Of a DNA stretch of 9,225 bases, positions 1 to 9,225 are shown piece by piece. Origin of the DNA: Candidatus Iainarchaeum sp. (GTDB lineage Archaea; Iainarchaeota; Iainarchaeia; Iainarchaeales; 0-14-0-20-30-16). The stretch spans positions 1 through 9,225 of the forward strand of contig CAIWXP010000038.1 of NCBI GenBank assembly GCA_903916665.1. Reading direction: 5' to 3'. The notes beneath the pieces are model-generated. The model was given only the letters and a program-made list of their open reading frames with translations. It was not told the DNA's origin and ran no database searches. The number at the start of each line of letters is the position of its first letter. Positions within the stretch are counted from its first letter, which is position 1. The translations under genes were made by a program, and so were the position numbers.

Positions 1-66
1 AAATTAAGCATAAACTCGAAACCGTCGCCGCAAAATGATGGGCTTCGTTAAATCGTTACATCGTGA

Positions 67-558
67 ATGGTTGATGAATTAAATGGTGAAGTATGTTGTC
101 CTAGATTTGATCCTGCACCATGGGATGAGAAAACTATTGAATGGAAAAATAAATCATTTGTTAAGAAAAATATTTTTACTTTATTTTATATGCCCTTGAA
201 TATGGGCCCAACAGTTACGAAATTAATTAAAATTATGGAAAATGCAAAAGCAGTTCCAGAAAGCAAAAACTTTTTAATGTTGGCCTATTCTTCTAGCATG
301 TGGAAAACAGAATTATATTTACATGTAACAAAACAAGTTAATGGTTTAGATAATACTACAATATCAGGAAAATTCTTATCAAAGGTTTATGAGGGATCAT
401 TTAAAGATGCAAAATCTTGGTATTTGGATATGAAAGATTATACAAAAAGAAAAACAGGTAAAGAACCTAAAAAAATTTATTGCTATTATACAACTTGTCC
501 CAAATGTGTTAAGAAATATGGTAAAAACTATGTTGTGCTATTAGCACAGGTATTGTGA
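67..558 (+). CDS. Conserved cysteine-rich protein of unknown function (CCPxFDPxPW ... YYTTCPKCxKKYGKNYVV family, sometimes auto-annotated as hydrolase)
   Basis: 163-aa ORF. It has an N-terminal CC pair (EVCCPRFDPAPWDEK) and a C-terminal CPKC (YYTTCPKCVKKYGKNYVVLLAQVL). I recall these from a conserved uncharacterised family in methanogens and anaerobic bacteria. Its stop (556-558) lies 4 nt before the next gene's ATG, suggesting an operon. The start at 67 has no well-spaced SD. Confidence 0.7.
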   Translation: MVDELNGEVCCPRFDPAPWDEKTIEWKNKSFVKKNIFTLFYMPLNMGPTVTKLIKIMENAKAVPESKNFLMLAYSSSMWKTELYLHVTKQVNGLDNTTISGKFLSKVYEGSFKDAKSWYLDMKDYTKRKTGKEPKKIYCYYTTCPKCVKKYGKNYVVLLAQVL

Positions 559-562
559 AATT

Positions 563-1645
563 ATGATTAATAAAGATTTATTTGTTTATGGAATAGCAAA
601 AAAAGCATCTGAAAAAGATATTGAGAATGCAATAGAAAAAGTATTGTTAGAATCTACTAATGGTTTATCCTGGCTAAAAAAAGGAGATACTGTTTTATTA
701 AAACCTACTTTGAATTCCAATGATCCTTATCCAGCAACAACTGATCCTCTTACTTTGAAAGTTGTTGCAGAATTATTGCATAAAAAAGGAGCAAAAGTAA
801 TATTAGCAGATCAATCAGGAATAGAACATGTTATTCAAGATAAAACAGGAATCTTAAAAGGATCATCACAAAAATGCTTTGAAGACTCTGGAATGAATAA
901 ATCTGGGTTATATTTTAATGCTTTAGAAAAAAGAGGGTGGAATAGTTTTTATAAATTTAATAAAACTAAGGCGTGGACAAAAGGATTTTATATTTCTGAT
1001 ATAGTAAAAAATGTAGATCATATAATTAATTTACCTAGAGTTAGTACCCATGCCCAAGCAGGAGTAACTTTAGGTTTTAAAAACTTTGTGGGATTATTAA
1101 GAGAAGATAGTAGATTAGAATTCCATAATTCTGGTCCTTTTAAACAAGCAATAAATGCATTTGCAAAATCAAAAAGTAAAACATTAAAAACTAATTATGT
1201 TAATGAAAATAACTTCTTTGAGAAAATAACAGAAATAAGTTTAGCTACAAAAGACAAATTAAGATTAACATTATTTACAGCAACTAAACTACAAACTACT
1301 TTTGGGCCAGATAAAAAACTAATGGGATTGTTTACAAGTTATATTGTTGAACCCGAAATAGGATTGGTATTTGCTAGTTCAAATCAAGTTGCAACAGAAG
1401 CATTGGCAATAGCATTTTTAATTTTAAACTATAAAACAATTCCTGAAAACAAAAAGGTATTACAAAAACTATTAATAACAGCCAATGGCAAGATTAAAGA
1501 ATTAGGAAAAGAAAATGTTTGGGATAATTTGTTTATTAAAAGTGCTTTGAAACTAAAATTAGGAAATAAAAATTTTGATGTTAATTATAATAATGTTCCA
1601 ATTAAACTACAAAATGAATTAATGAATATATTAAATAATAAATAA
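563..1645 (+). CDS. DUF362 domain-containing protein
   Basis: 360-aa ORF with DUF362-type motifs: GDTVLLKPTLNS...PATTDP.LKVVAELL..KGAKVILADQSG near the N-terminus and INLPRVSTHAQAGVTLGFKNFVG in the middle. GTGA lies 4 nt upstream of the ATG. It abuts the upstream ORF. Confidence 0.8.
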   Translation: MINKDLFVYGIAKKASEKDIENAIEKVLLESTNGLSWLKKGDTVLLKPTLNSNDPYPATTDPLTLKVVAELLHKKGAKVILADQSGIEHVIQDKTGILKGSSQKCFEDSGMNKSGLYFNALEKRGWNSFYKFNKTKAWTKGFYISDIVKNVDHIINLPRVSTHAQAGVTLGFKNFVGLLREDSRLEFHNSGPFKQAINAFAKSKSKTLKTNYVNENNFFEKITEISLATKDKLRLTLFTATKLQTTFGPDKKLMGLFTSYIVEPEIGLVFASSNQVATEALAIAFLILNYKTIPENKKVLQKLLITANGKIKELGKENVWDNLFIKSALKLKLGNKNFDVNYNNVPIKLQNELMNILNNK

Positions 1646-1654
1646 AGTGATTTT

Positions 1655-1783
1655 ATGAATATTATAAAACAATATAGAGATGAGAAAAAAATTGAAGACT
1701 TAGAATACAGAAGAGAATTAGAAAATCAAAATTATTTTGAAGAAGAAAATGAATCAGAAGACGATTTCAAAAAATTTGATTAA
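1655..1783 (+). CDS. Hypothetical small acidic protein (42 aa, MNIIKQYRDEKKIEDLEYRRELENQNYFEEENESEDDFKKFD)
   Basis: Not in the supplied ORF track (too short). The ATG at 1655 is preceded by AGTGAT (1646-1651) with a 3-nt spacer, the same SD-like signal and spacing seen at other genes here. It begins 9 nt after the DUF362 stop. Its stop TAA (1781-1783) overlaps the convergent peptidase stop. Low-complexity E/D/K-rich and short, so it could be spurious. Confidence 0.35.
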   Translation: MNIIKQYRDEKKIEDLEYRRELENQNYFEEENESEDDFKKFD

Positions 1784-2307
1784 TCTAAATGTACAATTTT
1801 ATCTTCTTTGTAATAGGGCTTTCTGCCATAGACTATAATACCGTAATCAAAATACTTTTTATGATTATCAGTATCGTGCCATCGTTCTAAAAATTCTTTA
1901 TAGGATAAATAGGTTCTTACAATACTAGAAGGATCATCAAAAAAAATATAATGTGAATTATAACCAATTGCAACAACATAGTGCCCATCAATCCAATCAC
2001 GATTCCAATGAGATAATTTTTTATTGGGATGTGCTTGAATATCAACTATAATCGGAATATCCTTATCAATAAATTTTTTTATGTCGTCAATGTTTAAACC
2101 ACGTGCGTCTGCTTTAAAACCATAATGTTTCGCAACCTTAACTAGATTATCTATTGATGTACCTTCTTTGGGGTTTGTATGTGCATAATGCATTATATGA
2201 TCTTCTCTTGCATCTACACCATAGTAGGCTAAAACACTTTGCAAAGATTTTGCACCACAATCATAATTGTAGGTTTGTCTGGAAACAGGAAACTCTAATA
2301 TTTTCAT
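1780..2307 (-). CDS. Stand-alone papain-like cysteine peptidase, C39 (bacteriocin-processing peptidase-like) family
   Basis: 175-aa ORF. Q11-x5-C17 (RQTYNYDCGAKSLQSVLAYYG) followed by H109 (DGHYVVAIGY) and D125 (FFDDP). This reproduces the Gln/Cys/His/Asp arrangement and spacing of C39 peptidase domains. No signal peptide, TM segment or ABC-transporter fusion. Confidence 0.8.
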   Translation of the reverse strand: MKILEFPVSRQTYNYDCGAKSLQSVLAYYGVDAREDHIMHYAHTNPKEGTSIDNLVKVAKHYGFKADARGLNIDDIKKFIDKDIPIIVDIQAHPNKKLSHWNRDWIDGHYVVAIGYNSHYIFFDDPSSIVRTYLSYKEFLERWHDTDNHKKYFDYGIIVYGRKPYYKEDKIVHLD

Positions 2308-2332
2308 AATATAAGAAAAGAAATAAATTATA

Positions 2333-2340
2333 TAAAGTTA
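2333..2340 (-). promoter_or_regulatory. Putative archaeal TATA box (TTTATATA) for the C39 peptidase gene, implying a leaderless mRNA
   Basis: The minus strand reads TTTATATA, then 21 nt, then the ATG at 2307. There is no SD in between. This places the predicted transcription start at about the start codon. TATA-like strings are common by chance in AT-rich DNA. Confidence 0.35.
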
Positions 2341-2345
2341 TGCAA

Positions 2346-2615
2346 TCAAAAAAAGTCTAAATAATACTTTTCATACTCTTTATGATCACCAACAAAATAA
2401 AAATTAACTTGTTTTGTATCTTCAAATATCCTATATAATAATCTATATTGACCAATTTCATCAACAAAAAAATTAGCACCTGATTTCAAATGTCTTTTTG
2501 CAGGATATTCTAGAACTTTTGAGATTTTCTTTACAATACGAATTTTCAATTCACGAGATTGTTTATTAAAATACCTATTCCAATCTTCATCATAAGTAGC
2601 AATATATTCTGACAT
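2346..2615 (-). CDS. Type II toxin-antitoxin system toxin, RelE/ParE superfamily
   Basis: 89-aa ORF located 8 nt downstream of an RHH gene. It shows the typical RelE/ParE layout (IRIVKKISKVLEYP...KRHLKSG....YRLLYRI......VNFYFVGDHKEYEKYY). Confidence 0.75.
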   Translation of the reverse strand: MSEYIATYDEDWNRYFNKQSRELKIRIVKKISKVLEYPAKRHLKSGANFFVDEIGQYRLLYRIFEDTKQVNFYFVGDHKEYEKYYLDFF

Positions 2616-2623
2616 AAAACATA

Positions 2624-2869
2624 TTATTTAAGATATTTTTCGTATTCCCCTAATGCTTCTTTAGAATTTAATATTTTTCTTCTACCTGCTTTTGCTTCTG
2701 TATCTATATAATCTAATTTCTTATTAATTAACTCTATTTCTTTATTTAAATGTTCTTTTCCAAAATAAACAATTGCCATTCTTATTGCCTCAGATTGAGT
2801 ATTAGCATAACCTTCTTCAACCATTAAATCCAAATACTCTTTAGTTACTCCTCTCAATATAACATTCAT
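2624..2869 (-). CDS. Ribbon-helix-helix (CopG/Arc-like) antitoxin
   Basis: 81-aa ORF. N-terminal beta-strand plus two helices (MNVILRGVTKEYLDLMVEEGYANTQSEAIRMAIVYF), then a charged C-terminal tail. It sits directly upstream of the RelE-like gene. AGTGAT lies 5 nt upstream of the ATG. Confidence 0.7.
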   Translation of the reverse strand: MNVILRGVTKEYLDLMVEEGYANTQSEAIRMAIVYFGKEHLNKEIELINKKLDYIDTEAKAGRRKILNSKEALGEYEKYLK

Positions 2870-2900
2870 AATAAATCACTAATATAATTAGAAACAAATG

Positions 2901-2915
2901 ATTTAAATATGCTTT
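2901..2915 (-). promoter_or_regulatory. Putative BRE/TATA promoter of the RHH-RelE operon (AAAGCATATTTAAAT)
   Basis: The minus strand has AAAGC followed by ATATTTAAAT, 31 nt upstream of the ATG at 2869. The same AAAGC+TATA arrangement occurs upstream of the lipoprotein gene (4743-4756). Confidence 0.3.
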
Positions 2916-2937
2916 GTTTTTGATTCATTATTGATCT

Positions 2938-2977
2938 AAAAAGAACCCAAAAGGGTTAGAGGATTCTTCGAATCCTC
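2938..2977 (-). terminator. Two tandem hairpins plus a U5 tract immediately 3' of tRNA-His (terminator-like)
   Basis: On the minus strand, 6 nt after the tRNA 3' end, there is a perfect 8-bp stem GAGGATTC-GAA-GAATCCTC (2977-2959). Next comes a 5-bp stem AACCC-TTTT-GGGTT (2957-2944), then CTTTTT (2943-2938). Confidence 0.4.
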
Positions 2978-2983
2978 ATAAAG

Positions 2984-3056
2984 GACCTGGACCGGGATTT
3001 GGACCCGGGTCAGAAGATCCACAGTCTTCTATCCTAACCACTAGACCATCCAAGTC
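2984..3056 (-). tRNA. tRNA-His: tRNA-His (anticodon GUG) with encoded G-1, no encoded CCA
   Basis: Cloverleaf folded by hand from the minus strand. G-1 is followed by acceptor ACTTGGA/TCCAGGT (one T-G wobble) and C73 opposite G-1. D arm GTCT-AGTGGTTA-GGAT. Anticodon arm GAAGA-CTGTGGA-TCTTC (anticodon GTG). 4-nt variable loop TGAC. T arm CCGGG-TCCAAAT-CCCGG. The 8-bp acceptor with G-1:C73 is the histidine identity hallmark. Confidence 0.9.
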
Positions 3057-3061
3057 ATACA

Positions 3062-3080
3062 AGCTTTTTCAAAAAAAGCT
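3062..3080 (-). terminator. Hairpin with U7 tract (AGCUUUUU-UUG-AAAAAGCU) overlapping the stop codon of the AbrB-like gene
   Basis: Perfect 8-bp inverted repeat 3062-3069/3073-3080 with a 3-nt loop. The minus strand carries T7, the archaeal oligo-T termination signal. It sits between a TATA-like TTCTAAAAAT (3093-3084) and the tRNA 5' end (3056). Confidence 0.35.
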
Positions 3081-3321
3081 GACATTTTTAGAACATAGAG
3101 TAACATTTGTATCTAAACTAGGTTTTTCAAACTTTAATAATAAAGAATCATTATCCTTAAAAAGCTTTAGAATAACTCTTGAATCATTTTTATTTAAGCC
3201 TAAAGAATCTCTTATCTCTAAAGGTAAAACTAGTCTAGATTTAGAATCCAATGCAATTACATAGGTTACTTGGGTGATGAAGTTGATCCCTTCTGTTTAA
3301 TGTATTTGTATTTTCGCTCAT
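3069..3321 (-). pseudogene. AbrB/MazE/SpoVT-type DNA-binding protein gene with an apparent +1 frame disruption near the N-terminus (or sequencing error)
   Basis: The track ORF (3251-3069) starts at a TTG and begins MDSKSRLVLPLEIRDSLGL, the SpoVT-AbrB swapped-hairpin motif. The same frame stays open upstream to 3296 and encodes TEGINFITQVTYVIAL, which supplies the missing first beta-strand but contains no ATG/GTG/TTG. A strong start (GAGGTGAT-GATGAT-ATG, ATG at 3321) lies in the adjacent frame. That frame encodes only 26 aa before a stop at 3243-3241. Confidence 0.55.
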
Positions 3322-3423
3322 ATCATCATCACCTCACATGTATAAAATTCTAAAATCTTTTATTGTAATAATATAGGATTTATCCCACTATATAAAGATT
3401 TCCTAAGTTATGTTTACTACTCC

Positions 3424-4701
3424 TTAACCATTTATTGTTAAATTCCAATAGGTTAATTCCTGGCCTGTTGCTTGATCTTCAGTTTGAGGCCCAAATATTC
3501 TACTATTTTGTCCAATCAATTTATTTCCTGTGGCAAAACCATTAATAGATATTTGCATACTCACCATCATTGTTCCTTTACCTAATTGTTGATCTGGTAA
3601 AGTATCACAATAACTATCTCTTGTTGATGAAGGTATTTTATCATAATTTACATCAACATTAAAAAATGGAGAACCATAATAATGAGTATTTACATCAAAT
3701 CCTAAAAAAAGTTTTTTATTCTCAAGAGTTATTGGAATTTCTCCTGTACCTTCTTGTGTTGTAATTGTACATCCAGAATCAACAACACTTTTATAGGACC
3801 AAAGAAATTTTCCCTCTTCCAAATAATAATTCTGAAGTCCAACAGTCATACCATAGGCCTCATATTGTTTTAAGGTTGTTCCAATAATATCATACTTCTC
3901 AGATAAATAAGAATTTGGTTCAGTAGATTCATATTCATAGTGCATTCTACTACACATAGTTTCTGCAGTCTTTTCTTTTGCTTCTGCTTGGTTTTGCAAA
4001 TCTGTCCAACCTAATAAACCACATAAAATAGCAATTTCTTTTAATCTATTAACACAGGTATATTGATCATTTATCTCATTGGAAACTCTTTTCTTAATTG
4101 TATCCCAAACCTGTTGATTTATTTTTCCTGTTGTATCTAAACCCATTTTTTCAATTACTTCTAAAGCATTCAATAACATTGAATTAGAAGAATTAGGATT
4201 ATTTATTATATCTAATGCCCAATTTAATATTTTTGCTTTTGCTGTTGTATCAATTGCACCTTCATTTGGCAAACCTAAAGATTGTGCTAACCCCAAAGCA
4301 TTTAATAATTGCATAGGTGTTGCATTAGGATCATTTATTACTGCATTTGTTTGTGCTGTTGCTGCATCTGTTACTGCTTGTTGCTGTTGAGAAGTCTCTG
4401 TTCCTTGGGCTTGGGCATTGCCTAAATTATTTAATGCATCCTTTGTTGCTTGTTCAGAACCTTTAGGATTTGTAGGTTCAGGCTGTACTGCATTTGGATC
4501 ACTATTCACATTTATTACTTTAGGATCAACTTCACTAGGACCCCCATTATTTGGACTATTGGCAGTACCATTATTATTAGTTAAATTAGATTGTGTTGTT
4601 CCTAAGTTATTGTTATTAGTTGCATTAGAAACACAACCAGATAATAAAACAACACCAATTAAAAAAATACCCAATATAAAAATAGAAACTTTAGCAAGCA
4701 T
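3424..4701 (-). CDS. Predicted secreted lipoprotein with an N/T/Q/P-rich linker, LLNAL-type repeats and a Cys-containing C-terminal domain; function unknown
   Basis: The long ORF in the track starts at a TTG (4713). The ATG at 4701 is preceded by GGTGAT (4710-4705) with a 3-nt spacer. From that start the protein begins MLAKVSIFILGIFLIGVVLLSGC, a hydrophobic signal plus an L-S-G-C lipobox. About 100 residues of low-complexity N/T/Q/P/A sequence follow, then a roughly 300-aa non-repetitive region with 5 further Cys. Confidence 0.8.
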   Translation of the reverse strand: MLAKVSIFILGIFLIGVVLLSGCVSNATNNNNLGTTQSNLTNNNGTANSPNNGGPSEVDPKVINVNSDPNAVQPEPTNPKGSEQATKDALNNLGNAQAQGTETSQQQQAVTDAATAQTNAVINDPNATPMQLLNALGLAQSLGLPNEGAIDTTAKAKILNWALDIINNPNSSNSMLLNALEVIEKMGLDTTGKINQQVWDTIKKRVSNEINDQYTCVNRLKEIAILCGLLGWTDLQNQAEAKEKTAETMCSRMHYEYESTEPNSYLSEKYDIIGTTLKQYEAYGMTVGLQNYYLEEGKFLWSYKSVVDSGCTITTQEGTGEIPITLENKKLFLGFDVNTHYYGSPFFNVDVNYDKIPSSTRDSYCDTLPDQQLGKGTMMVSMQISINGFATGNKLIGQNSRIFGPQTEDQATGQELTYWNLTING

Positions 4702-4742
4702 AGCATCACCCAAACATCAACTGTCAGAATAATGTAAAAGAA

Positions 4743-4756
4743 GTATAAAAAGCTTT
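4743..4756 (-). promoter_or_regulatory. Putative BRE/TATA promoter of the lipoprotein gene (AAAGCTTTTTATAC)
   Basis: It lies on the minus strand, 2 nt after the fibrillarin stop codon. There are 42 nt from the TATA element to the ATG at 4701. That leaves room for a roughly 20-nt leader carrying the GGTGAT SD. Confidence 0.35.
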
Positions 4757-4758
4757 AC

Positions 4759-5394
4759 TTAAACTTTAACAATAATAAAATAATGATTCTTTTCAAAAGG
4801 ATTCAAATCTAAAACCTTTTCTACTCTTATCTTAGCCTCTTGGAACTTTCTTACGCTTATATCTAAAACTTGCTTAGGTTGCTTTGTTGAATCTATGCTA
4901 TTTGTTTTCAAAGCAATTGCGTGTGTTCCGGGCTTAGCAAAGAGTTTTATCAAATCAATAAATGTTTCAACCATATTCTTTTGTGCAATGTCTTGAAAAA
5001 CAAAATCAAACTTTTGGCCTTTTAATAAATCACAATCTTCCAAATGACCTGCATCAAATAATAAAGGAAAAACATTGTCTCTTTTTTTAGACAATTCTAA
5101 AAAAGGTAACATTGTAAAACTAGAAATATCAACACCAATAATTGATTTAGCTTCCAAATCAGATAAATGAGAAACTGTTGTTCCTGTCGATGAACCTAAA
5201 TATAAAACATCTTTGTTTTGTAAATCTGGCAAAATAAATCCTTTCTTTATTGCTGCAGAAATCTTTGAACTAAAAGGACTCCATTCTCTCAGATAATAAT
5301 TATCCTGTTTAATAATTACTTCATCATACCATTGTAATTTATCAGAACATTTGGTATACAATCTATCTTTCACATAAACTAAATTTTGATTCAT
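4759..5394 (-). CDS. flpA: Fibrillarin-like rRNA/tRNA 2'-O-methyltransferase (box C/D RNP catalytic subunit)
   Basis: Clear archaeal fibrillarin motifs: YREWSPFSSKISAAIKKG, the SAM-binding VLYLGSSTGTTVSHLSD, FQDIAQKNMVE, HAIALKTNSIDSTKQPKQV and NPFEKNHYFIIV. The track start at 5406 overlaps the upstream stop (TAATG). The ATG at 5394 has GGTGAT (5404-5399) with a 4-nt spacer and is my preferred start. Confidence 0.9.
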   Translation of the reverse strand: MNQNLVYVKDRLYTKCSDKLQWYDEVIIKQDNYYLREWSPFSSKISAAIKKGFILPDLQNKDVLYLGSSTGTTVSHLSDLEAKSIIGVDISSFTMLPFLELSKKRDNVFPLLFDAGHLEDCDLLKGQKFDFVFQDIAQKNMVETFIDLIKLFAKPGTHAIALKTNSIDSTKQPKQVLDISVRKFQEAKIRVEKVLDLNPFEKNHYFIIVKV

Positions 5395-5405
5395 AATTAT
5401 CACCA

Positions 5406-6194
5406 TTAAGGAAAGAAAACATTTCCATATAAATCATAAATAACAATAGGATCATGAGGTCTTAAAGTTAACATTGCTTTTGCTGTTTGATAAACTACTT
5501 TTGGATCAGAATTTAAAACCTGAATTCCTAAAACAGGATTGTGTCCAATATCTTTTATTATGCTCCAATCAGTTCTTCCGAATTGATGATTTAGTCTTCT
5601 TCCATCCCATACATTTGGATCTAAATAAACTATACAATTATATTTTCTCCAATCATATTCTGTTCTTAATACACTAAACTGATAAAAAAAATCATACTCT
5701 GCTTTTTTAGGAGATTTTTCTAAAGGCCGAGCAATATCGTATTCTAATTTAGACATTTCTTTACCTTCAAAAGGATTATCATAACGCAATTTAGAAACTG
5801 CATTTGCTATATTTTCTATACGCATTGCTTTTTCTTTTCTAGATTCTAAAGCATCTCTTTTTGTTTGTGCTATTTGTTTTTGTTGTTCTAAGGGTCTAAC
5901 TGATCTTTGAAAATCTAATTTAAATCTTTCAATTTCTCTCACATATGCTTGAGCTTTTTGTGATCCAAATTTCTTTTGAGCACGTTCAAATTCTTTATAT
6001 CTTTTTTTAAAAGTTCCTTCAGTTAAAGTGAAACTGGTATTATAAATTCGACGACTGGGTTTACGATCAAGTAGCATTTTTTCTGTCCCATCACCTAATG
6101 ATTGTCTATATACTCCAACTCTATGACGCATTACATCAAATGCGCCGGGTTTATATCTAAATCTTTTTTGTGGTTCTTTAGGCATAGTATTCAC
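5406..6194 (-). CDS. Hypothetical protein, no family recognised (basic N-terminus, K/R/E/Q-rich predicted coiled coil, roughly 100-aa C-terminal globular region)
   Basis: 259-262-aa ORF, starting at GTG 6194 or ATG 6185. GTG 6194 overlaps the upstream stop by 4 nt (GTGA). Its stop TAA (5408-5406) overlaps the ATG at 5406 and lies inside the fibrillarin SD region. No motif that I can assign. Confidence 0.75.
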   Translation of the reverse strand: MNTMPKEPQKRFRYKPGAFDVMRHRVGVYRQSLGDGTEKMLLDRKPSRRIYNTSFTLTEGTFKKRYKEFERAQKKFGSQKAQAYVREIERFKLDFQRSVRPLEQQKQIAQTKRDALESRKEKAMRIENIANAVSKLRYDNPFEGKEMSKLEYDIARPLEKSPKKAEYDFFYQFSVLRTEYDWRKYNCIVYLDPNVWDGRRLNHQFGRTDWSIIKDIGHNPVLGIQVLNSDPKVVYQTAKAMLTLRPHDPIVIYDLYGNVFFP

Positions 6195-7543
6195 TCTTTA
6201 ACCGGTTTTAAAACTTTCCAATATCCACCCTTATCTGGCCCAACTCTTTCTAATATCCCTTTTTGCTTTAATTTTTGTAATTGTTTTTCAACAGCTCTTG
6301 TCGTAATATTTAATTTAATGGATAATTCTTTTGCAGAAACTGTTGGTTCAAACTCAATTAAATCCAAGATTCTCTCCGAACTTTTCTCCGAACTTTTCTC
6401 CGAACTCTTCTGAACAATCTTTCCCAAATTATTTGATGCTACATCTTGTGATTTTATAGACCGCGGAAATATAGCTCTAAATTCTAAATCTACAATGAGT
6501 TCAAATTTTGCCTTGGGTTCTACTTTCAATATTTTTTTAATGCCAGTACCCCATCTTTCAACAAAATTAACTCTATGAAATATTTCCGCAATTAAATCAT
6601 TACGTCTTTCAGAAACATTTTTTCTTACTATATCTTTAACTGTAAGCCCTTTATAGAGATTTCCTGGATTTCTTATTTCTACTCTATCACTAAAAACAGC
6701 AATATTTACTGAATCATACATTGTATAATCTCTATGACAGAACGCATTAATTATTGCTTCTCTTAATGCACTTTTATTAATTTCAGGCACATCAATCCTT
6801 CGCATACCGTCTAAACGCATACCTATATTTATATGTTGTAAAATATATGTTTCTGCTCTTTTTATCAATTCAAATAGGTCTCCAACAAAATCTTGCATAT
6901 CAATAGACTCTACTGTACTAGGAGTAACAAATGTAGCACACCTTAACTTAGCATTTTGAATAAATTCTTCTGGATTTTTTGCAAAAAGAACAACACAAGC
7001 ATTCAAGGGATTTTCATTTTTTAATAAATTCAATTTAGTTAAAACATTTATTTTGGAGTCATAATTCAAATTAGATAATTTACAAAACTCTTTTAATTTG
7101 CTTTCAGATATATCTTTCAAACCAGCATCCTTACAAATTAAAGTATCCCATTTACTTGAATTAATATCATTAAAATATCTTTGTAATTCCGCAGTAGTCA
7201 TTTGTTTATCGGAATCAGCAACTCTAATATAATATTTACCATAGGCAGAATAAGGTATCTTATCTCCTTGGAAATCTATTTCTATAAATTCTTTTTGGTC
7301 AATTTGTTTTTTTTCTATTTTAGGATAAATCTTTGGTTCAATATAATCTGAAATTGATTTCTCAATATCTCTTAATGTTTTTTCATTTATTGATTGCACA
7401 AATATTTTTCCTGAATTATCAATACCAAAATATAATTTCCCTTTGTTGTGCTTGTTTAAAATAGCAGATATAGAAATAATTCCTTCTTTTAACTGTGTTA
7501 ATGTTTTCTTCAATTCAATAGTCTCAGATTCTTTAAATTGCAT
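6191..7543 (-). CDS. AlbA_2 (Schlafen-like divergent AAA) + HATPase_c_4 + C-terminal winged-helix protein; putative ATP-dependent DNA-binding regulator (often auto-annotated RecG-like)
   Basis: N-terminal FKESETIELKK (the ESxxLEFK signature of AlbA_2). Central REAIINAFCHRDY, VEIRNPGNL and SERRNDLIAEIFHRVNFVERWGTGIKKI (HATPase_c_4). C-terminal wHTH ILDLIEFEPTVSAKELSIKLNITTRAVEKQLQKLKQKGILERVG. The track start at 7573 overlaps nop5 by 17 nt. The ATG at 7543 (M11) has GGTGA (7552-7548) 4 nt upstream and puts the AlbA_2 motif at the N-terminus, so I prefer it. Confidence 0.85.
   Translation of the reverse strand: MQFKESETIELKKTLTQLKEGIISISAILNKHNKGKLYFGIDNSGKIFVQSINEKTLRDIEKSISDYIEPKIYPKIEKKQIDQKEFIEIDFQGDKIPYSAYGKYYIRVADSDKQMTTAELQRYFNDINSSKWDTLICKDAGLKDISESKLKEFCKLSNLNYDSKINVLTKLNLLKNENPLNACVVLFAKNPEEFIQNAKLRCATFVTPSTVESIDMQDFVGDLFELIKRAETYILQHINIGMRLDGMRRIDVPEINKSALREAIINAFCHRDYTMYDSVNIAVFSDRVEIRNPGNLYKGLTVKDIVRKNVSERRNDLIAEIFHRVNFVERWGTGIKKILKVEPKAKFELIVDLEFRAIFPRSIKSQDVASNNLGKIVQKSSEKSSEKSSERILDLIEFEPTVSAKELSIKLNITTRAVEKQLQKLKQKGILERVGPDKGGYWKVLKPVKE
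6373..6408 (-). repeat. In-frame 12-bp tandem repeat x3 (plus strand tctccgaacttt, third copy with one mismatch) encoding (KSSE)3
   Basis: Direct reading gives 6373-6384, 6385-6396 and 6397-6408. It lies in the linker between the HATPase_c_4 region and the C-terminal wHTH of the 450-aa protein (KSSEKSSEKSSER). Confidence 0.9.
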
Positions 7544-7556
7544 ATCTTCACCACAA

Positions 7557-8372
7557 TCATCTTCTTTTATCAAATCTTTTTTTATCTTTTGGATTTGATT
7601 CTTTTAAATTTAAAGCCTGTTTCTTAATTGGTTTTTCTTTCTCTGCTAAAATGCTTTTCTTTTTTTTCTCTATATCTTCCAATAATTCTTTATGCAAAGG
7701 TTTCTTTGCGTAATCATATCTACTTGCTAAAGAAATCTTTTCAGCCATATGTCTTGCTAATTTACCTTTTTGTTTTGGTGTTAATAAAGTCATTAATGGA
7801 TGCAAGTAAAGCAAACCGTACTTAGGAGAAGATTTACCAAACTTTAAATGTTTAAACATTGCTGTTTCTGCACCAAACAATTGTAATGTTGATGCAGGTA
7901 AACTAGATAAACGTTTCAAACTATGAGCTTGATTTAGAAATCGCACAGTTAAAAGAGGTCCTAAAATGTTTGTTAAATTAGGATAAAGATCCTTTGCTTT
8001 CTTTGTTAAAAAATTTTCTATCTTTGATGCATTGGAATAAACATTTAATAATGTTGTTGCTAAACTTTTTATTTGTGTTAAATCATCTTTATGTAAACCC
8101 TGAGATAAATATTTATCTTTTTCTAATTGATTTACTTCACTATCAGAAAGATATTTAACAAACTTAAAACTATCTTTCTTTAATTCATCATACTTTTGAC
8201 TATTATGTAAAGAATACCAATCTTTTAAATATTCAAAAAAAGTATTAAATTGTTTTTGACACAGATCAAAATTTGCCAAACCTCTTAACAAACTTTGTTC
8301 TTCAATATTATTTTCAGAATAATCTTTTATTGCATCTTCTGTTTGTTTAATAAACTCTTTTTTATTTAACAT
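7557..8372 (-). CDS. nop5: Nop5 (Nop56/58) box C/D RNP scaffold homologue, short form lacking the N-terminal fibrillarin-binding domain
   Basis: 271 aa. LKDWYSLH matches the coiled-coil entry motif (RLREWYSLHFPEL in canonical Nop5). The Nop domain is clear: YPNLTNILGPLLTVRFLNQAHSLKRLSSLPASTLQLFGAETAMFKHL..G...PKYGLLYLHP......KQKGKLARHMAEKISLASRYDY. It ends in a Lys-rich tail. GGTGAT lies 5 nt upstream of the ATG at 8372. Only 47 nt separate it from the upstream gene, so there is no room for an N-terminal domain exon. Confidence 0.85.
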   Translation of the reverse strand: MLNKKEFIKQTEDAIKDYSENNIEEQSLLRGLANFDLCQKQFNTFFEYLKDWYSLHNSQKYDELKKDSFKFVKYLSDSEVNQLEKDKYLSQGLHKDDLTQIKSLATTLLNVYSNASKIENFLTKKAKDLYPNLTNILGPLLTVRFLNQAHSLKRLSSLPASTLQLFGAETAMFKHLKFGKSSPKYGLLYLHPLMTLLTPKQKGKLARHMAEKISLASRYDYAKKPLHKELLEDIEKKKKSILAEKEKPIKKQALNLKESNPKDKKRFDKRR

Positions 8373-8419
8373 TAAATATCACCAATTATAAATATAAATC
8401 TAAAATTATTTTGTTAATA

Positions 8420-9225
8420 TTACTCTACAGAATATCTATGATGTTTTTGGTTAAAGGTTTCTTCCTTAGAATATCGTTTCATTATATCAATTAACATTTC
8501 ACCAAATACACTGCTTTGCTTTTCATTATTAAGCTCAGCAAAAACATTTTTTAAAATCTCATTGGTTGCCATTACCTGAGGAACAACAACATATTTTATT
8601 CCTCTTTTATAAAGATCAACAGCTTCTTGAACAAAATAAGCTCTCATAAATACTGGCACTTTAGTCGCATCAACATAGGATAATATAACTTCATTTACAT
8701 CATAGTAAGGTATTGTTATAATTACTGCTCTTGCTTTATTCAAATTTATTTTTTCTAATATTTCTATTGAATCTGCCTGCCCACAAACTGCATAAACATT
8801 CAATTTCATTGCGCTAATAATTGTATCAGGGTCATCATCAACAACAACAATATTTTTTGGTGCTATTAAATTACTTCTTAACAATCCTTCTAATACTCCC
8901 GAACCCATACGACCTAATCCAAATAAAACAACATGATTTTCAAAATCTTTCTCGGAAATATTATCCAATTCCTCTTTTCTTTGTTTGTATATAAATTTAG
9001 AAAAGTATTTGTTTATAGGATGTAATACTTTTTCAAAAAATGTATTCTTTGATAAAACATAGGGCGTTAAAATTAAAGTAACTGCAATAAATAAAATTAT
9101 TGTTGTACTAATTGATTCATTGATAATTGCACCTAAAGTTGCAAATTGAACAATAACCAACGAAAATTCACTTATTTGAAATAAACCAGAAGAAACATAG
9201 AACGATGTTCTTTCATCATAGCCAG
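8420..9225 (-). CDS. Monovalent cation:proton antiporter (CPA2/Kef-like) C-terminal part with RCK/TrkA-N domain; 5' end outside the window
   Basis: The track starts at a TTG (9160), but the frame stays open to the window edge (..GYDERTSFYVSSGLFQISEFSLVIVQFATLG..). This resembles the last TM helices of Na+/H+ exchanger-family proteins. A Rossmann GxGxxG (HVVLFGLGRMGSGVLEGL) follows, typical of TrkA-N/RCK. Confidence 0.75.
   Translation of the reverse strand, partial: GYDERTSFYVSSGLFQISEFSLVIVQFATLGAIINESISTTIILFIAVTLILTPYVLSKNTFFEKVLHPINKYFSKFIYKQRKEELDNISEKDFENHVVLFGLGRMGSGVLEGLLRSNLIAPKNIVVVDDDPDTIISAMKLNVYAVCGQADSIEILEKINLNKARAVIITIPYYDVNEVILSYVDATKVPVFMRAYFVQEAVDLYKRGIKYVVVPQVMATNEILKNVFAELNNEKQSSVFGEMLIDIMKRYSKEETFNQKHHRYSVE

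Follow-up and report, generated by a model that had tools for sequence, protein, structure and literature searches.

Local gene shuffling around nop5 and flpA in a DPANN clade, and a new family of basic archaeal proteins often encoded beside fibrillarin

The genes for Nop5 and the fibrillarin-like 2'-O-methyltransferase (flpA) are a comparatively stable gene couple in archaea. In the stretch of DNA analyzed here, an entire 9.2-kb contig from a low-G+C, small-genome DPANN archaeon (the window), two other genes stand between them. How did these genes come to lie there, and does their position say anything about what their products do? The closest named relative of the window carries the label Candidatus Diapherotrites archaeon CG08.

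Gene content, junctions, and transcription signals

The ORF listing and direct reading of the sequence agree on the minus-strand order, namely nop5, a gene encoding a Schlafen-type AlbA_2 protein, an orphan gene (ORPH), and flpA (Table 1), confirming the order and junctions given in a preliminary description of the locus. The nop5 product matches the Pfam family Nop (PF01798; 4.6e-37, 128 bits versus a cut-off of 25.4) and, under the curated cut-off, the NCBIfam model aNOP56 (2.6e-42). The flpA product matches Fibrillarin (PF01269; 3.6e-44, 151 bits) and NF003276 (177.6 bits versus a cut-off of 113), contains the SAM-binding motif VLYLGSSTGTT, and is identical to a public gene call (P0045). 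The AlbA_2 gene product combines an SLFN_AlbA_2 domain (residues 15-126, 4.2e-16), a HATPase_c_4 domain (residues 288-350, 1.4e-20), and a C-terminal wHTH (HTH_11/HTH_24, residues 400-442), all over the Pfam gathering scores, and thus has the same three-domain architecture as the AlbA_2/HATPase_c_4/wHTH proteins. These are annotated by PGAP as "RNA-binding domain-containing" or "ATP-binding" proteins; we take them to be COG2865-type predicted regulators and know of no member with a citable tested function. The window protein is most likely a nucleic-acid-binding regulator. ORPH has no match in Pfam or NCBIfam.

Table 1. Coordinates of genes and candidate signals in the window
Feature	Position	Strand	Description
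nop5 (aNOP56)	7557-8372	-	271 aa; Pfam Nop
AlbA_2 (Schlafen-type) + HATPase_c_4 + C-terminal wHTH gene	6191-7543 (ATG)	-	450 aa; domains from Pfam
AlbA_2 gene, alternative TTG start	6191-7573	-	
ORPH (orphan)	5406-6185 (ATG) or 5406-6194 (GTG)	-	259 aa or 262 aa
flpA (fibrillarin-like 2'-O-methyltransferase)	4759-5394 or 4759-5406 (ATG)	-	211 aa or 215 aa
12-nt tandem repeat in the AlbA_2 gene	6363-6410	-	(SEKS)n linker immediately preceding the wHTH; repeat family D2
Probable promoter of the unit	8373-8419	-	47-nt intergenic region upstream of nop5; inferred
Probable unit end, with probable promoter for the following gene	4714-4758	-	45-nt gap past the flpA stop; inferred
ORPH 3' end and ORPH/flpA junction	5395-5440	-	Candidate internal promoter region

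The four genes are co-directional and tightly packed, with sizeable gaps only at the edges of the run, where 47 nt precede nop5 and 45 nt follow flpA. The exact junctions vary with the starts chosen. The nop5 TGA (7559-7557) is followed by a 13-nt gap to the AlbA_2 ATG at 7543, or overlapped by 17 nt if translation begins at the TTG at 7573; the AlbA_2 TGA and the ORPH GTG overlap as GTGA, or a 5-nt gap precedes the ATG at 6185; and the ORPH TAA and the flpA ATG overlap as TAATG, or the ATG at 5394 leaves an 11-nt gap. The AlbA_2 start is likely the ATG at 7543 because the orthologue in lineage L020 starts at the equivalent MQFKESE. Likewise, the ATG at 6185 is the likely start of ORPH, since the protein of a public gene call (P0095) comprises 259 aa, a fragment (P0019) starts with MPKEPQ, and many family members start with MPK. 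Like the canonical archaeal nop5-flpA unit, the window has both core genes intact on one strand, nop5 first; in contrast to it, 2.15 kb separate the core genes (2,150 nt from the nop5 stop at 7557 to the flpA start at 5406), with two genes in between and no direct adjacency.

A TATA-like signal lies upstream of nop5 (8392-8399, octamers at -20/-27 from the ATG), and a T5 run occurs in the gap past flpA, together with a TTTTTATA element. The earlier statement that the only TATA/BRE-like signal follows the fibrillarin stop was therefore imprecise, the signal at nop5 being where one is expected. With the ad hoc pattern used for the scan, TATA-like octamers were also found within coding sequence at -28 of the ORPH ATG and -40 of the flpA ATG; ATTTATAT occurs within the codons for the invariant ORPH C-terminus IYDLYGNVFFP, some 40 nt ahead of the flpA ATG. 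Archaeal promoters can sit within upstream coding sequence and, with the octamers at plausible distances, internal promoters are possible at both genes. Tight or overlapping junctions are also general in the clade, as in the S6e / eIF2-gamma / PIN / Rpb7 / Spt4 / S24e / S27 run of lineage L018. Because unrelated housekeeping genes are joined equally tightly, the argument that the junctions leave no room for a promoter is weak; such packing is normal in this genome, and co-transcription of the four genes is no more than plausible.

Composition and gene order across the clade

The G+C content is flat (0.20-0.34) over the cluster and its flanks. The AlbA_2 and ORPH genes fall within the range of the window's other nine genes in GC and GC3 and show some of the lowest codon-usage distances in the window. 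A repeat search of the window found no flanking repeats around the two genes, and its ORF list contains no integrase or transposase. The lack of a break in composition or codon usage, together with the lack of flanking repeats, makes a recent foreign or selfish cassette unlikely, which bears out the initial impression of even G+C and no obviously recent foreign insertion.

Gene order was compared in ten related lineages. The two core genes abut in five of them (L004, L018/19, L007, L020/21, and L024), with a 4-nt overlap in four; in L018/19, the choice of start decides between a short gap and a short overlap. In the other five, they are split, each time by a different cargo set: the AlbA_2 gene and ORPH in the window, the AlbA_2 gene and an MBL hydrolase gene in L003, the MBL gene in L005, a 135-aa membrane ORF in L001/L012, and a 624-aa repeat protein in L022. 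Unlike in the canonical unit, then, the slot between nop5 and flpA varies across the clade. ORPH is often found beside fibrillarin; it directly follows flpA in L001/L012, L007, and L024, which occupy different branches of the nop5+flpA tree, and precedes flpA in the window only. In six clade lineages, the DNA retrieved showed no ORPH near flpA. The AlbA_2 gene adjoins nop5 in three lineages and on either side, with orthologues of 67-72% identity located downstream in L003 and upstream in L020. For the same genome pairs, identity is 57-68% for nop5 and 73-83% for flpA; the AlbA_2 values lie between the two and are therefore consistent with vertical inheritance. Both flanks show synteny between the window and L003. 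In the closest relatives, the upstream boundary of the neighborhood is a Na+/H+-exchanger/TrkA gene and the downstream boundary is a lipoprotein-like gene.

The AlbA_2 gene and ORPH occur together in the window only, and their distributions are independent. This speaks against the preliminary description's reading of them as an inserted pair or cassette, as do the five lineages in which nop5 and flpA abut, an outcome that the preliminary description had itself listed as refuting; the four-gene arrangement is not common to the relatives, three of which carry ORPH on the other side of flpA. What stands of that interpretation is the packed run and its native composition; the pair and the selfish or defence-like cassette find no support.

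A Nop5 lacking its N-terminal domain and the ORPH family

The best PDB matches of the window Nop5 are archaeal Nop5 proteins (1e-28 to 1e-31). Residue 24 aligns with chain residue 137 of Pyrococcus furiosus Nop5, and the alignment extends only from there on; the N-terminal domain (NTD) of the P. furiosus protein spans chain residues 11-133 of the PDB entry. At 271 aa, the window protein thus keeps the Nop domain but, unlike canonical Nop5, is without the globular fibrillarin-binding NTD of about 100 aa. The short N-terminus is conserved in 10 of 10 clade members, which start in the linker helix just past the globular NTD. Recruitment of fibrillarin by the Nop5 NTD is established structural knowledge and, to our knowledge, this contact is regarded as a constant feature of the C/D enzyme. 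The clade breaks both rules, with the gene couple interrupted in half of its lineages and the docking domain missing in all, and this raises the question of how fibrillarin is recruited without the NTD.

Loss of this domain has a eukaryotic parallel. Prp31 is a Nop-domain protein that has kept the coiled coil and the Nop domain and lost the NTD, the fibrillarin-recruiting domain of Nop5 (PMC11213020). Residues 90-239 of the window Nop5 can be aligned with PDB chains of Prp31, but the window protein is much nearer to archaeal Nop5 than to Prp31 (1e-9). A Prp31-like paralogue is ruled out: the clade nop5 directly abuts the fibrillarin gene in five of ten lineages, and the window protein is therefore the Nop5 orthologue.

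Searching 1.84 billion cluster representatives with an ORPH profile retrieved 44 matches, 39 of them below 1e-10. These clusters (at 50% identity) make up a new, unnamed, and undescribed family of uncharacterized basic archaeal proteins with a median pI of 10.0. The window protein matches the family HMM at 4.8e-63 and has the defining C-terminal motifs and basic N-terminal half. According to a confident AlphaFold2 model (pLDDT 85.9, pTM 0.74) and the family alignment (A2), a basic N-terminus, itself modelled poorly, is followed by a long helical hairpin and then by an alpha/beta domain ending in ...DLYGNVFFP. In the alignment, this domain carries the motifs RFExL, YNCxVFF, and WGxI, and LGIQVFDPDPKxLLxxAKxMAKRRPxDPIxIxDLYGxVFYP forms the very C-terminus. 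Searches of PDB sequences, Foldseek-PDB, and BFVD returned no match, and no relatives appeared in viral, phage, or plasmid collections (viral contigs searched by profile patterns). ORPH evolves faster than flpA (30-42% versus 71-80% identity in the same genomes) and, outside the immediate clade (L010, L015, L017, and L025-L027), the genes of family members do not adjoin flpA or nop5. Judged by gene neighborhood and charge alone, the likeliest role of ORPH is that of an RNA-binding accessory factor in fibrillarin's process, be it C/D-guided methylation or rRNA maturation.

Explanations for the arrangement

The arrangement in the window is one of local gene shuffling with long-resident neighbors, not of foreign insertion. 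We consider the following account of it reasonably probable. Across the clade, nop5 and flpA sit in a conserved, co-directional, and locally shuffled neighborhood, and a small pool of residents (AlbA_2, the RNase Z-like MBL hydrolase, ORPH, and a VTT-like membrane protein) trades places around them. The ancestral order was likely nop5-flpA-ORPH, from which nop5-AlbA_2-ORPH-flpA would be derived. The AlbA_2 gene would already have resided beside nop5 before the window order arose, and flpA and ORPH could have swapped places, for example if a tandem duplication was followed by differential loss. Most likely, the nop5 promoter would drive all four genes and their translation would be coupled, in keeping with how most genes of this genome are packed, and ORPH and the AlbA_2 protein would have nucleic-acid roles. 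Swapped neighbors stay adjacent by default, and the ORPH-flpA linkage in the window itself is therefore little evidence of functional coupling.

A neutral version, possible but in our judgment rather unlikely, holds that gene order simply drifts in these compact, fast-evolving genomes, that unrelated genes landing in the slot are tolerated through read-through from the nop5 promoter, and that the AlbA_2 gene and ORPH are unrelated to C/D methylation. Five cargo sets in ten lineages, among them a membrane ORF and a repeat protein without obvious RNA link, are consistent with such drift, as are the unrelated contexts of ORPH relatives elsewhere and tight packing as the genome norm. Although the core proteins have diverged by 25-45%, ORPH has stayed by flpA in four lineages across the tree and AlbA_2 by nop5 in three, for which drift accounts less well. 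ORPH is, moreover, strongly basic, like RNA-binding proteins, and the MBL cargo is RNase Z-like, albeit with scores below curated cut-offs.

More speculatively, ORPH may be a non-homologous fibrillarin-docking subunit that replaces the lost Nop5 NTD, its alpha/beta domain sitting on fibrillarin and its hairpin or basic tail on the Nop5 coiled coil or the guide RNA; we regard this as improbable. Equally improbable is the broader proposal that the clade rewired its C/D enzyme around an NTD-less Nop5, with ORPH tethering fibrillarin to the Nop5/L7Ae/guide-RNA scaffold or delivering it to rRNA independently of Nop5. The uniform absence of the recruiting domain from the clade's Nop5 proteins, the proximity of ORPH to flpA in four lineages, and its predicted long hairpin and confident globular domain without structural relatives make ORPH a candidate. 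Like the RuvC/RNase H-like NTD, it joins a globular alpha/beta domain to long helices and is encoded beside fibrillarin, a functional analogy only; unlike in the NTD, the helices come first and the globular domain last. ORPH is not a split-off NTD homologue, given the lack of sequence, profile (hhalign probability 0.35%), or fold similarity, with no Nop5 chains among its Foldseek PDB matches. The six clade lineages in which ORPH was not seen near flpA also weigh against docking, and its low identity relative to flpA would be unusual for an obligate partner. Should the candidate fail, the locus would caution that tight packing in a DPANN "housekeeping operon" need not mean shared function.

A two-gene selfish or defence cassette inserted in an essential operon, the option raised initially, is largely refuted and now highly improbable: bacterial AlbA_2/HATPase_c_4 relatives (25-35% identity) do occur on plasmids, some beside type I R-M genes, and PADLOC detects domain-level likeness of the AlbA_2 protein to pAgo-associated Schlafen-type modules, but its matches (pAgo-associated and Csa3-like models) are partial, with no full-length match to any system protein, none for ORPH, and no defence-system partner genes in the window, no AlbA_2 relative turned up in viral contigs scanned for close relatives, and the two genes show neither joint occurrence elsewhere nor mobile signatures. 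Full-length AlbA_2/HATPase_c_4/wHTH relatives in bacteria share 26-31% identity. Unlike the plasmid- and R-M-adjacent bacterial proteins, the window's group is a vertically inherited neighbor of nop5 in one DPANN clade, within which the linker before the wHTH differs between the window and L003.

Gene order in the nop5-flpA neighborhood

The textbook archaeal arrangement couples nop5 directly to flpA, the fibrillarin gene. The window carries an unusual order: on the minus strand, which holds every gene from 9160 down to 1780, nop5 is followed by a gene for an AlbA_2 (Schlafen-type)/HATPase_c_4/winged-HTH protein (AlbA2), by the ORF for the orphan protein ORPH, and only then by flpA. This order is real; as proposed in the preliminary description, the four genes and their three junctions were recovered exactly by ORF listing, sequence reading, and Pfam/NCBIfam searches. 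nop5 and AlbA2 are separated by 13 nt (a 17-nt overlap if a TTG start is used), AlbA2 and ORPH share a GTGA overlap (a 5-nt gap from ATG 6185), and ORPH and flpA share a TAATG overlap (an 11-nt gap from ATG 5394). Based on orthologue N-termini and public gene calls, we favor ATG 7543 for AlbA2 and ATG 6185 for ORPH as the probable true starts.

Coordinates of features in the window and in DNA of its relatives (L numbers)
Feature	Sequence	Positions	Strand	Remarks
nop5	window	7557-8372	-	271 aa; Pfam Nop 4.6e-37; no NTD
AlbA2	window	7543-6191	-	three domain matches, each above Pfam gathering score
ORPH	window	6194 or 6185-5406	-	no Pfam or NCBIfam match
flpA	window	5406 or 5394-4759	-	Pfam 3.6e-44; NCBIfam NF003276 177.6 bits (cut-off 113)
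TrkA_N-containing ORF	window	8420-9225	-	in frame to contig end
12-nt tandem repeat	window	6363-6410	-	inside AlbA2
ATTTATAT	window	5430-5440	-	inside ORPH
Lipoprotein-like gene	window	3424-4713	-
Lipoprotein-like gene	L003	7174-8307
Lipoprotein-like gene	L001	3042-4199
AbrB-like ORF	window	3069-3251
tRNA-His (GTG)	window	2983-3055	-
81-aa and 89-aa ORFs	window	2346-2869	-	8 nt apart
81-aa gene	L003	9319-9564
C39-like gene	window	1780-2307	-	175 aa
C39-like gene	L018	8878-9405
nop5	L003	2912-3772		no NTD
nop5	L004	5234-5995		no NTD
nop5	L005	42-776		no NTD
nop5	L007	1726-2484		no NTD
nop5	L012	2475-3284		no NTD
nop5	L018	4213-4995		no NTD
nop5	L020	4210-5004		no NTD
nop5	L022	2274-3059		no NTD
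nop5	L024	1937-2827		no NTD
MBL hydrolase gene	L003	5117-5995		Lactamase_B_2
MBL hydrolase gene	L005	781-1581		Lactamase_B_2
Repeat-protein gene	L022	3103-4977		624 aa; no Pfam annotation
Small basic-protein gene	L003	6637-7128		after flpA
Small basic-protein gene	L020	5650-6402		after flpA
Small basic-protein gene	L018	6168-6824		one gene further, after VTT-like

Relatives were collected via fibrillarin, ORPH, and their contigs, giving ten lineages with the window included, in which flpA is 65-83% identical to the window's. All arrangements are tight and co-directional. The couple is contiguous in five lineages and interrupted in the other five, each time by a different set of genes. This variable slot inside the nop5-flpA couple is new; our literature search found no description of a split nop5/flpA in DPANN.

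Gene arrangements in the ten lineages
Lineage	Order
window	nop5-AlbA2-ORPH-flpA
L003	nop5-AlbA2-MBL-flpA-163aa
L001/L012	nop5-135aa membrane ORF-flpA-ORPH
L022	nop5-624aa repeat protein-flpA
L005	nop5-MBL-flpA-VTT-like
L004	nop5-flpA-VTT-like
L018/19	nop5-flpA-VTT-like
L007	nop5-flpA-ORPH
L024	nop5-flpA-ORPH
L020/21	AlbA2-nop5-flpA

The closest named lineage, L003 ("Candidatus Diapherotrites archaeon CG08"), is syntenic with the window on both flanks, sharing the TrkA/Na+/H+-exchanger gene upstream and the lipoprotein-like, AbrB-like, and 81-aa genes downstream. Just two differences separate them: the slot between AlbA2 and flpA, occupied by ORPH in the window and by a metallo-beta-lactamase-fold (MBL) hydrolase in L003, and the 163-aa gene after flpA in L003. 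ORPH directly follows flpA in three lineages that lie on different branches of the nop5+flpA tree. The simplest history would be an ancestral nop5-flpA-ORPH order, with flpA and its neighbor ORPH later exchanging positions in the window's lineage.

Among NCBIfam models, the MBL hydrolase in the slot most resembles RNase Z, PhnP, and GPMC-MBL, reaching none of the curated cut-offs, and the L003 and L005 copies are only 40% identical. The L022 protein is made up of a unit of roughly 37 aa, repeated in tandem about ten times (…DLPPEYSxLSGTIRGLILGKTYRSVSDVVSTLRxIDSAIxR…).

Origin and transcription of the interrupting genes

Gene order in the window reflects local shuffling in a conserved DPANN neighborhood rather than the insertion of a cassette. 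The earlier suggestion of a two-gene pair or cassette fails because, among the ten lineages, the window is the only one that combines AlbA2 with ORPH. Relatives with adjacent nop5 and flpA, which the preliminary description took as a sign of strain-specific insertion, do exist (5/10), but the inserted genes are not strain-specific newcomers. Its view that the insert is not obviously recent and foreign agrees with flat G+C through the cluster and flanks, low codon-usage distances, and the absence of repeats. GC and GC3 are 0.282 and 0.173 for AlbA2 and 0.300 and 0.108 for ORPH, against 0.244-0.314 and 0.122-0.201 in the other nine window genes, with ORPH GC3 slightly under the low edge of that range; codon-usage distances of both genes to the remaining genes are among the smallest. 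The compositional break raised as a possible refutation was found in neither the G+C profile, GC3, nor the codon-usage calculation. A search for direct or inverted repeats bracketing the two genes returned none, and the window's ORF listing holds no integrase or transposase. Foreign insertion was rejected on the grounds of base composition, codon usage, the repeat search, and the divergence of orthologues. A defense system was rejected, as PADLOC matches are domain-level only.

AlbA2 orthologues are 67-72% identical, between nop5 (57-68%) and flpA (73-83%) in the same genome pairs, which indicates a probable long vertical residence beside nop5. The domain architecture is widespread, with relatives on bacterial plasmids at 25-35% identity that are annotated as RNA-binding or ATP-binding, some adjoining type I R-M genes. 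The domain-level PADLOC likeness is to pAgo-associated modules and Csa3-type winged-HTH domains. We infer that the protein is a putative nucleic-acid-binding regulator. The tandem repeat within AlbA2 (TCCGAACTTTTC on the plus strand) encodes SSEKSSEKSSEKSSE in the linker preceding the winged-HTH domain, a linker whose sequence differs in the L003 orthologue.

Only two gaps measure 45 nt or more: one upstream of nop5, with TATA-like octamers at -27 and -20, and one that follows flpA and contains a T-run and TTTTTATA. With sizeable gaps only at its two ends, the four-gene run is plausibly a single predicted transcription unit. This prediction is weakened by equally tight junctions joining unrelated genes elsewhere in the clade and by TATA-like octamers inside coding sequence, at -28 relative to the ORPH ATG and at -40 relative to the flpA ATG; the TATA pattern was picked after sequence inspection and, being post hoc, carries no statistical weight. 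The invariant C-terminal residues IYDLYG of ORPH are specified by AT-rich codons that give rise to ATTTATAT, roughly 40 nt upstream of the flpA ATG, a possible internal promoter within conserved coding sequence.

ORPH and a Nop5 without its N-terminal domain

ORPH is a real, undescribed family of basic proteins that recurrently adjoins fibrillarin, and it is new: our literature search found no description. A word-indexed search returned one homologous cluster, while scanning all 1.84 billion cluster representatives with an HMM retrieved 44 proteins, 39 with values under 1e-10; most full-length members measure 235-332 aa. AlphaFold2 with 34 sequences gave a confident model (pLDDT 85.9, up from 38; pTM 0.74), and together with the 44 matches this rules out a singleton or spurious ORF. 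The model predicts a long helical hairpin (59-117) and an alpha/beta domain (122-261) after a poorly modeled basic N-terminus. Near-invariant motifs are C-terminal (RFExL, YNCxVFF, WGxI, and, at the extreme C-terminus, LGIQVFDPDPK..AKxMAKRRPxDPIxIxDLYGxVFYP). Evolution is fast, with 30-42% identity where flpA is 71-80%. No relatives were found in Pfam, PDB sequences, PDB structures (Foldseek), or viral structures, nor in phage, plasmid, and viral-contig collections. The strongly basic charge (median pI 10.0; net charge of the N-terminal half mostly +11 to +29) suggests putative nucleic-acid binding. Other members neighbor archaeal housekeeping genes (CCA-adding enzyme, Pelota, ABCE1, Hjc, TyrRS), and family-wide linkage to flpA was rejected, as it was not found beyond the window's clade.

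The globular N-terminal domain (NTD) of Nop5 recruits fibrillarin (PMC11213020), as is also established structurally. The window's Nop5 aligns to the P. furiosus and S. solfataricus proteins only from the NTD end onward, its residue 24 matching chain residue 137, where the true P. furiosus NTD spans 11-133. All ten clade proteins (240-296 aa) lack this roughly 100-aa fibrillarin-docking domain and begin at the linker helix just ahead of the coiled coil. All ten also share a conserved start, M-x-N/D/S-K-K/S/T-x-F-I/V-x-Q-T-E; the absence is therefore a clade character, not a truncated ORF. This clade-wide NTD-less Nop5 is new, and the literature search turned up no account of an archaeal Nop5 lacking the NTD. 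A more distant Nop5, P0082 (281 aa), likewise appears to lack the domain.

Given a Nop5 without its NTD, ORPH, fibrillarin-linked and built of long helices and a globular domain, is a tempting candidate for a replacement fibrillarin tether. We regard this as improbable, and in six of the ten lineages no ORPH was seen close to flpA. Homology to a displaced or split NTD was ruled out (hhalign probability 0.35%; Foldseek matches without Nop5), leaving the NTD comparison solely as a low-probability analogy.

The slot after flpA varies as well and is frequently taken by small proteins whose N-terminus is very basic (MxxPKKPRE…, KRYRDKK…, MPEKRPERK…); by HMM, those in L003, L018, and L020 are unrelated to ORPH.

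Other genes of the neighborhood

The window is a complete public contig of 9,225 nt, whose edge truncates the TrkA_N gene: its L003 counterpart encodes a 578-aa Na+/H+-exchanger/TrkA fusion, of which the window ORF represents the C-terminal portion. The L024 counterpart is split in two. A lipoprotein-like protein with a signal peptide plus Cys and an N/T/Q-rich low-complexity region is conserved on the downstream side of the cluster in three lineages; its low-complexity region accounts for the window's sole G+C bump (0.36 at 4200-4650). In an Rfam search of the window, tRNA-His, between the AbrB-like and 81-aa ORFs, was the sole match and box C/D sRNA genes were not found; a simple C/D-box scan matched coding sequence only. 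The 81-aa ORF and, 8 nt after it, the 89-aa RelE/ParE-like ORF (weak Pfam matches below cut-offs) look like a putative toxin-antitoxin pair of type II. L003 has a conserved copy of the 81-aa protein, and in L020 a PemK-like toxin follows a comparable 81-aa ORF. The peptidase C39-like protein, stand-alone without an attached ABC transporter, recurs in the wider neighborhood of two lineages, the window and L018.

Follow-up and report, generated by a model that had tools for sequence, protein, structure and literature searches.

In the canonical archaeal box C/D particle, fibrillarin is bound by the N-terminal domain of Nop5 (PMC3608112). The window, which is the whole stretch of 9,225 nucleotides of Candidatus Iainarchaeum sp. 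DNA that was analysed here, encodes both fibrillarin and a short Nop5 on its minus strand, together with a protein next to fibrillarin that resembles no described family and that we refer to as the orphan. To our knowledge, the N-terminal domain of Nop5 is the only known attachment site for fibrillarin in the archaeal box C/D particle. Two other kinds of described protein are relevant for a comparison with the orphan. Nucleic-acid binders may carry polycationic extensions on a globular core. The arms of ribosomal proteins and the nucleocapsid-type arms are examples, and they share with the N-terminal arm of the orphan that charge is kept without sequence on a folded core. The tRNA 2'-phosphotransferase Tpt1/KptA has an ADP-ribosyltransferase-fold lobe, and is characterised by a catalytic Arg-His-Arg-Arg tetrad and an H-G-T motif. 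Uncharacterised lineage-specific families are frequent in DPANN genomes, and the genes that are retained in very small genomes tend to matter.

A short Nop5 in the window and in related genomes

The Nop5 protein of the window (7557..8372, minus strand; 271 aa) consists of the coiled-coil and Nop domains only, as judged by Pfam and by alignment with PDB chains. Pfam matched only the Nop domain. In the PDB alignments, residues 24-237 correspond to residues 137-371 of 2nnw_A, the Nop5 of Pyrococcus furiosus, and a Nop5 chain of 255 residues, 3icx_A, aligns through its residues 13-238 with residues 34-238 of the window protein. Only 47 bp separate the Nop5 ATG from the upstream TrkA-domain gene. 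The PDB alignments and this short gap together show that the N-terminal domain is truly absent, and the view that this Nop5 lacks its fibrillarin-docking part was thereby confirmed. The same applies to 18 related Nop5 clusters with 50-100% identity, which measure 240-296 aa and match PF01798 only. Loss of the Nop5 N-terminal domain is therefore a clade-wide lineage trait. Our literature searches did not retrieve any description of a Nop5 without N-terminal domain in DPANN archaea.

The orphan invites comparison with the lost part of Nop5. Its gene neighbours both fibrillarin and a Nop5 that misses exactly the N-terminal docking part, its size of about 260 aa is comparable to that of the missing N-terminal domain plus the coiled coil, and both consist of a long helical stretch and one small globular domain of the alpha/beta type. 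However, the domain order is reversed in the orphan, where the helical arm comes first and the globular domain last. Moreover, it shows no sequence similarity to the N-terminal domain of Nop5, and its coiled coil is only putative. NOP5NT (PF08156) was matched neither by the orphan of the window nor among the families listed for 44 members of the orphan family, and no PDB chain of Nop5, Nop56 or Nop58 was found with a sequence profile or among the Foldseek matches of the orphan domain.

Gene organization and reading frame of the orphan

The minus strand of the window carries a tight row of genes for the C-terminal part of a TrkA-domain transporter (9160..8420), Nop5, a protein with AlbA_2 (Schlafen-type), HATPase_c_4 and winged-helix domains (6191..7543), the orphan (5406..6185), fibrillarin (4759..5394; 211 aa; PF01269, E 3.6e-44) and a 429-aa protein with a hydrophobic N-terminal segment (4713..3424). 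The open reading frame of the AlbA_2 gene extends from 7573, but its likely start is ATG 7543, from which the product begins MQFKESETIELK, like its homologue in L011. Fibrillarin starts at ATG 5394, 4 nt downstream of the Shine-Dalgarno sequence GGTGAT (5399..5404); an alternative start, ATG 5406, overlaps the stop codon of the orphan.

The orphan reading frame extends without interruption from 6194 to 5406 on the minus strand and would specify 262 aa when counted from a GTG codon (6194-6192). We consider ATG 6185 the more likely start, giving a protein of 259 aa with the N-terminus MPKEPQ that ends at the stop codon TAA (5408-5406). This preference is based on the SD-like motif GAGTGA (6196-6191), which is separated from ATG 6185 by a 5-nt spacer, on the gene call of the source collection (P0074), which is exactly the 259-aa protein, and on the family alignment, where MPK N-termini are common to many homologues. 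The start region (6186..6196) thus comprises the SD-like motif, the spacer, the alternative GTG and the stop codon of the AlbA_2 gene (TGA, 6193-6191), which falls within the SD-like motif. For consistency, residue numbers in the following refer to the 262-aa reading. At the other end of the gene, the stop codon is located 1 nt upstream of the GGTGAT (5404-5399) of fibrillarin, in agreement with the earlier description of the junction. The orphan gene was confirmed to be real and more than a chance reading frame, because it has 44 homologous cluster representatives and a structure predicted with high confidence.

A basic arm joined to a conserved domain

The protein is built in two parts, a fast-evolving polycationic arm of about 90-170 residues and a slowly evolving domain of 145 residues. 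In the family alignment the N-terminal half is poorly conserved and the C-terminal half is conserved. The arm of the orphan (residues 4-117; 5844..6185, minus strand) has a net charge of +15 and a pI of 10.4, and it was predicted to be helical with low confidence. The original prediction of a basic N-terminus was correct: residues 1-60 have a pI of 10.4 and the charge of the arm is kept throughout the family, with a pI above 9 in 33 of 34 full-length members, a median net charge of +16 and a median pI of 10.6. The arm is probably helical, as judged from structure models. It should be noted that the helices between residues 18 and 134 were predicted at pLDDT values below 55, and that the full-length model, for which an alignment of 2 sequences was used, has a pLDDT of 38. 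A coiled coil had been proposed for residues 63-136. These residues are rich in K, R, E and Q as proposed (50%, net charge +11), but a coiled coil was not demonstrated by either the low-pLDDT helices or the heptad contrast of 0.28, since 12% of the shuffled sequences reach this value (shuffle mean 0.17, sd 0.07).

Residues 118-262 (145 residues; 5409..5843, minus strand) form an alpha/beta domain that was modelled by AlphaFold2 with a pLDDT of 91 and a pTM of 0.87 when the domain was modelled separately with a 42-sequence alignment. The order of its elements in this model is b1-a1-b2-a2-b3-b4-b5-a3-b6-b7, where RIENIANAVSKL forms strand 1 and helix 1. A globular, aromatic C-terminus had been expected from residue 165 onwards; the composition agrees with this expectation (20% W/Y/F/H in residues 165-262), but the domain begins earlier, near residue 120. 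The most conserved block of the family covers residues 205-262 (5409..5582, minus strand) and ends at the extreme C-terminus, its consensus being WG.I...LGIQVFDPDPK.LL..AKAMAKRRP.DPI.I.DLYGNVFYP. Upstream of this block the consensus reads RFE.L...L.EL.....F.G.EA ... YNC.VFF...AF. P231, P249 and P262 are invariant, W210, D254, Y256, G257, F260 and the R of RFE are conserved in at least 90% of the sequences, and no conserved His is present in the family alignment. The C-terminal domain would thus appear to serve as a scaffold for binding and not as an enzyme, given that the residues that are kept are mostly Pro, Gly, Trp and aromatic residues and that a conserved His is absent. One invariant Asp and one near-invariant Arg are also among the residues kept across the family.

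The orphan family

An exhaustive HMMER search with a two-sequence profile and a threshold of E≤1e-3 yielded 44 cluster representatives; for 39 of these, E was 1e-10 or lower. Most of these proteins are 230-330 aa long, and the match reaches the last residue in nearly all of them. A word-indexed homology search retrieved only P0001 (42% identity) and P0022; the family as a whole surfaced in the exhaustive search alone. One annotated member, QQR92990.1 (A0A7T9I222), is a hypothetical protein encoded on a 1.05-Mb contig of a Candidatus Iainarchaeum (Diapherotrites) MAG. This annotated member places the family in the DPANN archaea and, as far as seen, the family is restricted to archaea of this type. 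A metagenome scan with a subset alignment recovered only L009, which stems from the same organism as L001. Two divergent paralogues are present in one MAG (L003 and L008).

It had been stated at the outset that the orphan could not be assigned to any family, and the searches of Pfam, NCBIfam, PHROGs and PDB profiles support this view. The orphan of the window matched no Pfam, NCBIfam or PHROGs family, none of the 25 families listed (of 29 with E≤1 for the 44 members) was matched beyond chance in Pfam, and the PADLOC models did not match any of the four family members tested. Searches of PDB sequences returned no chain at E≤10 with the profile of the C-terminal domain, and three chance-level matches only with the full-length profile. 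No homology to ribosomal or chromatin proteins was found, matches to ribosomal proteins being at chance level only, and our literature searches found no description of the family. The orphan family is thus undescribed and without relative in the curated family libraries and solved-structure collections that were searched.

Comparison of the domain fold with Tpt1

The model of the C-terminal domain had no significant Foldseek match in PDB or BFVD. The best match in PDB, which is not significant, was the yeast tRNA 2'-phosphotransferase 7yw4 (E 0.12, probability 0.72, TM 0.43/0.50, rmsd 6.9). A phage ADP-ribosyltransferase was among the weak BFVD matches. Along about 120 residues, strands and helices follow one another in a similar order in Tpt1/KptA and the orphan domain, but Tpt1/KptA lacks the basic helical arm of the orphan. 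Membership of the Tpt1 family was rejected. When the family profile was compared by hhalign with a Tpt1 alignment, which was built from PDB alignments retrieved with a KptA query, the probability was 0.2%. No family member matched PF01885 at E≤1 among the families listed. In the orphan family, no His is invariant, and the H-G-T, H-L-S and catalytic positions of Tpt1 lack a conserved equivalent. The predicted fold may nevertheless bear a remote resemblance to Tpt1.

Gene order around Nop5 and fibrillarin

The original prediction proposed a survey of flpA adjacency among the homologues. We compared ten distinct contexts of family members, as well as three contexts of short Nop5-fibrillarin pairs. 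Family members were found in the TrkA-Nop5-fibrillarin neighbourhood in four related genomes only, and there in four different gene orders. These are TrkA-Nop5-AlbA_2-orphan-fibrillarin in the window, TrkA-Nop5-135-aa membrane protein-fibrillarin-orphan-145-aa protein in L001/L009, TrkA-Nop5-fibrillarin-orphan in L004, and TrkA-orphan (P0007)-AlbA_2 in L011, where the contig then ends so that only the TrkA flank is visible. Only three of these contexts, namely the window, L001/L009 and L004, show the orphan directly adjacent to fibrillarin. Neither Nop5 nor fibrillarin is present in the visible flanks of six other members. In L006, the orphan lies beside a VTT-domain protein and a beta-CASP protein; this locus was considered as a Nop5-fibrillarin locus and rejected, as the VTT-domain protein and a Cys-rich neighbour are unrelated to the genes in L015 and L009. 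L007 has Bro-N and Fic genes upstream of the orphan. In L008, a zinc-ribbon protein is encoded upstream, and downstream are ORFs of 128 and 89 aa, without Pfam match, which by eye we take to be RelE/ParE-like and winged-helix-like, respectively. L003, from the same MAG as L008, has a phage-type metallopeptidase gene downstream of the orphan. The neighbours are a PRC-barrel protein and an integrase fragment in L010, and SRAP, DUF8156 and PolB in L012. Several of these neighbours (Fic, AlbA_2, the putative toxin-antitoxin genes, the integrase fragment and the phage-type metallopeptidase) are typical of variable regions.

Conversely, the short Nop5-fibrillarin pairs of L013, L014 and L015/L016 have no family member within 7 kb, as shown by HMM searches of all six-frame ORFs in these 12-15-kb loci. 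A 184-aa membrane protein starts 1 bp after fibrillarin in L013 and L015/L016, and a 136-aa protein is encoded next after fibrillarin in L014. L004, which has the orphan, and L014, which lacks it at this locus, have fibrillarins that are 94% and Nop5 proteins that are 88% identical. Likewise, Nop5 is 76% identical to that of the window in L013 and L015, which lack the orphan, versus 61% in L004, which has it. This shows that presence or absence of the orphan at the locus does not track relatedness. The survey thus revealed linkage to fibrillarin in one clade only, and no linkage in L013, L014 and L015/L016 of the same short-Nop5 clade, and it shows that this linkage is clade-restricted and positionally unstable. 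It could be that the genomes lacking the orphan at the Nop5-fibrillarin locus carry it elsewhere. Between genomes, fibrillarin is 72-94%, Nop5 53-88% and the whole orphan 31-41% identical, so that the orphan as a whole changes much more rapidly than either. In contrast, the last 60 residues of the orphan, at 58-72% in genomes with 31-39% identity over the whole protein, keep pace with Nop5 from the same genomes (56-71%).

The close spacing of the orphan and fibrillarin genes had been interpreted as translational coupling of subunits made in fixed stoichiometry. This interpretation did not hold. Among the 66 pairs of neighbouring genes on the same strand in L013-L015, 31 overlap or lie at most 10 bp apart, and these include pairs of unrelated function. 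In addition, the gene after fibrillarin begins 0-1 bp past its stop codon whatever its product (L004, L013-L015). Since close spacing is the norm in these genomes, tight junctions say little about a stoichiometric partnership. We do not regard the position of the orphan next to fibrillarin as evidence of a fixed subunit relationship.

Possible roles of the orphan

The best reading of its role, which we hold tentatively, is that the orphan may be an autonomous nucleic-acid-binding protein. Its basic arm would associate non-specifically with a polyanion, either RNA or DNA; this is suggested by the charge of the arm alone, which is conserved without conservation of sequence. The C-terminal domain would recognise a conserved partner specifically, be it a protein or structured nucleic acid. 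The location of the orphan gene beside fibrillarin would reflect common ancestry together with frequent rearrangement of genes, within one lineage, at a locus that is gene-dense and read from a single strand. The variable neighbourhoods, the fact that the gene is not fixed at the locus, the two divergent copies in one MAG and the tight spacing that is usual in these genomes count in favour of this reading. So do the size of the family and its distance from all known families, the arm that is basic family-wide, the confident domain model without significant fold match, and the mainly structural nature of the conserved residues. Against it counts that the gene has been retained within the locus in four genomes despite four gene orders. 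Selection to keep the orphan co-expressed with the C/D machinery could be the reason for this retention in the TrkA-Nop5-fibrillarin neighbourhood. The need for a tether in a clade without the docking domain, and the last 60 residues being about as conserved as Nop5, also count against it.

The loss of the docking domain from Nop5, here and in the 18 related clusters, implies that the short-Nop5 clade needs another fibrillarin tether, for which the orphan is a candidate. Replacement of the lost Nop5 domain by the orphan, with its C-terminal domain docking fibrillarin and its arm attached to the coiled coil of Nop5 and/or to RNA (guide or target), nevertheless seems unlikely to us. It would account for why the orphan is found close to Nop5 and fibrillarin in the window, L001/L009 and L004, and beside TrkA in L011, in spite of rearrangements. 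Also consistent with it are the combination of a globular domain with long helices that mirrors the part lost by Nop5, the family-wide basic character of the arm, and the identity of the C-terminal 60 residues, which matches that of Nop5. On the other hand, the lack of an orphan in the 7 kb around Nop5-fibrillarin in L013, L014 and L015/L016 speaks against a replacement, especially as L014 and L004 are closely related. The same is true for the six members without Nop5 or fibrillarin in their visible flanks, for the lack of sequence or Foldseek similarity between the orphan domain and Nop5, Nop56 or Nop58 chains, and for the two paralogues in one MAG, while the gene junctions are uninformative in this case. 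The earlier suggestion that the orphan is an adaptor or bridge for fibrillarin thus receives no support from synteny or from likeness to the Nop5 N-terminal domain. That the family as a whole would be a fourth core protein of the box C/D methylation RNP, in which the domain holds fibrillarin and the arm binds Nop5 or RNA, appears quite unlikely. A further alternative, already considered in the original prediction, connects the orphan with the upstream AlbA_2 protein. Here the orphan would be the partner of the AlbA_2/HATPase_c_4/winged-helix protein in a two-gene regulatory or conflict/defence module at a variable chromosomal spot. The AlbA_2 stop codon is located within the start region of the orphan, and one additional case of adjacency was indeed found in L011, where an AlbA_2 gene follows 13 bp after P0007. 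The two AlbA_2 proteins are 37% identical and have the N-terminus MQFKE-ETIELK in common. Domains of AlbA_2 proteins also occur in defence proteins associated with pAgo, and other family members are encoded beside Fic, putative toxin-antitoxin genes, a phage-type metallopeptidase and an integrase fragment. However, AlbA_2 adjacency was observed in only 2 of the 10 distinct contexts and fails in the other 8, among them L004 and L001/L009, which have the orphan without AlbA_2. The two adjacent cases come from related genomes and the same locus, where the gene order is reversed. In addition, there was no PADLOC match among the four family members tested, and no relatives of the orphan were found among IMG/VR, the INPHARED phages and the PLSDB plasmids. 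We therefore regard the AlbA_2 partnership as distinctly improbable. On the result of the IMG/VR, INPHARED and PLSDB searches, a viral or plasmid origin of the orphan was rejected. Lastly, the orphan domain might be a degenerate Tpt1/ADP-ribosyltransferase-like module that recognises or modifies 2' or terminal groups of RNA. This idea is suggested by 7yw4 as the top Foldseek match in PDB, by the phage ADP-ribosyltransferase among the weak BFVD matches, and by the near-invariant R-F-E strand, which by eye recalls the K-R-F strand in the Tpt1 alignments. It is highly improbable in view of the non-significant Foldseek match, the hhalign probability of 0.2%, the lack of a PF01885 match among the listed families and the absence of an invariant His.

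The main value of these findings lies in two things taken together, the disappearance of the N-terminal domain of Nop5 throughout a clade and a concrete candidate for the missing link that can be tested. How fibrillarin is recruited in the short-Nop5 clade becomes a directly testable question, for which the orphan represents a concrete but weak candidate. Should it not be the tether, it would still be a conserved protein that is built like a nucleic-acid binder and is kept in very small genomes. Furthermore, a new domain has been defined for the poorly understood DPANN archaea.

Translation signals in the window

The window is AT-rich, with a GC content of about 0.21-0.34. A motif of the GGTGAT type recurs 3-5 nt ahead of the ATG codons of Nop5, fibrillarin and the 429-aa gene, where it is found within GGGTGAT. 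The AlbA_2 gene, when read from ATG 7543, is preceded by GGTGAA, a variant of the same Shine-Dalgarno motif.

A Nop5 clade without the fibrillarin-docking domain

The fibrillarin-docking N-terminal domain of Nop5 was found to be missing clade-wide (18 clusters, 240-296 aa). Such short Nop5 proteins are encoded in the window (7557-8372, minus strand) and at five loci of other genomes, namely L004 (1726-2484), L009 (3790-4599), L013 (7001-7753), L014 (7001-7741) and L015 (7001-7783), and no match to the Pfam domain NOP5NT was recorded among the genes of the retrieved flanks. The genes for the short Nop5 and fibrillarin are still closely coupled, with overlaps of 4 bp or gaps of 4-5 bp. A literature search found no description of a Nop5 clade that lacks the fibrillarin-docking domain.

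Two copies of the orphan family in one genome

The MAG GCA_964373935.1 encodes two divergent members of the family of the orphan protein that adjoins fibrillarin (L003 3-122 and L008 5649-6596). Since these copies belong to separate major branches of the tree, the duplication is likely to be old, and genomes may have two paralogues. For P0025, translation probably starts at the second MPK (residue 23). The gene immediately 3' of the member P0013 encodes a family-B DNA polymerase (L012 2328-4562).

Neighbouring genes

The AlbA_2/HATPase_c_4/wHTH protein encoded directly upstream of the orphan (6191-7573, minus strand) probably starts at the ATG at 7543 rather than at the TTG at 7573. Its N-terminus from this ATG, MQFKESETIELK, is common to the homologue in L011. 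At about 6380-6420 the gene encodes a short tandem repeat, SEKSSEKSSEKSSE, in the protein's linker. The protein matched PHROG 12156 ('DNA helicase') with an E-value of 4e-70, and also PADLOC models that are pAgo-associated.

In the organism represented by L001 and L009, a gene overlapping the stop codon of P0001 (a homologue of the orphan) encodes a 145-aa protein (L001 2556-2993; L009 6540-6977), which matches DUF6886 weakly and carries, near its N-terminus, the motif YVYHGSAKK, reminiscent of the H-G-S/T start of ADP-ribosyltransferase-type domains. Kept downstream of the Nop5-fibrillarin locus, both here and in the window, is a gene for an Asn/Gln/Thr-rich protein of 385-429 aa (window 3424-4713, minus strand; L009 7026-8183). 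This protein matched no Pfam family; its hydrophobic N-terminal segment is immediately followed by a Cys, and it is possibly a lipoprotein.

The tRNA-His (GUG) gene of the window (2983-3055) adjoins three ORFs; as judged by eye, two of them resemble a pair of a RelE/ParE-type toxin (2346-2615, 89 aa) and a ribbon-helix-helix antitoxin (2624-2869, 81 aa), and the third resembles AbrB/SpoVT (3069-3251, 60 aa). All are on the minus strand. The region beside the tRNA gene is possibly a small segment that was integrated or is variable. An ORF at L009 8311-8589 resembles the AbrB-like sequence. The 175-aa peptidase C39-like proteins of the window (1780-2307, minus strand) and L015 (11666-12193) are stand-alone, without a fused ABC transporter, and among the large genes of the neighbourhoods are 863-aa intein-containing ones (Intein_splicing and LAGLIDADG) at L001 8988-11579 and L013 12743-14753.

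Follow-up and report, generated by a model that had tools for sequence, protein, structure and literature searches.

Methyltransferase entry into box C/D RNPs, in archaea and in eukaryotes, is regarded as depending universally on the contact between fibrillarin and the N-terminal domain (NTD) of Nop5, and deletion of this domain is the standard laboratory route to removing fibrillarin. Structures of archaeal Nop5 (aNOP56, COG1498) from P. furiosus (2NNW/3NMU) and S. solfataricus (3ID5/3PLA) contain a coiled coil and a Nop core in addition to the NTD, which spans residues 1-123 in P. furiosus, 1-132 in S. solfataricus and 1-71 in A. fulgidus. A conserved fibrillarin tyrosine (Y102 in P. furiosus and M. 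jannaschii) is buried in an aromatic cluster of Nop5 helix alpha6, fibrillarin helix alpha4 inserts between Nop5 alpha5 and alpha6, and a basic fibrillarin residue equivalent to Nop1 K205 is among the docking elements; the NTD is docked by the tyrosine, alpha4 and the basic residue in every archaeal and yeast structure (PMC7962484). Two kinds of protein with a coiled coil and a Nop domain but no NTD have been described. The first are laboratory constructs engineered to remove fibrillarin binding, namely S. solfataricus Nop5(135-380) (3ICX) and an N-terminally truncated P. furiosus Nop56/58 with L7Ae and C/D RNA (3NVI). The second is Prp31 of the U4 snRNP (2OZB, 3SIU), whose partners are K-turn RNA and a protein of the L7Ae family, with no methyltransferase involved, and which is a Nop5 derivative that has lost the NTD (PMC11213020). 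We found no published account of a natural NTD-less archaeal Nop5 in the literature searched, the coverage of which was incomplete, so that an earlier mention is possible.

Here, we analysed a stretch of 9,225 nucleotides (the window; G+C 28%) from Candidatus Iainarchaeum sp., a DPANN archaeon of Iainarchaeota. Among named organisms, Ca. Diapherotrites archaeon CG08_land_8_20_14_0_20_30_16 (Nanobdellati; Ca. Iainarchaeota) is its closest relative, at 68% identity. An earlier note, made from the sequence alone, had pointed to a 271-aa nop5 ORF at 7557..8372; this ORF was borne out, and it lies on the minus strand, which the note had not stated. Transcription on this strand runs in the order antiporter, nop5, SLFN_AlbA_2-type gene, 262-aa ORF and fibrillarin. 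The 3′ part of a gene for a Kef-type cation/H+ antiporter (TrkA_N domain; 8420..9225, minus) has its stop ending at 8420 and its frame continuing past the window end, and the order of antiporter and short nop5 recurs in the relative L004. The intergenic spacer that follows (8373..8419) has the 47 nt that the note gave and contains an A/T-rich, TATA-like stretch (8386-8398) and a Shine-Dalgarno sequence, GGTGA (8379-8383), 6 nt ahead of the nop5 ATG. Downstream of nop5 lie a 460-aa gene with SLFN_AlbA_2, HATPase_c_4 and winged HTH domains (6191..7573, minus; translation probably begins at the ATG at 7543), found in the same position in L005, and an orphan 262-aa ORF (5406..6194, minus), the stop of which overlaps the start of the fibrillarin gene (4759..5406, minus, 215 aa; Pfam PF01269, 151 bits; NCBIfam NF003276, 177.6 bits against a cut-off of 113). 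Thus, two genes separate nop5 and fib in the window, while the two are adjacent in the relatives L001, L002 and L004.

PF01798 (Nop) was the sole Pfam match of the window Nop5 (residues 40-237, profile positions 7-225 of 228, E=4.6e-37, 128 bits). The earlier note had expected this match and the absence of PF08156, and both were found; however, the lack of a PF08156 match is uninformative, since PF08156 also misses NTD-bearing archaeal relatives (P0032, P0034). Nor is length alone diagnostic of NTD loss: the canonical range of 380-420 aa given in the note proved too narrow, as many NTD-bearing archaeal Nop5 proteins have 260-330 aa, and the A. fulgidus protein, similar in size to the window Nop5, has a 71-residue NTD. 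In a phmmer search of the PDB, the window protein matched archaeal Nop5 structures at E=1e-28 to 3e-31, with residues 31-73 aligning to S. solfataricus Nop5 143-184 and residues 34-238 to the engineered Nop5(135-380) (3icx_A, residues 13-238). Its N-terminus corresponds to roughly residue 115-120 of the S. solfataricus protein. In the relative P0032 the NTD aromatic cluster, YFNDFY, is followed by TKNIQLTKEAIKK, and the window Nop5 opens with MLNKKEFIKQTEDAIK, which by sequence places its start just past the aromatic helix (alpha6) that packs on fibrillarin. The number of missing residues, put at 100-120 in the note, is about 110-130 in comparison with Sulfolobus and Pyrococcus but only about 60-85 in comparison with the nearest NTD-bearing DPANN relatives. 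We then compared family profiles. An NTD profile built from 70 NTD-bearing relatives matched, as a positive control, Nop5 structures from Pyrococcus and Sulfolobus at their N-termini (E=1e-10 to 1e-6), and the profile of the short-Nop5 family showed no similarity to it (hhalign probability 0.7%).

An AlphaFold2 model of the window Nop5, built on 18 homologues (pLDDT 80), was all-helical with zero beta-strands. Helices 4-21 and 23-54 (pLDDT 83-92) make up the long N-terminal helix, modelled as the first coiled-coil helix (residues 1-54; 8211..8372); several small helices between residues 58 and 92 form a predicted coiled-coil tip insertion (residues 55-94; 8091..8210), with gaps relative to the S. 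solfataricus tip; and a long second coiled-coil helix follows (residues 95-129; 7986..8090; pLDDT >90). A two-helix coiled coil, the predicted dimerisation domain (4-54 and 95-129, pLDDT mostly above 80), is thus present in the model. The motif W-Y-S-L-H is near residue 50 as the note had it (residues 52-56); instead of starting the coiled coil, D-W-Y-S-L-H (W52) ends the first long helix. The Nop core, a predicted L7Ae/K-turn RNA-binding module (residues 130-243; 7644..7985), was delimited by Pfam, PDB alignment and homologue alignment and keeps the motifs GAETAMFKH, PKYG and KGKLAR in the last of these, and a Lys-rich, disordered C-terminal tail (residues 244-271 plus stop; 7557..7643; pLDDT <50) completes the protein. 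The model superposed on Nop5 structures with a Foldseek probability of 1.0. Normalised to the target, the TM-score was 0.4-0.5 for full-length Nop5, which the model covers only in part, 0.74 and 0.71 for the engineered truncated proteins 3ICX and 3NVI, and about 0.72 for Prp31.

The engineered constructs have the same boundaries as the window protein and are its best full-length structural match. The window Nop5, in contrast to them, is natural and conserved under selection, and it carries a conserved N-terminal helix of its own of roughly 30 residues. Prp31 has the same domain content, but in sequence the window protein is much closer to Nop5 (E=1e-31; Prp31, E=2e-9) and is a Nop5 by descent; being archaeal and, in relatives, encoded next to fibrillarin, it must have lost the NTD independently of, and convergently with, Prp31. 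A. fulgidus Nop5 (1NT2; solved chain 258 residues, query residue 118 aligning to chain residue 127) has a compact 71-residue NTD and a short coiled coil, whereas in the model the N-terminal residues of the window protein belong to a long coiled coil that has an insertion at its tip. Taken together, the PDB alignment, the model and the NTD-profile comparison agree on the absence of the NTD that the note had proposed, and the window Nop5 is a coiled coil and a Nop domain alone, starting where the canonical NTD ends.

The short start was supported by close relatives. The same methionine is the starting point of eighteen close homologues from independent samples (240-296 aa, 50-84% identity), and conservation across the clade is strong in the first 30 residues, where K4, F7, T11, E12, N22, E25 and S27 are invariant. 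The C-terminal tail differs in length among homologues. Since the antiporter gene ends 47 nt upstream, there is no hidden NTD. These homologues, the Shine-Dalgarno sequence and the short gap uphold the argument of the note that the start is not mis-annotated, and the protein is under purifying selection.

We further studied how widely the short form is distributed. Among 1.84 billion cluster representatives, a profile search yielded 3116 Nop-domain matches, and in the best 150, which we examined, the distance of the profile start from the protein start was bimodal: about 30 start with Met at the boundary of NTD and coiled coil, with the consensus M..LRKK..TKK.V...D..IIQA..LD.L...N..RLREWY, and about 110 have 50-120 additional N-terminal residues. 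Some NTD-less representatives are long (P0037 with 529 aa, P0127, P0086 and others); fusions of Nop5 and fibrillarin were ruled out for these, as the extensions are low-complexity basic tails. In GTDB species-representative genomes, the best 80 Nop5 loci were judged on stop-to-stop ORFs, so the result is independent of start-codon choice. About 40 of these 80 loci lacked a folded NTD. In 33 the frame was too short for an NTD (no more than about 45 residues ahead of the profile start, and in most cases at most 27), and where a Met precedes the profile start in these loci, the distance from the first one to the conserved Trp is 49-64 residues. Two loci (L064, L080) were NTD-less by inspection, and in six (L023, L038, L065, L078, L081, L084) an R/G/S/K-rich low-complexity tail replaces the folded NTD. 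Among the best 80 loci, all those sampled from Iainarchaeota/Diapherotrites and Micrarchaeota and about half of those from Woesearchaeota are NTD-less, and the NTD is kept in Methanobacteriales, Methanosarcinales, Thermoplasmata, Nanoarchaeia, Altiarchaeota and some Woesearchaeota. The truncation that the note had suggested looking for in related lineages is therefore present there: NTD loss is fixed in the window clade and frequent in Iainarchaeota, Micrarchaeota and part of Woesearchaeota. In a rough neighbour-joining tree, the NTD-less proteins formed several clades interleaved with NTD-bearing ones. Fitch parsimony on this tree gave 8 changes, an overcount because L038 and L065 were later reclassified as NTD-less. 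The NTD was likely lost independently several times, as far as a rough tree can tell.

Given that the NTD is genuinely gone, and across lineages, the recruitment of fibrillarin is in question, as the note had recognised, and we examined the partner protein in an alignment of 54 fibrillarins from the surveyed loci and two reference sequences. The note had called fibrillarin intact. This holds for the catalytic and SAM-binding motifs, as the window protein retains K58, D130, D150, K179, H220 and GxGTT (M. jannaschii numbering), but not for the NTD-docking surface, which has diverged in the window clade. Y102 is replaced by Ile, beside a gap of two residues in which G99, invariant elsewhere, is lost; the P-x-x-Y of alpha4, conserved from yeast to archaea, has become L-E-D-C (P134 to Leu, Y137 to Cys); and R112, the basic docking residue, is Leu. 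The interface positions had been set beforehand from PMC7962484, which gave 8 class-conserved interface columns for comparison with 79 others. In the window clade, 5 of the 8 interface columns were changed versus 18 of the 79 elsewhere (one-sided Fisher p=0.028), an enrichment that is modest because fibrillarin evolves fast overall in this clade: 23 of the 87 conserved columns were changed, including R181N in the KARSID motif and Q156M. The sister pair L008/L009 showed a similar picture (6/8 versus 13/79). Only one of the 8 interface columns was changed in the second, likewise NTD-less Iainarchaeota group, and none in the NTD-less Woesearchaeota, which equal their NTD-bearing relatives; therefore, something still constrains the fibrillarin surface in Woesearchaeota. 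The tyrosine was also considered as a lineage-wide marker of NTD loss and rejected, since DPANN have F, Y or L at this position whether or not the NTD is present, with aberrant residues only in the window clade and its sister. Within the window clade the replacement alpha4 is conserved, roughly as GHL[DE]xCxLL, a pattern in the alignment that points to remodelling, not decay. The window clade has lost the canonical interface between NTD and fibrillarin on both sides.

In relatives, nop5 is normally directly upstream of fibrillarin, the arrangement typical of archaeal Nop5. The two genes are adjacent, overlapping or only a few nt apart in L001, L002, L004, L008, L009, L037, L045, L058 and L075, and L001 and L002 also encode L7Ae. 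Unrelated genes lie between nop5 and fib in the window and several Iainarchaeota loci, and co-expression of the pair is therefore not obligatory. No fibrillarin gene was found within 5 kb of the sampled Micrarchaeota NTD-less genes. We also searched for guide RNAs. A strict and insensitive pattern, for which zero chance matches were expected, detected no box C/D sRNA in 171 kb of related contigs, and Rfam, likewise insensitive for C/D sRNA, found nothing but a tRNA in the window.

These observations can be read in two main ways. In the first, to which we give about an even chance, the short Nop5 is an L7Ae/K-turn RNA scaffold that recruits fibrillarin through a non-canonical contact. It would dimerise and assemble with L7Ae on K-turn (box C/D) RNAs, as its engineered counterpart does in 3NVI, and fibrillarin would still work with it, since the enzyme is catalytically intact and normally encoded right beside nop5 in relatives. 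Because docking of the NTD on alpha4 and the tyrosine is gone on both partners in the clade, fibrillarin would have to be recruited differently. Candidate contacts are those of fibrillarin with the conserved N-terminal helix or the coiled coil, or with the Nop core and the guide-target duplex, and the new contact would probably be weaker or more transient than the canonical one. We favour recruitment because the gene linkage persists and both the N-terminal helix and the remodelled alpha4 are conserved. Against it speak the genes inserted between nop5 and fib, the fast overall evolution of fibrillarin in the clade, the empty, though insensitive, search for box C/D sRNA genes, and the Micrarchaeota loci with no fibrillarin nearby.

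The main rival, which we regard as possible but rather doubtful, is functional uncoupling, in which Nop5 and L7Ae form a particle without fibrillarin, a non-catalytic K-turn RNP. Such a particle might act as an rRNA-folding chaperone or a scaffold in the manner of, for example, Prp31 or U3, and fibrillarin would act alone or with another partner, or be heading for loss. Every known fibrillarin-contacting element of Nop5 is absent and the docking hot spots of fibrillarin have diverged in the window clade, both of which fit such a particle, as do the genes inserted between nop5 and fib in the window and other Iainarchaeota and the sampled Micrarchaeota loci with no fibrillarin nearby. Moreover, an engineered NTD-deleted Nop5 still binds L7Ae and C/D RNA, to go by the title of PDB entry 3NVI. 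However, nop5 and fib are tightly adjacent in many NTD-less lineages, the new alpha4 sequence is conserved within the window clade, and fibrillarin of the NTD-less Woesearchaeota is unchanged at 8 of 8 interface columns, which suggests that the surface is still bound there.

In a further rival, a small protein with a gene of its own at another place in the genome would supply the NTD and bridge fibrillarin to the RNP in trans; we consider such a split gene improbable. Split genes are known in DPANN, the canonical docking surface is retained in the NTD-less Woesearchaeota, and short divergent NTDs are hard to detect and missed by Pfam. We ran the NTD profile with filters off on all ORFs of at least 40 aa in all surveyed loci. 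The profile detected the NTD within most long, NTD-bearing Nop5 genes, and nothing credible was found within 5 kb of any sampled NTD-less gene. The only seemingly stand-alone matches (L085, L040, L054) were frameshifted or stop-interrupted NTDs directly upstream of a Nop ORF, with the NTD of L040 and L054 in the ORF directly upstream, interrupted by a stop codon or frameshift. Searching an NTD alignment against 5.8 billion proteins was insensitive and gave one match, a frameshifted NTD directly upstream of a Nop ORF. In the window clade, moreover, the docking surface of fibrillarin has itself been lost, and a free NTD with no covalent link to the coiled coil would tether fibrillarin only via a new contact. 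Candidates for a split NTD or an adaptor near fib were also rejected: the conserved ORF downstream of fib codes in L001 and L002 for a membrane protein and in L004 for an unrelated protein of 136 aa; the genes inserted between nop5 and fib (AlbA_2-type, MBL-fold-like and membrane proteins) vary by genome; and the 262-aa ORF beside fib has no Pfam or PHROG match and no similarity to the NTD profile (hhalign probability 0.2%). This ORF has one homologue only, and its AlphaFold2 model was unusable (pLDDT 38).

It is less probable still that the window ORF is a second, non-orthologous Nop-domain paralogue and that a canonical full-length Nop5 lies elsewhere in the genome. The observation in its favour is the score against the NCBIfam aNOP56 equivalog (PRK14552), 145.3 bits and so far below the cut-off of 452, with profile positions 226-405 of 417 as the only ones matched; such a low score is to be expected when the NTD is missing and the coiled coil is shortened. 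In relatives the gene occupies the canonical Nop5 position directly upstream of fibrillarin, no assembly among the best 80 loci has two Nop5 loci, and COG1498 serves as a single-copy archaeal marker (PMC9258230). A second Nop5 or a separate NTD gene, which the note had named as findings that would speak against its claim, was thus absent from the best 80 loci and from the 5 kb around NTD-less genes, respectively, and the window ORF is the genuine, and probably the only, Nop5 of the organism. An artefact, be it of assembly, of start-codon choice or of decay into a truncated pseudogene, is hardly credible, with the N-terminus identical in 18 homologues from independent samples, the antiporter ending 47 nt upstream in conserved synteny, agreeing stop-to-stop reading frames in dozens of genomes and a strongly conserved N-terminal helix.

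Overall, we tentatively propose, with somewhat less than even confidence in the statement as a whole, that several DPANN phyla carry a Prp31-like Nop5 with no canonical tether, which either holds fibrillarin through a new contact or serves as a methyltransferase-free RNA chaperone. In the window clade, the new contact might involve the conserved N-terminal helix and the remodelled, Cys-containing alpha4 of fibrillarin. Specialists on box C/D RNPs would find the loss of the tether in entire phyla surprising. In practical terms, annotation pipelines and marker-gene sets for DPANN will under-score the short Nop5 against equivalog models. Lineages in which the NTD deletion is fixed and fibrillarin is nevertheless kept are natural test cases for whether guided 2′-O-methylation is possible without stable tethering, what minimal contacts position fibrillarin, and by what path a Nop5 becomes a Prp31-like, enzyme-free K-turn scaffold. 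If the short Nop5 were indeed a chaperone without a methyltransferase, its emergence in archaea would parallel the origin of Prp31 by convergence.

Long low-complexity tails replace the N-terminal domain (NTD) in some DPANN Nop5 proteins. At the N-terminus, in Nop5 of the related loci L065, L038, L023, L078, L081 and L084, these tails are R/G/S-rich with GAR-like repeats such as RSREGG, while the C-terminal tails of the related proteins P0037, P0127, P0086, P0134 and P0139 are K/R/N-rich and reach up to ~280 residues. These DPANN tails resemble the GAR domain of eukaryotic fibrillarin and the KKE/D tails of Nop56/58. In three MAG contigs, the NTD and the remainder of Nop5 were found in separate ORFs, interrupted by an in-frame TAA in L040 (650-1729) and by a frameshift in both L054 (4556-5801) and L085 (1836-2986); sequencing errors may account for these breaks, or the genes may be pseudogenes or genuinely split. 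The Pfam model NOP5NT (PF08156) gave no hit to the compact NTD of P0032 and P0034, two DPANN Nop5 proteins that clearly carry one, and Pfam domain architectures are therefore unusable for surveying NTD loss.

Two genes lie between nop5 and fibrillarin in the window. The first (6191-7573, minus strand) encodes a 460 aa protein with SLFN_AlbA_2, HATPase_c_4 and winged-HTH domains, which matched PHROG 12156, annotated as 'DNA helicase', with E=4e-70. With the TTG listed as its start, this gene overlaps the stop of nop5, and an ATG at 7543 corresponds to the start position of the homologue in L005 (5815-7206). This contig, from the nearest GTDB relative, carries the same insertion, which is absent from the related loci L001, L002 and L004. 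The second gene is an orphan ORF of 262 aa (5406-6194, minus strand) with no match in Pfam or PHROG, and its AF2 model (pLDDT 38) was too poor for use. Its only detectable homologue, P0180 (1738-2559 in the related contig L086), shares 42% identity with it, and the C-terminal ~60 residues are almost the same. Given that the ORF overlaps the fibrillarin start with its stop in the window, and that the P0180 gene is located directly downstream of fibrillarin, it adjoins fibrillarin in both genomes, on opposite sides.

On the other flank of fibrillarin, a minus-strand gene (3424-4713) encodes an N/T/Q-rich protein of 429 aa with no family match, and its homologue in L086 (3069-4199) sits in similar synteny. 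The hydrophobic N-terminal segment of the window protein ends in a Cys (LLSGC) and reads like a lipoprotein signal. Separately, a minus-strand tRNA-His (GTG) gene (2983-3055) is flanked by putative toxin-antitoxin genes (2346-3251, minus strand): a putative RelE-like toxin (2346-2615) preceded by a small ORF for which no family match was found (2624-2869) on one side, and a small ORF weakly matching a PHROG antitoxin family (3069-3251) on the other.

Fibrillarin was present within 5 kb at NTD-less nop5 loci of Iainarchaeota and Woesearchaeota, unlike in Micrarchaeota, where none of the NTD-less loci (L019, L034, L039, L041, L046, L049, L056, L063, L064, L070, L073, L076, L080 and L083) had a fibrillarin gene within this distance. 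The fibrillarin of the window clade (4759-5406 in the window, minus strand) is changed outside the docking surface at six otherwise conserved positions, E48Y, Y49L, R56S, Q156M, R181N (KARSID to KTNSID) and D219N in M. jannaschii numbering, and its activity or substrate handling may be altered. In the NTD-less Woesearchaeota (fibrillarin genes of L029, L037, L045, L047, L053, L058 and L075), all eight conserved NTD-docking columns are unchanged, as in NTD-bearing relatives. Judging from this conservation, the docking surface appears to be still under constraint from something: the loss may be recent, a partner may act in trans, or the surface may serve another role.
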